A stretch of DNA of 64,000 nt from Candidatus Levyibacteriota bacterium. GTDB lineage: Bacteria > Patescibacteriota > Microgenomatia > Levybacterales > UBA12049. A model generated the notes under the pieces. The model saw only the letters and a list, made by a program, of their open reading frames with translations, was not told the origin of the DNA and did not search any database. The stretch lies in NCBI GenBank assembly GCA_016432345.1, contig CP066685.1, positions 624,236-688,235 on the forward strand. The letters run 5' to 3'. The position numbers and the translations under genes were made by a program. This document shows, one piece after another, positions 1 through 64,000 of this stretch (its first letter is position 1; the number at the start of each line of letters is the position of its first letter).

Positions 1-1544
1 TCGCGATATTCCCTTAATTGGTTTTGTATATCTTCTTCATGATCTATATAACTTTCAAGTGCTTGTCGCATTTTGTGCTCAAGATAGACTCTACAATATC
101 CTAAATAACTCTTTTTATATCCGAAAAATCGAGCTCTTTGCTGTAAAGTATCAGCATTCCCAATACCTGTGCTTCTAGGCATGTAGGTAACTGTTAATCC
201 TTCAACTGTGAATCCTCGATCCATTGCTTGACCACCAACGAGAATATATGAATAACTACCTTTCCAATCTATTAGAGGTGTTTGACCTCTACTAGCATTT
301 ACCTCTTGAACTCGTGTCCTCCTGATTGCTAAAGGAAGATATTCAAGCAAATTTTCAAAGGGAGGAAGACCATCAACTGTTTTTGATAAATCTTTATAAC
401 TCTCTTTAAACTCGCCTATTAAAGCCTGTTTATCGGGTTCGTTATCGGCAAGAGATAATTCGTTTTGAAATCTTTTCTGAATTTCGTATACCCATTGAAT
501 GAATTGACGATGACCAATTGTCGCCTGCGATGGATGAATAAGCATTGAACGATTTCCTTTACGATCTTGCCCAAGAACAATAGCTGTTGCTACCCCTAAG
601 AAAAACACCCTCAAAGATGACACAAGAGTTTCTGGGGGTATAAGATTGTTCAAATCAGGTTTCTCGCTATCCGGAATAGTATGAACAAGATCATTATGAT
701 CTCGAAAGAACTGTTTTCCTCCTACATAATCTGGGCCTGGTGTTAAAATTTCTGCAAAATCAGGAGAAAGGATATCGATTATACTTATAAGTAAGGGTGC
801 TTGAGGTGTAGCAGTATATTGTAAAAAAGTATGATTTGGTAATTGTTTACGAATCCCTAGAATACAGCCGTATGTTGTGCTTGTTTTCCCCTTTTTCACT
901 TGAGTGTTCATGCTAGCTTGATCAGCCTCGTCATCAATAACTAATACAGGTAACTCTGAAATATCCAAATCACCTAAAACTTTTGCTAGATTATTTAGAT
1001 GGGTGTGATTTTTCATAACCGTAATCAAAATAGTTTGGCAATTTTTATTAGCAACGAGAGGATCACGCCAATCTTCAATTACTCTTCTAATTGCATCTTC
1101 ATCGCTCCAACCCTTTGGATTATTAAATGATATCCATGCTCGATCAGAACGCTCATTAAAACGTAAGTCCTCCTGCAAACGTGTTTTTGACTGACCAGAC
1201 AATGGAACAGAAGTACCAGATATTACAATAAGAATTGGATACCCATTATCTCTTGCCATTGCAGACACTCCTGTAAATGACAATGTCTTACCGCTTTGTA
1301 CGTATCCAATTACTAATCCTGTTCCTGCTCCTGAATCAAGTGCTGGAGATACACATTTGCCTAGAATTCTTCGAGTTTCCTCTGTAAGGCTAGCCTTACT
1401 TTCTTCTGGTATATCTTTGAATTTAAGTAAGTCAAGAAATTCATTTCCAACCGTAGGTTCCCAAATTATTTGATTAAAATTTTGCTCAGTAACAATTTCT
1501 ATTGTTTCTGAATTATCTGGTTGTATTAAGTTATCTTTTTTCAT
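1..1544 (-). CDS. Z1-domain NTPase (partial; C-terminus runs off the window start)
   Basis: Absent from the ORF track because it has no stop inside the window. My translation of the minus strand from the ATG at 1544 stays open to position 1. Motifs: GLVIGYVQSGKTLSFTG (Walker A-like), LPVLVIDDEADQASMN (Walker B/DEAD-like), GGQAMDRGFTVEGLTVTYMPR (Z1-like). It starts 7 nt after the stop of the upstream GHKL gene. Confidence 0.7.
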   Translation of the reverse strand, partial: MKKDNLIQPDNSETIEIVTEQNFNQIIWEPTVGNEFLDLLKFKDIPEESKASLTEETRRILGKCVSPALDSGAGTGLVIGYVQSGKTLSFTGVSAMARDNGYPILIVISGTSVPLSGQSKTRLQEDLRFNERSDRAWISFNNPKGWSDEDAIRRVIEDWRDPLVANKNCQTILITVMKNHTHLNNLAKVLGDLDISELPVLVIDDEADQASMNTQVKKGKTSTTYGCILGIRKQLPNHTFLQYTATPQAPLLISIIDILSPDFAEILTPGPDYVGGKQFFRDHNDLVHTIPDSEKPDLNNLIPPETLVSSLRVFFLGVATAIVLGQDRKGNRSMLIHPSQATIGHRQFIQWVYEIQKRFQNELSLADNEPDKQALIGEFKESYKDLSKTVDGLPPFENLLEYLPLAIRRTRVQEVNASRGQTPLIDWKGSYSYILVGGQAMDRGFTVEGLTVTYMPRSTGIGNADTLQQRARFFGYKKSYLGYCRVYLEHKMRQALESYIDHEEDIQNQLREYR

Positions 1545-1550
1545 AATTTC

Positions 1551-3092
1551 TTAAGGTTTGGACAGGGCATCTTTGAGATATTGATTAATATTTCTTCGCA
1601 GGGTACTTAATCCTCTAATTCCACTTTGCGCCGCTGTAACTTCTGCCAAAACAATAGCAGTTGCAACGCGTAGAAGTGCCTCTACTTTTTCTGGGTCTGC
1701 ACCTGAAAATTGCACCATAAATGGATGTACTAGCGACATCCTTATTCCAACTTTCCATACATCTTGATCTAAGCTGGGTTGGTTGGAAATATCTACCCAA
1801 TCATCAATTGAAGGGTCAATAGACAAATCTAATGTTATTTCCCAAGGGGTGTTATTTATCTCAAGTTTAATTATTCGTTTAGATGCTTGAGTTGCTTTAG
1901 ATAATTCAATTGGGGGAGTACTTTCGTCTATGGGTGAATCTAGTTGGGATCCAATAACTTGGGGCATTTCTCTTTCTATAACCTCTGCTGTATGCTTTGT
2001 TGCTGATTCAGCTGCACGACGAAGTTCACCCGGACGAGGATTGACTCTATGACCCTCGGCTTGTTTCAAAAGAGGAATAGGTTCTGCATCTAAGTGTTCC
2101 TCAAGTAGTTCCAAAAACGCCTCTTCGTTATCTTCCCACCTAAAACCATCTTTTGTATGGCTTACATCAAACCCTTCTAAATGCAATTCACCATATAATC
2201 GTTGATAAAGAAAACTATTTGGCTTTTTGAAAATAAATTCTGGTCTATATCCTTCATCACCACTTCCTTGAATCACTCTTGATCGACGAAATAAGGCGAA
2301 TCCGGCTTTTGATATGTTAGCTGTTTCTCTAATTGCAGCAAACCCTGACGCGCTTAGTCCTCCTCCTAGATCAAAATTTATTTCTTTTCTCCACTCAATT
2401 TGTGGTCCAAGTTCATCTTTATAGTAAGAAGCTTTTAATATTTCTGGTTCTGAGTAAGACAGGGGATCACCATCAAAAGTAAGTTCTAATATCCCTTTTC
2501 GAAAAAAATCTCTATAAATACTAGCTAGGTGTTCTTTGATTTTAGATATTGTTTTTCCATGAAGGGGTCTATGCAAACCTGACAATGTAACTCGTGTAAA
2601 ATGGATATCTTTATCTTTAGGAGTTGTTTTAATTGTCAACTCTTCCAACGAATCTTGAATAATTTTATTAACGTCAAAATAGACTTCTCGGGCAACCTCT
2701 TCTCCCAATGCACCTGTTCTTACAGTAAATTTTTCTGCGAACCAGCACGCTGCACTCTTCATTCCCATTCCAAATTCATTAAGACCCGAGGTTTCAGGAG
2801 GGACGGCAGCGGGGCGAAATGCTCTAGCATAGTCACCCCTATAGATACCTGCTGCATTATCACTAATTGTAATTTTTCCATCATCAGTCGGATCGATATC
2901 TATACTAACTATCAATTTGAAATCAGAACCTTCTAGTATCTGAAGTTCTGTTGAATGCTCTAGGTAACTTTGGATAGCATTATCAACAAATTCAGCTAAA
3001 GCAAACCAAGGTTTGTAGTTCAGATGCTTAAGCACAGATAAAATGCTGACACCTGGGCGGATATTTATGCTATCAATCGATGCAGAGTCCAT
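1551..3092 (-). CDS. GHKL/Bergerat-fold ATPase (HATPase_c_3-like), Dcm-associated
   Basis: 513 aa. The N-terminus WFALAEFVDNAIQSY and ISDNAAGI...GMGMKSA resemble the N-box and G-boxes of GHKL ATPases. It lies between dcm and the Z1 gene on the same strand. Confidence 0.7.
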   Translation of the reverse strand: MDSASIDSINIRPGVSILSVLKHLNYKPWFALAEFVDNAIQSYLEHSTELQILEGSDFKLIVSIDIDPTDDGKITISDNAAGIYRGDYARAFRPAAVPPETSGLNEFGMGMKSAACWFAEKFTVRTGALGEEVAREVYFDVNKIIQDSLEELTIKTTPKDKDIHFTRVTLSGLHRPLHGKTISKIKEHLASIYRDFFRKGILELTFDGDPLSYSEPEILKASYYKDELGPQIEWRKEINFDLGGGLSASGFAAIRETANISKAGFALFRRSRVIQGSGDEGYRPEFIFKKPNSFLYQRLYGELHLEGFDVSHTKDGFRWEDNEEAFLELLEEHLDAEPIPLLKQAEGHRVNPRPGELRRAAESATKHTAEVIEREMPQVIGSQLDSPIDESTPPIELSKATQASKRIIKLEINNTPWEITLDLSIDPSIDDWVDISNQPSLDQDVWKVGIRMSLVHPFMVQFSGADPEKVEALLRVATAIVLAEVTAAQSGIRGLSTLRRNINQYLKDALSKP

Positions 3093-3141
3093 ATTTTGCT
3101 TTTGCCAGGATTATTATAGTAAAACCAGATGAAAAATGATA

Positions 3142-4476
3142 CTAGGCTGTCCGATCAATAGAAGCGAAACGAGGGATATAATATTCATCATGGCCGATTC
3201 GTTTATTTGCTAAATCATCATCCTGCAGCAGAGAGCCAGCGATACTTTCTACTATCTTAACATTTACCGCGTTACCTAGCGCCTCAAAGGCTTTAGTTTG
3301 GTTGTCTGGCAAATAAGATAGATCTTGCATACTTTGCAATCTTGAGCATTCTTTAGGTGTCATATATCTCTTTTCCCAACCAATTATTGGGACTTGAGTA
3401 GAAGTCATAGATACAAGGGTTGGAGAAGTTGTTGGTCTTTTAACTCTGACACCAGATGCCCTAAATTGGATTACGTACTTCCAGATATTCCTTTTTCCAT
3501 CTACACAGTTCCACTCCAGTTTCTGCAAGCTGGAGGGAAACCGCAAAATTTCAGGCATCCATTTATCAATCCACTCTTTGTGTTTTTTGTAAAAATCCCT
3601 ATTCTGTCTTATAAAATCAATTTTCCAATCAGGAAATTTCTCCTGTTCGGTTCTCGCATGAGAAGGTAGAGCGCTCATGATCTGGTCATCTGGTAGATTA
3701 CTTAAATCTTGGCCGTGGCTTCCTTTATATTTTTTCAGTTCACTTATTCCCATTACATGGGGTGTTGTATCCTGAAAAGGATAGGTAGCCCCAAATTCCA
3801 TTGACCATAAAGGAGATGGAACTTTTACATCAGTTGGAACCAGATCTAAAAATTTTTGCCAAGTGTTAAGACAATCTTTTACCTGTTTTGACAAGGTTCT
3901 AGCATTCGAAGGTTTGTAATTCAAAATTGATCTGATTGATAATTTTTTGTTAGTTTCTTCTTTAGGCCATGAGAAATGGAGAAGTCCTTTTCTACTGCCC
4001 ACAATAAAAAATCTCTCGCGAATTTGAGGTATGTTAAACCTATGAGGGGATAGTTGCTTAGCGTCTATAATGTAGCCAATATTCTCTAGCTGTTTTTTGA
4101 TTAACTTCCAAGTACTACCATTATTGTGTGTCTGAATGTTTGCAACATTTTCTAGCATTATATAGGATGGCTTATGGTATTTGATAATTTTTAGGACATA
4201 CTCAAAAAGATCACCATTTCTTGGACAATCAAATCCTTGCTGATCTCCAGCTTTAGAAAATGGCTGACAAGGGAAACCAGCACACAAAATGTCGTGTTGA
4301 GGAATACTTTTAATCGCTACGTTCCGTATATCACCCGTAGGTTTAATTCCAAAGTTTTTTTCGTAGAGTTGTATAAGTTGATGATCTATTTCGCTTGCAA
4401 AAACACAAGTATGCCCGAGGTCGTTCAATGCTTGATGAAAACCGCCTAGGCCAGCAAATAGGTCAATAAATTTCAT
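3142..4476 (-). CDS. dcm: DNA (cytosine-5)-methyltransferase
   Basis: 444 aa. Canonical m5C MTase motifs: FIDLFAGLGGF (motif I), GFPCQPFSKAG (motif IV, catalytic PC), MLENV (VI), QIRERFFIVG (VIII), LGNAVNV (X). Confidence 0.95.
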   Translation of the reverse strand: MKFIDLFAGLGGFHQALNDLGHTCVFASEIDHQLIQLYEKNFGIKPTGDIRNVAIKSIPQHDILCAGFPCQPFSKAGDQQGFDCPRNGDLFEYVLKIIKYHKPSYIMLENVANIQTHNNGSTWKLIKKQLENIGYIIDAKQLSPHRFNIPQIRERFFIVGSRKGLLHFSWPKEETNKKLSIRSILNYKPSNARTLSKQVKDCLNTWQKFLDLVPTDVKVPSPLWSMEFGATYPFQDTTPHVMGISELKKYKGSHGQDLSNLPDDQIMSALPSHARTEQEKFPDWKIDFIRQNRDFYKKHKEWIDKWMPEILRFPSSLQKLEWNCVDGKRNIWKYVIQFRASGVRVKRPTTSPTLVSMTSTQVPIIGWEKRYMTPKECSRLQSMQDLSYLPDNQTKAFEALGNAVNVKIVESIAGSLLQDDDLANKRIGHDEYYIPRFASIDRTA

Positions 4477-4708
4477 ATTTTCAAGCTTTCAAAAGAAATG
4501 TATACTTTAATAGTATCAGGTTTATAAGTAAGGAAAGCAACCAACAATATTAAGAATAGAACAATAATACTTTGATACGCAAGATACCAACTTTATATCA
4601 AACTATCCCGAAAAGCTGTATGGTCTTAGGCTTTATTTTTGTTAGCATCTTGAAGGTTATACAAATTTAGCAAAAACATCTGTCAAAAATTATAAATCAA
4701 AATACCAG

Positions 4709-5521
4709 CTAATTCTCAGAATTAAGCTTTTCTATTCTAAAACCAAACCTACGTTTTCTCCCAGATTCACCATTGGTAACAACTGGGATAAGTCCCTCAA
4801 AAGACTTCGATGCCAAAGCTAAAATAATAAATTCCTGTAAAAAACAAAAGATGTTGTCATATACGATGTTGATGAATTCCCTAGCAGACATATTTTCTCC
4901 TACAGTTGGGTATTCTTTTACAGGTTTACCTCTTACAATCGTCACTGATAGCGGAGAGACTGTCGAGACCCCGTGATGTTCGGACTTTGTTCTTTGATCT
5001 CGCAATTTTCTCATCCATGGCTCACTATTTTCAATAAGAGCAATTAATTTTGCTACTCTCGGCTGAGATGGAATAGGAACGTTTCTTAAGGAAGCAGCTA
5101 CATTTTTACCAGCATTTTTATATGTAGGTAAATCAATTCCCCAGAGTGGTCTAAGTATTTTTACGGCTGAATCTAATGCAGCCTTTGAATTGCTTACCAC
5201 TTCTTCTACGGCTCCTTCCAACTCAACAGATTTGTCCTGATGAGTAAGGTGAATACTACTTTTATCTTTCTCTGCTCTTTTTATGAGAGCACTCATCTTT
5301 ACCTCCTCAAGTGACTCATAGCGGTCTACAGCTTCTGCGACTTTACCTAATTTCTTCATTACTGAGATAATAGGTTCAATAATTTCACCTTTTTTGTCTT
5401 CCGGTAATTCAAGAAATTTATTAAATTCATGGCAAAGATATGTGAAGCCTCCACCAATTTCCTTACCTTTTTCACTATCCATTTTAAATAGAGAAGTCAA
5501 TGTTCCCGTGATTTGATTCAT
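4709..5521 (-). CDS. hypothetical protein (no recognisable motif)
   Basis: 270-aa ORF, soluble and charged. It stands alone between the Dcm operon and the T4SS-like operon. Confidence 0.5.
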   Translation of the reverse strand: MNQITGTLTSLFKMDSEKGKEIGGGFTYLCHEFNKFLELPEDKKGEIIEPIISVMKKLGKVAEAVDRYESLEEVKMSALIKRAEKDKSSIHLTHQDKSVELEGAVEEVVSNSKAALDSAVKILRPLWGIDLPTYKNAGKNVAASLRNVPIPSQPRVAKLIALIENSEPWMRKLRDQRTKSEHHGVSTVSPLSVTIVRGKPVKEYPTVGENMSAREFINIVYDNIFCFLQEFIILALASKSFEGLIPVVTNGESGRKRRFGFRIEKLNSEN

Positions 5522-5686
5522 GACACCTAGTATAGCAGAAGAGAGAGGAATCCTTCGACAAGAGCAGCGTCAAAGCAAAAAGTTCTGTTTTTAGATAGCA
5601 CTTCAGTTGGCTGAGCACCATGGTAAAATCCTTACATTTAAGATAGACTTAAGCAAGTTATCTTTTGCACACTATCAAGTGAGCCG

Positions 5687-5715
5687 TTGACTTTTGCATA
5701 TCCCTCTGCTAGATT
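5687..5715 (+). promoter_or_regulatory. sigma70-like promoter candidate upstream of the T4SS-like operon
   Basis: TTGACT (5687-5692), 17-nt spacer, TAGATT (5710-5715). Confidence 0.3.
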
Positions 5716-5728
5716 GCAAGTATAAACT

Positions 5729-5756
5729 GCTGCCCATAAAAAGGCAGCTTTTTTTG
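5729..5756 (+). terminator. intrinsic-terminator-like hairpin between the promoter candidate and the pilin-like gene
   Basis: GCTGCC (5729-5734), 8-nt loop, GGCAGC (5743-5748), followed by a T7 run. Confidence 0.35.
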
Positions 5757-5801
5757 TTGTCTTTATTCCTGCCCAAACCTATATGAAAGGAGGAAGGAAA
5801 C

Positions 5802-6086
5802 ATGGGAAATAATATTCCAGGATACAACTCAGCTCAACCAATACAATTTCAAAATCTTGATGCTCTCCTGTGGGGTGTTGTTAAAACTTTACAGTATTAT
5901 TCACTTCCAGTCATGGCTTTATCAATTGCAGTACTAGGCATTGCACTCATTGCTAGTGGAGATGATACCGAAAGAAAATCCAAGCTTCGTGGTTGGATCT
6001 TTAACATTTTGATTGGTGGTTTGTTGGTATTTGGCGCAACAACGTTGGCATCAATACTCAAACAATTCTTGGGTGGTGCAGCCTAA
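5802..6086 (+). CDS. VirB2/TrbC-like pilin-type small membrane protein
   Basis: 94 aa with a strong RBS (GAAAGGAGGAAGG) upstream. It has two hydrophobic helices separated by a short charged loop (GDDTERKSK), which is the VirB2/TrbC topology. First gene of the operon that contains VirB4. Confidence 0.55.
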   Translation: MGNNIPGYNSAQPIQFQNLDALLWGVVKTLQYYSLPVMALSIAVLGIALIASGDDTERKSKLRGWIFNILIGGLLVFGATTLASILKQFLGGAA

Positions 6087-6119
6087 AACTAACCGTTTTA
6101 ATGACCTTGTTTTCAACTT

Positions 6120-7895
6120 ATGAAAATTGTTGCTTTTGCGGGCTTTATTGTCATATCTTTATTCTTTCCTTCTTTTGCCTATGCCCAAACAGCCAGTCCT
6201 ACTCCTACGCCACAACCAGCTCCTGTTATCCAATGGACAAATGAATTTACTGTCCAAAATGAACCATCCTCTGTTATCTCTTTACTGAAAAATTTTATTG
6301 AAGGCTTTGACTCTTTTTTAGGAGGCTTTATCTTTTATACTCCTGATCCATTGGCTTCGACCATTAAATTAAAAGATGACTCAGAAATACCAGGCGTTGG
6401 TAAATACCGAGATATTTTCTATCAAATAGCAATTCCTATCCTGGCAATCATTATTGCCGGGATTGCGATGGCAAAAATTGGCATGGATAACACTCATGAA
6501 TTAAAGGCCTTTGCCATCAGATTTTTAATTGTTATAGCTTTGTTTTTAACAGTGCCACTCGTTCTTTCCTACAGCATCCAGTTTAATAATCTGCTTGTTG
6601 CTAAAATATCAGATACCCAAAAGTTTACCGTCTTTTTAGATGACTATTTTGATAAATCTCAGGAGAAAATAACAGCGGGTGAGAGTTCTGAAAGCTTTGG
6701 TATTCCCTCATTTGATCTTTCTTTAAAAAGCGGTATTTTTAAATCCCTCGGCACGTTTATTGTCCAAATATTCTTATTTGCCCTCACATTTTTATTCCTC
6801 CTGTGTGGCTTTGTCTATTTAGGATTTCTATTTATTATTCGTTTTGCCACTCTGTTATTTTTAGGCATTATTTACCCTGTGATCTTACCTTTTGCTCTAT
6901 CTGAACGAACGCAACCCATTGTCTACTCCTTCTTTAAAACCTGGTTTACCTTTCTTATTCAACAGCCTGCTTTTGTGTTAGGTTTTGCCATTGCCACAGA
7001 TATTTTTAGCGCCATCCTAAATGCCAAAGGCCCAAGTGTTGGAATGTTATTTTTCTACACAGGATTCTTGTTTTTCTTAGGAGGTGTTAATATGTTGGTT
7101 GCCAGAATTTTTGGCGATGTGTGGACAGCAGCATCAACCAATATGGTAGCAGCTATTTCTGCCAGGACTGTGACACAACCAATTTCATCAACCTTTGGAG
7201 ATTTCAAAAAAGGCTTGCTGGGAGGAAGTGTCTCAAGCTTGGTTGGTAGACAAGTGAGAGGATTTGCCAGTGGAACTAAAAAGAAAGAAGAGGATACTAG
7301 TTCTGGTGGAACAGGTTCTAACCAGCCTTCTTCTATACCTAATTCTTACGTTTCCTCAAACAACAATCAATCAGGCGGTAGTAAATACGCCCATCCAACA
7401 AAAGAGGGATTAAGTGTTCCGGTGTTTTCTCAAAAACTGGCTAACAAAGGATTACGCGTTGAACCAATTAATCAAAAACAAGGAGTTGTCAGTGTAACAG
7501 GTGAAGCATTTAAGTATCAGGATAACAAAACAGGCATGACTTCATATTATCCAACCAGAACAGAGGCAATCCAAGATGGCGTACCAGACAAGAAATTAGA
7601 AAAAGTAAATTTGCAGGATGCCCAGTTTATTGATCTATCCTCTTTTGGCAAGTTTAATCCTAATCCCCATAATTTTAATGCCATGCAGGAATCCAAGAAA
7701 AAAGGCAAAGAATTAAACTATGCCTTTATTAACAAGTCCAGTCCTCCACAAAAAGTAAGAAACTTTTTAGACATGGCAAAGGAAAGAAACTCCGCTTATG
7801 GTATCCAGGGAGTAATTGTAGAACGCCAAGCAGCCAAAGGTTCTGATCCAGTAATTAGGATGTATTCCCAAGATAACAAAGGAGGAAAATCATGA
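6120..7895 (+). CDS. VirB6/TrbL-like polytopic membrane protein with hydrophilic C-terminal extension
   Basis: 591 aa. It has a signal-like N-terminus, at least 6 predicted TM helices, and a ~200-aa Ser/Asn/Gly/Lys-rich tail. The call rests on its operon position between the pilin-like gene and VirB3/B4-like genes; its stop overlaps the next start (ATGA). Confidence 0.55.
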   Translation: MKIVAFAGFIVISLFFPSFAYAQTASPTPTPQPAPVIQWTNEFTVQNEPSSVISLLKNFIEGFDSFLGGFIFYTPDPLASTIKLKDDSEIPGVGKYRDIFYQIAIPILAIIIAGIAMAKIGMDNTHELKAFAIRFLIVIALFLTVPLVLSYSIQFNNLLVAKISDTQKFTVFLDDYFDKSQEKITAGESSESFGIPSFDLSLKSGIFKSLGTFIVQIFLFALTFLFLLCGFVYLGFLFIIRFATLLFLGIIYPVILPFALSERTQPIVYSFFKTWFTFLIQQPAFVLGFAIATDIFSAILNAKGPSVGMLFFYTGFLFFLGGVNMLVARIFGDVWTAASTNMVAAISARTVTQPISSTFGDFKKGLLGGSVSSLVGRQVRGFASGTKKKEEDTSSGGTGSNQPSSIPNSYVSSNNNQSGGSKYAHPTKEGLSVPVFSQKLANKGLRVEPINQKQGVVSVTGEAFKYQDNKTGMTSYYPTRTEAIQDGVPDKKLEKVNLQDAQFIDLSSFGKFNPNPHNFNAMQESKKKGKELNYAFINKSSPPQKVRNFLDMAKERNSAYGIQGVIVERQAAKGSDPVIRMYSQDNKGGKS

Positions 7896-8701
7896 AAAGT
7901 GTGCGAATTTATAAAGATGATATTAGAACCCATATTCTACGAAGTTTGTTTTTTACCGATACAGCATTAGTGGTTATAGGCAGTATTGTGATTGGAGCAC
8001 TACTGTACTTTTTATTCGTCTATGTTTTCCATTCTTTTAATTGGGGCTACTATATTTCCTCGCTATTTTTAGGCGTTCTTTGTTTTATCCTTTTTATTAC
8101 CCAACGAATTGATAATCAGCCAATATTTAAAGTAGTGCCAAGAGCAATCAGGTTTACTACAGGGAAGAAAAATCAACGCTTCGCTGATTTAGAAGATTAT
8201 TTTGTTGATTTTACGATCAAAGATAACTTGATTGTGCGAGACAACACCATTATTGGGGTCTATGAGATAGAACCATTTGATGTAGCTCTTTTGAATGAGC
8301 AAGATAGAGAACATTTTTATGTCAAATTAAAACAGGCTATTCACATTCTGTCTTCCCAGATTCAACTGATTGTTAAAAAAGACCAGGCAAAAACGACAGA
8401 TTACTCAAATCACTTTTTCTCCCTCTATGAAAGTTCCTCCAAGAAGCGGGAGCAACTGATTAATCAATACCTTGAAGACCTAACTACTATTATTGATGAA
8501 AATCACTTTATGATGACACGTCACTTCGCAGTCTTATCAATCCCTTGTGACCCAACAAAGCCAAATAGCTTAGTCCAGGGAGTCAAAAGACTTAATGATC
8601 TTTCACTTCGTTTTGCTCAATCCCTAGCTCTTTGTAATATTTCTATCCAGGCTTTGGAAAATGAGCAGTTAAAACACTTTATGAAGGAGACGCTGCGATG
8701 A
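7892..8701 (+). CDS. VirB3/PrgI-like membrane protein with VirB4-N-terminal-like extension
   Basis: 269 aa with two N-terminal TM helices. The following segment (IGVYEIEPFDVALLNEQDREHFYVKLKQAI) resembles the N-terminal domain usually found in VirB4-family ATPases. Start and stop overlap both neighbours. Confidence 0.5.
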   Translation: MKSVRIYKDDIRTHILRSLFFTDTALVVIGSIVIGALLYFLFVYVFHSFNWGYYISSLFLGVLCFILFITQRIDNQPIFKVVPRAIRFTTGKKNQRFADLEDYFVDFTIKDNLIVRDNTIIGVYEIEPFDVALLNEQDREHFYVKLKQAIHILSSQIQLIVKKDQAKTTDYSNHFFSLYESSSKKREQLINQYLEDLTTIIDENHFMMTRHFAVLSIPCDPTKPNSLVQGVKRLNDLSLRFAQSLALCNISIQALENEQLKHFMKETLR

Positions 8702-10896
8702 GCAAAACACAAACAACAAACCTACCAGTAAAAAGAGGCAGAGGCAGACCACGCAAAACTGACCAACCAGTAACTCAATCTGTTATTCGTAAACGAACAC
8801 CAATTACCAAAGAAGTAGTCGAAAACTTTAATTCTTTTCGGATGACCGGGGTATTAAAAGAACAAGTACAGCTTTTAGAACATCAAAAAAGTTACGAAGA
8901 AAATGAACTCTTAAAACTCAAGCGGGAATATGAGCTGATTAAAAAGAGGAATGAAGGACTAGAAACCATTGAAAAGCACTTCTTCAACGGAGAATCGAAA
9001 ATCCCTCATAATGCCATTACAAATGTCCTAAAACAGGAGATTAAAAGACTGATGGGCATTGTTACTACTCAGGAGGAAATCATTAAAAAAGAGCCGTTTA
9101 TGACTACCAGGGTTCCACTTCTGCAAAAACCCAGTTTTATTAAAACCAGGCATCCTATTAAGTTAGTCAAAAACTTCTTTAAATTCCAGAAAGAATTAAA
9201 AGACTATGAAAAAGCAGTGTTAAATTCTTCCCAAGTACCATTCCATTTAACTTTAGAGAAAAATGGTGAAGGAATACATCTTGATAACGATTCCGGCAAA
9301 TCATACAAAAGCGAATACATTAAAGAACGTAATGCATATATTGAAGTTGGAGAAAAACTCAAGCGGTTTTATTATCTGGCTGACATTCCAGCCTACTTAT
9401 CCCCATATATTTTCTTTCGGCTTTTAACTTCATCCTTGCCTTTTACCTTGAGTATCTTTATCGAGCCATCCCCAAGCAGTGAGCTGCTTAAAAAAGCCAG
9501 ACAAAGGCAATCTGTGTTAGAAGTCCAGCAAAACGAACGGGTGAGGAGTGGCAAAATTAGAGATCAGCAGATTGATAAAAATATTGAGGAAGTCACTGCT
9601 TTTATTGATGAACTCATCCATGAAGCAGAAAAAGGTGTGGTGTATTCGCTCTACTTGCAGCTTGAAGCACAAGATGAAAAAGAATTAGCCAACCTTCATA
9701 AACAACTGCAAAACTTAACCAGTTCAATGGATGTAACTTTTAACCAATACACCTTTGCCCAAAAAAGAGCATTTAAAAACTTTCTGCCCTTTACCCAGGA
9801 TCATTTGCAGGAAAACAGGATTTTACAATCAACAGCAGTTTCCTACATGCTGCCCTTTGTCTCAAAACAGCTTCAAGATCCAAAAGGAATTTTTATGGGA
9901 GTAAATACCTACAATAATTCCTTAGTCTTCCTTGATCCTTTTACCTCTCGGAATAACAACGTTAATATCTTTGGAGTTTCAGGATCTGGAAAAAGTGTCA
10001 CCGCTAAAATACTGATGAACAGATTATATATGCGGGGAGTTCAGATTATTGTGATTGACCCAGAAGGTGAATATGTGTCACTTGCCAAAGCTTTAGGCGG
10101 TGAAGTCATTCAATTCTCCAGAGAGAATGGCATTAATCCATTCTATATCCAATCTTCCAAAGAAAATGATATCTTAGACCATATTTCAACGCTTAAAACC
10201 TTTTTTAAATTCTTTATTCCACCGTCCCATTATGATGGATCGTTGTTGGATGAAAAATTAATTGAACTGTACGACAATGGCACACCGCATTTTGATAATC
10301 TTTTAAAACTTTTAAGGAAAAGCCCAATGAAACAGGATTTAAGCGTGCTCTCAACTGGAAGTTTGCGGGGAGTCTTTAACTCCAATAGAAAATTAGAACT
10401 GGATTCAGACATCATTGTTTTAGATTTACATGATTTGAAAAAAGACGAGAAACGTGATCCGGCCATGTATTTACTCACTTCTTTGATCTGGAACTTAGTC
10501 AACAAAAACAATGACAGAAAACGGATGTTATTTATTGATGAAGCTCACAAACTGTTAGTTGATCCAGAAGTAGCGATATTTTACCGAGAATTAGTAAAGC
10601 AGGCCAGAAAAAGAAATGTGGGAGTTGTATCAGTCACCCAGGATGTGGAAGACTTTTTGCATAATGAATATGGTAAAGCCATTATCACCAACTCCGAAAC
10701 AAAGATACTTTTGAAACAATCTTATGCTGCATTATCTGAAATCGGCACCATTTATCCGATGACTGATGAGGAAAGATCTCAACTAGGACATCTAGAAATA
10801 GGTGAGGTATTTCTATTTCGGGAAGGAGAGCATATTCGGCTCAATGTGTTAGTGCTGCCGTTTGAAAAACCTCTGGTATTTTCTAACCTTGAGTAA
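8698..10896 (+). CDS. virB4: VirB4/TraC/PrgJ-family conjugation ATPase
   Basis: 732 aa. Walker [20 protein letters not shown], Walker B MLFIDEAHKLL, VSVTQDVEDF. The N-terminus carries KRGRGRPRK (AT-hook-like) and a long coiled-coil-like Lys/Glu-rich stretch. Confidence 0.9.
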   Translation: MSKTQTTNLPVKRGRGRPRKTDQPVTQSVIRKRTPITKEVVENFNSFRMTGVLKEQVQLLEHQKSYEENELLKLKREYELIKKRNEGLETIEKHFFNGESKIPHNAITNVLKQEIKRLMGIVTTQEEIIKKEPFMTTRVPLLQKPSFIKTRHPIKLVKNFFKFQKELKDYEKAVLNSSQVPFHLTLEKNGEGIHLDNDSGKSYKSEYIKERNAYIEVGEKLKRFYYLADIPAYLSPYIFFRLLTSSLPFTLSIFIEPSPSSELLKKARQRQSVLEVQQNERVRSGKIRDQQIDKNIEEVTAFIDELIHEAEKGVVYSLYLQLEAQDEKELANLHKQLQNLTSSMDVTFNQYTFAQKRAFKNFLPFTQDHLQENRILQSTAVSYMLPFVSKQLQDPKGIFMGVNTYNNSLVFLDPFTSRNNNVNIFGVSGSGKSVTAKILMNRLYMRGVQIIVIDPEGEYVSLAKALGGEVIQFSRENGINPFYIQSSKENDILDHISTLKTFFKFFIPPSHYDGSLLDEKLIELYDNGTPHFDNLLKLLRKSPMKQDLSVLSTGSLRGVFNSNRKLELDSDIIVLDLHDLKKDEKRDPAMYLLTSLIWNLVNKNNDRKRMLFIDEAHKLLVDPEVAIFYRELVKQARKRNVGVVSVTQDVEDFLHNEYGKAIITNSETKILLKQSYAALSEIGTIYPMTDEERSQLGHLEIGEVFLFREGEHIRLNVLVLPFEKPLVFSNLE

Positions 10897-10901
10897 TATG
10901 T

Positions 10902-11687
10902 ATGAAAGTTCTCTCCGTTGCCAACAAAGCTAGACAACTTAAAAACGACCCCATTGGCTTTATTCTTGATAGCCTTATTGCCATTATTGTTAATTTGTTT
11001 ATCCCTATTCCACTAGCTGGAACGCTTGTTTCTGAATTTATCTCTCAATTCAAAGCACCACTCCTTGGGTTATTAGCATCACTAGTGCTGCTGGCTATTT
11101 TTATGATTACCGTAGTTGGCACTATTGTTACTTTACCCATTATTGCCTCCACTGGATTTTTCTCACAAATCTTTTCACCAAACCTTCCTGGTGATAATCC
11201 TTTACATATCCCACCAGACACCAGTTTTGTAGCAACCAATGTGCCAAAACAAAACCCTTTTGGTGGATCAGGTATGTCATACACTACTACCACAGCCTAT
11301 TTTATGGATCCAGATTACTATCTTAAATTTGGTAAAAATCATATGGGTATTGATTTTATCCCTTCGGATGAATACTTTAAAAGCAGTCAAACTTACAAAA
11401 ATACCCAAAAGGTTGTGATTTTTGCTACCATGAATGGGCGTGTGAGGCATTATGTAGATCAATATGGCGGTGAAACAGTGGAAATTACTAACACTGACAA
11501 TTCAGTTAAGGTGTTATATGTTCACTTTAGTATAGTCTTAGTAGAATCTGGCAGTGTAGTACCCGGAACACCAATTGGCATTATGGGAGAAACAGGCTTT
11601 GCTACAGGTGAACATCTGCATTATGAGATACAAACCAAAGATGGTAATAACTGGATAGCAACAAATCCGTTAAATTATATACAATAA
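10902..11687 (+). CDS. membrane-anchored M23 (LytM-type) peptidoglycan hydrolase
   Basis: 261 aa with N-terminal TM helices. M23 motifs HMGIDF and GETGFATGEHLHYEI. It occupies the place of a VirB1-type cell-wall hydrolase. Confidence 0.85.
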   Translation: MKVLSVANKARQLKNDPIGFILDSLIAIIVNLFIPIPLAGTLVSEFISQFKAPLLGLLASLVLLAIFMITVVGTIVTLPIIASTGFFSQIFSPNLPGDNPLHIPPDTSFVATNVPKQNPFGGSGMSYTTTTAYFMDPDYYLKFGKNHMGIDFIPSDEYFKSSQTYKNTQKVVIFATMNGRVRHYVDQYGGETVEITNTDNSVKVLYVHFSIVLVESGSVVPGTPIGIMGETGFATGEHLHYEIQTKDGNNWIATNPLNYIQ

Positions 11688-11691
11688 ACGT

Positions 11692-12480
11692 ATGGAGAAT
11701 GACAAAAATACACTAACAAAAAAACAAAGACGAGTATTTCAGCTAGGAGTATTTATTCTTCTGGTGCTTTTTATGATTGGCTTTTTCTTCTTTAATCAGA
11801 AAAAAGAAGAGCAACCTACATTAAAAAATACCACCGTGTATTTACAAGATGATAAATTGAAGGTATTTGACGATGCTTATTCCTTTGAGTATCCGGATCG
11901 GATGTCGCTTCATTATCCATACTTTTTAGTGATTAAGCCTGGTATCCAGACAACGTATATTTACAATCTTGAACAAAAGAAAAAGGAAAAAGAGGTCAAA
12001 GAAGTATTACTGGATTATTCAACTATTGGTCAGTTATATACCAAAGGCAAAACAACATTTCTAAATAACCAAGATTTAGGAGTACTTTGTGAGAAAGGCT
12101 TTATTAAAAGCACTGATGATGTGCTTTGCTTAACAAAATATGATGTTAATGCAGTACAAAATATGTTAATTACTATTAATCTCAAAACCTTAAAAAACAG
12201 GGATTTGTATGTTTCCAGAGGCATTCTTTCTGATGTAAAGGTGATTAATGACAAAATATATTTAGGCGAAATTGATACCCATACCCACAAAAACCATATT
12301 TTAGTAGATAAAGAGCCTATTGGCGTTCCTAACATTATATCTACAATCTATGAGATGAATGGAAAACCATATTTTGCCTCCTTTAAAAGCGAATTAAATA
12401 ACAATACAGAAAGTTATTATTTAATTGAAAATGATAAAGTTACAAAACAAAAAGGAAATAGGATTTATTTGTTTAAATAG
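11692..12480 (+). CDS. hypothetical N-terminally anchored protein, last gene of the T4SS-like operon
   Basis: 262 aa with a single N-terminal TM helix (VFQLGVFILLVLFMIGFFFF) and a beta-rich-looking ectodomain. No catalytic motif. Confidence 0.5.
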   Translation: MENDKNTLTKKQRRVFQLGVFILLVLFMIGFFFFNQKKEEQPTLKNTTVYLQDDKLKVFDDAYSFEYPDRMSLHYPYFLVIKPGIQTTYIYNLEQKKKEKEVKEVLLDYSTIGQLYTKGKTTFLNNQDLGVLCEKGFIKSTDDVLCLTKYDVNAVQNMLITINLKTLKNRDLYVSRGILSDVKVINDKIYLGEIDTHTHKNHILVDKEPIGVPNIISTIYEMNGKPYFASFKSELNNNTESYYLIENDKVTKQKGNRIYLFK

Positions 12481-12759
12481 AGAGGATTCTGAATACCAGT
12501 TAATCCACATACATTTTTAGGAGCAGACGATCCACCTATATAACCAAGGTTTAAAAAATATGTAACTTTTGATATGTCTATAGAAAATACTGTTTATAAA
12601 ATCCAGGACATTGATCTCCTGAAAAACATGAGACGCTATGCTTTAAGAATATCCCATCATCCAAAAGAAAACTCTCAATTAGAGAAAATTTTAAATCAAA
12701 TTCTCTCCGCCCTCAAATTCACGCAGTAAATTTTTGGAGAAATTTTTTGTACCTCTTTC

Positions 12760-13602
12760 TTAGCTTACTAATGCAAGAGCTTCTTCCCATCCTGTATAAG
12801 TAGGTGTCTCTGCTGTATCGACTACTTGTTGCATCGGGATATTTCTTGCTCTAAATAAAAACTGTATCAGCTCATCTTCTCTCGGTAAATTAGATTTAAT
12901 AGAAACAATAATAGCATCTCTTCTGTAGGGATCAATACTAATAGAATATACTCTACCGTCATATCTATACCCTCCACCTCCTAAAACAACATCTGTTTTC
13001 TCAATCGAAAGACCACTAGTAACTCCTCTTTCGGGCGGAATAAAAGTGAGACGGACTCTATTATCAAAACTATTAGTTCTTGGGTCAAAATGTGGAAGAC
13101 AATTTATCAAATAGTCCAACCTCCCTAATTCCCCACCTTTACGTTTTCTTACCGCAAACTTCTTAATACGTGTTGGGTCTTTCTCATCATATTCAACTCT
13201 TGTCGCAAATACGAAATCTCCCTTTTGTTTTTGCATGGTAAAAAAGACCGTGCTTTCTTTTCTTTGAGTTCCCAATACAGGCACACTACGAACTTCTAAA
13301 ATTTCCCTTGACAAGAAAGGACTTGAAGCCATCTCTCGCGTAATCTTAACTCTTGTTGGGAAAATATTTTCTTCCGCATATCTCGAAAAATCCCTAAATG
13401 GACCGTTATCGGGTCTTTCTTCTATAATTCTTTCTAAAGTGACATTTTTTGAACCAGGTCTAATAACCCTATCTACTCTTCGATCATGGCTTAGGGGTCT
13501 GACTTGCCAAGAGGATTCAACATTTCCATGTACAACAATAAGTGAAGAAGGGTTATGTTGATCGGCATGGTATAGTCCAAAACCATATTTTCGTCGTTCC
13601 AT
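12760..13602 (-). CDS. hypothetical soluble protein (orphan)
   Basis: 280-aa ORF, Arg/Glu/Pro-rich, with no TM helix or signal peptide and no recognisable motif. Confidence 0.5.
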   Translation of the reverse strand: MERRKYGFGLYHADQHNPSSLIVVHGNVESSWQVRPLSHDRRVDRVIRPGSKNVTLERIIEERPDNGPFRDFSRYAEENIFPTRVKITREMASSPFLSREILEVRSVPVLGTQRKESTVFFTMQKQKGDFVFATRVEYDEKDPTRIKKFAVRKRKGGELGRLDYLINCLPHFDPRTNSFDNRVRLTFIPPERGVTSGLSIEKTDVVLGGGGYRYDGRVYSISIDPYRRDAIIVSIKSNLPREDELIQFLFRARNIPMQQVVDTAETPTYTGWEEALALVS

Positions 13603-13704
13603 GAAAAGAAGTATAGCAAAATAAAATTTAATTTACAACTATAGGGTAGATTCGTAATACGTCAGGAGCTTAGTTTAAATCAGCTTCAAAAGCTAGCTCA
13701 TAAA

Positions 13705-14370
13705 TTAGTGAGTAATCTTTTGATACACCTCTTCCCAATTATTAGCTATCTGTAATTGTGCTTGTTGTAAGATTATTTTTCCAGTACATACTTGGCTACG
13801 TAAATAATTTTCTACTTTATCTTTTTCTCTAGCATTTAAATTAGCATTATATGGTTCTGGCCAAAGATTAGCTTCAGAGGTTGGGCTACCGCCTAGTTCT
13901 AAGGAAATTAAATGATCTTCTTCATAATCTTTAGGATTAGTATCAGAATAACCATATTCCTGAATTTGTTGAATTTTCAAATTGTTAGTGTAAGTTACAG
14001 ATGGCCTAACGGTTTTTGTATAACCAGAAACACAAATTGTTGATTGAATATTATCCTGAGTAACTTTTGGATCAATATCTCCTGGAGTACATGCCTTATC
14101 TGGTAATCCATTAGTAGATATACATCCGGTAGTTTTAATTCTTTTACCAATTGTTAAACTAGGTGTAGCAGATGGTGATGCTCCTTGTTGGTTACTAATT
14201 GGTGTAGGTGTTGGCTGAGTAACTTGAGGGTTAGTTTGTTTATTCTTAGAAACTAGAAATATAACTAAAGTAATTAAAATTAATACTCCAATTACATACA
14301 ATATTCTTCTATCAGATGACTTTCTCATTTCAATTGAAGGATATCTGTATCCTGGCTGATTATTATCCAT
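13705..14370 (-). CDS. membrane-anchored extracytoplasmic HNH-type nuclease
   Basis: 221 aa. N-terminal TM helix (ILYVIGVLILITLVIFLV), a Pro/Thr/Ser linker, then YEEDHLISLELGGSPTSEANLWPEP, a His-Me/HNH-like signature. Confidence 0.65.
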   Translation of the reverse strand: MDNNQPGYRYPSIEMRKSSDRRILYVIGVLILITLVIFLVSKNKQTNPQVTQPTPTPISNQQGASPSATPSLTIGKRIKTTGCISTNGLPDKACTPGDIDPKVTQDNIQSTICVSGYTKTVRPSVTYTNNLKIQQIQEYGYSDTNPKDYEEDHLISLELGGSPTSEANLWPEPYNANLNAREKDKVENYLRSQVCTGKIILQQAQLQIANNWEEVYQKITH

Positions 14371-14519
14371 AAAACCTAGGCAGGTTTATATAAATTTTAT
14401 CAGAAAAATTGTTCAGAAGATACTTAAGTATTTTATTAATGAAATTCTTTAAAAAGCGACAGCGAAGCTGTAAAATTAATAATTTGGCTAAAACAGCTAA
14501 ATTTTTGTATAATGAGGAT

Positions 14520-14729
14520 ATGAATGCACAACAGAGAGTTGGAAAAAAGCTCAAAAAGGTAAGAAAAGAAAAGGGATTAAGACAGGTTGATATGGCTAAA
14601 AAGATAGATTGCTCTTCCAACTGGTACGCTCAGATAGAACAAGGAAAAGTAACTAATCCTGGGTCTTTACTCATGAATAAAATTGCCAATGTGTTAGGTT
14701 TAGATCCTTCAGAAGTAGTTTTTGTTTAA
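14520..14729 (+). CDS. XRE-family helix-turn-helix regulator
   Basis: The tracked ORF starts at 14409. The HTH core (VGKKLKKVRKEKGLRQVDMAKKIDCSSNWYAQIEQGK) begins at the internal ATG at 14520, giving 69 aa. Confidence 0.8.
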   Translation: MNAQQRVGKKLKKVRKEKGLRQVDMAKKIDCSSNWYAQIEQGKVTNPGSLLMNKIANVLGLDPSEVVFV

Positions 14730-14911
14730 TTTGTAAGTTTTTTCTCTGACTCTTCAACCAATTCTTTTAATGCTTTGGCAATATCACCAGAAACTTCCGG
14801 CAGCATATTTAAGATTCTGATTGCTCTTTCTCTGGTTGCCCAGGCAGGATTAATTTTTTTGATCTTTTCAATCATTGCCTGTATTTGTTCTTCCGTATAA
14901 TTTTTATCCAT
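14726..14911 (-). CDS. hypothetical small protein
   Basis: 61-aa ORF directly downstream of the PLD nuclease gene on the same strand. No motif. Confidence 0.35.
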   Translation of the reverse strand: MDKNYTEEQIQAMIEKIKKINPAWATRERAIRILNMLPEVSGDIAKALKELVEESEKKLTN

Positions 14912-14940
14912 AGTAATTCTTCTGCGATTATAGCACTTTT

Positions 14941-15408
14941 TTATAAAATCTTGCCTAGTTTTAAAAAATTGAGCATTTCCAAAGCTAAACTCCTGTCTTC
15001 TATCCTTCTCATTACTTCTAGACTCTTTGTTTGAGACAAAATATTTAAACTGCCCTCGTATAGTATATTTCTGTCAATTATCGCCAGTTTCCTGTGATGA
15101 AATCCTTTTAATAATACCATATTTATGCCTATTTCTTGACAGTTTAGTATTTCATTTGTTGCCTGATGCCTCATATATTCATCTTCATGGTCAATAGGAT
15201 CTCTAGTAATAATCGCTACTTTTACCCCATTTTGGATAAGTTTTTCAAAGATTGGATACAACGATTCCATGCGTGAGGCGGTCAAGTATGGACTTTCAAC
15301 AACAAGCTCTTTCTGGCAATTTTTTAAATCCTTTAGAAAAGCTTGATAAAATCCGTTTTCATCAAAGAGGGTAGAGGAGAAAACTGGAGGTTTCCTGAAG
15401 CTAAACAT
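14941..15408 (-). CDS. PLD-family (single HKD) Nuc-like nuclease
   Basis: HKD motif in GFHHRKLAIIDRNILYEGSLNI (H-x-K-x4-D...GS-N). I prefer the ATG at 15408 (MFSFRKPP), which overlaps the upstream stop as AATGTTTAG, over the tracked start at 15468. Confidence 0.8.
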   Translation of the reverse strand: MFSFRKPPVFSSTLFDENGFYQAFLKDLKNCQKELVVESPYLTASRMESLYPIFEKLIQNGVKVAIITRDPIDHEDEYMRHQATNEILNCQEIGINMVLLKGFHHRKLAIIDRNILYEGSLNILSQTKSLEVMRRIEDRSLALEMLNFLKLGKIL

Positions 15409-15619
15409 TAGATTCCTCCTCAGATACTTCAATAATGACGACTTTTCCGTTATAATAGGTAAAGCCAAGATCAGTGAGCTTGTGGTATGTTTGGATCAAA
15501 GAATCAAAAATTTGTTTCCACCCATCCCCGGTATGGCTCACTAAATGATATTTGTGTTTTTGGAGTCTTTTAGCCTCAAGAAATTGCAGATATTTCTTCA
15601 AAATTAAGCCTATAACCAA
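15401..15619 (-). CDS. hypothetical small protein translationally coupled to the PLD nuclease
   Basis: 72 codons from a TTG start that lies inside the tRNA-like remnant. A degenerate copy of its first ~25 codons occurs at ~19175-19250. Confidence 0.4.
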   Translation of the reverse strand: MVIGLILKKYLQFLEAKRLQKHKYHLVSHTGDGWKQIFDSLIQTYHKLTDLGFTYYNGKVVIIEVSEEESNV

Positions 15620-15640
15620 GAGACCGAGCAGGATTCGAAC
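15616..15640 (-). other. tRNA 3'-end-like remnant (T-loop + acceptor 3' strand), copy A
   Basis: The minus strand reads GTTCGAATCCTGCTCGGTCTCTTGG. No matching acceptor 5' strand or D/anticodon arms lie upstream, so this is not a gene. An identical 25-mer is at 19247-19271. Confidence 0.5.
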
Positions 15641-15659
15641 TGCTGATTAGATTGTTCTA

Positions 15660-15830
15660 TCAACCTTTTTCATTTTCAAAGTACGGATCACCAATATCCC
15701 CTTCCCAGTTATCTCCATAAAAATATTGCATTAACCCACAACATAATTTATAAACAAACACTTGTATTCTCTTTAAATCTTCATCTGACAAGTCAGGATA
15801 ATATTTTCGTATTACATCCAATGGCAGCAT
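15660..15830 (-). CDS. conserved 56-aa ORF, copy A
   Basis: Below the ORF-track cutoff. GGAGGTGA RBS 9 nt before the ATG. Sequence MLPLDVIRKYYPDLSDEDLKRIQVFVYKLCCGLMQYFYGDNWEGDIGDPYFENEKG. A same-length paralog at 19291-19461 differs mostly by conservative changes. Confidence 0.55.
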   Translation of the reverse strand: MLPLDVIRKYYPDLSDEDLKRIQVFVYKLCCGLMQYFYGDNWEGDIGDPYFENEKG

Positions 15831-15901
15831 CGTAAAAAATCACCTCCTTTATTTAAGGATGAAAGGACTATCTACTTAGATAGTAATTAAGAATAATATA
15901 C

Positions 15902-17239
15902 ATGTCCCATAGTTTGACACAAAGTTACAAATATGGTAATATTCTCCTCATGTCTCAAGAACAAAGACCTGAAAAGAACATCTGGGATCAAGCTCTTGAA
16001 GGGGTGGACTTCTCTAAACTTGATAAAGGAAAAGAGGGTGAGTACCCCACTATTTCACCTAGAGAAATTTCCGAAGCGTATGAAACTTATCCATTAAAAG
16101 GAGATTTAATGCGCCTTGCTAATGAAAATCTTAAAGAAGCTAGGGCTCAAGCGGAGGGTGCAAAACCAAGAGAAAGAAAAACTCATGATATGGGTTGGGA
16201 ATTGGCTATAGACACTCCTCAAGGTATGGTTGGACTTTGGAGTTGCTGGTTGGGAAATCAATTCTATCTAGGATTTCCTAAATCAACAAGTCGTGTTATG
16301 GATTCGGTTGACACACAAACTGTTATTAGTCTAGGAAATCATCTTAGAATAAATCAATTATCACCAAACGCCCCTTGGTGGCAACGAAAACTGCTTGATT
16401 ATCAAGGCGCTAGAGGTCAATTAGAAGAAATGTCTGATCCTGAATTAAGAGAGGCTTTAAGATTACATAGAGTTCCATTTCGTGATATTCCATTTATTCC
16501 TGTAACTGATGAATTAGTAATACAAACTTTAGGTGTTGAAAGAGCAAAACCTGTAAAACAGGTTAATGCTACTGCGGTAAATGATCCAAATTATCGTGGT
16601 GAGTTTGCAGACCCAGAAAAGCCATTAGAGCAAAATAGAGCAGGACAAATTGTAGGCTATCAAGATGCCGGAGAGAGACAATGGGCTAAATTTTATGGTC
16701 CAATGGAGCCAACAGGCGGTAGAGTTTGGGTTGATTATTCTGGTTTTCATTCTAATGGTATGCACTTCCCATATATAGATGAGCAAGGGCAACTTCAATC
16801 TTTATATTATGGTCATGATAGATCTAATGGAATTTATACCGAACAATTTAGTTTTTATAACCAGTATGCCCCAGAAGGGCCAACTGCTGATCCCGAAGCA
16901 ATCCAAAAATATAGAGATAGATTTATTAGATTGGCTGCTGAAATAGTTTTTATAATGGGCGGTCCAAAAGCTGTAAACATCGATTATGGTTATTCAATGG
17001 TACCCGAGGATTTATACAAAGAAGGTTATGAAGATATAGCTTGGCTAAAAGGAGATTTGGGAGAAAGAAAAGGATGGGGTAACGAGATAGTGAGAGGAAG
17101 AAAAGGTGATGGTACTGTAATCTTAAAGAGTGCTAATAGCTTAGTTCCTTGGTCTACTACTCTCCGTGCCCCTGTCGGAAGGTTGGCTTCTCCAGCAATG
17201 CTTGCAGATTTTATAAAAGAAGATATACTTTGGTTTTAA
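15902..17239 (+). CDS. hypothetical soluble protein (orphan, 445 aa)
   Basis: Long ORF with no TM helix, signal peptide or motif. It diverges from the copy A module. The true start may be the internal MSQEQ. Confidence 0.55.
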   Translation: MSHSLTQSYKYGNILLMSQEQRPEKNIWDQALEGVDFSKLDKGKEGEYPTISPREISEAYETYPLKGDLMRLANENLKEARAQAEGAKPRERKTHDMGWELAIDTPQGMVGLWSCWLGNQFYLGFPKSTSRVMDSVDTQTVISLGNHLRINQLSPNAPWWQRKLLDYQGARGQLEEMSDPELREALRLHRVPFRDIPFIPVTDELVIQTLGVERAKPVKQVNATAVNDPNYRGEFADPEKPLEQNRAGQIVGYQDAGERQWAKFYGPMEPTGGRVWVDYSGFHSNGMHFPYIDEQGQLQSLYYGHDRSNGIYTEQFSFYNQYAPEGPTADPEAIQKYRDRFIRLAAEIVFIMGGPKAVNIDYGYSMVPEDLYKEGYEDIAWLKGDLGERKGWGNEIVRGRKGDGTVILKSANSLVPWSTTLRAPVGRLASPAMLADFIKEDILWF

Positions 17240-17241
17240 TT

Positions 17242-17586
17242 ATGTCACCCCTAAGAATAGAAGCATACAGAAGCGATTTAAGTAAATGGGTTCAAGTAGG
17301 CGAAGTGAAACCCGGGGATCCTCCTGGTTCAATATCACAAAATAAACCAGATGGCACAAGAGAATTATACTTATTTGAATGTGCTCCTGATAATTCACAA
17401 TCAACAATTTACCGCTCAAAATTTGGTGCAGATGTAGATATGGGACAGCTAAGAGCTGTTATCAGTGATAGAGCTAATTGGGAAACTATTAAAGTTTTGA
17501 GAGAAGGAGAACCTCCTTACAGAATGACCTTAAAAACTGATGTAAGCCCTCAACGCAGAATCATTCGCTTTACACACCATAAATAA
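17242..17586 (+). CDS. hypothetical protein (114 aa)
   Basis: The ATG at 17242 lies 2 nt after the upstream stop. The tracked ORF (17149) extends into the previous gene. Confidence 0.45.
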   Translation: MSPLRIEAYRSDLSKWVQVGEVKPGDPPGSISQNKPDGTRELYLFECAPDNSQSTIYRSKFGADVDMGQLRAVISDRANWETIKVLREGEPPYRMTLKTDVSPQRRIIRFTHHK

Positions 17587-17599
17587 GACTTTGAAAAGG

Positions 17600-18775
17600 C
17601 TAATCACCTGGTACATCAAAAACCAGAACAGTTAAAATTAACTCGCGGTTAGGATCATCTTTGTGATTTAATAAATAACGAAATCCAGTTTCGGATTTAA
17701 ACTCCATGTCTCTTTTATAATTTGGGTGTTCTTTAATTGTTGGTGGAATTTTTTCTAAAACAGCAGATAGATTTTTATTTCGATTAAAAATTATTAGTGC
17801 GGTTTTTGTATCCCTCCATGATGCATAACCCAATAACTGATCTAAGGCTTTGGCTAAATATTCTGGTCCCTCCCAGAATTTACATTCAGCAATAAAGATA
17901 TTTTTCTCTTTGTAGCGGATTAATATATCCGTCTTGCCGTTGTAGTTAAAAGTTTCTCCTGTTGCGCCACCCGGGAAAAGTCCATTCAGAGGCACTAAAA
18001 GTAGGAAGCGCAATGTTTCTTCCTCCATATCCTGAAAAGCTTTAGGGCTTCTCTCAAATACTAATGTCATATGATGAATAGCATCTAGTATCGAATCGTA
18101 ATCACTTTCACTTAAAAAGTATTCCTGATTTTGGGATTTACTGCCAGTAGATTGACTAATATTTAATTGTTTTTTTCTCACAGGTATTTCGTAAAATCTC
18201 TTTGCTACTGAGTCACTCTTTAGGGGGTATCTGAACGACTCAACAAACTGTCTATTTTTTCCAACTTGAGCAGCTCTATTCAAAAATTGACTGTTGATAA
18301 AACTAGAAAGGTGAACATTAAATCCTTTTATATCATAATTTAAATTCTCGATATTAAACTGTAAATCCTCCAGATCCTTTTCAAACATAGATTGTACTGT
18401 CTCGGGGTAATCGGTAGACGATGTATATACATAAGAAATCCCACCATTAACGATACTCATACAATCTTTGGGTAGTCTATAGGTAGATGGGTTGTATTCA
18501 AGTAAGTTAGTATCGCCACTTATTGGCACAAAGAAAGTCGTGCGCATTGCATTTGATCCAAAGCCATCTCTGTTAATTTCTGAGTGTTCTCGATCTATCT
18601 GGTCTTTATTTAGCTCAAATGAGGGAAGCATATAATTCTCAAGAAATTCCTTTTGTAAGCTTGCACCTTGAGAGTCTATAATATGATCAAGATTAGCAAT
18701 GCTTTTTATGATTTCCTCTTTAATTTTTTGAAAGACGTAACTAAGATTGCCTTTTCTAAATGGTATGTTATTCAT
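17600..18775 (-). CDS. protein with C-terminal PD-(D/E)XK-like nuclease motif
   Basis: 391 aa. The C-terminal GKTDILIRYKEKNIFIAECKFWEG fits D...(E)xK. The N-terminal ~250 aa have no motif. Confidence 0.55.
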   Translation of the reverse strand: MNNIPFRKGNLSYVFQKIKEEIIKSIANLDHIIDSQGASLQKEFLENYMLPSFELNKDQIDREHSEINRDGFGSNAMRTTFFVPISGDTNLLEYNPSTYRLPKDCMSIVNGGISYVYTSSTDYPETVQSMFEKDLEDLQFNIENLNYDIKGFNVHLSSFINSQFLNRAAQVGKNRQFVESFRYPLKSDSVAKRFYEIPVRKKQLNISQSTGSKSQNQEYFLSESDYDSILDAIHHMTLVFERSPKAFQDMEEETLRFLLLVPLNGLFPGGATGETFNYNGKTDILIRYKEKNIFIAECKFWEGPEYLAKALDQLLGYASWRDTKTALIIFNRNKNLSAVLEKIPPTIKEHPNYKRDMEFKSETGFRYLLNHKDDPNRELILTVLVFDVPGD

Positions 18776-18793
18776 ATTAGATTTAAATTACTC

Positions 18794-19000
18794 TTAATTT
18801 TCAATTAATAAACTATCTGTCTGCTTTGTTATCAATCTAATAATATCTTCCCTGCGGTATCTTCTTTCCCCAACTCCTTTTTTATTTCCTACACGAATTG
18901 CTTTTAACTTTCCGGATTTATCCCATCTTCTAAGGGTTGGTGGCATAACCCCTAGTATTTTCGCAACTTGGTTAATTGTAAGAAGTTTTGACCGCTCCAT
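18794..19000 (-). CDS. MerR/excisionase-type HTH protein
   Basis: 68 aa. LTINQVAKILGVMPPTLRRWDKSGKLKAIRVG is a typical HTH_17/Xis-like pattern. It lies 18 nt upstream of the 391-aa gene. Confidence 0.75.
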   Translation of the reverse strand: MERSKLLTINQVAKILGVMPPTLRRWDKSGKLKAIRVGNKKGVGERRYRREDIIRLITKQTDSLLIEN

Positions 19001-19119
19001 CTTATCCTAATTAAAAGTAGTTAACAATTGTTATTGTACATGATTTTGCATAAAAAATAGGTTTTTAAGGCTAATTCCGGTTGCAACCACCATATTAAAT
19101 CTGGTAAACTACTCATTGT

Positions 19120-19172
19120 AAGGAATTCTTGCGAGAACTCACGCAGTCTGTGCAATATCTCGTGAGGATCAC
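19120..19172. repeat. ~53-bp direct repeat, copy 1
   Basis: Contains the 23-mer AACTCACGCAGTCTGTGCAATAT (19136-19158), identical to 21259-21281, with similar flanks. Confidence 0.75.
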
Positions 19173-19246
19173 CCAATAATATTTGTGATTTTGTAAGGTT
19201 TTAGCTTCAAGAAATTGTGGAGAATTCCTCAAATTTAAGCCTATAA

Positions 19247-19271
19247 CCAAGAGACCGAGCAGGATTCGAAC
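19247..19271 (-). other. tRNA 3'-end-like remnant, copy B
   Basis: Same 25-mer as 15616-15640. The sequence 5' of the T-loop differs from copy A. Confidence 0.5.
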
Positions 19272-19290
19272 TAATGTTTAGGTTGTTCTA

Positions 19291-19461
19291 TCAACCCTCT
19301 TCATTTTTCCAGTCCCATCCATCACTATCCTTTTCCCAATCAGGTCCATAAAAATACTGCATTAACCCACAGCATAATTGATAAACAAATACTTGTATTT
19401 TCTTTAAATCTTCATCGGATGAATCCGGATAATATTTTCTAATTACATCTAAAGGTAGCAC
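19291..19461 (-). CDS. conserved 56-aa ORF, copy B
   Basis: GTG start 9 nt after GGAGGTGA. Sequence VLPLDVIRKYYPDSSDEDLKKIQVFVYQLCCGLMQYFYGPDWEKDSDGWDWKNEEG. Same length as copy A. Confidence 0.55.
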   Translation of the reverse strand: MLPLDVIRKYYPDSSDEDLKKIQVFVYQLCCGLMQYFYGPDWEKDSDGWDWKNEEG

Positions 19462-19559
19462 CGTTAATAATCACCTCCTTAGACAATCAAAAATTATTAA
19501 CCATAAAACTCAACCTATAGTTTGCTTTGTAGCTTCATTTAAGGTATAATATATATTCT

Positions 19560-21134
19560 ATGGGTGAAAGAATCCAACCAAACGACTTAAGTACATCTCG
19601 AGACCCTCATTTGCAGGGTCTTATAGCGCAGAATATCCAAGCTCTAGGTGAGCAACCTCTAGTTAGAGTTGTTCAAGCACTCCAAAGATTCAATGGTCCC
19701 GTAACAGTTCAAGAGAAGGATGGAACGCAAAGGGTTGATAACAACTGGCATTTAAGACAGGTCTTACAAGAATTACCAGGTTATGCAGAAGCATCGGAAC
19801 ATGCTGGATTAGCACCAGACCAAGCTGAAGGATTACTTACTCACCTACTAAACTCTACTCCATATGACTTCGAACGCAATGAAATTAATGTCTCATTACT
19901 TAAACGTTCACTTAATCAGGAAGCCGAGCTTAATCAGAGACTTACCAAAAGAGATATCGGTAGACTAAGAAGAATGATTACCATAGCAGGTAAATATGGA
20001 GTGCTCCCTCACACAATTTACGGCTATACAACAGCCCGAAGAATTGGGCTTTCTATACAAGATAGCACAGCAATGGTCATGCACCTATCTGATGCAGATG
20101 GTTCATTAGCTGGTTATACTTTTGGTTCATTTAATGAGGCACTCTCATCCTTAGCTATTGCACAAGTTGACCCTGAAGTTGTCAAAGATACTTTTGCTCG
20201 TGTAGGCGGAAGAAGACCATATTTTAGACAGGGTTTATATAGGGCACTCGAAGAAATGATTACATTTGGCTGTCCTTCAAATAGAACAAATCCCCAGGAA
20301 GTATTACAGGGACTACTCGCAAACCTACAAGAGGGTGAAGATATTGAAACGGCTATAGAAAGATATCTTAGTGAAGAACAAAGAAAACTTCCAAACGAGA
20401 ATGAAGTGGTAATTTATGAACTAGGTGAAGAAAGAGATAGCTACTTTATTCCCAAGGCTGGACATCTTGAACTCGCTGCTTTACCATACAGAACCCAGCG
20501 TGGTTTGAATGATGGAGTAAGGGACTTAGAAGAAATTGCTAGAGCTCGAAGTCATAGATGGGAATCTGTTGGTGAGGGCATGTGGATTTTTGACCCCAAT
20601 GGAGACACTTGGTATTCGTTAGGTGGTAAAACAGAAGTCCATCCAGATAGGGTTAGGCATAACTTTATTCCTTATGACGCCTCTCAACTTAGCGAAAAGC
20701 CCTATATGTTTCACACCCATCCTGAAGATTTGGAAGTAATGCTAAGAAATCCTTACGATGATTTCCCATCCAGGGAATATAGAGATCATGTTACTAAGTT
20801 TTTGTCTTCTACACCAAGCAGGGCTGATTATTCTGTGGTTGCAGATACCATTGAAAGAGCTACTTCAGAAATTCATCCTAGATCATTTATCGTTCACTCA
20901 TTAGGAATAACGGAATTCACATACCCAAATGATTTAGAAAAAATAAAAGAAATGGCTACTAAATCAAGAGACATTAGAGATCAGGCTATGTTAAATTTCG
21001 GCTGGGATTACCTTCATTGGAGACGAGATATTATCGATGAACCAACAGTAGCGAGAATGCTAATAGATGATTTGAATAAACTTCTACCCGAAGGATTCTC
21101 AATTAAATTGCATGAGCCTGGAACCAATCTCTAA
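19560..21134 (+). CDS. hypothetical soluble protein with C-terminal JAB/MPN-like metal-site motif
   Basis: 524 aa. MFHTHPED...(~30 aa)...SSTPSRADY resembles the H-x-H...S-x-x-D motif of JAMM/RadC-type domains, but with a long insertion. Confidence 0.55.
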   Translation: MGERIQPNDLSTSRDPHLQGLIAQNIQALGEQPLVRVVQALQRFNGPVTVQEKDGTQRVDNNWHLRQVLQELPGYAEASEHAGLAPDQAEGLLTHLLNSTPYDFERNEINVSLLKRSLNQEAELNQRLTKRDIGRLRRMITIAGKYGVLPHTIYGYTTARRIGLSIQDSTAMVMHLSDADGSLAGYTFGSFNEALSSLAIAQVDPEVVKDTFARVGGRRPYFRQGLYRALEEMITFGCPSNRTNPQEVLQGLLANLQEGEDIETAIERYLSEEQRKLPNENEVVIYELGEERDSYFIPKAGHLELAALPYRTQRGLNDGVRDLEEIARARSHRWESVGEGMWIFDPNGDTWYSLGGKTEVHPDRVRHNFIPYDASQLSEKPYMFHTHPEDLEVMLRNPYDDFPSREYRDHVTKFLSSTPSRADYSVVADTIERATSEIHPRSFIVHSLGITEFTYPNDLEKIKEMATKSRDIRDQAMLNFGWDYLHWRRDIIDEPTVARMLIDDLNKLLPEGFSIKLHEPGTNL

Positions 21135-21242
21135 AAGGGTGCTTAAGAAGTATGATCTACCTGTAATTGAAGAATAAACTATACATACTTATACATTTTT
21201 CAGGCCAAATTGGTAGGCAAACTCAGAGTTTAGACCGTCCTG

Positions 21243-21295
21243 AAGGAATAATTTGAAAAACTCACGCAGTCTGTGCAATATATCGTTGGGATCAC
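21243..21295. repeat. ~53-bp direct repeat, copy 2
   Basis: See 19120-19172. It also reads as TTGAAA-17 nt-CAATAT, which is promoter-like on the + strand. Confidence 0.75.
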
Positions 21296-21299
21296 TGAA

Positions 21300-21520
21300 T
21301 TGGAAATCCCAAAAGAGTCCAAAGGTTGGCTCTGCGCGGGAACGGGCGCGCAGAGCTCTGCAAAGCCCCGTTTGAATTCTGGCACAAGTCGCCGATCAGT
21401 TAAAAAGAAGTTCGAGCCGACAGTTTTTGCTCCGATTGCTAAATCGGAGCATGTATTTTTTGCAAACACAAAAGACAGATGCGCGCGATTTTTTATATTA
21501 TAATCCCGCAAGGCGGGACA
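21300..21520. ncRNA. GC-rich hairpin-dense non-coding island R1 (unknown family; orientation unresolved)
   Basis: Three strong hairpins: 21329-21356 (10 bp), 21429-21450 (9 bp) and 21504-21518 (6 bp). The core GTTCGAGCCGACAGTTTTT at 21410-21428 is shared with 26732-26750. The only ORFs here are mutually overlapping on both strands. Confidence 0.4.
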
Positions 21521-21576
21521 AGACAAAACACAAATGTTTTCTTAGTCAACCCTACTAAAGCTCATTTATATTTAAC

Positions 21577-22533
21577 TTATTGGAGAAACTTAAAGGAGTT
21601 AAGTATTAAATCTACCGTGGCTTTTTCTGTTGGTTCTGTCTTATTTTTAGTATTAACAGCAGCTATCCAAATATAAATTACTTGGTCGCCTAATGGTTGA
21701 AAGTCAGCAAAATAATATACTTTGGAATGTGTTCCATCCTCATATTTAGAAGTCCACACAGCAACATCTTTACCATTTAGAGTTTTTTGTTCTATGGATT
21801 CAGTTTTTGCCCCTTGCTTATCCTCACCATATTTAGCATCATCTTTAACAAAAGCTAGCAGTTCATTCATGTTTGAAACTTTACCGCTATCCTTGTACCA
21901 GAAATATAAATTGGTATCAGTATCTTTATCGGAAGTGATAGTTACTTGCCCTTGCGCAAAAGGATAAGTACTTCTTTTCCAAGACTTTGGATAGTCAAAA
22001 GAGTAACCAAATTTCTTATCTTCATAATGAACCATTTCTCCCTGCTGAATTGTCTTAACATCATTTAGTTTATAAAGAACTACATTTCCTACAACAACAA
22101 GAACCGCAAGTGAAACTAGTCCTAAGAAAATCCAAGTAACAATTTTACCTATTTTTCCAAGAGGTTTGTTTGTACCACTAGCAGCTCTTTTTCCTCCAAA
22201 TCCTCCAATAAGGGTTATTGCTAGTCCTTGCCCAAAAGTAATTTCTTGTGTTAAAAGATAGACAACCACAGCTCCTAGTAAGCTGGCAAATAATGTAATT
22301 GATACTCCCTGCCAGAAAGGAGAGCCTAAAACCTTATTTACTTCTGGTGTTTTAGATAAAGATTTGACTCCGTAATAACCTGCAAGCCATGCAAAAAGTA
22401 GATTAAAAGGGACTTCTATCAAAGGACTACTCCCGCTCCCAAAAAGATAAGCAAAAAATAGGCTAACTGCAATGTTACCAAGAATTAATAATCCACTATA
22501 AATTAGTAAAGTTCGAAGAATTTTTGACCACAT
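21577..22533 (-). CDS. membrane protein with extracytoplasmic C-terminal domain
   Basis: 318 aa with ~5 N-terminal TM helices and a soluble domain (FGYSFDYPKSWK...). No catalytic motif. Confidence 0.6.
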   Translation of the reverse strand: MWSKILRTLLIYSGLLILGNIAVSLFFAYLFGSGSSPLIEVPFNLLFAWLAGYYGVKSLSKTPEVNKVLGSPFWQGVSITLFASLLGAVVVYLLTQEITFGQGLAITLIGGFGGKRAASGTNKPLGKIGKIVTWIFLGLVSLAVLVVVGNVVLYKLNDVKTIQQGEMVHYEDKKFGYSFDYPKSWKRSTYPFAQGQVTITSDKDTDTNLYFWYKDSGKVSNMNELLAFVKDDAKYGEDKQGAKTESIEQKTLNGKDVAVWTSKYEDGTHSKVYYFADFQPLGDQVIYIWIAAVNTKNKTEPTEKATVDLILNSFKFLQ

Positions 22534-22657
22534 ATTATTATTATCAGTATCTCAGAAAAATGGCTCTATTGCAATTAGAATTTTAATTGTTTTTAACTTA
22601 TGCTTTTTGAGGTACTTATCCCTTGACAACAAGGCTTAACTATGCTACACTAGCCTC

Positions 22658-23548
22658 ATGTCAGAAAAATTTAGCCTCCGTTCATTCAAGCAAAAATATG
22701 GTACGCATCAAGACTGCCTCGAAGCTATTAAGCAACTTCGTTTCCCCGATCCTTTTACTTGCCCAAAATGCAATACTATGCAGAAATTTTACCCTGTAAG
22801 TGGTCGTACAGCGTATGCTTGCAACAGTTGTGGAAACCACATCTATCCCCTAGCAGGAACAATCTTTGAGAAATCTACTACTCCCTTAGACTTATGGTTC
22901 TTTGCTATGTATCTTATGACACAAACGAGAAGTGGCACATCGGCTAAACAACTTGAAAGAATGTTAGGAGTAACATACAAGACAGCTTGGAGAATGTTTA
23001 AGCAGATAAGATTGCTTATGGTACAGTCTCCATCACTTTTAGATGGAATTGTGGAGATTGACGAAACATATTTTGGTGGTAAAGGAAAAAACAGAGCCTA
23101 CCAGTGGCATGGTGGGGTAGAGGAAAAAGAAATCATTATGGGCATTGTCAAAAGGAAAGGCACAGCTTACGCAAAACATATTCCTGATACGAAAAAGTGG
23201 ACTTTAATCAATCAAATAAAACAACATGTTGATCCCAAAGCCCATGTCATGACCGATGATCTTGCTTCATACAGACATTTATACGATCATGGATTCTACA
23301 AACACTACAGCGTAAACCATTCAAACAGGGAATACGTTAGACACCACCTTTTCCATACGAATAATGTAGAGGGCTTGTGGTCGCATATAAAACGTGGGGT
23401 TTATGGTGTGTATAGGAAAGTCAGTAAAAAATACTTACAGGCATATATTGACGAATACACCTGGAGATACAATAATAGGAATTATATCGGTGGAATGTTT
23501 GATATCTTGCTAAAACAGGTTACAGAAGTTAAGATAATAAAAGAGTAA
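22658..23548 (+). CDS. IS1595-family (ISXO2-like) DDE transposase
   Basis: 296 aa. N-terminal Zn-ribbon CPKC...CNSC, then VEIDETYFGG and MTDDLASY...NNVEGLWSHIKR, typical of DDE_Tnp_IS1595. Confidence 0.9.
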   Translation: MSEKFSLRSFKQKYGTHQDCLEAIKQLRFPDPFTCPKCNTMQKFYPVSGRTAYACNSCGNHIYPLAGTIFEKSTTPLDLWFFAMYLMTQTRSGTSAKQLERMLGVTYKTAWRMFKQIRLLMVQSPSLLDGIVEIDETYFGGKGKNRAYQWHGGVEEKEIIMGIVKRKGTAYAKHIPDTKKWTLINQIKQHVDPKAHVMTDDLASYRHLYDHGFYKHYSVNHSNREYVRHHLFHTNNVEGLWSHIKRGVYGVYRKVSKKYLQAYIDEYTWRYNNRNYIGGMFDILLKQVTEVKIIKE

Positions 23549-23549
23549 T

Positions 23550-24497
23550 ATGAATGTAGCAGTAAATAATTTCGCAATAGAAATTCGCAATAAATCATGG
23601 GCGAATAATGAGTATATACCCTCCTGGGTCGATATAGATGCTATTGGACTGGATCAGTTTTTCACTCACCCTTCTATTGCAAAAGCATGTTGGGACTCCC
23701 TCTGCAAATACATGCAATTAGATGGTGTCAATATAGCTCATTATAAATTTGTTGAACCAGGAGCAGGGCTTGGAGCGTTTTATGACCTGTTGCCAAAGAA
23801 TCGCTGTATAGGAATTGACGTTGTTCGGTTTCGTCCTGAATATATCCAAAAAGATTTTCTTACATGGTTACCAAGAAAAAATGGTTACAGTTATGCCTGT
23901 GTAGGTAATCCCCCCTTCGGTTACAGAGCATGGCTGGCTTTGGCTTTCCTAAATCACGCTGCTAAGTTTTCCAATTATGTTGGTTTTATTCTTCCTATGG
24001 CATTTCAAAGTAGGGGCAAAAGTAACGTACAAGATAGAGTTAGAGGGCTTCATCTTGCTCATTCGTCGCCACTACCATCTAATAGTTTTGTTGATGCCGA
24101 TGGCAATATCTTGAAGGTGAATGCCTTGTGGCAGATATGGACACGATCAGACAATAAGAAGGTAACCACACCCAAAACATGTAATCAGTATATTGACCTG
24201 TTCACAGTAGACATGAGAAAAGAGCGACTATGTGGGCAAAAACGACTTGATGAGGCAGACTTCTTTTTACAACGCACCTTTTATACCAAACCTCCATCGT
24301 TAGTTACTAACTTTGACCAAGTCAAATACGTGTGTGGCTATGGTATTGTAATCAAGCGTGACAGGAGAAAAGTGCTTAAGGCATTACGAAATGCTGACTG
24401 GAAGCATTACAGTAATCTTGCAAGTCATAATTGCAGACATATAAGCATGGGTCACATCCGTGCAGCATTGACCGATAGAGGATTTATAGATAGATGA
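23550..24497 (+). CDS. N6-adenine DNA methyltransferase
   Basis: 315 aa. Motif I VEPGAGLGAF and motif IV GNPPFGY. Starts 1 nt after the transposase stop. Confidence 0.8.
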   Translation: MNVAVNNFAIEIRNKSWANNEYIPSWVDIDAIGLDQFFTHPSIAKACWDSLCKYMQLDGVNIAHYKFVEPGAGLGAFYDLLPKNRCIGIDVVRFRPEYIQKDFLTWLPRKNGYSYACVGNPPFGYRAWLALAFLNHAAKFSNYVGFILPMAFQSRGKSNVQDRVRGLHLAHSSPLPSNSFVDADGNILKVNALWQIWTRSDNKKVTTPKTCNQYIDLFTVDMRKERLCGQKRLDEADFFLQRTFYTKPPSLVTNFDQVKYVCGYGIVIKRDRRKVLKALRNADWKHYSNLASHNCRHISMGHIRAALTDRGFIDR

Positions 24498-24997
24498 TTG
24501 ATCCATTAGCTTTACTATTAGAAATCGCCAAAGAAAAAACAAAACTAGGTAAATGGAGTGGTCAGCCATTGGAGTTAATTAAGGTCATGCCCAATAGTAC
24601 TAAGGGTGACTTGGTAGAAACCTTTATTATTGAATACAGCAAGGAGTTGGGTTTTGATGTGGTAGATAGAACTAATCGTCTTGGAGATTATGACGCAAAA
24701 ATAAATGGAATGACCTTCGAAATCAAAATGGCAACAGAAGATATTAGTGGAAATTTCCAGTTCAATCACATAAGGTACGATTATACTTACGATTGGATAT
24801 TGTGTGTTGGAATCGCTCCCGCTGATATTATATTTGACATATGGTCCAAAGCCGATCTTGTTACGGGCAAAGCAGGAAAACTTGTGTCAATGGGGCGTGG
24901 ACAAAACTCTAGTTTCAAATTAACAAAACAAAAGAAGTCTTTACACCCAATCAGTGAATTCATGTCGGAAATAAAATCCCTTGCAAAAGAAAAGTAA
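24494..24997 (+). CDS. candidate cognate restriction endonuclease (PD-(D/E)XK-like)
   Basis: 167 aa with a 4-nt ATGA overlap with the MTase gene. GDYDAKINGMTFEIKMA fits D-x(n)-E-x-K. Confidence 0.5.
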   Translation: MIDPLALLLEIAKEKTKLGKWSGQPLELIKVMPNSTKGDLVETFIIEYSKELGFDVVDRTNRLGDYDAKINGMTFEIKMATEDISGNFQFNHIRYDYTYDWILCVGIAPADIIFDIWSKADLVTGKAGKLVSMGRGQNSSFKLTKQKKSLHPISEFMSEIKSLAKEK

Positions 24998-25082
24998 AAA
25001 TATGTACCCCGTAGTTTTATCTATCTAACATGAAGGGATAGTTACCTTATTATTACAACAGAACCCATAAATCCTGTCGTGA

Positions 25083-25307
25083 ATGACTACACCAAGTCCA
25101 TTATACGAAAAAACTGGCGGAATAGAGGTTGCAATTCTTGATTGTTTGGGACTTCTAAGACATTTCCTTCATCTTTTTTATAGACTTAGGGCAAAATTCT
25201 TAGACGAATATCAAGTCGCTTTATTAAAAGAACCCGACAGTGCGGTTAGAGAAGAATTGAAAGAGGCTTTTTTAGCACTTCGAAAGGCCGCTAAAAGTAT
25301 CGGCTAA
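25083..25307 (+). CDS. hypothetical small protein
   Basis: 74-aa ORF only; no RBS or motif recognised. Confidence 0.25.
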   Translation: MTTPSPLYEKTGGIEVAILDCLGLLRHFLHLFYRLRAKFLDEYQVALLKEPDSAVREELKEAFLALRKAAKSIG

Positions 25308-25436
25308 CCTGAAAATTGAATAGCCCGTTTTAGCAGAGTAAGGAAATCCTTTTTAGCTCCTTTACGTCCACCTTGCTTAATGAATGCTTTTAGCTTCTTA
25401 TCGGTTTCTTTCTTTTTCGATTTATTTTTTAGTTTA

Positions 25437-26354
25437 TTATGTTGTTCCATTGACATTGATAGGTATCTCTAGCTGATTGCTATTATCTGCTTGAATAATA
25501 TCTTTTACTTTTAATATTTCATAGTGTGTCCCAATTACTTCGTTATTATAATCATAATTTACCGTTATTTTGACATTTGCTTTTAGTGAATCTCCTGGTC
25601 TAACATTTATTTCTCTTGCTTGGAATTTTCTTAGCCATTCTATGTCAATGATTTTTGCATAAATAGGGATTTTTTCGTGCCGTAACTCCCATTGTGAATC
25701 GCCTAAGTAATCTGGTTTCTTAACTTTAAGTATCATTTCTGTTTTATTTGAAATTGACTCTTTTGTCAGCAAATCCTCTATTGATTCAGGAGAAAAATTA
25801 AATTCTAAATTAAAATCAACTCTTTTTTGCTCAGAAGTAGCAAAAATAACTTTTCCTCCCTCATCTACATATTTTAGAGAATCAGAAATTCTTCTTATCC
25901 CACCAATTAGTTTCGCTGTAGGAATAGGTGAATAGGAAGGGATCCTTTTTACATCTGTTTCTTCCGCCAATTTATATAATCCATCCTCTAATTCTTTAAT
26001 TTGTTCTCGTGAAGAAATCTCAGTTTTTCCATCTAGAAATTTAATTATGGCGTATTTACCTTTTACTAAATAAGATCCAACAGCTTTTTTCCAATCCAAA
26101 TCTTTTAATCCATCATCTGGTATACTTTCTAAAGTATTTTTAAACCACCCCTTAATGGATCCTTTTTTTAAATCTTCCAGTACAGTAATGGGTTTAATTT
26201 TTGAATCAATTGAATTGACCAAATCTTCATCAACAGAATGTAATGCCTCAAGTATTTCCGATAATGTTCTAAAAGCCTTTGAGGGATTTACTTTAGTACT
26301 ATCAAATTGTATTTCTATACCAAAATCAGGTGTAAGATCAGTATTATTTACCAT
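25437..26354 (-). CDS. hypothetical soluble protein (orphan, 305 aa)
   Basis: Long ORF, Lys/Glu/Asp/Ile-rich, with no motif. Confidence 0.5.
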   Translation of the reverse strand: MVNNTDLTPDFGIEIQFDSTKVNPSKAFRTLSEILEALHSVDEDLVNSIDSKIKPITVLEDLKKGSIKGWFKNTLESIPDDGLKDLDWKKAVGSYLVKGKYAIIKFLDGKTEISSREQIKELEDGLYKLAEETDVKRIPSYSPIPTAKLIGGIRRISDSLKYVDEGGKVIFATSEQKRVDFNLEFNFSPESIEDLLTKESISNKTEMILKVKKPDYLGDSQWELRHEKIPIYAKIIDIEWLRKFQAREINVRPGDSLKANVKITVNYDYNNEVIGTHYEILKVKDIIQADNSNQLEIPINVNGTT

Positions 26355-26572
26355 AATTTAACTTTATTTTAAAATCTATATAAATGCAAGGAGTAGTTTT
26401 ATGAAAACTTGCAGTCGCCTTGCTGCAAGTTTAGCAGTAAAACATTAAGAAATCAAGGCATCAAAAATAATCAAACTATTCCTTGTTTTGATGGGATAAG
26501 TGCCCTTTTTGATTTAATTTGCATCAGATAATCAGTCTTGTATTAAGAGCCATTAACTGCTAAATTCTTGAT

Positions 26573-26890
26573 GGACTCAACAATTTACGAAATTGCTTTT
26601 TTTAATGGCGTAATCGGACAACAGAAAGCAATTTCTTGTTGAGTCCACCGGTTACGCCTTTTGAGTTGGAAAACTATAGGGGAAAAGTTCTTTAAAAATT
26701 TTCGCGTTTTTTGGGGTTGCTAAGGCAACCCGTTCGAGACGACAGTTTTTAGAGCTTCGGCCGAAGGCCGAGCGGATAAGAGGCGACGCGAAAAGGCGCG
26801 CGCCGCCTACCTTTGCGATTGGAAACGAGTTCGGATTTTTCGATAAACGCTCACCGTAGCGGGGTCTGATGAATCAGACTTATTGATTAG
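26573..26890. ncRNA. GC-rich hairpin-dense non-coding island R2 (unknown family; orientation unresolved)
   Basis: No ORF of 60 aa or more in any frame. A 22-bp interrupted helix pairs 26573-26599 with 26625-26646, and 11 nt of its loop are complementary to 26648-26658. Further hairpins lie at 26714-26731, 26754-26773 and 26864-26879. The core GTTCGAGACGACAGTTTTT sits at 26732-26750. A possible + strand promoter is TTGTAT-17 nt-TAAATT (26538-26566). Confidence 0.4.
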
Positions 26891-27023
26891 CTCGAAATAC
26901 GGCGCTAAACTAGTGTTTCCAGAAATTCCCCAACGACTGCTAAAACTATTGTCATATCTATATTTTTATCTTCCTGTTTATTCTTATTTTCGTTTAGTAC
27001 TGCTATTTCTTGTACAATTTCTT

Positions 27024-27176
27024 TTAAATTGTCCTCTCACCATTTTCCCCATAACCTGAGTAATTATGCTTGTCATAACCTAATATGGCTGTCCTTTCTC
27101 CCTCCATTAATGATTCCAGCATTAATTTAAACATCTTTTTTAATAATTCATCTTTGTTAATATTTTGGTTATTCAA
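27024..27176 (-). pseudogene. 50-codon ORF resembling the N-terminus of an IS256/Mutator-family transposase (remnant?)
   Basis: GGAGGTGA RBS 5 nt before a TTG start. LLKKMFKLMLESLMEGERTAILGYDKHNYSGYGENG loosely matches the conserved LMEAE...LGY...NGY N-terminal pattern. The frame stops after 50 codons and no catalytic domain follows. Confidence 0.3.
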
Positions 27177-27266
27177 ATTGTTCACCTCCCTTCCTTTTTA
27201 GTATAACTTAATCAGGAGTTTACACAATTTAGTTTACAGTACCGAAAATTGTGATACACTAAAAAA

Positions 27267-27992
27267 GTGGATGTTTTATTCTTTATATCAGCATTTTTGG
27301 CAGAAGTTATTGGTACAATAGCTGGTTTTGGTTCGTCAACTATATTTCTTCCTCTTACATTACTATTTTTTGATTTTCGTACCGCTTTGGTCTTGGTTGC
27401 TTTCTTTCATATCATCGGCAATATCGGAAGAATTAGCTTTTTTAGACATGGCTTAGATAAGAGTTTAATTGTTGAGTTTGGTATTCCAAGTGTTGTCCTT
27501 ACTCTTATAGGAGCACTGCTTGTGTCGTCCATACCCCAAGATGTACTGAAAGGAATTTTAGGTATATTCCTTGTTTCATTTGCAATTTACTCCCTTTGGA
27601 AAGAGGATTTTGTAATACCTGCCTCAACGACCAATGCAGTGATAGGTGGCGGCTTATCAGGCTTTCTTGCCGGGCTTATAGGTACAGGAGGAGCATTGCG
27701 TGGAGCTTTCTTGACTGGCTTTAGATTACCAAAAGAAAAATACATCGCCACGGCTGCTGCAATTGCCTTAGCAGTAGATATTACAAGAATACCAGTTTAT
27801 CTAAACCAAGGGTTTTTAAGTAGTAAATATTACTGGTATCTGCCTGTTTTATTTATTCTGGCTATTGCAGGCTCTTTTACTGGAAGGCAGATTGTTAAAA
27901 GATTTAGATATGAGGTATTTAGAAAGATAGTTCTTATTGCTATTCTTTTAGTCGGGATAAAATTTATATTTGACTGGCTAGTAATAAATTAA
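27267..27992 (+). CDS. TauE/SafE (TSUP) family anion exporter
   Basis: 241 aa, polytopic. The AGFGSSTIFLPL and GTGGALRGAFL repeats are typical of the TSUP family. Confidence 0.75.
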   Translation: MDVLFFISAFLAEVIGTIAGFGSSTIFLPLTLLFFDFRTALVLVAFFHIIGNIGRISFFRHGLDKSLIVEFGIPSVVLTLIGALLVSSIPQDVLKGILGIFLVSFAIYSLWKEDFVIPASTTNAVIGGGLSGFLAGLIGTGGALRGAFLTGFRLPKEKYIATAAAIALAVDITRIPVYLNQGFLSSKYYWYLPVLFILAIAGSFTGRQIVKRFRYEVFRKIVLIAILLVGIKFIFDWLVIN

Positions 27993-28046
27993 TTAGCAGA
28001 AAAGGCAAAGGCAAAGCAACCTATTATGTTTAGGCAGTCAGTCACC

Positions 28047-28751
28047 CTAAGCAAGCTCGTTTTCTTGTGCCAGAGTAAAGAATTCTTTTGTAAATTCGGG
28101 GAGGTTTTTTCTTTTTATATAATTTTTCCAATCTTTTTCCTGTGTTTTGTGGCACTTAAAAGCCTGTAGCTTCGTTTCTGTAGTTTTTAAAATATTAACA
28201 ACTGTTGTTATATCGTTTTCGTGCGTACCCTCTATCTTTCCAAAAGAGGTATATAGCGTTCCAAGCTGCTCAAGTTTGGCAAGCAGGCTTTTGGGAATAT
28301 CCGCATAATAAAGACGAACATGTTCGTCGGTTTTCTTTACATACGATGCAAACGCATGTGTTGCTGCTTTGTTGATTTGCATATGATCGGGGTGACGGGA
28401 ACCTCCTTCTTTATTAAATGTAATAACAATATCCGGTTGTTCTTTAACTATAATCTTTTCTATTTTTTCGCTAAGTTCTGCAACAGAAATTTTATCAAGC
28501 TTTCCATCTTTGTAATCGAGAAAGAAAATTTGTGATATTCCCAAAATTTTTGCAGCGCTGCGAAGCTCTTTTTCTCGCACATTTCCAAGTTCTTCTTGCG
28601 TGCAAAGAGCAGTATCCCCAACAGACCCTGCTTCACCCCGGGTTGCAGTAATAAGCTTTACCGTTGCGCCTTTTTTCGTCAGTTTTGCAATTGTGCCGCC
28701 ACACGAAAAACTCTCGTCGTCTGGATGGGCAAAAACACAAAGTACTTTCAT
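28047..28751 (-). CDS. PIG-L/LmbE-family N-acetylglucosaminyl deacetylase (MshB/BshB-like)
   Basis: 234 aa. VLCVFAHPDDESFSCGG and HPDH are the LmbE metal-site signatures. Confidence 0.85.
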   Translation of the reverse strand: MKVLCVFAHPDDESFSCGGTIAKLTKKGATVKLITATRGEAGSVGDTALCTQEELGNVREKELRSAAKILGISQIFFLDYKDGKLDKISVAELSEKIEKIIVKEQPDIVITFNKEGGSRHPDHMQINKAATHAFASYVKKTDEHVRLYYADIPKSLLAKLEQLGTLYTSFGKIEGTHENDITTVVNILKTTETKLQAFKCHKTQEKDWKNYIKRKNLPEFTKEFFTLAQENELA

Positions 28752-28767
28752 ATTGTATAATTATAGC

Positions 28768-29883
28768 ATGAAGATTTATAATTCCCTCACCAAAAAAAAA
28801 GAACCATTTGTTTCTCTTAGTAAGAGTTTAGTAAAAATATATGTTTGCGGCATTACACCTTACGATACTACTCATCTTGGCCACGCTTTTACCTATGTTT
28901 TTTTTGATGTTGTCTATCGGTACCTTACCTATCAAGGCTACAACGTAACATACACTCAAAATGTTACTGATATAGATGACGACATTTTGAAAAAAGCACA
29001 AGAAGTAGGCAAAAATTGGAAGGAATTGGGTGATTTCTGGACTAATCGCTTTACAACGGATATGAAATCGCTCAATGTCTTGCCCCCAACACATTATATA
29101 AAAGCCACAGATTCAATAACGATGATAATACGTATCATTAAAGCGCTTATGAATAAAGGATTTGCGTATCAAATAGATGAAAATGTATATTTCTCAGTTG
29201 AAAAGGACAAAAAGTACGGAAAACTTTCAAGGCTTTCAAAAAAAGAAATGATAATTCTTTTAAAAGAAAGAGGGGGTGATCCCAATGATCCGCATAAAAA
29301 AAATCCATTAGATTTTTTGCTGTGGCAAAAGTCAAAAGACGACGAGCCTTATTGGAAAAGTCCATTTGGAAAAGGCCGTCCTGGCTGGCATATTGAATGC
29401 AGTGCAATGAATTTTGAGTATTTAGGTAAACAAATAGATATTCATGGTGGCGGATATGATCTTATTTATCCTCATCACGAAAGCGAAACTGCCCAGTCAG
29501 AATCTTTCACTGGTATATCTCCGTTTGTAAGATATTGGCTGCATACAGCCATGCTAAAATATCAAGGCCAAAAAATGTCAAAATCACTTGGAAATCTGGT
29601 ATTGGTTTCTGATTTATTACAAAAGTATTCCCCAAACGCTATCCGCTATCTGTTGCTTTCTCATCATTATCGCTCTTCATGGGAATACAAAGAAAGTGAA
29701 TTAGAAAATGCAGAAAAAAAAGTTCGGAAACTGCTTAATACTGTTAGTAAATCTACTAATAACTCTGATTTATCTAAAATCTCTGCAGCGCTTGATGACG
29801 ATTTTAATACGCCGCTTGCGCTTGCATTATTGCAAAAGTATCCAACATACGATTTAATGTCGCTTTTAGGCTTTATATTATGA
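28768..29883 (+). CDS. class-I CysRS-fold enzyme lacking an anticodon-binding domain; MshC-like cysteine ligase or truncated cysteinyl-tRNA synthetase
   Basis: I use the ATG at 28768 (MKIYNSL), giving 371 aa. The tracked 28600 start overlaps the divergent gene. Motifs: CGITPYDTTHLGHA (HIGH), GRPGWHIECSAM, HGGGYDLIYPHHE, KMSKSLGNLVLVS, and ERGGDPNDP, which I recall from MshC rather than CysRS. Confidence 0.85.
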   Translation: MKIYNSLTKKKEPFVSLSKSLVKIYVCGITPYDTTHLGHAFTYVFFDVVYRYLTYQGYNVTYTQNVTDIDDDILKKAQEVGKNWKELGDFWTNRFTTDMKSLNVLPPTHYIKATDSITMIIRIIKALMNKGFAYQIDENVYFSVEKDKKYGKLSRLSKKEMIILLKERGGDPNDPHKKNPLDFLLWQKSKDDEPYWKSPFGKGRPGWHIECSAMNFEYLGKQIDIHGGGYDLIYPHHESETAQSESFTGISPFVRYWLHTAMLKYQGQKMSKSLGNLVLVSDLLQKYSPNAIRYLLLSHHYRSSWEYKESELENAEKKVRKLLNTVSKSTNNSDLSKISAALDDDFNTPLALALLQKYPTYDLMSLLGFIL

Positions 29884-31031
29884 AAATGAAACTGATATTC
29901 CTTATGTTTCTAGCTATTCAACACTTGGTGTTAGCTGTTGGCGTGGCGGCTGCTGTAGAAAATCCACTCTCTACTCCAAACAATAAATACGGCATTCATA
30001 TACTTTTTCCAGAAGAAGTTGAACAGGCGGCAAATCTTATTAATTCAAGCGGGGGAGACTATGGCTACGTTACAATTCCTATCCAAGCGGGAGACAAAGA
30101 CTTGCAAAAATGGCAAACATTTATGAATAAAGCCAGAGATTTGCATGTAATTCCGCTTATTCGTTTGGCCACAGAAGGGGACTATTTTAATACCAAATTA
30201 TGGAGAAAACCAACGGCAGAAGATGTATTGGACTTTGCAAATTTTTTATCATCTCTTTCCTGGCCGACAAAAAATAAATATATTATCGTTTTTAACGAAG
30301 TAAATAGGGGAGATGAGTGGGGCGGTTCTCCAAACGCGGCAGAGTACGCGGATTTATTGTTATATGCTTCAACTGTTTTTAAAAATAAAAGTGCGGATTT
30401 TTTTATTATCTCGTCAGGTCTTGATAATGCCGCGCCAAACGAGAGAGGTGTTTTTATCAACGAATACGATTATTTACAACAAATGCGCCAGGCTCAACCA
30501 ACCTTGTTTAACAGCATTGATGGTTTAGGAAGCCATTCCTATCCAAACCCAGGTTTCTCGCAGTCTCCGACAAACAATGGCTTAACAGGTGTCGCCAGCT
30601 TTAGGTACGAACGAAATCTTGTTAAAACACTTTCTGGCAGGCAGCTGCCTATCTTTATTACAGAAACAGGTTGGAGCCGCGATAGTGTGCCAGAGCCTAA
30701 AATTGAAAATTACTACCAAGAAGCGTTTTCTTCAATATGGAATGATTCTGCAATCGTCGCCATTACTCCCTTTTTATTAAGGGCGGGAACTCCGCCATTT
30801 GACAAATTTTCTTTTATATCCGAAAACGGCGGCAATCAAATATATAATGTTGTTGAAAAACTGCCAAAAGTAAAAGGTGAGCCTATTCTTGAGGATAAGC
30901 AGCAAGAAAGCACACCGTCGGCAAAAGTTTTAGGAGCAAAAGATTTTTCTAAAAAAACATACCAAGAAACTATGATTTTTGAACTTCCCCAGTCGGTCAA
31001 AATCCTAACCCGTTGGCTGCTGAAAATATAG
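29880..31031 (+). CDS. secreted TIM-barrel glycoside-hydrolase-like protein
   Basis: 383 aa with a signal peptide. NEVN and IFITETGWS resemble the clan GH-A acid/base and nucleophile strands. Confidence 0.5.
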   Translation: MKMKLIFLMFLAIQHLVLAVGVAAAVENPLSTPNNKYGIHILFPEEVEQAANLINSSGGDYGYVTIPIQAGDKDLQKWQTFMNKARDLHVIPLIRLATEGDYFNTKLWRKPTAEDVLDFANFLSSLSWPTKNKYIIVFNEVNRGDEWGGSPNAAEYADLLLYASTVFKNKSADFFIISSGLDNAAPNERGVFINEYDYLQQMRQAQPTLFNSIDGLGSHSYPNPGFSQSPTNNGLTGVASFRYERNLVKTLSGRQLPIFITETGWSRDSVPEPKIENYYQEAFSSIWNDSAIVAITPFLLRAGTPPFDKFSFISENGGNQIYNVVEKLPKVKGEPILEDKQQESTPSAKVLGAKDFSKKTYQETMIFELPQSVKILTRWLLKI

Positions 31032-31063
31032 TCTTTTTGTGGTAAAATAGAGGTTAGAAATGT

Positions 31064-31573
31064 ATGGATTTATCCTATAGTGAATTTCAGAGCTTATCGC
31101 ACGGGGTGCTGCGGCTGGAAGATGTTATCAAGGAAATAAAATATTTTCTGGAAGAAAATCCAGATGCGCAATATAGTTTAGTTATCGGATCGGATTCTCA
31201 AGAGAAAACAGAAAGTCTAAAAAATGGTTCTTTAACTGTTGTTACTGCAGTGGTGGTGCACCGAAAAGGGTTTGGCGGAAAGTATTTTTGGCAGAAAAAA
31301 ATACTGCCAAAAACAAAAACATTGCGGGAAAAAATTTATACCGAAACCCTGACATCTCTTTCTTTTGCCACCTTTTTTGTGCCAATGCTTAAAAAATCGC
31401 TTAATGGCAAAAGCCCAAACTATAATTTGGAAATTCATGTTGATGTTGGCGAACATGGCGAAACACGGAACATGATTAAAGAAGTTGTTGGGATGGTAGT
31501 GGGCAATGGTTTTGTCGCCAAAATAAAACCCCTTGCTTTTGGAGCATCGTATGTGGCCGATAAACACACCTAA
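31064..31573 (+). CDS. YkuK/DUF458-like RNase H-fold protein
   Basis: 169 aa. The YSLVIGSDSQ pattern and the protein size fit DUF458. Confidence 0.55.
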   Translation: MDLSYSEFQSLSHGVLRLEDVIKEIKYFLEENPDAQYSLVIGSDSQEKTESLKNGSLTVVTAVVVHRKGFGGKYFWQKKILPKTKTLREKIYTETLTSLSFATFFVPMLKKSLNGKSPNYNLEIHVDVGEHGETRNMIKEVVGMVVGNGFVAKIKPLAFGASYVADKHT

Positions 31574-31991
31574 AAAAAAATCAAAAGTTAAAAATCAAAA
31601 GTTAAAAGTTAAGAAGTTGGAGTGGGAAGAGGCAACAGATGTTAAAAAAGACATTAGGCATTTGCTGGAAACAATTGATTTTTACCATATCAATCCCACC
31701 AGAATTTTTTGTTACCGAACGAACGGGTCAAAATCGCGGTCTTACGCCCGCATTTGGTCTTTTCCCAAAATCTTCCAGCATGCCTTAAAAATTGAAGCGT
31801 CGTATGTTATCGAAGTATTGTCAAAATACTACGATAAGCTAAATACTGACGAGCAGAAAAAAGTATTAATTCACGAGCTGCTGCATATTCCCAAAAATTT
31901 CTCCGGCGCGCTTTTACCCCACCGCACCAAAAGCCGAAGCATAGGAAAAATGGTTAATGAATTGTTTAAAAAATACAAAAGTAAGATATGA
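31551..31991 (+). CDS. putative HExxH zinc metallopeptidase (SprT-like)
   Basis: VLIHELLHIP motif. The start is uncertain; the internal ATG at 31551 was chosen. Confidence 0.45.
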   Translation: MWPINTPKKKSKVKNQKLKVKKLEWEEATDVKKDIRHLLETIDFYHINPTRIFCYRTNGSKSRSYARIWSFPKIFQHALKIEASYVIEVLSKYYDKLNTDEQKKVLIHELLHIPKNFSGALLPHRTKSRSIGKMVNELFKKYKSKI

Positions 31992-32680
31992 TAACTATTT
32001 TTCACGGCGACGACATTGTAACTTCTAGAAAATATTTTTTGCGGGAGAAAGAAAAATCTAATAATCCTTTTTCTTTCGATGGAGAAAAAATAACCCTAAC
32101 CGATCTTGTAGAGATTACAGAAGGAAGTATGCTTTTTGTTGAAGAAAAAAATATATTTATAGAAGAATTTTTTGGCAAAAATAAAAAAAATAAAGAGGTA
32201 GAGCAGATTATTTCTTATTTGCAGAAGAAGCAAAAACATATCCGTGCTTCTATCTGGGAGGGGAATATGCTTACAAAGAAACAACTTGGTTTATTTATAG
32301 ACGCAATAGTAAATCTTTATAAATTACCTCAAACAATGTTTGTTTTTCTCGACGCTATAAAGCCCAATTCAGGAGAAAAACTGATCGAACTTTTTAATGA
32401 AACAGTAAAAAACACCGAATTAGAACTCATTTTTTTTATGTTAATACGTCAATTTCGGCTTCTTTTGGCGCTTTCAGACACCAAATCAGATTCAATTGAC
32501 GAAATAAAACGGCTTGCTCCTTGGCAAAAAAGCAAACTTCAAAAACAAGCAAGTTATTTTTCTAAAGAAGAGCTACTTGCCATATATAAAAAGCTTTATG
32601 AAATTGATTTAGGAATAAAAACAGGAAGCCTCTCTTTACCTTTACGACACGCGGTTGACTTTTTTTTACTTGAAATATAA
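31988..32680 (+). CDS. possible DNA polymerase III delta subunit (HolA-like)
   Basis: 230 aa. The N-terminal IFHGDD pattern and the size resemble compact HolA; the evidence is weak. Confidence 0.35.
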   Translation: MITIFHGDDIVTSRKYFLREKEKSNNPFSFDGEKITLTDLVEITEGSMLFVEEKNIFIEEFFGKNKKNKEVEQIISYLQKKQKHIRASIWEGNMLTKKQLGLFIDAIVNLYKLPQTMFVFLDAIKPNSGEKLIELFNETVKNTELELIFFMLIRQFRLLLALSDTKSDSIDEIKRLAPWQKSKLQKQASYFSKEELLAIYKKLYEIDLGIKTGSLSLPLRHAVDFFLLEI

Positions 32681-32689
32681 GATAAATCA

Positions 32690-34051
32690 ATGACAATTAA
32701 TCCCGCTATTTTTAAGGGTTATGATATTCGCGGCATTTACCCTAACGAACTTAACGAAAAAAATATTGTTTTAGTGATAAAAGCAATATATACGCATCTT
32801 GGCCCCCAAACTATTGTTATTGGAACAGATATGCGGATTTCTTCTCCAAGTCTTACAAAAGCCGCAATAGAAACATTAGTCGGTCTTGGCGCAAAAGTTA
32901 TTGATATTGGTATGGTTTCGACCCCAACATTTTACTTTGCCGTATATCACTATGGCTATGATGCCGGTATTCAAATAACAGCTTCCCATAATCCCAAAGA
33001 ATGGAATGGGATAAAAATAGTCAAAAAAGGAAAATCCGGACTCATTAAAATCGGCAAAACAACAGGACTTGAAGAAATTAAACAACTGGCAATCGCGGGA
33101 GAATCAGCAACTTCTATGCCTGGCGGAACTGTAACCAAAAAATCTGGAATTTTAGAGGATGAAGTAGAAAATGCTCTAAAAATAGTTGGATATCCCGAAA
33201 TTAAGAAATTTAAAATTGTGGCCGATGCTGCCAATGCCATGGGTTCTCAATATATAGATGCCTTATTTAAAATAATACCTGGAAATCTTGTTAGAATGAA
33301 CTTTACATTAGATGGTGCTTTTCCTATCCATCAGCCCGATCCTTTGCAAAAAGAAACCCTTGTTGATTTGCAAAAAAAAGTAGTCGAAGAAAAAGCGGAT
33401 TTAGGTTTGGCGCCAGATGGCGATGGCGATAGATTATTTTTTATCGATGAAAAAGGTTCTATTATTCCGCCAACAATTATTACCTCAATTGTCGCAAAAG
33501 AAATTCTAAAGAAACACCCCAACGAAACAATATGTGTTGACATCCGCTATATTTTTACTCCACAGAAAATCATAGAAGAAAATGGCGGTAAAGTCGTTTT
33601 AACAAAAGTGGGGCATGCCTATATTACAAAGACTCTAAATGAAACTGGCGGTATTTTTGCTGGAGAATCATCGGCTCACTATTATTTTAAAGATACTGGT
33701 AATGCCGAATCGCAAATGCCTGTTATTTTAACAATTCTCAAAGTATTAACCGACAAAAATAAACCAATTTCCAAAGTTGTGGAAGAATATCGCCGAAGTT
33801 ATGAATCTGGTGAGATTAATTTCAAAACACCACATGCCCAAAGCATACTAGAAGCTGCAAAAACGAAATATAACGATGGAGTCATAAATACCATGGATGG
33901 CATCGCCATAAATTACAAAAATTGGAGATTTTCGCTTCGAATTTCAAACACAGAAAACCTACTTAGATTAAATGTGGAAAGCTACGACAAAAATATAATG
34001 GAACAAAAGCGCAGCGAACTAATCAATTTTATTAACTTGTTAACAGGTTAA
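32690..34051 (+). CDS. phosphomannomutase/phosphoglucomutase
   Basis: 453 aa. Active-site loop TASHNPKEWNG and metal loop APDGDGDR. Confidence 0.9.
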   Translation: MTINPAIFKGYDIRGIYPNELNEKNIVLVIKAIYTHLGPQTIVIGTDMRISSPSLTKAAIETLVGLGAKVIDIGMVSTPTFYFAVYHYGYDAGIQITASHNPKEWNGIKIVKKGKSGLIKIGKTTGLEEIKQLAIAGESATSMPGGTVTKKSGILEDEVENALKIVGYPEIKKFKIVADAANAMGSQYIDALFKIIPGNLVRMNFTLDGAFPIHQPDPLQKETLVDLQKKVVEEKADLGLAPDGDGDRLFFIDEKGSIIPPTIITSIVAKEILKKHPNETICVDIRYIFTPQKIIEENGGKVVLTKVGHAYITKTLNETGGIFAGESSAHYYFKDTGNAESQMPVILTILKVLTDKNKPISKVVEEYRRSYESGEINFKTPHAQSILEAAKTKYNDGVINTMDGIAINYKNWRFSLRISNTENLLRLNVESYDKNIMEQKRSELINFINLLTG

Positions 34052-34072
34052 TTACACTGGTATAATAATCTC

Positions 34073-34498
34073 GTGTCAAAAAATGTTAACCGTTTGATCT
34101 TTGTATTAAGTATTTTAGGCCTGATAATATCTGCCTTTTTAGCCTATGAATACCTGCAGCCTGCTTCAGTTGTCTGTCCAATAACGGGAAGTGGTTGCGA
34201 AACTGTTAGAAACAGCCAGTATTCAAGTATTTTAGGTATCTCCATACCTCATTTAGGCATACTCTATTACCTTATCACAGCTATATCTTCTATTTATCTA
34301 ATCCATAATTATCACAAAATGCTTGACAAATTTAGGTTTCTTATCAACATTTTAGCGCTGGTCTTTGGCATCTATCTAACTTACTTGGAAGCATTTATCA
34401 TCAAAGCTTATTGCTTTTGGTGTGTATCCTCGTTTATAATTTCTATACTAATTACAGTATTAAGCTGGAAAAGCATTTTAAGCAAAGATGAAAACTGA
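34073..34498 (+). CDS. vitamin K epoxide reductase (VKOR) family protein
   Basis: 141 aa with 4 TM helices, a loop Cys pair (CPITGSGC) and a CFWC redox motif. Confidence 0.8.
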   Translation: MSKNVNRLIFVLSILGLIISAFLAYEYLQPASVVCPITGSGCETVRNSQYSSILGISIPHLGILYYLITAISSIYLIHNYHKMLDKFRFLINILALVFGIYLTYLEAFIIKAYCFWCVSSFIISILITVLSWKSILSKDEN

Positions 34499-35132
34499 AA
34501 CAAAAATAATGGCCTCCATTTTAATATTCATTGCGATCCTTTTAGCAGGGGCAGTGTTTTTTTTAAGCGGAGACCAGAAAACAATGTCTCAAGGTGAAGG
34601 TAACCAGCTAACTTATAAAATAGATTACTCAAACGGACAAAAAATAGGTTCGGATTCTGCCAAAATCAAGCTGGTGGAGTTTTCTGATTTTCAATGCCCG
34701 GCCTGCAAAGGATTTGAACCCTTCTTAAAACAGGCTCTGACGGATTATAAAAATGACATTTTATTTGTTTACAAACACTTTCCGCTGCCGCAACATCTTA
34801 ATGCTAAAACCGCTGCCAATATGGCCGAATACGCTGCCACTGAAGGCAAGTTTTGGCAGATGCATGATAAACTGTTTGAAACGCAGGAGCAATGGTCTGC
34901 TTTAAAGGACCCCACTGAATTTTTTATCAAATTGGGGAAAGAGATTGGACTTGATGAAACAAAAAGCAGAGAAGCCATAGAAAAATCCTTATATAATAAC
35001 TTAATCAGCCGCCACAAAGATGAGGGGATAAATCTGGAAGTATCAGCCACACCCACTGTTTTTTTAAACGGAGTTAAACTAAAACTGCAAAAATTTTCGG
35101 ATTTAACACAGGAAATTCAAAAACAACTGTAA
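34488..35132 (+). CDS. DsbA-like thiol:disulfide oxidoreductase
   Basis: 214 aa with a membrane anchor and FSDFQCPACK (CxxC thioredoxin fold). Overlaps the VKOR gene. Confidence 0.85.
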   Translation: MKTETKIMASILIFIAILLAGAVFFLSGDQKTMSQGEGNQLTYKIDYSNGQKIGSDSAKIKLVEFSDFQCPACKGFEPFLKQALTDYKNDILFVYKHFPLPQHLNAKTAANMAEYAATEGKFWQMHDKLFETQEQWSALKDPTEFFIKLGKEIGLDETKSREAIEKSLYNNLISRHKDEGINLEVSATPTVFLNGVKLKLQKFSDLTQEIQKQL

Positions 35133-35133
35133 A

Positions 35134-35568
35134 ATGATTTTCAAAAGTCTGCTTTTAATATTTTTATCAGTTGGCCTAATCTGGGCTAGAAGCAGTTATG
35201 ATAAAATTACGAGAGGCAACTTTGCTGATAATTTAGGTGATGTTTTAGTCAAAGCCTCCCAAAACAATCCGTATCCCGCCTTTGGCAACTTTCTGCAAAC
35301 AGTAGCAATTCCCAACTCCTATCTATTTGGGCAAATGGTTATGTGGGGAGAATTATTGACGGCTGTATCCATTATTTCTTCCTGCCTCTATCTTTTGTGG
35401 AAAAATTCCAAACAAAAAATCGCGCTTTTGGCTTTAAAATTAGGACTGATGGGAGGAGCTTTTTTAAATATTAACTTCTGGCTTACTTTTGCTCATACTA
35501 ACTCCGCAGTTGACAGTTTAAATTTGCTAATGATTATCATCCAACTAGTGGGAATTATTACTCTATGA
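35134..35568 (+). CDS. hypothetical membrane protein
   Basis: 144 aa with ~4 TM helices. Stop and start overlap the neighbours. Confidence 0.45.
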   Translation: MIFKSLLLIFLSVGLIWARSSYDKITRGNFADNLGDVLVKASQNNPYPAFGNFLQTVAIPNSYLFGQMVMWGELLTAVSIISSCLYLLWKNSKQKIALLALKLGLMGGAFLNINFWLTFAHTNSAVDSLNLLMIIIQLVGIITL

Positions 35569-36608
35569 TTGATCTAAATAACAAAGAGGCAATTTCGGCG
35601 ATTGACAAATCAGATTCATATTTTTCTATTTCTAATTTAGCTAAACAGTGTAAGCAAGCTTGGACAGATACCCAAACATTAGAGTTGCCAAACGAGTATA
35701 AAACCGCGCAGAACATATGTCTTTGCGGCATGGGCGGCTCTGCTTATGCTGCTTATTTTATCAAGGCACTTTTTAGTAGTTCTTTAAACGTTCCTTTTGA
35801 ATTAGTTAATGGTTACGATATTCCGGCATATATAAATAATAAGTCTCTGGTATTACTTTCAAGTTATTCGGGTTCAACCGAAGAAACTTTGTCTTGCGCT
35901 AAACAAGCTCTATCAAAACAAACTAAAGTTACGGCAGTAACCAGTGGTCTAAGACTTGCTGATTTTGTAAAACAAAACAACTTGCCGGCATATATATTTA
36001 ATCCTCTGTATAACCCATCATCGCAACCACGACTTGGGCAGGGATATATGATATTTGGTCATCTGGGACTGTTGGCCAAACTTGGTTTTATTCCCTTATC
36101 AACAGAAAAAGTAAACGAGGCAATTGGATTTTTAGAATCAAAAAATAGTGAAATTGATGATTTAGGAAAAGAAATATCACAAAAATTGGTAGAAAAAATC
36201 CCGGTAATAGTGGCTGCCGAACATTTAAGCGCCAATGCCCATACCATTCGTAATCAATTCAACGAAACCAGTAAAAACTTTTCGACATATTCACTTGTAT
36301 CAGAATTAAATCATCATCTTATGGAAGGACTGGTGCATCCTACAAAAAGAATCTTATCTTTTTTAGTTTTTAGATCATTCCTTTATTCTTCAGTGATTCA
36401 AAAAAGAATCTCCTTAACAGAAGAAGTTTTACACAAAAATAATGTCGATGTTTTAAGCGCTACAATTCAAGGCAACAATAAACTGCAACAGGTATTATAT
36501 GCTCTTTCTTTAGGCGGGTATATTACATTTTATTTGGCTATTCTTTATAAACAAGACCCCAGTCTTGTCCCCTGGGTAGATTACTTCAAAGAAAAACTAG
36601 CAAGGTAA
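35565..36608 (+). CDS. bifunctional phosphoglucose/phosphomannose isomerase (SIS domain)
   Basis: 347 aa. CGMGGSAYAA and LSSYSGSTEET are SIS signatures. Confidence 0.8.
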   Translation: MIDLNNKEAISAIDKSDSYFSISNLAKQCKQAWTDTQTLELPNEYKTAQNICLCGMGGSAYAAYFIKALFSSSLNVPFELVNGYDIPAYINNKSLVLLSSYSGSTEETLSCAKQALSKQTKVTAVTSGLRLADFVKQNNLPAYIFNPLYNPSSQPRLGQGYMIFGHLGLLAKLGFIPLSTEKVNEAIGFLESKNSEIDDLGKEISQKLVEKIPVIVAAEHLSANAHTIRNQFNETSKNFSTYSLVSELNHHLMEGLVHPTKRILSFLVFRSFLYSSVIQKRISLTEEVLHKNNVDVLSATIQGNNKLQQVLYALSLGGYITFYLAILYKQDPSLVPWVDYFKEKLAR

Positions 36609-36653
36609 TTTTACCTATTGATCATACATGATTTTTTGTTATACACTAAATAT

Positions 36654-36893
36654 ATGAATACATCAGCGCTTAAAGAAATAGAAAAGATTCTTCAGAATAT
36701 TCTGAAAACTATGGCCACCAAAGATGATCTTAAAACCGAATTAGCAAAGTATGCCACCAAAGATGATCTTACTGCAATGAAAAAAGAACTCATTGATTAT
36801 ATTTCAGAAGGGGAAGTGGCAATTATAAATGGGGTCGAAAAACATGTTATTGGCAGGATTGAGGCAATAGAACACCAACTTCAGCAAACATAA
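36654..36893 (+). CDS. hypothetical coiled-coil protein
   Basis: 79 aa from the ATG at 36654. Repeated KDDL(K/T) segments. Confidence 0.35.
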   Translation: MNTSALKEIEKILQNILKTMATKDDLKTELAKYATKDDLTAMKKELIDYISEGEVAIINGVEKHVIGRIEAIEHQLQQT

Positions 36894-36904
36894 TTTTTGG
36901 CTAA

Positions 36905-38107
36905 TTAGAGATGTTTGTTGATATATTTGACGAAGCGATGCAAGCCCTCTCGGAGGGTGTCTTCTGCATAACAGTAGGTAATGCGGACATGATTTTCTCC
37001 TCTCTTTCCGAATGCGCTGCCCGGAACAAGCGCAACACCTGCTTTTTCCACCATTTCAAAGCAAAATTTAAAGTCATCGATTGGTTTTTTGAATTTTGGA
37101 AAAATATAGTATGCGCCTTCTGGAGCAGAAAATTCTAATTTATCAGTCTTACTTAATTCTTCTATACAAATTTGCCTTCTCTTTTCGTATTCCTTTTTGA
37201 AGCGCAATATCTCATTCTTTGGGCCGTTGATAGCCGCAATCGCTCCATATTGAGAAGCGGCAGTGGGGCACGTTACCAGCGAATCGTGAATTTTAAAGAT
37301 TTGGGAAGCAAGTGTTTTATTGGCAACCAAATATCCAATTCTCCATCCTGTCATCGAATAGGATTTTGATACGCCAAAAACAGAAATTGTCCGATCTGCA
37401 ACTTCCGGAAAACTGGCAGTGCTAAAATGTTCCCGTCCATCGTAGAGAAAATATTCATATATTTCATCACTTATAATATACAAATTATGTTTTAGGGCAA
37501 TACGGACAATCTCTTTAAGCTCGGCCTTGGTAAACACTTTTCCGGTTGGATTGCAGGGGTTGCAAAAAAGAATCGCTTTGGTGTGTCTATTTATTGCTTT
37601 TTCTATGCGTGCAGGATCGAGCACCCAGCCTTTTGATGTTTCTTGTAATGGAACAAAAGTTGGTGATTTTCCGCCCAGCGCAATTTTTACTTGGGTAATA
37701 TGCGAAGCGTAATCTGGGGTTAAAACAATCATTTCATCATCTGGATCCAATAACGTCATAAAAACTGCCATAAGCCCCTCTATGCCACCATGCGTAACAA
37801 TTATTTGCTCTTTCTCGACCACGATGCCATTATCTTTTTTGAGTTTATTAACAATTGCAGCGCGCAGTGGATCAATGCCAAACCCAATGGTATATTTATC
37901 GGTGAGGTTTTTATCCATTGCATCTTTGATAGCGTTTTTAATGTAATCTGGGGTAAAAAAAGAAGGTGTGCCTTGAGCAAGAGAAACAACGTCTTTTAAG
38001 GAGCTTGCCAAATTCTGCACTCGTTTGATAGCCGAAACCTCGATTGAAGAAACCACAGAGGAAACTCCTTTTAAACCATGCGTCTTTTTTTTGTCTGTTT
38101 GTTTCAT
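36905..38107 (-). CDS. class I/II pyridoxal-phosphate aminotransferase (aspartate aminotransferase-like)
   Basis: 400 aa. PLP-lysine motif GVSKSYSMTGWRIGY and NPCNPTG. Confidence 0.9.
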   Translation of the reverse strand: MKQTDKKKTHGLKGVSSVVSSIEVSAIKRVQNLASSLKDVVSLAQGTPSFFTPDYIKNAIKDAMDKNLTDKYTIGFGIDPLRAAIVNKLKKDNGIVVEKEQIIVTHGGIEGLMAVFMTLLDPDDEMIVLTPDYASHITQVKIALGGKSPTFVPLQETSKGWVLDPARIEKAINRHTKAILFCNPCNPTGKVFTKAELKEIVRIALKHNLYIISDEIYEYFLYDGREHFSTASFPEVADRTISVFGVSKSYSMTGWRIGYLVANKTLASQIFKIHDSLVTCPTAASQYGAIAAINGPKNEILRFKKEYEKRRQICIEELSKTDKLEFSAPEGAYYIFPKFKKPIDDFKFCFEMVEKAGVALVPGSAFGKRGENHVRITYCYAEDTLREGLHRFVKYINKHL

Positions 38108-38233
38108 GTTACTTGTACTTCTGCTGTTTGTTATTCGTAATTAGATACTATCAATAATTGTGAATTTTGACAAGCCCTTTTTTATAAGGTGAACGGCGCT
38201 ATTTTTTCGTAAATCGCCAGAGCTCTCATTAGA

Positions 38234-38458
38234 TTATGTTTCTTTCATTTTTTTTAGCTCCTTTCCGATTAGCAACCATAATTTTTTAAGTTCATCGCTA
38301 GTTGCTGTTGTTAAACTATATAAACCTGTTATGGAATCGTCAATCTTAATAAGATAACCATTCTTCTTTGATTTTGTCAATGTAACATACGACGATACCT
38401 TACTCATATTTTTGCTTCTTCTATTTAATTTTAGATCAATCACAACACCAATTCCCAT
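38234..38458 (-). CDS. hypothetical small protein (start uncertain)
   Basis: ORF only. An internal start was chosen to avoid overlap with the upstream racemase gene. Confidence 0.3.
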   Translation of the reverse strand: MGIGVVIDLKLNRRSKNMSKVSSYVTLTKSKKNGYLIKIDDSITGLYSLTTATSDELKKLWLLIGKELKKMKET

Positions 38459-38489
38459 GACAGCTTTGTTAGAAAATGGGTTTTTGAAG

Positions 38490-39329
38490 CTAAAAAGTTT
38501 TAGGATCAACATTTTTATTCATTGCAAGTTTTAGTACCGCTTGTGCTAAAGAATCAACAGGATCAATAAAAGGAACTGTCTTGTAACGACCTTTTAACGC
38601 AGGTGGAATTTCGGTGCAGCCTCCAATAATTACCTCTGCTCCTCTTGCTGAAACAAGATAATCCGCAGCTTCTGTTAGCAGATGTATTGATGTATTAGAA
38701 ACAGTTGTGCCAGTTGCCTTAACCCCAAAGCCAGTGTCGTATATTGCCGACATTACAGCATTTTGTTCTGGTGATCCTAAATCAAGATTTATTGGGAAAA
38801 TCCCAGCATCTGTTACTGCTTTTGTGTACAAACCTGTCATCATTGTACCATCGGTCCCCAAAATGCCAACACGTTCTGCATTCGGATGTTTTTCCTTTAT
38901 TTCCGCGACGGCAGATCCCATAAGCGGCACCCATGGGATTGGCAAATAAGGCTCTAAATCCTCCCGCCATGCATGAGCGGTATTGCAAATGACAACAAAA
39001 AAATCAAAACCCTCTTTATCTGCTTGTTGCGCAATTGCCAATATTCTTCCGCCTACTTCGTAATAGCTGTTTGGGTTGCCAGCTGCCTGTTTTTTTAGGG
39101 CGTCTGTTCTATCGGTAATTGATGTCGCGCTTACAAGCCCATAACCTGGATGATCCTGATCTTTTGTTGCAGATGGGTTTGCTGTAAGCAGCGCCTCGAG
39201 AAGCGGGATATGGGCTAATGGCCCAAGACCACCAACAACAAGAGGAACACGCACCTGCCTTGGTATACGAATGGTTTCTGCTAACCCTTTATTTGCAGAT
39301 TCTAAAAACTTTTCGTGAACACCTCCCAT
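38490..39329 (-). CDS. Asp/Glu racemase-family protein (aspartate racemase-like)
   Basis: 279 aa with two catalytic-Cys motifs, VVICNTAH and IGGCTEIP. Confidence 0.8.
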   Translation of the reverse strand: MGGVHEKFLESANKGLAETIRIPRQVRVPLVVGGLGPLAHIPLLEALLTANPSATKDQDHPGYGLVSATSITDRTDALKKQAAGNPNSYYEVGGRILAIAQQADKEGFDFFVVICNTAHAWREDLEPYLPIPWVPLMGSAVAEIKEKHPNAERVGILGTDGTMMTGLYTKAVTDAGIFPINLDLGSPEQNAVMSAIYDTGFGVKATGTTVSNTSIHLLTEAADYLVSARGAEVIIGGCTEIPPALKGRYKTVPFIDPVDSLAQAVLKLAMNKNVDPKTF

Positions 39330-39426
39330 AATGCAAAATACAACTTCTACACTAATATTCAGGTCTTAATATGTCGATGACAATTCTGTCAGGAAAGCTG
39401 ACAAAAGCTGTGATAGAATCATTTCA

Positions 39427-41457
39427 GTGATTAGAGAAACCAACCAGTTTCCAACACTGTTTAAGAAATACCGGCTGCGCGCGGAGTTTGCCACTTTTTC
39501 TGAATTGGGAATGGCGCTTGCAGAGAAAGGTTTAATCTACGAAAACAGCATCTTTTCCCACTGGCAAAAGGGGGATAGGTCTCCAAATAGACCCACGATT
39601 ATTAAGCTCATTGAAATTTTTGTAGAAAGGCAGAGTATAAATACACTTGGTGAAGCCAACGGTTTTTTAGAATCAGTTGGAGAGGGCTACCTTACCGAAA
39701 AAGAAAGAGAAAAAATACAATTTAGCGCATCGGGAAATGTTCCATTTCAAGTGCCAAGTCAAATAGATAACTTTACCGGCAGAGAAGTTCTCATTAAGAG
39801 AATAACAAAAGAAATTGACCTAGGAAACATTCTTTTAATTCACGGTGCTGCGGGAGTAGGAAAGAGCGCATTGGCAATAAAACTAGGACATTTACTTAAG
39901 GATAGATACAAAGACGGGGTTTTATGGTACAAAATTGAAAAAGACAATATCATGGATATTTTTCTCTCAATTGCCCGAATATTTGGAGAAGATATAAGTA
40001 GCATTAATGATAAACAAGTCAGAGCAACTGTTGTCAGATCAATACTTACAAGTAAAAATGTATTATTATTTTTAGATAGCGCAGAATTGTCTAATGACAT
40101 TCATTTATTAGTACCTAATTCTCAATTTTGTACAATGATTATTACTTCACAAAAAAATTCCCTTAAAACTCCAATACGCTATATTGATATTAGGCTTGAA
40201 GCTTTTACAGATAAGGAGATATTATTTCTCTTTAAAGAAGTCTTAAAAGATAAATATCCTCGAAATAACCAAGAAAGTATTTTAAAAATTGCAAAAACAT
40301 TTGGAAATCTTCCCTTGGCTTTGCATATTCTTGCAAGACAACTTCTACATTCGAAAGTACCCCTGGCTCAACTATCAAAAGCTCTCCATCAAGAAACTAA
40401 CAAAAATCTCTATTCTGCTATTGCCATGAGCTACAAAAAACTAGATAACAAGATGCAATCTATACTTCTCTCTATATCTATATTTAAAGGGAAAGATTTT
40501 TCAATAAAATCAATTGCGTATATTAATGGTCTTGCAATATCTGCGACAACAGAGATATTACAAAATCTTACCGATTTTTCTCTTATCGAACATTCAACGA
40601 AAGGTAAATACAGAATACATCCTGCAATACGGGATTTTGTTAGAGATAAATTAGATTATCCTCGATCATCGTATCTTGTATTGATTGCTACCATCATTTT
40701 TATTTTTTTTACTATTTGGTGGATTTATTTACAGCTATTTGTAGATAAACCCAACATCATGTATCAAATTTTTGCAACTACTTATTGTATGATGGCAATT
40801 TATGGTGGGATTTATGGCATACATACATCTTTTAAATGGGGAGGTTTAAAAACTCTGTTGGGCAAAGCTACTTTTATGTTTTCCATGGGATTGTTTATGC
40901 AGGTTTTTGGACAGGTGGCTTACGCATATTACGCTATTTTCAAACATATTGTGGTTCCTTATCCGTCTGTTGGAGATTTGGGATTTTTTGGAACAATTCC
41001 TTTTTATACGTATGGAGTATTCCTGCTTGCAAAATCTTCCGGGATAAAATTAGGTATCCAATCTTTTCGAAAAAAAATAATAGCTTTAATCATTCCTGGC
41101 CTGGTACTTATACTTTACTATTTAAGTTTTTTTCAAAATTATCAATATGATTTCAGTAACCCAATAAAAATGTTTTTTGATATTGCTCAACCATTAGGTA
41201 ATGCAGTTTATGTTTCAGCAGCAATAATCACATTTATTTTTTCAAGGACGGTGTTAGATGGAATTATGCAGTCCAAAGCGTTTTTACTATTGGTTGCCCT
41301 TATTATACAGTCTATTGCAGATTATATATTTTTATATAAATCAAGCACATATTATTCAGGAAACTATATGGATTTTATCTATTTAATATCTTATTTTGTT
41401 ATGACACTGGCACTTTTACATCTAAAATCACTCCAGGTAAAAATAAAGAATATATAG
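39427..41457 (+). CDS. HTH + NB-ARC STAND NTPase fused to a C-terminal multi-TM domain
   Basis: 676 aa. N-terminal XRE-like HTH, Walker A HGAAGVGKSALA, Walker B VLLFLDSAE and the NB-ARC GxP motif FGNLPLALHILA. A ~270-aa polytopic domain follows, paralogous to 44279-45094. Confidence 0.8.
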   Translation: MIRETNQFPTLFKKYRLRAEFATFSELGMALAEKGLIYENSIFSHWQKGDRSPNRPTIIKLIEIFVERQSINTLGEANGFLESVGEGYLTEKEREKIQFSASGNVPFQVPSQIDNFTGREVLIKRITKEIDLGNILLIHGAAGVGKSALAIKLGHLLKDRYKDGVLWYKIEKDNIMDIFLSIARIFGEDISSINDKQVRATVVRSILTSKNVLLFLDSAELSNDIHLLVPNSQFCTMIITSQKNSLKTPIRYIDIRLEAFTDKEILFLFKEVLKDKYPRNNQESILKIAKTFGNLPLALHILARQLLHSKVPLAQLSKALHQETNKNLYSAIAMSYKKLDNKMQSILLSISIFKGKDFSIKSIAYINGLAISATTEILQNLTDFSLIEHSTKGKYRIHPAIRDFVRDKLDYPRSSYLVLIATIIFIFFTIWWIYLQLFVDKPNIMYQIFATTYCMMAIYGGIYGIHTSFKWGGLKTLLGKATFMFSMGLFMQVFGQVAYAYYAIFKHIVVPYPSVGDLGFFGTIPFYTYGVFLLAKSSGIKLGIQSFRKKIIALIIPGLVLILYYLSFFQNYQYDFSNPIKMFFDIAQPLGNAVYVSAAIITFIFSRTVLDGIMQSKAFLLLVALIIQSIADYIFLYKSSTYYSGNYMDFIYLISYFVMTLALLHLKSLQVKIKNI

Positions 41458-41528
41458 TTTATTCATGTGATAAATTAGTCAGAAAACTTGACAGAAAAGC
41501 AGTTTTATGTGATGCTAAATATATACAA

Positions 41529-42017
41529 ATGGAAATTATCATAACAACTGGCACTGGATACGGTAGAACCCCACTTTCTGCATTTGATGCCGCGTTAAAA
41601 GACGCAGGAGTATACAATTTTAATTTGGTCACACTTTCTTCAATAATCCCCATCGGTTCAACAATAAAAGTTAAAAAATTTGAATCAAATCCACAAGAAT
41701 ATGGATACAGGCTTTATGTGGTAAAAGCCGAAATGCGAAGCCGTGAATCAGGAAAATTCATTGGCGCAGCAGTCGGTTGGGTACAACTCCCAGATGGCAG
41801 AGGAGTATTTGTAGAACACGAAGAAATCGGCGAAACAAAAAATGCTGTCGAGTCTAACTTGACAAAAGAGGTAAAAATGTCTTTAAGCGACCTTTGTAAA
41901 TTCCGCAATTTTCACACCACCGAACAAGATATGAAAATGAAAATAAATGTGATAAAAGTTACCGATTCACCGGCATCTTGCCTAGTTCTTGCCGTCTATA
42001 AATCAGAATCATGGTAA
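41529..42017 (+). CDS. pdaD: pyruvoyl-dependent arginine decarboxylase
   Basis: 162 aa. TGTGYGRTPLSAFDAALKDAGVYNFNLVTLSSIIP includes the self-cleaving Ser-Ser site. Confidence 0.85.
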   Translation: MEIIITTGTGYGRTPLSAFDAALKDAGVYNFNLVTLSSIIPIGSTIKVKKFESNPQEYGYRLYVVKAEMRSRESGKFIGAAVGWVQLPDGRGVFVEHEEIGETKNAVESNLTKEVKMSLSDLCKFRNFHTTEQDMKMKINVIKVTDSPASCLVLAVYKSESW

Positions 42018-42904
42018 ATGATTGGTTTTATATTGCGCTTATTGCACCTGCAATTTGGGCATTAGTGAATATCATCGATGATAATCTTATTCGAGGGGTT
42101 TATAGAAACCCATACTTTGGTACAATAATTTCTGGTTTTTTTGCTCTCTTGCCTGTTTTAAGCGTATTTTTTATCCCCATCTCTATTCCCTCTTTGCCTG
42201 TTATTATTTTTTCTTTTCTTGCCGGGTTCCTGGTTGTTTCTGCCTACTGGTTTTATTTTAAAGCGCTTATGAGCGATTCTCCTTCTATCATTGTTGCTTT
42301 GTGGACTCTAACCGCAGCAATGCTTCCATTTTTAGCTTTTGTATTTTTACAAGAAACTTTACAATTTAAGCAATACGTAGGTTTTGTGATCATTCTTGTA
42401 GCCTCAATGATACTTTCTGTAGTAAATATTAAAAAACTTACTTTTTCAAAAACATTCTTTTTTATGATTATAGCTTCTATATTTATTGCGATAACTTCTA
42501 TTCTAGAGAAATATATTTATACACATATTGATTTTTGGAGCGGGTTTATTTTTATATCGATTGGTATGGGGTTGGGGGCGCTCTTTTTCAGTATCTCTTT
42601 TAAAGCTGGTAGAATGTTTTTTAAGGAATTTCAAGGAAAATTTAGAAAATACATCTGGATATTTCTCTTTTCGGAGCTTTTGAATATTCTAGCAGTATTT
42701 TTTTCAAATTTGGCGATAAGTAAAGGACCAGTCTCTCTCGTCAAAGTTGTTGAAGGAATGCAGCCATTTTATGTATTATTATATGCGATAGTATTCTATC
42801 CATTCTTTCCAAACTATTTTCGAGAAGCAACTCAAGAGAATAAATTAAAAAAAGTACTGTGTATGATGATAATAATACTGGGACTTTATTTTATTTATAA
42901 CTAA
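42011..42904 (+). CDS. EamA/DMT-superfamily transporter
   Basis: 297 aa with ~10 TM helices in two halves. Overlaps the pdaD stop. Confidence 0.7.
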   Translation: MVNDWFYIALIAPAIWALVNIIDDNLIRGVYRNPYFGTIISGFFALLPVLSVFFIPISIPSLPVIIFSFLAGFLVVSAYWFYFKALMSDSPSIIVALWTLTAAMLPFLAFVFLQETLQFKQYVGFVIILVASMILSVVNIKKLTFSKTFFFMIIASIFIAITSILEKYIYTHIDFWSGFIFISIGMGLGALFFSISFKAGRMFFKEFQGKFRKYIWIFLFSELLNILAVFFSNLAISKGPVSLVKVVEGMQPFYVLLYAIVFYPFFPNYFREATQENKLKKVLCMMIIILGLYFIYN

Positions 42905-42931
42905 TTTAGTCCATATTGTGATAAACATCGT

Positions 42932-44233
42932 ATGAAAAAAAATCCTATTTCGATGGAAAAATATTTTACCCCAGGTTTAAAAACAAAACCCGGAGTTCAC
43001 ATCGGCTCCCAAACGCACCCTCTCTTTCATGGGATTGCCAAAGAACAAGCTTATGAAGGATATTATTTAGGTGCTGCAGGTGAAGGAGATGTTGCCATCG
43101 TTCGTAATTTCGAACAGACATATATTGATTACTGGAAGAATCTTATAGGTGATCACCATATTATAAACTTAACACATACAGATCCTGGAGCGTATCTAAC
43201 GCAGTCGATTTTGGATGATCCAAAAGTTATCGAAGATATAAAGCATCATATGGATCCTAAATCCCGATTACATGTTTTTTCTCCCACACGCCTGGAGCAA
43301 AAGTTGGCAGACAAACTTGGGATTCCTCTACATGGCAAGCCGGAAATCGGTGAGCGGTTTGGCACAAAAAGCGGAACGCGGCGACTTGCTAAAAAATACG
43401 GGATCCCTATGGCTCCAGGTTTTGTTTGCAAAAGTGTAAGAGACGTCGAAAAAGCTTTTAATGAACTCAAAAAATACTTTAGGGGAATCGTTATCAAATA
43501 TGATTATTCACTTGGAGGTTATTTCAGTAAACGAGTAGAAACATCCAATAAAATAAAAATAAAAGAATTATTAGATGAAATAATCGGCAGAAAGTTCCGC
43601 GAGGGCAAAGACACTGTTGTTGTTGAGGGTTGGCTAAAAAGCAAAGCTACACCCTGCGCCCATATTGAGATACTTGAAGGTCAGGATCCTGTTATATGCA
43701 CAGGCTGGCAGCAAATAGTTGACGTGGATGGTATTTCGCGTATAGGCGCCGGTCCCCTTACGCTTTCTGATAGAGCAATGAAGTCCTTTTTATCTGCTGT
43801 TAACAAGCTAGCATGGGCGTTGAAAGACAAAGGCGCTTGCGGTTCTTTCGGTCCTGATTTTCTTATCACAGCCGATGATGAAACGCAAATGCCGCCAGAT
43901 ACAGCTGTCTTACTTGAATTAAATGGACGAATCCCAATGACAGCAATTGCATTTGAAATTATCCAAAATGTTCGAGGTAAAATTGGATCAGGCTTTTGGG
44001 CGCAGCACCTCACGCTTAAATCTCCCCTAACATTTGAAGAGTTGGCTGAAAAATTATCCAAAGAAGGCATTTTAATACAAAAAAAAGATAAAAGAGCAAG
44101 AGGAATAGTTCCTTTCAATACTGGTCTTTTACCTTGGAAAATGCTCGATCTAGTCGTCATGGCAGATACGTGGGATGAAACCGTAGTAGTTATGCGGAAA
44201 GCACAACAAGTTTTACGTGCTTTAGATGCTTGA
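42932..44233 (+). CDS. ATP-grasp-like ligase (pre-ATP-grasp + ATP-grasp)
   Basis: 433 aa. GTKSGTRRLAKKYGIPMAPG, VIKYDYSLGG and VLLELNGRIP resemble the ATP-grasp lid and Mg-site strands. Confidence 0.5.
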   Translation: MKKNPISMEKYFTPGLKTKPGVHIGSQTHPLFHGIAKEQAYEGYYLGAAGEGDVAIVRNFEQTYIDYWKNLIGDHHIINLTHTDPGAYLTQSILDDPKVIEDIKHHMDPKSRLHVFSPTRLEQKLADKLGIPLHGKPEIGERFGTKSGTRRLAKKYGIPMAPGFVCKSVRDVEKAFNELKKYFRGIVIKYDYSLGGYFSKRVETSNKIKIKELLDEIIGRKFREGKDTVVVEGWLKSKATPCAHIEILEGQDPVICTGWQQIVDVDGISRIGAGPLTLSDRAMKSFLSAVNKLAWALKDKGACGSFGPDFLITADDETQMPPDTAVLLELNGRIPMTAIAFEIIQNVRGKIGSGFWAQHLTLKSPLTFEELAEKLSKEGILIQKKDKRARGIVPFNTGLLPWKMLDLVVMADTWDETVVVMRKAQQVLRALDA

Positions 44234-44278
44234 CTTTATTTTCATAATGCTCTACCGTAAGATATAGACCATAAAAAT

Positions 44279-45094
44279 ATGTGGGAAACAATTAAAAATG
44301 AGTGGCAGGCAAAAGTCACAATTGTTCTCTACCTCCTCCTTACTCTCTGGTGGATTCTTGATCCAATCGTCCTGGGCCAGAAGCATGAACGAATCATTGG
44401 TGATTTTGCGAATATCTACTTTATTATGCCTCTTTGGGGTGGCATATGGGGAATTGCAGTATCTAGAAAATGGGGTGGCCATAAAAGCCTAATGGGAAAA
44501 GCAATTTTAATGTTTTCACTAGGATTACTTGCACAAGTGTTTGGAGAGAATGCTTATGCATATTATTCGTTCATTTTGAAAATTGCAATTCCTTATCCAT
44601 CTTTAGGCGATCTGGGTTATTTTGGCAGCATTCCATGTTACATTTATGGTACTTACCTTCTTGCAAAAGCTTCAGGCACAAGTATAAAACTTAAGAGTTT
44701 AGGGAATAAGCTGCAAGCTATTATCATTCCGCTCGTAATGTTGACTATAGGTTATGTTCTATTTTTGCGAGGATATGAATTCGACTGGTCAAATCCCTTG
44801 AGAGTATTTCTTGATTTTGGCTATCCTCTAACTCAAGCAATTTATATCTCTCTTGCTCTTCTAACATATCTTCTTTCAAAAGAAGTTCTGGGCGGAATTA
44901 TGAAAAGCAAGATATTGTTTATTCTTTTTGCATTACTTATTCAATTTTTATCCGACTATAATTTTCTTTATCAGGTAAGCAGAGAAACGTGGGTAACAGG
45001 AGGATATGGAAACATGTTGTACTTAAGTGCTTATTTTACTATGACGCTTGCTTTGATTCAGTTAGGAACTGTGTTGAAAAAACTAAAGGAGTAA
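44279..45094 (+). CDS. polytopic membrane protein, paralog of the STAND C-terminal domain
   Basis: 271 aa. It aligns by eye with residues ~400-676 of the 39427 gene. Example: WGGHKSLMGKAILMFSLGLLAQVFGENAYAYY...PYPSLGDLGYFGSIP against WGGLKTLLGKATFMFSMGLFMQVFGQVAYAYY...PYPSVGDLGFFGTIP. Confidence 0.65.
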   Translation: MWETIKNEWQAKVTIVLYLLLTLWWILDPIVLGQKHERIIGDFANIYFIMPLWGGIWGIAVSRKWGGHKSLMGKAILMFSLGLLAQVFGENAYAYYSFILKIAIPYPSLGDLGYFGSIPCYIYGTYLLAKASGTSIKLKSLGNKLQAIIIPLVMLTIGYVLFLRGYEFDWSNPLRVFLDFGYPLTQAIYISLALLTYLLSKEVLGGIMKSKILFILFALLIQFLSDYNFLYQVSRETWVTGGYGNMLYLSAYFTMTLALIQLGTVLKKLKE

Positions 45095-45101
45095 ATTCAT
45101 T

Positions 45102-45380
45102 ATGGATATTTTTGGGCAAATGGCGGAAAAGATTATTGAGCAGCAGGAGAGTATTATTGGGCCTGTAGCTTTGGAACAGGCTCGTAAAGTTCATGGGCTT
45201 AATGTAGATTGGCAAAAGCATGAGGTGGCTTTTGATGGTAACAAGACAGACATTGTCGAACATCTGGTTGAGCAGTATCAAGGGCTTTTTGGGCAAGCAT
45301 CGGTTGAAGCCTGCAAAGAGGCAGTACGGGGAATTATTTCTGAAGTTCCTCAAAACCAAATTCCCGCTTTACTCCGCTAA
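45102..45380 (+). CDS. hypothetical small protein
   Basis: 92-aa ORF between the membrane paralog and the histidine kinase. Confidence 0.4.
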   Translation: MDIFGQMAEKIIEQQESIIGPVALEQARKVHGLNVDWQKHEVAFDGNKTDIVEHLVEQYQGLFGQASVEACKEAVRGIISEVPQNQIPALLR

Positions 45381-45405
45381 CATAAACATACTATAATTAA
45401 TAACA

Positions 45406-46815
45406 ATGGATATTTCCGATACTGCCCAAGGTTTTACAGATGTTCCAACTATTCCCCCTCCTACAAACACAGCATTGGCTGTTGAATTGGCCCACGTTAC
45501 CCAGGAAATGTATAAAAAAAATTTCGAACTGGTAGAACGTAATAAAGCGCTTTCCATCCTTCGAAAAATCCACGAGATTATTTTAAGTTCTGTTACCGAT
45601 ACCAAACAAATTGCCGAACAAGTTGCCAACACTGTTGCCACTGAGGCAGAGTTTAAGGCTGTGATTATTTTAATGATTGATAAAGATAAGAATGTCTTAA
45701 CCCGCCTGGCAATGTCGCAAACACAGCCGCTGGCCAAATCGGAAGTCGTGCTTGGCAGGCCTTTTTTTCCAGAAAATATTTCGTTAATCGAAGAAGAAAA
45801 TCTGGTTATTAAAGCAATAAAAGGAAAAAACATTGAAATAACACACGATCTTTTGGAAGTACTAAAGCCTTATGCCTTCCAAAATCAAATAGATCAGCTT
45901 CAAACTGTTTTACAAATAAAGTCTTCTCTTATTTACCCCTTTATTGTGAGAGACGAAGTTATTGGGGCAATGATTATTTGTATCGGCGAAAGCGAGGCGC
46001 TTTTGTTTCAGTATCAGCAGGATCTTATCGAACGATTATCGGGTGTAGTTGGCATTGCCATAGATAATGCTCTTTTATACAAAGAACTGCAGCAGGCAAA
46101 TGAAATGCTGCAGCAGCTTGATAAATTAAAAGACGAATTTGTGTCTTTGGCATCGCATGAACTTCGGACCCCGATGACAGCTATCAAATCATATCTGTGG
46201 ATGGCCCTTTCTGGCAAAGGCGGAGTGTTGCCGGAAAAATTAAAATTTTATTTGGACAGAGCGTATAAATCAACCGATCGGCTTATAAAGTTGGTCAATG
46301 ACATGCTTAATGTTTCACGGATCGAATCGGGAAGAATAATCTTATCTTTAAAAGAGGTAAAATATAATGATTTAATAAACGAGGTGATAGCAGAGATTAC
46401 GCCCCGGGCGCAGGAACTGGGTATTCATATTGCTTTTTCGCCTGTTAATTTATCGGATGTTTCTGCCGATCCTGATAAATTAAAAGAGGTGCTTATTAAT
46501 CTCATTGGCAATTCTCTTAAATTTACGCCACAGGGAGGAATTATTACTATTTCCGCTTTGCCGCAAAACGGCATGATATTAACCTCTGTTAAAGATACAG
46601 GCAAAGGAATTGCCAAAGAAGATGTGCCTAAGCTTTTTCAAAAATTTGCCATGCTTGGCAATAATTATTTAGTGAAACAAGATACTCAAGGAACGGGTTT
46701 AGGACTTTATATATCCAAATCACTTATCGAACTTCATGGAGGAAAAATTTGGGTAGATTCAGAGGGGATAGATAAAGGAACAACGTTTTACTTTACCTTA
46801 AAATATGCTACTTAG
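45406..46815 (+). CDS. cytoplasmic sensor histidine kinase (GAF-like + HisKA + HATPase_c)
   Basis: 469 aa. H-box SHELRTPMTAI, N-box NLIGNSLKFT, G-boxes DTGKGI and GTGLGLYISK. No TM helix. Confidence 0.9.
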   Translation: MDISDTAQGFTDVPTIPPPTNTALAVELAHVTQEMYKKNFELVERNKALSILRKIHEIILSSVTDTKQIAEQVANTVATEAEFKAVIILMIDKDKNVLTRLAMSQTQPLAKSEVVLGRPFFPENISLIEEENLVIKAIKGKNIEITHDLLEVLKPYAFQNQIDQLQTVLQIKSSLIYPFIVRDEVIGAMIICIGESEALLFQYQQDLIERLSGVVGIAIDNALLYKELQQANEMLQQLDKLKDEFVSLASHELRTPMTAIKSYLWMALSGKGGVLPEKLKFYLDRAYKSTDRLIKLVNDMLNVSRIESGRIILSLKEVKYNDLINEVIAEITPRAQELGIHIAFSPVNLSDVSADPDKLKEVLINLIGNSLKFTPQGGIITISALPQNGMILTSVKDTGKGIAKEDVPKLFQKFAMLGNNYLVKQDTQGTGLGLYISKSLIELHGGKIWVDSEGIDKGTTFYFTLKYAT

Positions 46816-47182
46816 ACAAATAAACTTCTACTTCTTTAATTAAATCACCAGGAGTTAATTGACTTTTAATAAGGTATCCATCGCCTAATTCAAGCGCTTG
46901 TTTTATTTCTTCATCCTTGTCTAAATTTGTTAAAAAAATTAATCTTTTATTAGGAGTCATTGTTCCTTCTGTTTTAATTTTTTTCATTATAGAAAGACCA
47001 TCATTTTTGGGTAAAATAATATCTAATAGAACCAAATCATACCCGCCCTGTTTTATTTTTTGATACGCTTCCTCTCCATCTACAGCTATATCTATATTGT
47101 ACCCTTCGGAGGTTAAAGTTTCTACATATACTTCCCGCAAAAATTCATCGTCCTCCACCACCAAAATTTTAGCCTTATCCAT
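46808..47182 (-). CDS. single-domain (CheY-like) response regulator
   Basis: 124 aa from the ATG at 47182 (MDKAKILVVEDDEF...DLVLLDIILP...). The tracked longer start adds a non-homologous extension. Confidence 0.9.
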   Translation of the reverse strand: MDKAKILVVEDDEFLREVYVETLTSEGYNIDIAVDGEEAYQKIKQGGYDLVLLDIILPKNDGLSIMKKIKTEGTMTPNKRLIFLTNLDKDEEIKQALELGDGYLIKSQLTPGDLIKEVEVYLSK

Positions 47183-47254
47183 TATGCCTTGAGAGTAACA
47201 CTGCTTTTTGCAAAAGTCAAGAGGAATGATATAATAAAAGATCGCAAAAATTAT

Positions 47255-50134
47255 ATGGATAAAATAATTATTAAAGGCGCTCGGGAACACAACCTAAAAA
47301 ACATTGATTTGGAAATTCCCAAAAACAAGTTTGTGGTTTTTACCGGGCTTTCCGGCAGTGGAAAATCATCGCTTGCTTTTGACACCATTTACGCCGAAGG
47401 ACAACGCCGTTATGTCGAATCCCTTTCTTCTTATGCTCGGCAGTTTTTGGGAATGATGAAAAAGCCCGATGTAGATGTGATTGACGGTTTGTCTCCGGCA
47501 ATCTCGATAGATCAAAAAAGCACCTCTCACAATCCGCGGTCTACTGTTGGCACAATTACCGAAATTTACGATTACTTGCGGCTTTTGTTTGCCAGAGTGG
47601 GACACCCGCATTGTTCCAACTGCGGTCGGGAAATTTCCAAATTTTCAAAAGAGCAAATAACAGAAAACATTTTTGATTTAGCAAAAAACGCTGCCAGTAA
47701 AGCTGGTATTCGATTACTGCTTCTTGCTCCTCTGGTTAAAGATCGAAAAGGTGAATACACCCAACTCTTTTTGGATTTACGCAAACAAGGATATAAAAAA
47801 GTTAGGATTGATAAAGTAATTTACAATATCAATGAAAAATTTACTCTTATTAAAACCAATAAACATACTATAGAACTTGTTGTTGATGCAGTTGTTTTAA
47901 GTAAACTTACCGATAGAGATAGAATAGCAAGCGGCGTTGAACAAGCCCTTCGATATGGAAACGGCGAAATGATTGTGGGGAAAATACAAGATAAAGGATT
48001 TTCCATACCAGAAATACCAACAAAAATAGAAGACATACTATTTTCCGAAAAATTTGCCTGTCCTGTTTGCAACATTTCCATCCCAGAAATAACACCCAGA
48101 ATTTTTTCCTTTAATACTCCGCACGGCGCGTGTCCAACTTGTAATGGACTGGGAACAATTCTGACCGTGGATAAAGATTTGGTTTTTAATAATAACCTTT
48201 CTATCAACGAAGGGGGCATACTCCCTTTTCAAAATATAGACGAACAGGACACTTGGTTTTCCAGAACATTTAAAACGTTTTGCCAGGATAATGGCATTTC
48301 TTTGTCTGTTAGTCTTTCTTTGTTACCCAAAGAAAAAAAAGAGTTAGTTTTTAATGGAACAGGAGAAAAAGAATATGCGGTTATGGGAAAAAATAGACAT
48401 GGGCATGACACAGTTATTCACGAACCATTCCGAGGAATACTTTTTGAATTAAAACAAAGGCACCACGAGACAGAATCGGTATTTTTAAGATCACAGATTG
48501 AAAAATTTATGCGTTATGAATTATGTGGTGAATGCCACGGACATAGACTAAAAAAAGAAGCGCTTGGTGTTGCGATCAATGGTAAATCAATTGTTCAAGT
48601 ATGTGATATGCCAATTGATGAAGCCTTTATTTTTATTGATAATCTTACCAATCTGCTTTCTACAAAAGAGCAGGAAATCGGCAAAATTGTTATTAAAGAA
48701 ATTAAAACGAGACTTAAATTTTTAAGAGATGTTGGCTTGTCTTATTTAACTCTTTCCCGCGGCGCGCAAACACTTTCCGGCGGAGAAGCTCAACGCATAC
48801 GGCTTGCCTCGCAAATTGGCAGCGGATTAACAGGAGTGTTGTATGTATTAGACGAGCCATCAATTGGACTTCATCAAAAAGATAACGAAAAGCTTATCCA
48901 GACACTTAAAAAGTTGCGGGATCTAGGAAATACAGTTATTGTGGTCGAACACGACGAAGAAACAATGCAATCTTGCGATATGATTGTGGATTTTGGTCCT
49001 GGCGCTGGCGAAGGCGGCGGATTTGTTGTTGCGCAAGGAACACCAGAGGAAATAATGAAAAATGAAAAGTCTTTGACTGGCAAATATCTATCCAAAAAGA
49101 AAAAGATAGAAGTTAAAAATTCTATGAAGGATAAATCAACCAACCAATTAACCATCTATGGCGCCAAAGAACATAATCTAAAAAACATTGACGTCTCATT
49201 TCCACTTGGTAAATTTATTGTGATAACAGGTGTTTCGGGCAGTGGTAAATCAACGTTAATTCATGACATTTTGTATCACGCGCTGATGCAAAAAATAAAT
49301 CCATATCACAGGCAAAAACCAGGAGCATTTGCAAAAATGCAAGGTGATGAATATATTAGAAATGTTTTTTTAATTGACCAATCGCCAATTGGCAGAACGC
49401 CCAGAAGCAATCCAACAACATATACAGGCTGTTTCTCGTATATTCGAGACTTGTTTGCTAGCACCAAAGAAGCAAAATTAAAAGGATACGAACCTGGAAG
49501 ATTTTCTTTTAATGTTAAAGGTGGCAGATGCGAGGCTTGCGAGGGAGAAGGTCAAATTAAAATAGAGATGCAGTTTCTACCAGATGTCTATATCACCTGC
49601 GAGGTTTGCAATGGCAAACAATACACCAAAGAAGCATTAAGCGTTTTGTTTAATGGCAAAAGTATTGCCGATGTGTTAGCAATGAGCGTACAGGAAGCAT
49701 TATCCTTTTTCTCTTTTGTGCCAAACCTTTCTCATAAATTACAAATTCTAAACGATGTTGGTTTGTCCTACATTAAACTTGGTCAACCGGCGCCAACCCT
49801 ATCTGGCGGAGAAGCGCAACGGGTAAAACTGGCATCAGAATTGGCAAAAAGAGGAAAAGATGCCATATATCTTTTAGATGAACCAACCACTGGTCTTCAT
49901 TTTGCCGATTTAGAAAAACTTCTCCAAGTACTGCGCCGTCTGGTTGATATTGGCAATACTGTCATAGTTATTGAGCATAATTTAGATATGATTAGAAACG
50001 CAGATTATATTATTGACCTAGGTCCCGAAGGCGGGGACAGCGGCGGAAACATTGTTGGCGTTGGCAAACCTTCTGCTATTATGAATATTAAAACTTCTTA
50101 TACAGGACAATTTCTTAAAAAAACTCTACAATAA
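47255..50134 (+). CDS. uvrA: excinuclease ABC subunit A
   Basis: 959 aa from the ATG at 47255 ([22 protein letters not shown]). It has two ABC modules ([18 protein letters not shown]), Zn-finger Cys pairs and LSGGEAQR signatures. Confidence 0.97.
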
Positions 50135-50138
50135 AAAA

Positions 50139-51704
50139 GTGAACAAAATTCTTCTAATTATTATCTTTTTTTTTATTTTTCAATTCTTAACTTTTAACTC
50201 TCAACTTGCATCCGCTTTGGAACTGTATAAGATATCTTACGACACAACATATACAGTAAAAGAGGATGGACTGACCCATGTTTTATTTCAAATTGTTTTA
50301 ACTAACACCACCAGTCAAAACTACCCTACTTCTTATAAAGTAAAAGTTGAGTTTTCTTCGATAGACAACATCTCTGCTTTTGATCCAGATGGAATTATAA
50401 AACCTCATATTACAAAGACCCAAGACGGACAAACAATAGAACTTATCTTTAATAAAAAAGTTGTTGGAAAAGATAAAAAACTCCCTTTTTCGCTGTCGTT
50501 TACAACATCCGATGTTGCCAAAAAACATGGGCGTAAATGGGAAGTCAACATACCGCCAATTTCTCATCAAAACAATTTTGAGGATTATAATGTGCGAATA
50601 AAAGTCCCGTCAAGTTTTGGCACGCCTGCTTATATAAAGCCAAATAATTATTTGGAGGATTTATATTTTACAAAAGAACTTTTGGGAAAGTCTGGTATTT
50701 CCATAAGTTTTGGGGATAAACAATACTACAGTTATAAACTGACATATCATTTGCAAAACAAGTTTCTTTTTCCAACCTATTCAGAAATTGCCATACCGCC
50801 AACAACTAATTATCAACGTGTCATCATAGATGATATCGCCCCAAAACCAATAAATGTAAGAGAAGATTTAGACGGCAATTGGCTGGCGCAATATTTGCTT
50901 ACCCCCGGTAAAAAAATAGACGTTGTTGTGCAGGGTAGAGCAGAGGTATCTTTTTCTCCAAGTCCATCAAAACTCAACCAAGAGTTAAAAGCTTTATATC
51001 TTGTGGAAAAACCTTATTGGGAAATAGATTGGAAAATGAAAGATAAGGCAATAAAACTTAAAACTCCCAAAAACATTTATAATTACGTTGTAAATAATTT
51101 AACTTACGATTTTTCCAGAGTCAGTGATAATTTAAAGCGATTGGGCGCAAAAGAAGTTTTCTATAATGGCACATCTGCTGTGTGTCTTGAATTTACCGAT
51201 CTTTTTGTCGCTCTTTCCCGCGCCGCCGGCATACCAGCAAGAGAAATTGATGGTTTTGCCTATACCCAAAACCAAAAACAGCGGCCGTTATCGAAAATAA
51301 AAGATATCCTGCATGCCTGGCCAGAGTATTACGATGAAGAAAGACAAATGTGGATTATGGTTGATCCAACCTGGGGAAATACCACATCTGGCATTGATTA
51401 TTTCCATACGCTTGATTTTGATCATTTAGCATTTGTAATTAAAGGCGCAAACAGTCAATATCCCATTCCCGCAGGCGGCTACAAAATAAAAGGGCTGGAA
51501 AATATAAAAGATGTGCAGGTTTCGTTTGCATCAAAGTTTTTGACAAATGAAAAGTCAGCGATTACAATTCAACTTAAAGAAAAAGAAAGCAGTATTGGTA
51601 TTTTTTTAATAATGGGAGGTATATTTGGCGCAATTTTTACGATCATCATATTATTTATTACCCCAAGTTTCTGGCATTTACCTTTTTTTAGACGAAAACG
51701 GTAA
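50139..51704 (+). CDS. transglutaminase-like domain protein, N-terminal signal and C-terminal TM anchor
   Basis: 521 aa. Cys-His-Asp core: AVCLEFTDLFVALSRAAGIPAR, HAWPEYY, MVDPT. Confidence 0.7.
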   Translation: MNKILLIIIFFFIFQFLTFNSQLASALELYKISYDTTYTVKEDGLTHVLFQIVLTNTTSQNYPTSYKVKVEFSSIDNISAFDPDGIIKPHITKTQDGQTIELIFNKKVVGKDKKLPFSLSFTTSDVAKKHGRKWEVNIPPISHQNNFEDYNVRIKVPSSFGTPAYIKPNNYLEDLYFTKELLGKSGISISFGDKQYYSYKLTYHLQNKFLFPTYSEIAIPPTTNYQRVIIDDIAPKPINVREDLDGNWLAQYLLTPGKKIDVVVQGRAEVSFSPSPSKLNQELKALYLVEKPYWEIDWKMKDKAIKLKTPKNIYNYVVNNLTYDFSRVSDNLKRLGAKEVFYNGTSAVCLEFTDLFVALSRAAGIPAREIDGFAYTQNQKQRPLSKIKDILHAWPEYYDEERQMWIMVDPTWGNTTSGIDYFHTLDFDHLAFVIKGANSQYPIPAGGYKIKGLENIKDVQVSFASKFLTNEKSAITIQLKEKESSIGIFLIMGGIFGAIFTIIILFITPSFWHLPFFRRKR

Positions 51705-52890
51705 CGCACTCTACGTGGGAAAGGCCAAAAACCTTAAAAATAGAGTTTCTTCTTATTTCTCCAAACAAGTAAGTGGCGAAAAAACAAAAGCGCTGGTGGC
51801 AAAAATCGACAAAATCAAAATTATCAAAGTATCTTCCGAACTTGAATCACTGCTTCTGGAAGCATATTATATTAAAAAATATCATCCGCCATATAATATT
51901 ATCTTAACCGATGATAAAAACTATTTGCTTATTAAAATAACAAAGAATCAACGTCCCAAAGTATTGTTGGCTCGACAAGCGGACGACCCCAAATCTATTT
52001 ATTTTGGTCCTTTCCCAAGCTCTAAAACAGTAAAGATGGTTTTGCGACGCTTGCGAAAAATCTTTCCTTTTCAATCTGTTATAAACCATCCAAAACGAAT
52101 TTGTCTTTTTAATCATCTTGGATTATGTCCTTGTCCGCCGGTTTTTAATTCACCAGAACACAAAAAAACATATAGAAAAAACATAAATAATCTGGTGCGA
52201 TTTTTGCAAGGAAAGACGCAGCAAGTTATTAATAATCTCAAAAAAGAAAGAGGCATGTTTTCTAAAAAAGAACAATTCGAACAAGCGAATGCAGTTCAAA
52301 AACAAATTGACGCCATTATCTATATCACAAGTCCCATTCGTAAACCAATAGAATACGAGATAAATCCTAACTTGTCGGAAGATTTAAGGCAAAAAGAACT
52401 TCAAGACCTGTCGGTACATTTAAAAATCGGAAATATTCAAAAAATTGAGTGTTTTGATATTTCCAATACCTCTGGCACAAACGCAACTGGTTCAATGGCA
52501 GTTTTCAACAATGGCGAAAAAGATCCGAGCAGCTATCGAAGGTTTAAAATTAGATTGACAAGCGGCCCAAATGATTTTGTCATGATGCAAGAAGTTATAC
52601 AAAGAAGACTCAAACATGCAGAATGGCAATTTCCAGATTTAATTATTGTTGATGGGGGAAAAGGACAAATTTCCTCTGCTCTCAAAGCACTTAAAGATGC
52701 CAACATAATAATTCCAGTTATCGGACTTGCTAAAAGAGAGGAAGTTATTATTACACAGGATTTTAGAGAAATACGACTGCCAAAAAGTTCAAAAGCTCTT
52801 CATCTTGTGATGCGGATTCGAGACGAAGCCCACCGCTTTGCCATTACCTACCACCGCAAACTCAGATCAAAATTCACATTACTTTCTTAA
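51625..52890 (+). CDS. uvrC: excinuclease ABC subunit C, compact form without a C-terminal (HhH)2 region
   Basis: 421 aa. GIY-YIG (SGIYLFLDENGNALYVGKAKNLKNRVSSYF), a UVR-like helix pair, and an RNase H-like domain ending RDEAHRFAITYHRKLR. Confidence 0.85.
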   Translation: MAQFLRSSYYLLPQVSGIYLFLDENGNALYVGKAKNLKNRVSSYFSKQVSGEKTKALVAKIDKIKIIKVSSELESLLLEAYYIKKYHPPYNIILTDDKNYLLIKITKNQRPKVLLARQADDPKSIYFGPFPSSKTVKMVLRRLRKIFPFQSVINHPKRICLFNHLGLCPCPPVFNSPEHKKTYRKNINNLVRFLQGKTQQVINNLKKERGMFSKKEQFEQANAVQKQIDAIIYITSPIRKPIEYEINPNLSEDLRQKELQDLSVHLKIGNIQKIECFDISNTSGTNATGSMAVFNNGEKDPSSYRRFKIRLTSGPNDFVMMQEVIQRRLKHAEWQFPDLIIVDGGKGQISSALKALKDANIIIPVIGLAKREEVIITQDFREIRLPKSSKALHLVMRIRDEAHRFAITYHRKLRSKFTLLS

Positions 52891-54234
52891 TAGTTCATAT
52901 TCATAAGGGAAATAGAGAAATGTGGCAGGGGAGTCGGCGAGCAGGTATTTTTGAAAGTCAGCATATATTTTTCCCCTTTCTTCTATATTGCCTAATTTTC
53001 TACCATCTTCCAATAGCTTATCAATTCTTTTATTTTCGAAGTGTGTAATATTATTTGTTTGATTAGAATGCCAAAGCGTATATTGATCAGGATCTTTTGG
53101 TAAATAAAAGTTACCCAGAAATATTTGAAACTTTGACGGAATAGAATCAACCACTACTATTTTTGACTCAATACCTATTTTTTTCCAAGCACTTAAAACA
53201 TCTTTTGCCGTCTGTTCGTATCTTGGCAGAGTTTTTATTTCCAGCTTAAAATCAGCGCTTTTTGTACCAATATCAGAGGAAGAAAGTAAAATTTTTGCCT
53301 GCTCTATATCATAAGATAAAGTAAAATTTTCCGAAAACGCCCATGATTTTGGGGAAATTGGTCCATATGCCCGCTCTCCTTGAGAAAAAACATCGGGTAT
53401 TGCATAACTTAGCGCGCTACGTAAGCGTTTATCCGAAAGCACTGAATCTTTTGTATTATAAAATAAAGTAACAAGCTGCTCATAATTAGTAGTTTTTGTC
53501 GCTTTTGTATTTGGAAAACGATCAAGCTGCATATCTTTATACGAAACATTAGGCAATCCCCGTATTTGAGAAACCTCGCCTAGCATATAGGCTATTTTTA
53601 AAGCGTCAAGAGTAGGATAAAATTGATATGTCTTTGTTTTGTAAGGATTGTTTTTGACAGCCAAAATAATTGTTTGAATAAAGTTTCCATTAACTTTTAC
53701 ATCTTTAACAATATAAGGTCCTATTCCAATAAAACCTTTTTTAAAAATTGGCCGTGAAACGCTTACTAAAAACGGACTATAGGCATCTTTTAACTCGAAA
53801 ATAACCGTTTGTTTGCTTGGCCTTGATACTTTTACATCTGAAAAGCGATATGAGATAGCATCCGAACTTACCCTTGTACCATCACTAAAGAGTGTGTTAT
53901 CTTTTAGAAAAAAAGTATACTTTTTACCATCGTTGTCAATCTTCCACTGTTTAGCAATAGCGGGAATGGGTTTTTTGTCCTGCGATATTTCTGTTAGTCC
54001 TTTTGAAATATCGGCCAAAATATACGAAGGCAAAGACTCCAGGGTGTACGCGCCTGTTATCCCGATAGACTCGTTTCGCCCAATCGGGATTTTTGGTATG
54101 AGGTATTTCAAAAACGTCAAAAGAACAAAAAATGCCAGCAGTCCAACAACAAATGATACAATAATGGTTTTTCCCCATTTTCTAATGTATTCACGAATAA
54201 GCCAATATAGCAATCGCCTTCTAAATACGATCAT
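52879..54234 (-). CDS. ABC-transporter family-5 (peptide/nickel-type) substrate-binding protein, membrane anchored
   Basis: 451 aa. WKIDNDGKKYTFFLKDNTLFSDGTRVSSDAI is the typical SBP_bac_5 N-terminal pattern. Confidence 0.7.
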   Translation of the reverse strand: MIVFRRRLLYWLIREYIRKWGKTIIVSFVVGLLAFFVLLTFLKYLIPKIPIGRNESIGITGAYTLESLPSYILADISKGLTEISQDKKPIPAIAKQWKIDNDGKKYTFFLKDNTLFSDGTRVSSDAISYRFSDVKVSRPSKQTVIFELKDAYSPFLVSVSRPIFKKGFIGIGPYIVKDVKVNGNFIQTIILAVKNNPYKTKTYQFYPTLDALKIAYMLGEVSQIRGLPNVSYKDMQLDRFPNTKATKTTNYEQLVTLFYNTKDSVLSDKRLRSALSYAIPDVFSQGERAYGPISPKSWAFSENFTLSYDIEQAKILLSSSDIGTKSADFKLEIKTLPRYEQTAKDVLSAWKKIGIESKIVVVDSIPSKFQIFLGNFYLPKDPDQYTLWHSNQTNNITHFENKRIDKLLEDGRKLGNIEERGKIYADFQKYLLADSPATFLYFPYEYELLRK

Positions 54235-54243
54235 AGTATTACT

Positions 54244-54456
54244 TTATCGAGGGATAAGAAGCGCAATTGACAAAATACAAAACAAGACAGCAAGCGCGAT
54301 GGTTATCCAAAGAAGTATTTTTTCCGCGCTTCGTCTGCTTCTGTAAAATTCTCCGCCGCCGCCAAAAGCAGTTGACAATCCACTTCCCTGCGCCTGAAGA
54401 AGTATTACGGCAATAAGCATAACCGCAATAATAATTTGAAATCCAACTATAAGCAT
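54244..54456 (-). CDS. secG: preprotein translocase subunit SecG
   Basis: 70 aa from the ATG at 54456. Two TM helices with a LLQAQGSGLSTAFGGGG loop. Confidence 0.8.
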   Translation of the reverse strand: MLIVGFQIIIAVMLIAVILLQAQGSGLSTAFGGGGEFYRSRRSAEKILLWITIALAVLFCILSIALLIPR

Positions 54457-54469
54457 AAACACATTATAA

Positions 54470-55420
54470 CTACTCAAGCAGGGCCTTTGCAAGTTTAACC
54501 GAATCGTGATATAGAGGAAAATGCTTATCAATTAAATCGCCTACTACTGTCTGTATTTTTCTATCTACCTTAACATACGTATAGTTATATTTCCGTGGAA
54601 TGACAGGAGCGTAATTAGTGTTAGCGATAACTTTTGTAAATGGGAAAAAACCCATATTTTTTTCGACTGCGCGTATATAGTCTGATACTTTGTAGTTTCT
54701 CGTCTCATATGGCTTATTGGTTATATTGACAACAAAAATTTTTGTGGCCGTGCTTTCTGTTAATGCTTTTCTAATCTCGGGAATAATTAATACCGGAAGC
54801 GTAGTTGTGTATAAATCTCCAGGGCCTGCGACAATAACATCTGCTTGATGCAATTTTTCAATAAGTTTTGAATTAGCTTTACAATTTTTTGGATAAAGAG
54901 CAACTTTATCTATTCCGTCATTCCAATCATATTTACCTAAATCTATATTTTCTTCGCCTGTAATCTCCTGGCCGTTATGAGTAGTGATAGAAATTCTAAC
55001 CTGGCCTTCTGTGGCTGGTAAAAATACCCCTGGTATATCAAATGTTTTTTGAAGCAGCTCAATTGCTTTTTCAAAGTCTCCAGTAATATCACGCATGGCA
55101 ACTAAAATAAGACTGCCCAATTTATGCCCAGAAAGCTCTTTATCGTTTGCATATCTATCGCCTGGAAATCTATAAGTAAGAAGCTTTGAAACTTCGGGGT
55201 TGGTTTTACTGCCAATTGCCGCCATGCATGAAACCAGGTCTCCCGGCGGAGGTATGTTGTAAAGCCGTCTCAAGCGTCCTGCAGATCCTCCTTCATCAGC
55301 CATCGAAACTGCCACAGTAATATCGGTAAAATAATCTTTAATTCCCTTTATTAAATTTACCGTTCCTATCCCGCCGCCCAAACAGACAATTTTCTTATTT
55401 TTTATTTTATTATCCACCAT
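54470..55420 (-). CDS. YvcK/CofD-family (UPF0052) protein
   Basis: 316 aa from the ATG at 55420. KIVCLGGGIGT, GGSAGRLRR, GPGDLYTT. Confidence 0.85.
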   Translation of the reverse strand: MVDNKIKNKKIVCLGGGIGTVNLIKGIKDYFTDITVAVSMADEGGSAGRLRRLYNIPPPGDLVSCMAAIGSKTNPEVSKLLTYRFPGDRYANDKELSGHKLGSLILVAMRDITGDFEKAIELLQKTFDIPGVFLPATEGQVRISITTHNGQEITGEENIDLGKYDWNDGIDKVALYPKNCKANSKLIEKLHQADVIVAGPGDLYTTTLPVLIIPEIRKALTESTATKIFVVNITNKPYETRNYKVSDYIRAVEKNMGFFPFTKVIANTNYAPVIPRKYNYTYVKVDRKIQTVVGDLIDKHFPLYHDSVKLAKALLE

Positions 55421-55803
55421 ATTGCCGATGTAATAAAAGATAAAACAAAAGCGCAAACAACATAGGAAAAAAATAGATTAAAAGCAATTTCTGGAATAAT
55501 AAAACCGGCAAAAGAAAAACCTTGGAAAACAAATGGCACAACCGTAATTTGGGTAACAATAATTGTTAAAAGATACAAAAGCAAAGCATTTGTTAAAAAC
55601 GAAAACATGCCTAAAGTAGCAAGGTTAAAAGGAAGCGTCAGAAGAGAAAGTATCGGTTTTACGAAAAAAGATATAACAGAAAGAATCAAACCGCCAAAAA
55701 GGTAGGTTTCTATACCACCGGAAATTTTGAGACCAGGCACAAGTATAGATGTCGCAAAAAGACCGCCTCCTTGAATAACCACATTTCTTAATACTGATTT
55801 CAT
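55402..55803 (-). CDS. DUF360/holin-4-family small membrane protein
   Basis: 133 aa with 4 TM helices. The FVKPILSLLTLPFNLATLGMF pattern fits the family. Confidence 0.55.
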   Translation of the reverse strand: MKSVLRNVVIQGGGLFATSILVPGLKISGGIETYLFGGLILSVISFFVKPILSLLTLPFNLATLGMFSFLTNALLLYLLTIIVTQITVVPFVFQGFSFAGFIIPEIAFNLFFSYVVCAFVLSFITSAIWWIIK

Positions 55804-55876
55804 ACAAAGTTATTTGATGCTAGCAGATATTTATATCTTGTGTCAAACCACCATTTAAAGTAAAATGATATGCGTT

Positions 55877-57022
55877 ATGAACCAAATTATTTGTCCTCAT
55901 TGCAAAAAATCATTTGAAATAACACAGGCTATTGCTCACGAGATAGAAGAAAAAATACTCCAAGAAGAACGGATAAAGTTTAATAAAGAGCTTGAAAAGG
56001 TAAAGTTGGAAAGCCAGGAGCAAGCTGCCAAAAAACTGCAGGAACAATTTGCCATGCAGTTAAAACAAATTAAAGAAGATAGTCAAGAAAAAGATCAGCG
56101 TATTAAGGAGCTTTTAGAGCAGGTAACAAACATTACGCGAGACTTACGCCAAACAAAAAGAGAAAAAGAAGAAGCAGGACTAGAGATGCAAAAAAAACTG
56201 GCAGAGGAAGAAGATAAAATCCGCCTTGATGCCCGAAAAAAAGTAGAGGAAGAACAAATGCTCAAAATGCGCGAGAAAGACAAGCAAATTCAAGATGCCA
56301 TGAAAGAGGTGGAAGAAATGAAGAGTAAATTACAGCAAGGCTCACAGCAAATGCAGGGCGAGGTTTTTGAACTGCACTTTCAGGAAATACTGGAAAAAGA
56401 ATTTCCCAACGACAAAATAGCAGAGGTGGCAAAAGGCGTTAGGGGAGGAGATATTGTGCAGGAAGTTTGGGATCGAAACGGCAACATCTGCGGAACAATT
56501 CTTTGGGAGCTTAAAAATAGCAAAACATGGAGAGAAGAATGGATAAATAAGTTAAAAACCGATCAACGGGCAATGAAAGCCGATTACGCTGTTATTACTA
56601 CCGATATTGCGCCAAGTGAAGTTGATACGGCCAAATATTACAAAAATTTGTGGGTGACAAAGCGGAATTTTGCTATTAGCTTGGCCTATGCTCTGCGTTT
56701 AAATCTTATTCAAATTGCCATGGCCAAACGGGCATCAGAAGGGCAGAAAGAAAAAAAAGATGTTTTATACACTTACGTTTCCAGCACAGAATTTAGATTG
56801 CGGATCGAGGCAATTGTGGAAGCGTTTACCAATATGCAGACAGAAATAGAAAAAGAGAAAAGATACTTTTCGAATAAATGGGCGAGGGATGAAAAAAACA
56901 TTAGACAGGTTATTGACAATACCTATGGCATGCATGGAGATTTAAAAGGGATACTAGGGAATTTGCTGCCGCAAATAAAGGGGCTTGAAGCATTAGAATT
57001 AGGGGATGGTAAAGAAAAATAA
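55877..57022 (+). CDS. DUF2130-like protein (Zn-ribbon, long coiled coil, C-terminal nuclease-like domain)
   Basis: N-terminal ICPHCKKSF, then ~150 aa of Glu/Lys coiled coil, then GGDIVQEV...WELKNSKTW. Confidence 0.6.
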   Translation: MNQIICPHCKKSFEITQAIAHEIEEKILQEERIKFNKELEKVKLESQEQAAKKLQEQFAMQLKQIKEDSQEKDQRIKELLEQVTNITRDLRQTKREKEEAGLEMQKKLAEEEDKIRLDARKKVEEEQMLKMREKDKQIQDAMKEVEEMKSKLQQGSQQMQGEVFELHFQEILEKEFPNDKIAEVAKGVRGGDIVQEVWDRNGNICGTILWELKNSKTWREEWINKLKTDQRAMKADYAVITTDIAPSEVDTAKYYKNLWVTKRNFAISLAYALRLNLIQIAMAKRASEGQKEKKDVLYTYVSSTEFRLRIEAIVEAFTNMQTEIEKEKRYFSNKWARDEKNIRQVIDNTYGMHGDLKGILGNLLPQIKGLEALELGDGKEK

Positions 57023-57046
57023 AGTGTGTTATGATATAATATAATT

Positions 57047-57712
57047 ATGGCTGTTAAAAAAACTACCAAAAAAATGTCCCCTCCAAAACTCATTGAGGTT
57101 GAAAAACAAAATAATTCTATATCTACTATTAAAAAATCAAAACTGCCATTATTTATAGGTATTGCTGTTGTCTTAGGTCTTTTTATATATTTTTTTAAAG
57201 GTTTTTTTGTAGCCGCTACAGTAAATGGCCAACCAATATTTAGATTTTCTCTTATTCAAGAGTTGGAAAAACAAGGTGGAAAACGCACATTGGATTCATT
57301 AATTACCAAAACACTTATTTTGCAGGAAGCAAAAAAACAAAATATAACGGTTGATAAAAAGGAGGTAGATAACGAAATCGCCAAAGCCGAAGACAGCGTT
57401 AAAAAGCAGGGCCAGCAACTTGATGCTATTTTAGCAATGCAAGGAATATCCAGAGAAAATTTAAAAGAGCAAATTCGACTGGAAAAAACTATCGAAAAAC
57501 TTATCGCCAAAGACATACAAATCACCGATAAAGAAATAAACGATTTTATAGAAAAAAATAAAGACAATCTGTCAGAGGCTTCTGATTCTGCAAAACTTAA
57601 AGAAACTGTAAAAGATCAATTAAAACGGCAAAAGGTCAGCGAGAAGTTTCAAGCATGGATTGCGGATATCCAAAAACAGGCAAAAATAAACTACTTGGTG
57701 CAGTACCCCTAA
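57047..57712 (+). CDS. membrane-anchored SurA-N/PrsA-like chaperone domain protein (no PPIase domain seen)
   Basis: 221 aa with one TM helix. The pattern VNGQPIFRFSLIQELEKQGGKRTLDSLITKTLILQEAKK fits the domain. Confidence 0.5.
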   Translation: MAVKKTTKKMSPPKLIEVEKQNNSISTIKKSKLPLFIGIAVVLGLFIYFFKGFFVAATVNGQPIFRFSLIQELEKQGGKRTLDSLITKTLILQEAKKQNITVDKKEVDNEIAKAEDSVKKQGQQLDAILAMQGISRENLKEQIRLEKTIEKLIAKDIQITDKEINDFIEKNKDNLSEASDSAKLKETVKDQLKRQKVSEKFQAWIADIQKQAKINYLVQYP

Positions 57713-57771
57713 AAAATTCTTTTTCTTGCCTCCAATGACATTTGTATAGTATACTAAATAATAAATTTTTT

Positions 57772-57844
57772 GGGCCGCTAGCTCAATTGGCAGAGCAATT
57801 CCCTCTTAAGGAATAGGTTCTCGGTCCGACTCCGAGGCGGCTCA
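57772..57844 (+). tRNA. tRNA-Lys (anticodon CUU)
   Basis: Hand-folded cloverleaf. Acceptor GGGCCGC/GCGGCTC, D-arm GCTC-AATTGGCA-GAGC, anticodon arm ATTCC-CTCTTAA-GGAAT, T-arm CTCGG-TCCGACT-CCGAG, discriminator A. No encoded CCA. Confidence 0.9.
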
Positions 57845-57901
57845 CAGAAAGTTCTACTTGATAAATATTTTTAATCATGCTTATACTAAATTAGATAGAA
57901 A

Positions 57902-58012
57902 ATGAAGAATAAAAAGCTATTTCTTGATATTCTCGCTATAATTATTCTTACTATTTTGGGAATTATTCTAGTTAAAACTCAAGTTCTTCCCCGTTTGAGC
58001 GGATTCCGATGA
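57902..58012 (+). CDS. 36-aa single-TM micro-protein coupled to the next gene
   Basis: MKNKKLFLDILAIIILTILGIILVKTQVLPRLSGFR. Its stop overlaps the ATG at 58009 (ATGA). Below the ORF-track cutoff. Confidence 0.3.
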   Translation: MKNKKLFLDILAIIILTILGIILVKTQVLPRLSGFR

Positions 58013-58644
58013 AAGCAATTGCTTACTATTCAGGGAAAATCGAAACAAGGAATAGAGAATGTTTCGTTGGGAATCAAAAAGTTGATTGTCCACAGGGTAA
58101 TAAAGCATTTACTTCTACGGGCGATAAACTCGATCTTTTACCACAGATTCCTTCCTTGGAGAAACGCAGCGATCCAATTTTCTTCTCCATTCTTTTGGTA
58201 ATAATTATCTTTTTTTCCGTCTTAATTATATTTAGAATTAAAATTTTTGGCAAAACTTTAGGAGAATACGTTAGACCTATCTGGTATCTTATTCTTATTT
58301 CCATTACGGCTGTAGCCTGGCAGTACCTATTTGGCCTCAAGATTGATGATAACTTTATGTCAATAAGAATCAGCCAATGGATTTGGGAAATTTGTATTAC
58401 CGTTTCAGCTTATATGTTAATTAAAAAATCAAATTTCGGTTATGGCAATCTATTTTTCTTGGGGATTATATATAGTTTGATCATTCATGGTTTAAAGATA
58501 ACTATCAGACATATCTTTTACGAAAAGACATTTTTATATTTGATTGATAGATTTCTATATGGGAGTTTATTGGTTATAGCACTTGTCTTTATCGGTGGGT
58601 CATTGCTTGTCTTCTTTAGACGAAGGGGGATTCTTAAATTTTAG
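58009..58644 (+). CDS. hypothetical polytopic membrane protein
   Basis: 211 aa with ~5 TM helices. Confidence 0.5.
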   Translation: MKAIAYYSGKIETRNRECFVGNQKVDCPQGNKAFTSTGDKLDLLPQIPSLEKRSDPIFFSILLVIIIFFSVLIIFRIKIFGKTLGEYVRPIWYLILISITAVAWQYLFGLKIDDNFMSIRISQWIWEICITVSAYMLIKKSNFGYGNLFFLGIIYSLIIHGLKITIRHIFYEKTFLYLIDRFLYGSLLVIALVFIGGSLLVFFRRRGILKF

Positions 58645-60440
58645 TCTCCTGCTGAACAATCTTTAGGACAATTTTGCCTTGTTTCACCAAGTCCTGGTTC
58701 GCAAAGATCATTGCCGCAAGCAGATTTACCAGAGGAGACTTCAATTTTTGACTTAAATATATTCCTGATAAAATCCAAAATCATTTCTAATAAATTTAAC
58801 TGTCCAACACTACCTTGTTTTACTGTCTCAAATTGTGTTCTCATTTCGCTTTCCGAAACAGGTTCGGCAACAGATGAGCAATCAAAAACTTTTTCTCTAT
58901 CTTGGGAAAGATATGTTTCAAAAAAGTAAACTGATCCGCCGGTTCCTGCCGCTATATACTTTCCATTGGCTGAAATGTCAATCTCTTCAAGATATTCATT
59001 GAAGGGAATTTCTGTTTTGGATTTTGAGGTTTTATCCAAAATATAAAGTTTTTTATCTGTTCCGCCAACTGCCATAAAGCTCCCGTCATCTGCAATATCC
59101 GCTCCCCCTAAAGAGGCATTTACTTTCCAAGAAGCAATCGGGCTATTTTTACCTTCATCAAAAATATAGGCATCGCCTCCAAAAGTTGCCGCCCCGATAT
59201 ATTTACCATTAGGTGTAAAATTTAAAGCCCTGACAGAACTATTGTTTGGGGTAGAAAATTTCCACACAGGACTTTTTGATTTTTTATCAAACATAAATAC
59301 TGCTCCCGAATCGGATTCGCTACCAACTGCGATAGTTGAGCCGTCCGAAGAAATTTTGGCTCGATGTACAGGAGAATCACGGGTTAGAGGATCGCTTTGG
59401 ATAATCGGTTTATTGGAGTCGCGGGAAAATAAATAAAATCTTCTATCGGGACAGCCAGTTGAACCGGAAATAAACTGTCCGTCTTGTGAAAGCGATACAT
59501 CATGGAAATTGCCTAAAGCATGGTATTGCCATAAGGGTTTTTCGCTTTGAGCCTGCCATAAAATTATCAGGTTGGAATTAGTATCTTCCTCGTTTCCTGC
59601 TGTGGCTGCCGCCATATATCTTCCGTCTTTGGAGATAGCCACATTATAGGAATTACCTGCTTTTTCGTATATCCAGATAGGTTTATTGGAAGACTTGTCA
59701 AATAAAGCTACTCTTTCTCCAAAAGCTGCGATGATTTTTGAACCATCGCCGGAGATAGCTGCTCCGCCTTTAACGTCATCACCAATCCGGCATTGCTCAC
59801 AATTAAATTGCCACAAAGGTTTGTTAGGTTTCTCTGTATCAAATAAATAAACATGCTGTGAAGTCTTAACTGCTAAATACTGTCCATTATCAGACAACGC
59901 TACTCCTCCTATCCATTCCTTTCCTGTCGGGAAGTTTAAAATTTTTTGCCCTGTGCTTTTATCTACTACAGAAACCTCATTTTTATCAAAAGGGGTCGTA
60001 AAAAGAACAGGACCATTGTCAGGGGAATCAATAATCGAAGCTCTGGCTCGGCCTTTACCATTCGAAGCTTCGAAATAATAGAAGTTTGAGTCTATCTTGT
60101 TAGGAACATACTTATAGGTGTATTTAACTCCTTGTTTGTAATTATTGTCAGTTGAGTTTTCTTTCTGCATATCAATCATCTGTCCATTGAAGTAAATTTT
60201 CATATACTGCGGCTCCCTGCCTTCTTTGTCGCGGTAAATTACAGAGTAAGTATATCTTTGACATGGTGGTCCCCAATTAGGATAGACGTGTCCTTCGAAA
60301 AGCTCGGGGTCATCGACAGTCTTGGGAAGTTTGGGAATGATTCCTCCCGGGGTATTTTTATCTTCTGCAAAAACTAATTGGAAAAGACTAAGAGATAAAA
60401 ACAAAACTAAACCAAAAACAAAGAGCGCTTTTAGTTTCAT
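58641..60440 (-). CDS. secreted beta-propeller repeat protein with Cys-rich C-terminal tail
   Basis: Start reset to the ATG at 60440 (MKLKALFVFGLVLFLSLSLFQLVFA, a signal peptide), because the tracked start at 60611 runs through tRNA-Arg. Repeated S.DG.YIA.G modules. C-terminal CGNDLCEPGLGETRQNCPKDC. Confidence 0.7.
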   Translation of the reverse strand: MKLKALFVFGLVLFLSLSLFQLVFAEDKNTPGGIIPKLPKTVDDPELFEGHVYPNWGPPCQRYTYSVIYRDKEGREPQYMKIYFNGQMIDMQKENSTDNNYKQGVKYTYKYVPNKIDSNFYYFEASNGKGRARASIIDSPDNGPVLFTTPFDKNEVSVVDKSTGQKILNFPTGKEWIGGVALSDNGQYLAVKTSQHVYLFDTEKPNKPLWQFNCEQCRIGDDVKGGAAISGDGSKIIAAFGERVALFDKSSNKPIWIYEKAGNSYNVAISKDGRYMAAATAGNEEDTNSNLIILWQAQSEKPLWQYHALGNFHDVSLSQDGQFISGSTGCPDRRFYLFSRDSNKPIIQSDPLTRDSPVHRAKISSDGSTIAVGSESDSGAVFMFDKKSKSPVWKFSTPNNSSVRALNFTPNGKYIGAATFGGDAYIFDEGKNSPIASWKVNASLGGADIADDGSFMAVGGTDKKLYILDKTSKSKTEIPFNEYLEEIDISANGKYIAAGTGGSVYFFETYLSQDREKVFDCSSVAEPVSESEMRTQFETVKQGSVGQLNLLEMILDFIRNIFKSKIEVSSGKSACGNDLCEPGLGETRQNCPKDCSAGD

Positions 60441-60526
60441 AAACAAATCTACTTTCATTAAATCAGAAAGGGTGTATAAAAGCAACTTAAGCTGTAAAAC
60501 TTCAAATTCTGTTATAATATAGACAA

Positions 60527-60599
60527 GCGTCTGTAGCTCAACGGATAGAGCAAGTGGCTTCGAACCACTAGGTTGCGGGTTCAATTCCTGCCAGACGCG
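60527..60599 (+). tRNA. tRNA-Arg (anticodon UCG)
   Basis: Hand-folded. Acceptor GCGTCTG/CAGACGC, D-arm GCTC-AACGGATA-GAGC, anticodon arm AGTGG-CTTCGAA-CCACT, T-arm GCGGG-TTCAATT-CCTGC, discriminator G. Confidence 0.9.
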
Positions 60600-60609
60600 C
60601 TTAGCCCAC

Positions 60610-62880
60610 ATGAAAGATAAACTACTTATTTTGTTTAAACTTTTTTTAGGCTGGCCGATAACTATTTTATCTTTCTTTTTTATCTACCGCATTTTTTCTG
60701 AAAAAACAAATACTCTCTCATTTTCTTTTTCAGATATTAATTTTATTTTACTTGCAACAAGCATATTTTGTTTCTTTTTATATTTTTCATTAAGAGTTAT
60801 TTTGTGGCAGCGCTTACTATCGTTAAAAAATCACCACGCGCCTTTTCTTGCCACTGCTTTTTATTGGTCGTCTTCAGAAATAAAACGATTTGTACCGGGA
60901 AATATATGGTCGTCAATTGCCCGCATCCATCACTTTTCCAAAAAAGAAATTGGCAAAAAAGAAATTTTCTTTTCCATTATTGAAGAGGCAAAAATTGTAG
61001 TTATAAGCAGCCTTATTATCTCTATTTTTTCTTTTTCATTTGTTTTTTCAACACTTTTACCTCTTTTTCCAACAGTAATAATAGCTGGTTTTTATCTTTA
61101 TCGTAATCCAAAAAATTGGGTACTCCTTGGATATGGCATCTTGGCATTTTTTTGCTTTGGTCTTGGCACCTACCTTTCTATTGCATCAATAATTTCTCTT
61201 TCACCTTATTATATAACTACTTTTGTATCGTTTTTTTCCTTTTGTTATATAGTTGGTTACCTTTCGTTTGTTGTCCCCATGGGTCTGGGAGTAAGAGAAA
61301 CAGTAATGACTATCGGCCTTTCCCGCTTTATTACAGAATCTTCTGCCGCAATTGCTTCTGTTTATACACGAGTAATTCTAATTTTTGCCGAAGTGCTCTT
61401 TTTTGGTTTCTCTTTTTTTCTCTATAAAACAAAAGATGACTACACAAAAAAGATAATTAATAGCATACAGAAACACTGGCATATTATCGTTTTAATCATA
61501 GGAATTTTTTTCTATATTTTATATTTCTCATCCGCCAGTATTGCCAGATATGACAATTTTTATACCGGCCGTTTCGATCTGGGAAATATGGATCAAACAG
61601 TTTGGAATACGTCACGGGGCAGAATATTCCAGTTAACCGACCCTGATGGCACACAAATTGTTTCCCGTCTGGCATACCATGCGGATTTTATTCTTATTTT
61701 TCTAGCCCCTTTCTACAAAATATGGTCAGACCCCAGGCTTTTACTTGTTATGCAAACGGCTGTGCTTGCCTGCGGCGCAATATTAATTTATTTAATCGCG
61801 GCCCAAATTTTTTCTAAAAAATCGTTTGGGCTTCTTTTTGCCTTTCTTTATTTATTTAATCCCCACATCCAGCATGCAAATCTTTATGACTTTCATGCAG
61901 TAACACTTGCCACAACCTTAATACTTTCAGCATTCTATTTTTTGCAAAAAAAGAAATTGGTATTTTTTGTTTTATCTTCTATCCTGGCCGGATTAACAAA
62001 AGAAAATGTTTGGCTTGTTATTAGTCTGCTTGGAGGATATCTTTTTATACGAGCAAATAAAAATAGAGAACGTTATCTAGGCGCAACAATTTTTGTTGTT
62101 TCAATGATGCTTTTTTACTATCTCGTCTCAACTGCAATTCCCAATGCCAGGGGAACACAACACTTCGCCATTTCCTACTATGCCGATTTTGGCAACAGTC
62201 CATCTTCTATTATCACAAACATTCTTTTTTCTCCCTTAAAAACAATTCTGACAATTCTGCAACCGGACAGAGTGATATACATATTCCAGTTATTTTTTTC
62301 TACAGGATTTCTGGCTTTTTTTTCTCCTTTGCTTCTTCTTTTTGCTGCGCCGGATTTTGCAATAAATTTATTAAGCAACAACAGTCAACTAAGACAAATT
62401 TACTACCATTATAGCGCCCTTATCACCCCATTTATTTTTATCTCATCCATCTATGGAGTAAAAAATATCCAGACACGTTTTCCAAAGATCGCTCGGTTTA
62501 TTCCTTTTTATCTTGTGGCCGCAACTATTTATGCCGCTTACCAGTTGGGGCCTTTCCCTGGATCAAACAACCCAAATATCGCCATGTTTACAACTCCTCT
62601 GCAAGATAGGGAAATTATTACCTCGTATCTAGCTCGTATTAAAAAACGCTACAGCGTTGCCGCCACCAATAATCTTGGTTCGCACCTTTCCCGCCGACAA
62701 CTAGTCTACACCATACCAATGGGTATTGACCGCGCCGACATACTGGTATTTCTTCTCAATGATCCATTTGCGCAACCATCTCTTGCCGCTCAGAAAAAAA
62801 TGGTTGATGATTTAAAAAAGAATAAACATTATATCCTGCTTTTTGAAAAAGGAGATTTTGTTGCATTCCAAAAAAAGTAG
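60610..62880 (+). CDS. large polytopic membrane protein: UPF0104 (MprF-flippase-like) N-terminal region + DUF2079-like C-terminal region
   Basis: 756 aa with more than 15 TM helices. RFVPGNIWS and PMGLGVRE are UPF0104-like; YDNFYTGRFDLGNMDQTVWNT is DUF2079-like. Confidence 0.65.
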   Translation: MKDKLLILFKLFLGWPITILSFFFIYRIFSEKTNTLSFSFSDINFILLATSIFCFFLYFSLRVILWQRLLSLKNHHAPFLATAFYWSSSEIKRFVPGNIWSSIARIHHFSKKEIGKKEIFFSIIEEAKIVVISSLIISIFSFSFVFSTLLPLFPTVIIAGFYLYRNPKNWVLLGYGILAFFCFGLGTYLSIASIISLSPYYITTFVSFFSFCYIVGYLSFVVPMGLGVRETVMTIGLSRFITESSAAIASVYTRVILIFAEVLFFGFSFFLYKTKDDYTKKIINSIQKHWHIIVLIIGIFFYILYFSSASIARYDNFYTGRFDLGNMDQTVWNTSRGRIFQLTDPDGTQIVSRLAYHADFILIFLAPFYKIWSDPRLLLVMQTAVLACGAILIYLIAAQIFSKKSFGLLFAFLYLFNPHIQHANLYDFHAVTLATTLILSAFYFLQKKKLVFFVLSSILAGLTKENVWLVISLLGGYLFIRANKNRERYLGATIFVVSMMLFYYLVSTAIPNARGTQHFAISYYADFGNSPSSIITNILFSPLKTILTILQPDRVIYIFQLFFSTGFLAFFSPLLLLFAAPDFAINLLSNNSQLRQIYYHYSALITPFIFISSIYGVKNIQTRFPKIARFIPFYLVAATIYAAYQLGPFPGSNNPNIAMFTTPLQDREIITSYLARIKKRYSVAATNNLGSHLSRRQLVYTIPMGIDRADILVFLLNDPFAQPSLAAQKKMVDDLKKNKHYILLFEKGDFVAFQKK

Positions 62881-62892
62881 TATGATAAAAGT

Positions 62893-63714
62893 ATGATTAA
62901 TGTTGTTAAGGCAGATGGCAGCAAGCAGGAATTTAACGAAGAAAAAGTGCGACAATCAATAAAACGCGCCGGTATTCCAAACGACTTACAAAATCAAGTT
63001 CTTGAGCATGTTAAAAGTAAACTCTACGAAAATATCAAAACAGCGCAAATCTATAAACATATTATAGAATTTTTAGGAAAAACTAATCCTCATGCAAAAG
63101 CAAAATACAGTTTAAAACAGGCAATTATGCGGCTTGGCCCAACAGGATACCCTTTTGAAGATTTTGTGGCAGAAATTATGAGAACCCAGGGATATACCAC
63201 ATATGTGCGAACTATACTACAAGGAACCTGTATCACGCATGAAATTGATGTAATTGCCACAAAAAATCCGCCAGCTGGCGGAGAAAAAATAATGGTCGAG
63301 GCAAAATTTCATAACATGCCTGGTATAAAAACAAATGTCCATGTTGCGCTCTATACAAAAGCTAGATTTGATGATATAGCAATGAAAAATAATTTTACCA
63401 ATGCCTGGATTGTAACCAATACAAAAGTCACAACCGATGCAATCGCTTACTCGGAATGCCAAAACATCACAATTATAAGTTGGGAATATCCGCAAAAGGG
63501 TAATTTACGCGATCTAATTGAGCAATCCGGCCTTGCCCCAATTACCAGTATTACCGAATTTTCCACAAACGACATCCAAAAACTTCTTGAAAACGGCATA
63601 GTGCTCTGCCGCGATATTTGCAAAAAGCCAGAGATTCTAAATCTTCTTGATATGCCCGAGGACAAAAAGAAACATATTCTAGACCAAGCCGCCTTCGTCT
63701 GCAATTTATCATGA
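62893..63714 (+). CDS. ATP-cone domain fused to a restriction-endonuclease-like (PD-(D/E)XK/Mrr-cat-like) domain
   Basis: 273 aa. The N-terminal VVKADGSKQEFNEEKVRQSIKRAGI is an ATP-cone. FEDFVAEIMRTQGY...HEIDVIA...IMVEAKFH fits D...E-x-K. Confidence 0.6.
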   Translation: MINVVKADGSKQEFNEEKVRQSIKRAGIPNDLQNQVLEHVKSKLYENIKTAQIYKHIIEFLGKTNPHAKAKYSLKQAIMRLGPTGYPFEDFVAEIMRTQGYTTYVRTILQGTCITHEIDVIATKNPPAGGEKIMVEAKFHNMPGIKTNVHVALYTKARFDDIAMKNNFTNAWIVTNTKVTTDAIAYSECQNITIISWEYPQKGNLRDLIEQSGLAPITSITEFSTNDIQKLLENGIVLCRDICKKPEILNLLDMPEDKKKHILDQAAFVCNLS

Positions 63715-63776
63715 ACTGGCAAAAAAACTGTCAAAATCAATATGAAAAATCATCCGCTGCATATAATTATAAGTCA

Positions 63777-63805
63777 TTGACAAAGAAAAAAATATCTGGT
63801 ATTTT
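63777..63805 (+). promoter_or_regulatory. sigma70-like promoter for the T-box leader
   Basis: TTGACA (63777-63782), 17-nt spacer, TATTTT (63800-63805). Confidence 0.4.
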
Positions 63806-63811
63806 AGTAAA

Positions 63812-63999
63812 TGCGTTGATGGAGAAACCCGCCAACTGGCGAGGCTAGAGCTCCGGAGCAAGTTTCCGAAAAAATCGAAAGAAAAGTAGGAAACATACAT
63901 AAGGTACATTCAGGTTTATGGATGTACAAAAAAGCGTGGCACCACGGATAATCCCGTCGCTTTAATAGTCTAAAGACTATTGAAGGAGGGGATTTTTTT
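63812..63999 (+). promoter_or_regulatory. T-box leader (tRNA-sensing riboswitch); regulated gene lies beyond the window end
   Basis: T-box sequence AGCGUGGCACCACGG at ~63934-63948. It folds as a textbook antiterminator: GCG[UGGCACC]ACGG-AUAAUC-CCGU-CGC, with a 7-nt bulge. A competing long helix AAUCCC...GGGAUU includes the GAAGGAGG Shine-Dalgarno and is followed by U7 at 63993-63999. A Stem III-like hairpin GUACAU...AUGUAC lies just upstream. Confidence 0.7.
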
Positions 64000-64000
64000 A

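Follow-up and report, generated by a model that had tools for sequence, protein, structure and literature searches.

The stretch of DNA analysed here (the window, 64,000 nucleotides, with all positions counted from its first letter) belongs to the chromosome of a Candidatus Levyibacteriota bacterium, a member of the CPR, and an element at 22611-26504 carries a transposase gene, a methyltransferase gene and a nuclease gene in direct succession together with three further open reading frames (Table 1).

Table 1. Positions of genes, repeats and sites of the element within the window
Feature	Position	Strand	Remarks
Left copy of target-site duplication, CTTTTTGA	22603..22610		identical to 26505-26512
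Left terminal inverted repeat (IRL), GGTACTTATCCCTTGACAACAAGG	22611..22634	+	start of homology to related elements
Promoter-like site inside IRL: TTGACA, 17-nt spacer, TACACT	22623..22651	+	10/12 positions, TG extension
IS1595-family DDE transposase, 296 aa, intact	22658..23548	+	N-terminal zinc ribbon; Pfam, NCBIfam
Type II-like DNA methyltransferase, 315 aa	23550..24497	+	motif I VEPGAGLG, motif IV NPPF; PADLOC
PD-(D/E)XK nuclease, 167 aa, putative type II restriction endonuclease	24494..24997	+	fold, PADLOC, catalytic residues
Internal second right end, AAGGGATAGTTACC	25033..25046	-	exact 14-mer of right ends of L070, L082, L083
orf74, 74 aa	25083..25307	+	between internal right end and orf50
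orf50, 50-aa basic protein	25304..25456	-	conserved backbone gene of this IS lineage
LAPAL-family protein, 305 aa, candidate defence cargo	25437..26354	-	NCBIfam NF053583, PADLOC PDC-S42, phrog_3243
Outer right terminal inverted repeat (IRR), reverse complement GGCACTTATCCCATCAAAACAAGG	26481..26504	-	20/24 vs IRL; CTTTTTGA directly after
Right copy of target-site duplication, CTTTTTGA	26505..26512		perfect 8/8 vs left copy

Transposase, backbone and additional cargo

The assignment of the transposase to the IS1595 family, made in the initial annotation from the letters of the stretch, has been borne out by NCBIfam NF033547 (E 2.5e-62, 210.6 bits against a cutoff of 75). The catalytic domain matches Pfam PF12762 over profile positions 2-153 of 153 (5.7e-35), the zinc ribbon matches PF12760 (1.5e-11) with C35, C38 and C55 conserved, and D135, D200, E238 and K245 are kept in at least 97% of 74 relatives. 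The promoter-like site within the left repeat ends 7 nt before the transposase ATG, and relatives show the same layout; we infer a promoter function for it, from which the transposase would be expressed. Further promoter-like sites occur within the 3'-terminal part of the transposase gene. Since the methyltransferase ATG (23550) lies 1 nt past the transposase stop (23548), just as first annotated, and no terminator separates the two genes, co-transcription of the methyltransferase and nuclease genes with the transposase appears plausible.

In the lineage to which the transposase belongs, the backbone runs in the order IRL, transposase, convergent orf50, reverse-strand cargo and IRR. The orf50 product bears the C-terminal motif KKLKxWLKKGGREGSKKDFxTLLKRA, and in at least 17 relatives its gene converges on the transposase gene from the 3' side. 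The reverse-strand cargo of the window element is the LAPAL/PDC-S42 gene, which matches NF053583 at 7e-29, above the curated cutoff, PDC-S42 at 2.2e-8 over part of the model, and phrog_3243 at 5.9e-7. The interval from the transposase stop to the orf50 stop contains, in this order, the restriction-modification (R-M) module, the internal right end and orf74. The latter has no match in Pfam, NCBIfam, PADLOC or PHROGs and no relative in any fetched locus, and it is missing from the otherwise parallel element at locus L175; when positions 24998-25320 were compared with all fetched loci by blastn and tblastx, only the 14-17-nt IS end was matched. A nesting origin of the internal end, with orf74 as the decayed C-terminus of a second transposase, has been rejected, as an HMM of 74 transposase sequences gave E = 13 with filters off.

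Methyltransferase and nuclease as a putative type II pair

The initial annotation had also read the two ORFs behind the transposase as a type II R-M pair whose genes overlap by ATGA, and here the comparisons agree with it: the overlap lies at 24494-24497, the methyltransferase matches the PADLOC model MTase_II PDLC03280 over its full length (E 2.6e-59), and the nuclease matches REase_II PDLC03515 (7.3e-16). P70, G73, G75 and N120-P121-P122-F123 of the methyltransferase (VEPGAGLG, GNPPFG) are invariant in 43 homologues, and by the order of these motifs, motif I before NPPF, the enzyme is classed as gamma-type; it is probably N6-adenine-specific (m6A). For the 167-aa ORF a PD-(D/E)XK fold is recovered in a structural model (pLDDT 92.9), for which Foldseek has returned I-Ssp6803I (1.9e-5), Hjc and EcoRV, and the catalytic residues D67, E76 and K78 are invariant in 59 homologues. 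The nuclease gene follows the methyltransferase gene directly in 70 of 80 loci, the remainder being mostly cut off by contig ends.

Single-sequence and profile searches of both proteins against Pfam, NCBIfam and PDB have given no match, and informative results have come only from PADLOC, PHROGs and fold comparison. The methyltransferase model (pLDDT 83) adopts a class I SAM methyltransferase fold and resembles PH1948, METTL5, KsgA and an HsdM, mostly RNA or small-molecule methyltransferases, so that the assignment of a DNA substrate rests on the PADLOC models and on the nuclease partnership. One may consider that the two ORFs are not an R-M system and instead encode, for example, an RNA methyltransferase together with a nuclease of toxin-like or homing type, or a methylation-dependent system, as in structure the methyltransferase comes closest to RNA methyltransferases (PH1948, KsgA, METTL5), the top match of the nuclease is the homing endonuclease I-Ssp6803I, and neither protein falls into a Pfam or NCBIfam family. 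We regard this as very unlikely, however, in view of the two PADLOC type II matches, the invariance of motif I and NPPF, the order of M before R with overlapping genes in most loci, and an identity of the pair of about 70% across phyla, which is the pattern of horizontally moving R-M systems. The two ORFs are thus best described as a putative type II R-M pair, translationally coupled by ATGA, in which the methyltransferase would shield the host DNA and the nuclease would cleave unmodified DNA.

With small orthodox type II systems such as EcoRV the pair shares separate M and R genes, a D...ExK site on a restriction-endonuclease fold and an amino-methyltransferase with an NPPF motif, but it shows no detectable sequence similarity to any solved enzyme, and the window element holds no gene for a controller (C) protein. 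A search for the recognition site through under-represented palindromes in the 64-kb window has yielded only general avoidance (GGCC, GTAC, GATC) and nothing specific.

Ends of the inserted unit

As first annotated, the element was a 2,436-bp unit at 22611-25046, bounded by the 14-nt repeat GGTACTTATCCCTT (22611-22624) and an inverted partner matching at 12 of 14 positions (25033-25046), and it was taken as possibly old or recombined for want of a target duplication. Both repeats have been located, and their distances of 33 nt to the transposase ATG (22658) and 35 nt to the nuclease stop (24997) have been verified; because 197 inverted pairs of 12 nt or more occur in the same 3.6-kb stretch, the 12/14 repeat alone is not significant. 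The end motif as such is real: its degenerate pattern is matched 7 times in the window, where 1.39 matches would be expected. Judged from sequence comparison, the left end at 22611 is a genuine element end: the DNA homology to about ten related elements (including L012-L016, L019, L021 and L022) begins exactly there, about 75 relatives share the left-end motif, the motif GGCACTTATCCCTTGACAACAAG is kept about 47 nt upstream of the transposase ATG in nearly all of them, and the same end definition yields a perfect 8-bp duplication in 50 of 53 related elements.

On the right side the picture has changed. The outer right repeat pairs with the left repeat with only 4 mismatches in 24, and directly outside the two repeats lie perfect copies of CTTTTTGA; the inserted unit ends at 26504 with this 8-bp duplication, and the element therefore measures 3,894 bp, about 1.5 kb and three ORFs more than had been annotated. 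The duplication had escaped notice because the internal right end was chosen, beyond which the next 8 bp read TTATTATT and mismatch the left flank CTTTTTGA. Of the transposon described at first, the left repeat, the genes and the R-M cargo have thus stood, as has the placement of the R-M pair between inverted repeats, and the right boundary has moved from 25046 to 26504. The perfect duplication, which the insertion would have created, argues for a fairly recent event, and before it the target site would have read ...TTATG CTTTTTGA TTTAATTTGC... All contigs with identical proteins have been found to carry one and the same insertion site. Rfam and tRNA scans of the element flanks were empty.

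In known transporter IS (tIS) of the IS1595 family the inverted repeats measure 25 bp and the direct repeats 8 bp (PMC5704250), and only IS1595 and IS66 are so far recognised as families with tIS (bioRxiv 10.1101/2021.05.26.445724; Siguier et al., 2009, cited in PMC3129680). The window element agrees with this description, as inverted repeats of about 25 bp are found at 22611-34 and 26481-504, an 8-bp duplication flanks 22611-26504 and is absent for a right end at 25046, and the passengers between the ends are the methyltransferase, the nuclease, orf74 and the LAPAL gene. Taken as a whole, with its ends, backbone, R-M cargo and proposed steps, the interpretation of 22611-26504 as a 3,894-bp cargo-carrying IS1595-family element of the tIS type with an R-M pair aboard is considered probable.

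The internal right end deserves separate consideration, as it would permit a smaller mobile element of transposase, M and R (22611-25046), with 25047-26504 as adjacent DNA such as the remnant of a second element. Its sequence is exactly the 14-mer found at the right ends of related elements, and units of similar size, composed of transposase, M, R and IRR and flanked by duplications, exist elsewhere (L145 with 2,681 bp, L122 and L166); moreover, locus L176 has the same transposase/methyltransferase junction as the window element and passes after the nuclease gene into unrelated DNA that lacks orf50. The ends of this smaller unit are, however, devoid of a duplication, whereas at the outer end 8 of 8 positions agree, with a chance probability of about 3e-5 as estimated from base composition; its inverted repeats agree at 14 of 24 positions, against 20 of 24 for the outer end; and orf50, which would be left outside, is a backbone gene of the IS in the relatives named above and lies, together with cargo, downstream of the same R-M pair in L175. 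Among closer transposase relatives, where a short element has been sought, the nearest (79% identical) have a plain backbone without R-M genes, and in L176, whose contig lacks a left end, no convincing end motif has been found right after the nuclease. An origin of the present insertion from the smaller unit is considered unlikely. By its sequence the internal site is a genuine IS-end 14-mer, but not the end used by the present insertion, for which the outer right end would have served. In the 3,894-bp element the transposase could choose between two right ends and mobilise either itself with M and R (2.4 kb) or the full 3.9 kb.

Recurrence of the pair and relation to known elements

Exact-protein look-ups with the transposase, the methyltransferase and the left-flank gene have revealed neither an empty site nor a second copy of the exact element. 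Of 39 informative metagenome loci, 8 have a distant IS1595 transposase (25-37% identity) immediately before the same R-M pair, and three of these eight are intact units of transposase, M, R and IRR with inverted repeats and 8-bp duplications (L145, TAAATAAT; L122, AAAATTTT; L166, AAAAAAAA); in L166 the methyltransferase ATG likewise lies 1 nt past the transposase stop. In L175, whose methyltransferase is 84% identical, the 3' end of the transposase gene is followed by M, R, orf50 and genes for 104-aa and 164-aa proteins, after which an IRR-like site has been located at 2789-2802 of that locus. The closest relatives of the R-M genes (L009, L010, L011 and L177) have no transposase, hence the pair exists outside IS elements, too.

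Both cargo-carrying IS1595 elements and transposon-like R-M units have already been described, and the window element adds one more. As in tISCpe8 (lnuP) and MTnSag1/tISSag10 (lnuC), one IS1595 DDE transposase and its passengers are enclosed by a single pair of inverted repeats of about 25 bp, and an 8-bp target duplication and a preference for AT-rich targets are shared as well (PMC5704250). The window element differs from these in its host, a CPR bacterium, in its length of 3.9 kb against 1.7-2.0 kb, in its cargo, an R-M pair and a candidate defence gene in place of antibiotic resistance, and in the possession of an extra conserved 50-aa backbone gene and of two alternative right ends. Furuta, Abe and Kobayashi (2010, PMC2853133) described transposon-like R-M units whose terminal inverted repeats are imperfect and whose target duplications measure 8 bp; one of them, in N. 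gonorrhoeae, has a 26-bp inverted repeat, an 8-bp duplication and a COG3677-type transposase-like gene (PMC2853133). The arrangement of R-M genes between imperfect repeats with 8-bp duplications is common to those units and the window element, but they hold other R-M types (IIP in X. oryzae, truncated IIG in Neisseria) and a transposase that is absent or probably inactive, whereas the transposase of the window element is intact and assignable to IS1595, and many metagenomic loci combine the same R-M pair with IS1595 transposases.

The window element could, on a wider and at present tentative reading that we rate as possible but doubtful with all its features taken jointly, belong to a large undescribed clade of IS1595 tIS in CPR, Acidobacteriota and Chloroflexota, whose members would be modular vehicles for genes of defence and addiction. 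Their cargo may comprise R-M pairs, methyltransferase-Mrr fusions, PIN, Fic and NYN toxins and a DRT-like reverse transcriptase; a CPR-associated branch including the window element may possess the 50-aa protein as a lineage-specific accessory, favour insertion at a distance of 12 nt from TGTCAA, a motif mirroring the element's own end, and use alternative right ends, with cargo gained and lost in blocks.

The families of the methyltransferase (about 1,050 clusters) and of the nuclease (about 190 clusters), which are unannotated and are called hypothetical wherever a source is named, may now be given the label of putative type II R-M components. For the CPR genomes, whose mobile elements are poorly charted, the locus provides a sequence-level case of an R-M system as the cargo of an autonomous single-transposase element with defined ends and duplication. 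In the main interpretation the R-M pair would serve as defence and, as a post-segregational killer, would stabilise the element. On the wider reading, the joining of the same R-M pair to the 3' end of two transposase lineages of about 30% identity would suggest selection for an operon of transposase, M and R, in which the R-M pair enforces retention of the transposon. That two such distant IS1595 lineages are associated with the pair favours a view in which R-M systems are selfish passengers allied with transposons, and the window element, together with L145, L122 and L166, offers concrete candidates for R-M cargo that may stabilise a transposon.

Boundaries of the element

The initial annotation had proposed an IS1595-family transposon at 22611-25046 enclosing a type II R-M pair, and the repeats, the three ORFs and the ATGA overlap it listed have all been found in place, including the left-end motif GGTACTTATCCCTT and its inverted partner (12 of 14 positions). 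Such a repeat alone means little, since the same 3.6 kb contains 197 inverted pairs of 12 nt or more, many of which exceed that length; the end motif is over-represented, with 7 matches (up to 2 mismatches) vs 1.39 expected. Boundaries have been drawn from 80 fetched loci, each encoding a transposase relative (45-79% identity). GGCACTTATCCCTTGACAACAAG lies ∼47 nt 5' of the ATG in nearly all of them, and the left end is correct, because DNA homology between these relatives and the window starts exactly at 22611. Searching each locus for the inverted counterpart of its left end has given element sizes of 1.4-5.2 kb, with perfect 8-bp direct repeats flanking 50 of 53, and the same procedure has returned two candidate right ends in the window. 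The one originally proposed, 25046, matches the left end at 14 of 24 positions and its flank, TTATTATT, differs from the left flank, so that it does not stand as the element's terminus; the outer one, 26504, matches at 20 of 24 and is followed by CTTTTTGA, identical to 22603-22610 (chance of 8/8 at fixed positions ∼3e-5 by our base-composition estimate). Based on this match and the identical flank, the inserted unit is placed at 22611-26504 (3,894 bp). Neither an empty site nor a second copy of the window element has been found on searching.

At least 97% of 74 relatives retain the transposase residues D135, D200, E238 and K245 and the cysteines of the zinc ribbon, and database entries identical to window proteins are labelled "hypothetical" and "IS1595 family transposase" (Candidatus Levyibacteriota MAG). 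A promoter-like site within the left repeat (TTGACA, 17-nt spacer, TACACT) ends 7 nt 5' of the ATG, and the recurrence of this layout in relatives points to a transposase mRNA with almost no leader.

A short ORF ∼520 nt beyond the right end of the element is an IS remnant. Non-coding stretches on either side (21200-21560 and 26650-26880) have a G+C of ∼0.43 in a region otherwise at 0.33-0.37, and Rfam and tRNA scans of them have returned no match. In a CPR bacterium, which is not photosynthetic, the PsbP-like domain of the left-flank protein comes as a surprise; its role is probably a general periplasmic one.

Features of the element, its flanks and related loci (L-numbers, fetched loci with relatives of the transposase or R-M proteins)
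Locus	Feature	Position	Strand	Description
Window	Left-flank gene	21577-22533	-	318-aa membrane protein; C-terminal PsbP-like domain (PF18933, 3.2e-7)
Window	Left repeat	22611-22624
Window	ORF1	22658-23548	+	296 aa; intact IS1595-family transposase; PF12762, PF12760; NF033547 at 2.5e-62
Window	ORF2	23550-24497	+	315 aa; methyltransferase
Window	ORF3	24494-24997	+	167 aa; nuclease; ATGA overlap with ORF2
Window	Internal end	25033-25046		AAGGGATAGTTACC
Window	orf74	25083-25307		No relatives
Window	orf50	25304-25456	-	50 aa; apparent IS backbone gene
Window	LAPAL gene	25437-26354	-	305 aa; NCBIfam LAPAL 7e-29; PADLOC candidate PDC-S42 2.2e-8
Window	IS remnant	27024-27185	-	53 aa; N-terminus of Mutator/IS256-family transposases (PF00872, E 1.3e-4)
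L016, L017	orf50	5872-6024 (both)
L175	orf50	1839-1976
L014, L015, L018-L023, L026, L027, L035, L036, L178, L179	orf50
L145	Element			2,681 bp; 8-bp duplication TAAATAAT
L122	Element			8-bp duplication AAAATTTT
L166	Element			8-bp duplication AAAAAAAA
L083	Cargo	5988-7004	-	N6_N4 DNA methylase fused to Mrr_cat restriction-endonuclease domain
L088	Cargo	5974-7652	-	As L083
L013	Element	57-4710		4.65 kb; perfect duplication AAGACATC
L023	TGTCAA flank	4934-4953		Example among L013-L050
L024	TGTCAA flank	4927-4945		As L023
L048	TGTCAA flank	4936-4954		As L023

The methyltransferase-nuclease pair

Sequence searches of Pfam, NCBIfam and PDB with ORF2 and ORF3 have given no match. PADLOC profiles have matched ORF2 over its full length (MTase_II PDLC03280, 2.6e-59) and ORF3 (REase_II PDLC03515, 7.3e-16), E-values that depend on PADLOC's own labelling. 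ORF2 retains the invariant residues E69, P70, G73 and G75 of motif I and NPPF at 120-123, and its predicted fold is that of a class I SAM methyltransferase; the ORF3 model (pLDDT 92.9) matches the PD-(D/E)XK enzymes I-Ssp6803I, Hjc and EcoRV, with D67, E76 and K78 invariant across 59 homologues. The families comprise ∼1,050 (methyltransferase) and ∼190 (nuclease) clusters, 70 of 80 metagenomic loci encoding the methyltransferase have the nuclease directly after it, and the pair keeps ∼70% identity across phyla. The two genes are a conserved module, which we interpret as a type II R-M system with m6A as the probable modification.

Backbone, R-M slot and internal end

Three further ORFs lie 3' of the nuclease within the element. 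The C-terminal motif of orf50, KKLKxWLKKGGREGSKKDFxTLLKRA, is convergent to and usually overlaps the transposase 3' end in at least 17 relatives; such proteins are basic, about 40-50 aa long and conserved in this IS1595 lineage, and match no described family, the sole match being phrog_6021 (E = 0.0066). Given this recurrent position, orf50 looks like an IS accessory gene and not cargo, and the lineage backbone reads left inverted repeat, transposase, orf50 (opposite strand), reverse-strand cargo, right inverted repeat. The window R-M pair occupies a different slot from that cargo, between the transposase and orf50 stops. Two diverged elements on truncated contigs indicate that this is no isolated case: L175 (methyltransferase 84% identical) runs from the transposase 3' end through both R-M genes, orf50 and 104-aa and 164-aa genes to a site resembling the right repeat, without internal end or orf74, and L176 (83% identical) has the same transposase/methyltransferase junction as the window.

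The motif at 25033-25046 is identical to the right ends of three relatives (L070, L082, L083), and such a 14-mer match inside a 4-kb element is very unlikely by chance. We regard the motif as a true IS end, now internal, which together with the outer end would delimit two nested potential units of 2.4 and 3.9 kb. Nothing else among the fetched loci matches the segment with this end and orf74; orf74 has been considered as a transposase remnant and rejected.

Of 39 metagenomic loci that extend 1 kb or more upstream of the methyltransferase, 8 have an IS1595-family transposase directly before it, and four shorter contigs show partial ones; these transposases share only 25-37% identity with that of the window. 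Three of these elements (L145, L122, L166) are intact, with transposase, methyltransferase and nuclease genes inside inverted repeats and an 8-bp duplication, so the kind of element originally envisaged exists. The window copy is a larger relative, built on a different transposase lineage. The methyltransferase ATG lies 1 nt past the transposase stop in L166, as in the window, and the two genes overlap in L145. The closest R-M relatives (L009-L011, L177) hold the pair without a transposase.

Related cargo, known elements and expected function

A small sample of about 30 passenger proteins of related elements has contained PIN or PIN-like domains (4 cases), Fic/DOC, NYN, N6_N4 methyltransferase fused to Mrr_cat (2 cases), a reverse transcriptase with a PADLOC RT/DRT match, a ClpP-like SDH protease, P63C and Replic_Relax, and many proteins without a match; genes of defence or addiction type recur often, though the numbers are small. 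The R-M-like fusions of L083 and L088 belong to related cargo-carrying "transporter IS" (tIS) in Chloroflexota and Acidobacteriota MAGs, and L013 carries a reverse transcriptase (PADLOC RT/DRT, 3.5e-57) and a Replic_Relax protein. In 13 of 23 CPR-type relatives, one IS tip is flanked by TGTCAA at a distance of 12 nt (4 nt plus the 8-bp duplication), mirroring the TTGACA found 12 nt within the inverted repeat; none of 27 Acidobacteriota/Chloroflexota-type relatives has this flanking motif, nor does the insertion site in the window. This flank suggests targeting of pseudo-ends or -35-like sequences.

The tIS have been recognised as a class, limited to date to the IS1595 and IS66 families (bioRxiv 10.1101/2021.05.26.445724; PMC3129680, citing Siguier et al. 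2009); tISCpe8 and MTnSag1 are bounded by inverted repeats of 25 bp and flanked by 8-bp duplications (PMC5704250). Transposon-like units with R-M genes and 8-bp duplications have been described by Furuta et al. 2010, one Neisseria unit including a COG3677 transposase-like gene (PMC2853133). Judged from its sequence, the window element has every feature of an IS1595 tIS and of a putative type II R-M pair. To these are added a second right end, orf50 as a backbone gene, a CPR host and an R-M pair that two distant transposase lineages have each captured.

Since the transposase-methyltransferase gap is 1 nt and holds no predicted terminator, read-through into both R-M genes would be possible; promoter-like sites in the transposase 3' end (23338-23365 and 23448-23476, from a scan as a whole not above chance) could also drive the pair. 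Placing the methyltransferase ahead of the ATGA-coupled nuclease would fit the usual need for methylation before cutting, and defence together with post-segregational killing would be expected from established R-M biology.

Follow-up and report, generated by a model that had tools for sequence, protein, structure and literature searches.

Regulators of the STAND class such as MalT, AfsR (SARP-NB-ARC-TPR) and GutR combine an NB-ARC switch, a domain that binds DNA and, at the C-terminus, a sensor arm. The 676-aa protein described here, STAND-TM, follows the same plan, but its sensor arm is an integral eight-transmembrane (8-TM) domain that embeds the regulator in the membrane, and DNA binding is predicted for an undescribed Cro/POU-specific-like domain at the N-terminus (N-module), in place of the LuxR or SARP domain of MalT and AfsR. 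With ToxR and CadC it shares a predicted cytoplasmic N-terminal DNA-binding domain tethered to the membrane, a layout also seen in proteins of the type N-module-1TM-SBP_bac_3; unlike ToxR and CadC, it has neither an OmpR-type winged helix nor a periplasmic sensor, but an inserted NB-ARC and a polytopic membrane part. In the CadC-cadBA logic a membrane regulator lies beside an operon for an amino-acid decarboxylase and a transporter, and the layout of the present locus matches this.

The same locus encodes a second set of proteins that resembles the MCP-CheW-CheA-CheY and Pst-PhoU-PhoR systems in having a separate membrane protein, a small putative adaptor (orf92), a kinase without a membrane sensor and a receiver-only regulator. 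However, the kinase is not a CheA but an ordinary HisKA/HATPase enzyme that carries a GAF domain, the proposed receptor is unrelated to MCPs, and no relation of orf92 to CheW or PhoU could be detected. As in two-component systems generally, a HisKA and HATPase_c kinase and a receiver partner are present; in contrast to the usual arrangement, the kinase has no membrane or periplasmic sensor of its own and the regulator no output domain. HisKA_7TM, 7TMR-DISM and MASE are likewise polytopic input modules attached to signalling outputs, whereas the 8-TM domain has eight helices, both termini in the cytoplasm and no consistent sequence match to them. Finally, most relatives of the locus carry a cytosolic LPG_synthase_C-fold gene beside the polytopic membrane protein, recalling MprF and other aminoacyl-phosphatidylglycerol synthases. 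The window (the whole 64-kb stretch of DNA analysed here) differs in lacking an LPG_synthase_C gene (tblastn E>1); its membrane protein has no detected similarity to the MprF membrane domain, and the partners are signalling genes.

To our knowledge, how CPR bacteria (Patescibacteria) sense their hosts and environment is largely unknown. These organisms have tiny genomes and the lowest reported density of sensor kinases (PMC10805038). We describe here a patescibacterial locus in which two signalling pathways, built on one CPR-specific 8-TM module, lie on either side of an operon for amine metabolism and export that they probably control, a reading that we hold with reasonable though not high confidence.

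Results

A STAND protein with an integral membrane domain

The two ORFs singled out in the preliminary description of this DNA, of 676 and 271 aa, lie as it placed them at 39427-41457 and 44279-45094, both on the plus strand. Residues ~110-410 of the larger protein (39754..40656, +) form an NB-ARC/STAND NTPase with helical and winged-helix subdomains. Pfam NB-ARC (PF00931) matches residues 122-343 with 48.6 bits against a gathering cutoff of 23.5 (E=8.3e-13), and the AfsR, HaaT and FxSxx-TPR models of NCBIfam align with the same part at up to 2.9e-26, the scores all being far under the equivalog cutoffs. In the AF2 model (pLDDT 84.5) helical and winged-helix domains come after a P-loop fold, the order known from Apaf-1, CED-4 and NLRs. 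Foldseek accordingly retrieved Apaf-1 (E=3.6e-11) as well as a STAND-TPR protein, plant NLRs, CED-4 and MalT, and the NB-ARC of NRC1 could be superimposed with a TM-score of 0.69 (rmsd 4.6 Å over 343 columns). The sequence contains the Walker A (GAAGVGKS), Walker B (LLFLD(S)), GNLPLAL and MHD-like (RIHP) motifs, with G143, K146, D217, P296 and H398 invariant across 51 sequences, so that the NB-ARC module proposed earlier is well founded. The Walker B motif (LFLDS) lacks the second acidic residue, and hence ATP hydrolysis may be slow or absent.

The 8-TM domain (residues 414-676; 40666..41457, +), the proposed sensor module, begins 3-4 residues past the winged helix, and neither Pfam nor the AF2 model gave TPR, WD40 or LRR repeats at this C-terminus. 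Sister proteins with an N-module and an NB-ARC carry TPR repeats exactly where the 676-aa family has the 8-TM domain; the replacement of a repeat-type sensor arm by a membrane domain, as first suggested, is therefore literally true of the family comparison. The architecture is not, however, unusual as had been thought: the ~120 best homologs all have the same C-terminal domain, and the HTH-NB-ARC-8TM combination is common within Patescibacteria, though unannotated and without an assigned function.

The N-module and its predicted operator

Residues 1-96 (39427..39714, +) are modelled by AF2 as a five/six-helix bundle with helices at 3-18, 24-33, 40-48, 55-67, 74-82 and 91-96. Pfam returned no match for this module in 16 members even at E<=10. 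The POU-specific domain gave a marginal but full-length match (profile positions 3-85, E=0.013), and hhalign against a set of Cro/C1 HTH sequences gave a weak one (E=0.008, probability 5%). The module is mobile, being found with NB-ARC and 8-TM, with NB-ARC and TPR, with the TM domain alone and in the 1TM-SBP_bac_3 proteins. Fold, weak matches and the operator association described below make it a probable Cro/C1/POU-specific-like HTH domain that would bind DNA. What had been called an XRE-like HTH has no Pfam match and draws indirect support from the modelled bundle, the profile matches at E ~0.01 and the operator.

The predicted operator is a 17-bp palindrome, TGTCAG-N5-CTGACA, located about 25 nt upstream of N-module genes (15-32 nt in dozens of loci); it contains TTGACA. 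Matches to the pattern number 68, against 3.05 ± 1.5 in shuffled sequences, and a position weight matrix (PWM) finds 82 sites where ~0.2 are expected. Of these, 58 lie just 5' of N-module genes, irrespective of the architecture of the remaining protein. Only two sites in the window reach 10 bits or more (0.24 expected), and they precede the STAND-TM gene and pdaD. Operator 1 (39387..39403, no strand assigned), the perfect palindrome TGTCAGGAAAGCTGACA, is the top site at 31.1 bits; the STAND-TM gene starts 24 nt downstream of it, and a divergent racemase gene starts 57 nt away. Operator 2 (41477..41493, likewise unstranded), AGTCAGAAAACTTGACA, has two mismatches and 20.2 bits and falls inside the 71 nt that separate the STAND-TM stop from the pdaD start. 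A near-identical site is found 36 nt upstream of pdaD in another locus (L087), but a second operator is recognisable before the intervening genes in only about a quarter of the related loci, which speaks against the proposed control of these genes: 3 of 22 have one at >=17 bits, and in two more it lies just beyond the interval that was scanned. The palindrome could in part be a promoter element and not a protein-binding site.

A conserved cassette around the free-standing 8-TM protein

The C-terminal domain of STAND-TM and the 271-aa protein, our proposed membrane receptor, are 45% identical over 259 aa (BLASTP, E=1e-76), and tblastn of the window detects the domain in these two copies only. 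The paralogy noticed at the outset thus has firm alignment statistics behind it, and the 271-aa protein is truly paralogous to the C-terminal domain. The preliminary description missed that this paralog is primarily the partner of orf92 and the kinase. Across 80 genomes the gene order pdaD-EamA-LPGsynC-TM-orf92-HK-RR is conserved, with a core made up of an LPG_synthase_C-like gene, the TM gene, the 92-aa ORF, a soluble GAF histidine kinase and a single-domain receiver. The LPG_synthase_C-like gene (PF09924, 5.6e-25 in the relatives) is present in 75 of the 80 loci and directly adjoins the TM gene in 68; it, and not an ATP-grasp gene, occupies the adjacent slot in most relatives.

The soluble 92-aa protein orf92 (45102..45380, +) belongs to no known family, and searches of Pfam and PDB found no relative. 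Its gene comes after the TM gene in 62-75 of 80 loci, at a median gap of 3.5 nt (7 nt in the window). Next after it, in 56-65 of 80 loci, comes the histidine kinase (45406..46815, +), which combines GAF, HisKA (1.1e-17) and HATPase_c (5.9e-27) domains and has no TM segment by hydropathy. Receiver homologs of 110-147 aa are found in 34 of 80 loci. The receiver gene in the window (46808..47182, -) matches Response_reg (6.1e-21) at residues 42-154 of a 160-aa ORF whose probable start, Met37 (MDKAKILVVEDDE), leaves a protein of ~124 aa. The soluble kinase and the response regulator reported after the free TM gene are therefore both present. No output domain was found in the regulator by Pfam; the kinase branch ends at this receiver, a point that we count against the two-pathway reading.

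Gene fusions connect these components. The TM domain is fused to orf92 in 24 proteins, in some cases continuing into GAF or GAF-kinase; one triple fusion (P0278) reads TM-orf92-GAF-HisKA-HATPase, and in locus L081 orf92 is fused to the GAF histidine kinase. Such fusions mark the TM protein as the putative receptor of the kinase and orf92 as a candidate adaptor, with contacts predicted from sequence. STAND-TM genes usually lie just upstream of the TM-orf92-kinase cassette. Among STAND-TM loci with enough flanking sequence, 9 of 11 have the free TM gene 1.6-8.8 kb downstream, and the bracketing of a metabolic cluster by the two TM copies is thus recurrent and no peculiarity of this genome.

Genes between the two copies

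The genes between STAND-TM and the cassette vary among loci, being mostly amino-acid decarboxylases, amine-modifying enzymes and DMT exporters; the full set comprises decarboxylases, N-methyltransferases, GNAT proteins, aldehyde dehydrogenases, ligases and DMT exporters. A class-I LysRS-like gene in one set recalls LysX. In the window the first is pdaD (41529..42017, +), a member of the pyruvoyl-dependent arginine decarboxylase family (Pfam PvlArgDC 4.9e-28, 98.5 bits against a cutoff of 22.7) with a visible LSS self-cleavage motif; its TIGR00286 score of 63.6 is under the equivalog cutoff of 106.95, and arginine specificity is only predicted. The start of the EamA/DMT-family transporter gene (42011..42904, +; Pfam EamA 9.9e-11) overlaps the pdaD stop by 7 nt. 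Among the 80 loci, pdaD lies upstream of the cassette in 37 and an EamA/DMT gene is found in 43. Both assignments confirm what had been read from the sequence, while the third, an ATP-grasp enzyme, survives only as a weak relative: the 433-aa ligase-like protein (42932..44233, +) is distantly akin to ATP-grasp peptide ligases, with a PreATP-grasp match of 8.8e-5 that is below the Pfam cutoff and matches to the ATP-grasp peptide ligase 8ynd (1.5e-4) and to PGM1 (0.27). It sits in the slot of the LPG_synthase_C-like gene of most relatives, and locus L081 has the same arrangement.

Conservation and possible roles of the 8-TM domain

A profile search of 50%-identity cluster representatives retrieved 1,930 relatives of the TM domain at E<=0.001, and all those identified are from Patescibacteria. 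No Pfam family describes the domain: HisKA_7TM matches 1 of 22 members (E=0.013), with no other consistent family. AF2 models the free protein as eight helices (pLDDT 88.8, pTM 0.89), and Foldseek against PDB gave no significant match for this fold, the best (E=0.05) being generic helix bundles with TM-scores <=0.5. With no informative structural neighbour, we infer the sensor role of the domain from its partners alone. Besides orf92, these are the N-module directly, the N-module with NB-ARC, and a TrmB wHTH (with 2xTM), and fusion to several signalling partners lends weight to the earlier idea of a sensing switch. The positive-inside rule predicts an N-in/C-in topology, in agreement with both kinds of fusion.

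Among the 66 positions that both paralog groups conserve, many are polar and intramembrane; the 66 include D111, D179, D226, Y93, Y106, Y159, Y166, Y252, Q86 and Q222, whereas D169 and Y248 are conserved in a smaller alignment but fail the stricter both-group test. The conserved polar residues (Asp, Tyr and Gln) cluster in the outer half of the domain, whereas 4 of 5 group-specific positions are at the cytoplasmic face. The outward pocket is thus common to the two paralogs, and most of their differences lie on the cytoplasmic side. It follows that both probably respond to one cue, or to two similar ones, from outside the cytoplasm or in the outer leaflet; the outward-facing Asp and Tyr suggest a cationic ligand.

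The same pocket, charged and conserved within the membrane, could also be a substrate site, and we have considered, as rather unlikely, that the 8-TM domain is primarily a transporter, flippase or membrane enzyme that handles what the neighbouring LPG_synthase_C-like or ATP-grasp ligase makes. This product might be an aminoacylated lipid or an amine conjugate, as in a split MprF. Signalling would be secondary, with activity or flux reported via orf92 to the kinase and, in the fused paralog, to the NB-ARC; BceAB-BceS, LysP-CadC and Pst-PhoU-PhoR are analogues of such transporter-coupled signalling. The very tight linkage to the LPG_synthase_C-like gene, its replacement by another amide-forming ligase in the window and in L081, and the LysRS-like gene would all fit a membrane protein serving a ligase, yet the ligase slot varies while the TM-orf92-HK core is constant, and the domain is also fused straight to DNA-binding modules without any enzyme. 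Neither internal repeat symmetry (hhalign probability 0.7%) nor similarity to the EamA transporter was found, and the top Foldseek matches in PDB include no transporter, flippase or MprF chain.

A mere membrane anchor or scaffold, with signal reading left to the cytoplasmic NB-ARC and GAF domains, is quite improbable. Such domains can bind small molecules themselves and the kinase carries its own GAF, but an anchor would need neither eight helices nor invariant outward-facing Asp, Tyr and Gln, nor would it be expected to keep so many polar intramembrane positions across paralogs of ~45% identity. Lastly, many STAND NTPases of bacteria serve in defence, and effectors that disrupt membranes are frequent in such systems, but the Avs-like antiphage or abortive-infection sensor with a pore-forming membrane domain that was earlier kept in view is very unlikely, since PADLOC gave only sub-significant matches for STAND-TM (mad8 0.0016, AbiP 0.028) and none for orf92, the free TM protein or the 433-aa ligase-like protein, the effector position is taken by an HTH-like module with a conserved operator, the TM domain is elsewhere the conserved partner of a kinase and an adaptor, and many Patescibacteria lineages keep the same metabolic neighbours, unlike variable defence islands.

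Discussion

We propose that STAND-TM is a membrane-anchored, autoregulated one-component regulator. Perception of a signal by the 8-TM domain would release the NB-ARC ADP/ATP switch, leading to oligomerisation in the plane of the membrane and an altered occupancy of TGTCAG-N5-CTGACA by the N-module; the predicted targets are the regulator's own promoter and, in this genome, the pdaD-EamA-ligase genes. In parallel, the 271-aa paralog would act as the membrane receptor of the soluble GAF histidine kinase, coupled to it via the 92-aa adaptor, and the kinase would phosphorylate the receiver-only regulator. A candidate cue is a cationic amine, for example an agmatine-derived product of the intervening genes, and an alternative is pH or envelope charge. 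This two-pathway reading builds on the observed domain composition, paralogy, synteny, fusions, operator statistics and topology, from which we infer that the N-module binds DNA, which proteins touch in the receptor-adaptor-kinase chain, which way regulation runs and what kind of ligand is read. A bolder version, which we put forward as speculative and unlikely, would make the 8-TM domain a new class of membrane receptor whose ligand is a cationic amine, either self-made or derived from the host. The intervening genes would then make and export the ligand, in an autocrine, quorum-like or episymbiont-to-host circuit read in parallel by the STAND transcription factor and the receptor-adaptor-kinase pathway.

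The locus adds three undescribed lineage-wide parts, namely the N-module with its predicted operator, the 8-TM input module and the 92-aa adaptor, and these building blocks are combined in several architectures. It indicates that a STAND ATPase can have an integral membrane domain for its sensor arm, widening the design space of MalT/AfsR-type regulators. Because a candidate binding site, candidate ligand-pocket residues and candidate partners are specified, this conserved signalling system is directly testable. It also links signalling to amine metabolism and to a gene for an MprF-like aminoacyl-transferase, which is relevant to envelope remodelling in bacteria thought to be largely host-dependent for lipids. 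Altogether, a shared 8-TM module bracketing amine genes points to an unrecognised signalling system in CPR bacteria, which have very few.

An NB-ARC protein with a membrane domain and its free paralogue

Both open reading frames lie where the preliminary description had placed them. The 676-aa protein (STAND-TM, 39427-41457, plus strand) comprises an N-module (residues 1-96), an NB-ARC module and a C-terminal domain of eight transmembrane (TM) helices, while the free TM gene (44279-45094, plus strand) encodes 271 aa; the proteins are 100% identical to the MAG entries HYV37_03495 and HYV37_03515. The NB-ARC module recognized earlier scores 48.6 bits against a Pfam threshold of 23.5, and the NB-ARC portions of the NCBIfam AfsR, HaaT and FxSxx-TPR models align with the protein. 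Its AlphaFold model (pLDDT 84.5) matches Apaf-1, a STAND-TPR protein, plant NLRs, CED-4 and MalT, with the winged-helix subdomain ending at about residue 410 and the first TM helix beginning at 414. The proposed paralogy of the TM domains is borne out by the alignment of the C-terminal 260 residues of STAND-TM with the 271-aa protein (45% identity, E=1e-76), and the 64-kb window holds only these two copies. As described before, they flank a PvlArgDC-family decarboxylase (pdaD), an EamA/DMT transporter and a 433-aa ATP-grasp-like protein, and a histidine kinase and a response regulator come after the free TM gene. The kinase is soluble (GAF-HisKA-HATPase); the regulator is convergent and receiver-only. 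A 92-aa frame (orf92, 45102-45380, plus strand) is also found 3' of the free TM gene, ahead of the kinase.

The mechanical frames of the response regulator (46808-47290, minus strand, GTG start, 160 aa) and uvrA (47189-50134, plus strand, TTG start) overlap by about 100 nt; both starts are probably over-extended, with Met37 the likely regulator start. The kinase and regulator stops form a convergent 8-nt overlap. On the upstream side of STAND-TM, an Asp/Glu-type racemase (38490-39329, minus strand; its nearest model, cysteate racemase CuyB, stays below cutoff) and an aminotransferase (36905-38107, minus strand) are divergent from it, and the intergenic region with the predicted operator is common to both directions. 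A scan of 38.3-47.6 kb was uninformative: 41 sigma-70 promoter-like sites turned up where 31 ± 6 would be expected, and none of the gaps between genes holds a clean terminator.

STAND-TM and free TM genes bracket a variable cargo

The approximately 120 best homologues of the 676-aa protein all share its three-part architecture and form subtypes of about 680, 684 and 768 aa, whose TM domains are 53-73%, ~40% and ~30% identical to the query. Bracketing is recurrent: among metagenome loci found by the N-terminal part and counted when at least 5 kb of downstream sequence was present, 9 of 11 STAND-TM genes have a free TM gene 1.6-8.8 kb downstream, and two STAND-TM paralogues often stand in tandem. 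Conversely, of 36 long loci centred on the free cassette, just 3 include a STAND-TM gene; the fusion is therefore an accessory addition to a widespread core.

The bracketed genes differ between loci. The sets include pdaD-EamA-LPGsynC; an ATP-grasp ligase (the window and locus L081); AdoMet_dc with an NNMT/PNMT-type methyltransferase; EamA with an aldehyde dehydrogenase or with a PLP Orn/Arg decarboxylase; an alpha-oxoamine-synthase-type aminotransferase with a GNAT or methyltransferase; and a class-I LysRS-like protein with an aldehyde dehydrogenase and EamA. What they have in common is the decarboxylation of amino acids, the modification or ligation of amines, and an exporter of the DMT type. 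The class-I lysyl-tRNA-synthetase-like gene (L085:2635-4107; tRNA-synt_1f, 8.6e-42), located between STAND-TM and the free TM gene, recalls LysX, a LysRS-MprF fusion. A four-TM protein of ~122-127 aa with no Pfam family also recurs in the cargo, beside methyltransferase genes (L084:5268-5636 and L087:14318-14701).

The free copy belongs to a conserved cassette

Across 80 species-representative genomes, the free TM gene is embedded in a conserved neighbourhood. An LPG_synthase_C-like gene (PF09924, 5.6e-25) is present in 75 loci and lies immediately upstream in 68; orf92 is immediately downstream in 62, and the GAF kinase comes next in 56. Further upstream are pdaD (37/80) and EamA (43/80), and a receiver-only regulator is nearby in 34. 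Records named by lineage cover Levy-, Davies-, Roizman-, Woese-, Gottesman-, Nomura-, Uhr-, Taylor-, Andersen-, Staskawicz- and Saccharibacteria. Loci L003, L004, L006 and some 30 others come from GTDB representative MAG records titled 'uncultured Gammaproteobacteria bacterium', which appears to be a default or erroneous label on loci typical of Patescibacteria.

The median gap between the TM gene and orf92 is 3.5 nt, and the cassette genes also occur fused, as TM-orf92 (n=24), TM-orf92-GAF-HisKA-HATPase (P0278), TM-orf92-GAF-like (L030) and orf92-like-GAF-kinase (L081). No family in Pfam, NCBIfam or PADLOC matches orf92, and a profile search of PDB sequences gave only noise (ORC6, E=0.04) and no solved relative. 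Read most simply, the kinase, which itself lacks a membrane part, would have the TM protein as its membrane receptor and orf92 as the link between them. The layout resembles MCP-CheW-CheA-CheY or Pst-PhoU-PhoR, with homology to neither.

The window has no LPG_synthase_C-like gene (MprF C-terminal fold); a PGM1-like ATP-grasp ligase (42932-44233) fills the slot, as in metagenome locus L081, and L012:7340-8299 (minus strand) belongs to the same comparison. It looks as if an ATP-dependent ligase has replaced a tRNA-dependent aminoacyl transferase beside the free TM gene.

A predicted palindromic operator accompanies the N-module

A perfect palindrome, TGTCAGGAAAGCTGACA (39387-39403), lies 24 nt upstream of the STAND-TM start. 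Its TGTCA-N7-TGACA pattern occurs 68 times in the 1.86 Mb of loci analysed (3.05 ± 1.5 times when these are shuffled), and a weight matrix derived from 45 distinct sites returns 82 of at least 17 bits where ~0.2 are expected. Just downstream of 58 of these 82 begins a gene that opens with the N-module, regardless of the remaining protein. Across the 64 kb of the window, no more than two sites score above 10 bits (0.24 expected): TGTCAGGAAAGCTGACA at 31.1 bits and AGTCAGAAAACTTGACA at 20.2 bits, the latter (41477-41493) within the 71-nt gap before pdaD. Locus L087 has a near-identical site 36 nt upstream of pdaD, and L060, L100, L122 and L089 have sites immediately 3' of STAND-TM genes. Because the interval between STAND-TM and cargo holds a strong site in just 3 of 22 loci (10 of 1,764 control intergenic regions), autoregulation would be the general feature, and a separate candidate operator for the cargo is limited to the window genome and to a minority among its relatives. 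In the others, regulator and cargo may simply share a transcript.

The palindrome contains TTGACA, and in many loci a divergent gene starts ~44-68 nt from it (57 nt for the racemase in the window). It is unlikely to be a general promoter motif, as only 6 of the 82 sites are in the 80 free-cassette loci and 76 are in loci chosen by the N-module. In L093 it precedes a homologue of the window aminotransferase (36905-38107). On the gene-proximal strand, a conserved CA dinucleotide precedes the palindrome by 5-6 nt in the flanks of the 45 sites (window 39381-39386), and an A/T-rich GATAT-like stretch follows; the element is thus larger and asymmetric, and possibly overlaps promoter hexamers. Two copies of a direct repeat, TTYATGTGAT (41462-41471 and 41504-41513, 42 nt apart), lie on either side of the pdaD-proximal operator. 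TGTGAT is likewise found after the first operator (39409-39414), as an extended -10-like TGnTAGAAT at 39411-39419; were this the promoter, the STAND-TM mRNA would have almost no leader.

The N-module itself (first ~96 residues) has no match in Pfam, NCBIfam or PADLOC. It is found ahead of NB-ARC-8TM, NB-ARC-TPR, a single TM helix with SBP_bac_3, and HD_3, directly before the 8-TM domain, and often alone as a ~100-aa protein. Genes for the SBP_bac_3, HD_3 and NB-ARC-TPR fusions all have the same upstream palindrome (L092:1218-2321, L105:4365-5486, L139:9720-10691, L140:12-935 and L106/L113/L121), and the layout of the first resembles ToxR/CadC. The AlphaFold model shows a five- or six-helix bundle; the module has a full-length, marginal match to a POU-specific domain (E=0.013), and hhalign against Cro/C1-type sequences was weak (E=0.008, probability 5%). 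This modest fold evidence suggests a helix-turn-helix (HTH), for which the operator data provide independent support.

The 8-TM domain as a candidate sensor

The 271-aa protein has 799 word-indexed homologues, and a profile of free and fused copies retrieves 1,930 cluster representatives at E≤0.001 (239 at E≤1e-30). No model in Pfam, NCBIfam or PADLOC covers the domain; HisKA_7TM, suggested in the preliminary description, was hit marginally by 1 of 22 members (E=0.013). The AlphaFold model (pLDDT 88.8, pTM 0.89) has eight long helices, and loop charges predict, by the positive-inside rule, an N-in/C-in topology, in agreement with the cytoplasmic modules fused at either end. Four proteins of 806-844 aa (P0241, P0244, P0246 and P0252) carry two tandem 8-TM domains after a ~250-aa N-terminal region, which opens with a TrmB-type winged helix in P0241 (1.4e-16) and has no Pfam match in P0244. 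A recent local duplication was rejected as the origin of the two window copies: they share 45% identity, and each is closer to its orthologues in other genomes, the free copy at 58-89% and the ~680-aa fused group at 53-73%.

The serious alternative is a transporter, flippase or enzyme with flux sensing, supported mainly by the very tight linkage to the LPG_synthase_C-like gene. However, the domain has no internal repeat or other transporter-like symmetry and no similarity to the neighbouring EamA/DMT transporter; Foldseek against the PDB found no such structural neighbours, only generic 7-TM bundles (best E=0.05, TM-score ≤0.5); and the domain is fused straight to predicted DNA-binding modules. 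A mere anchor is hard to reconcile with the conservation pattern, in which the conserved polar residues cluster towards the outside, in the outer loops and the bundle's outer half (Y93, Y106-P107-S108, D111, Y159, Y166, D169, D179, Q222, D226, Y248 and Y252). The Avs-like defence role that had been left open for STAND-TM is disfavoured by the PADLOC result, the synteny and the putative HTH in the effector position.

In a comparison of 117 free with 49 fused copies, 66 positions, the outer pocket included, are conserved across both groups, and only five are sharply group-specific, four of them on the cytoplasmic side (the ends of TM4 and TM6, and loop L6-7). The direction, in this small sample, fits one signal class with two output routes. 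Since the pocket is acidic and aromatic and the cargo amine-producing, the ligand may be cationic; pH, envelope charge or a product of the LPG_synthase_C-like or ATP-grasp enzyme may equally be the cue.

The architecture has no description in Pfam, NCBIfam, PADLOC, the PDB or the searchable literature, and the main comparative survey of conflict-related STAND systems left CPR out of its statistics (PMC7159879). Undescribed so far are a STAND protein with a membrane domain as its proposed sensor arm, the 8-TM module itself, the N-module together with its predicted operator, and orf92 as a putative adaptor. The principles that these parts follow are known, namely the STAND switch, the membrane-tethered regulator and the kinase with an accessory receptor.
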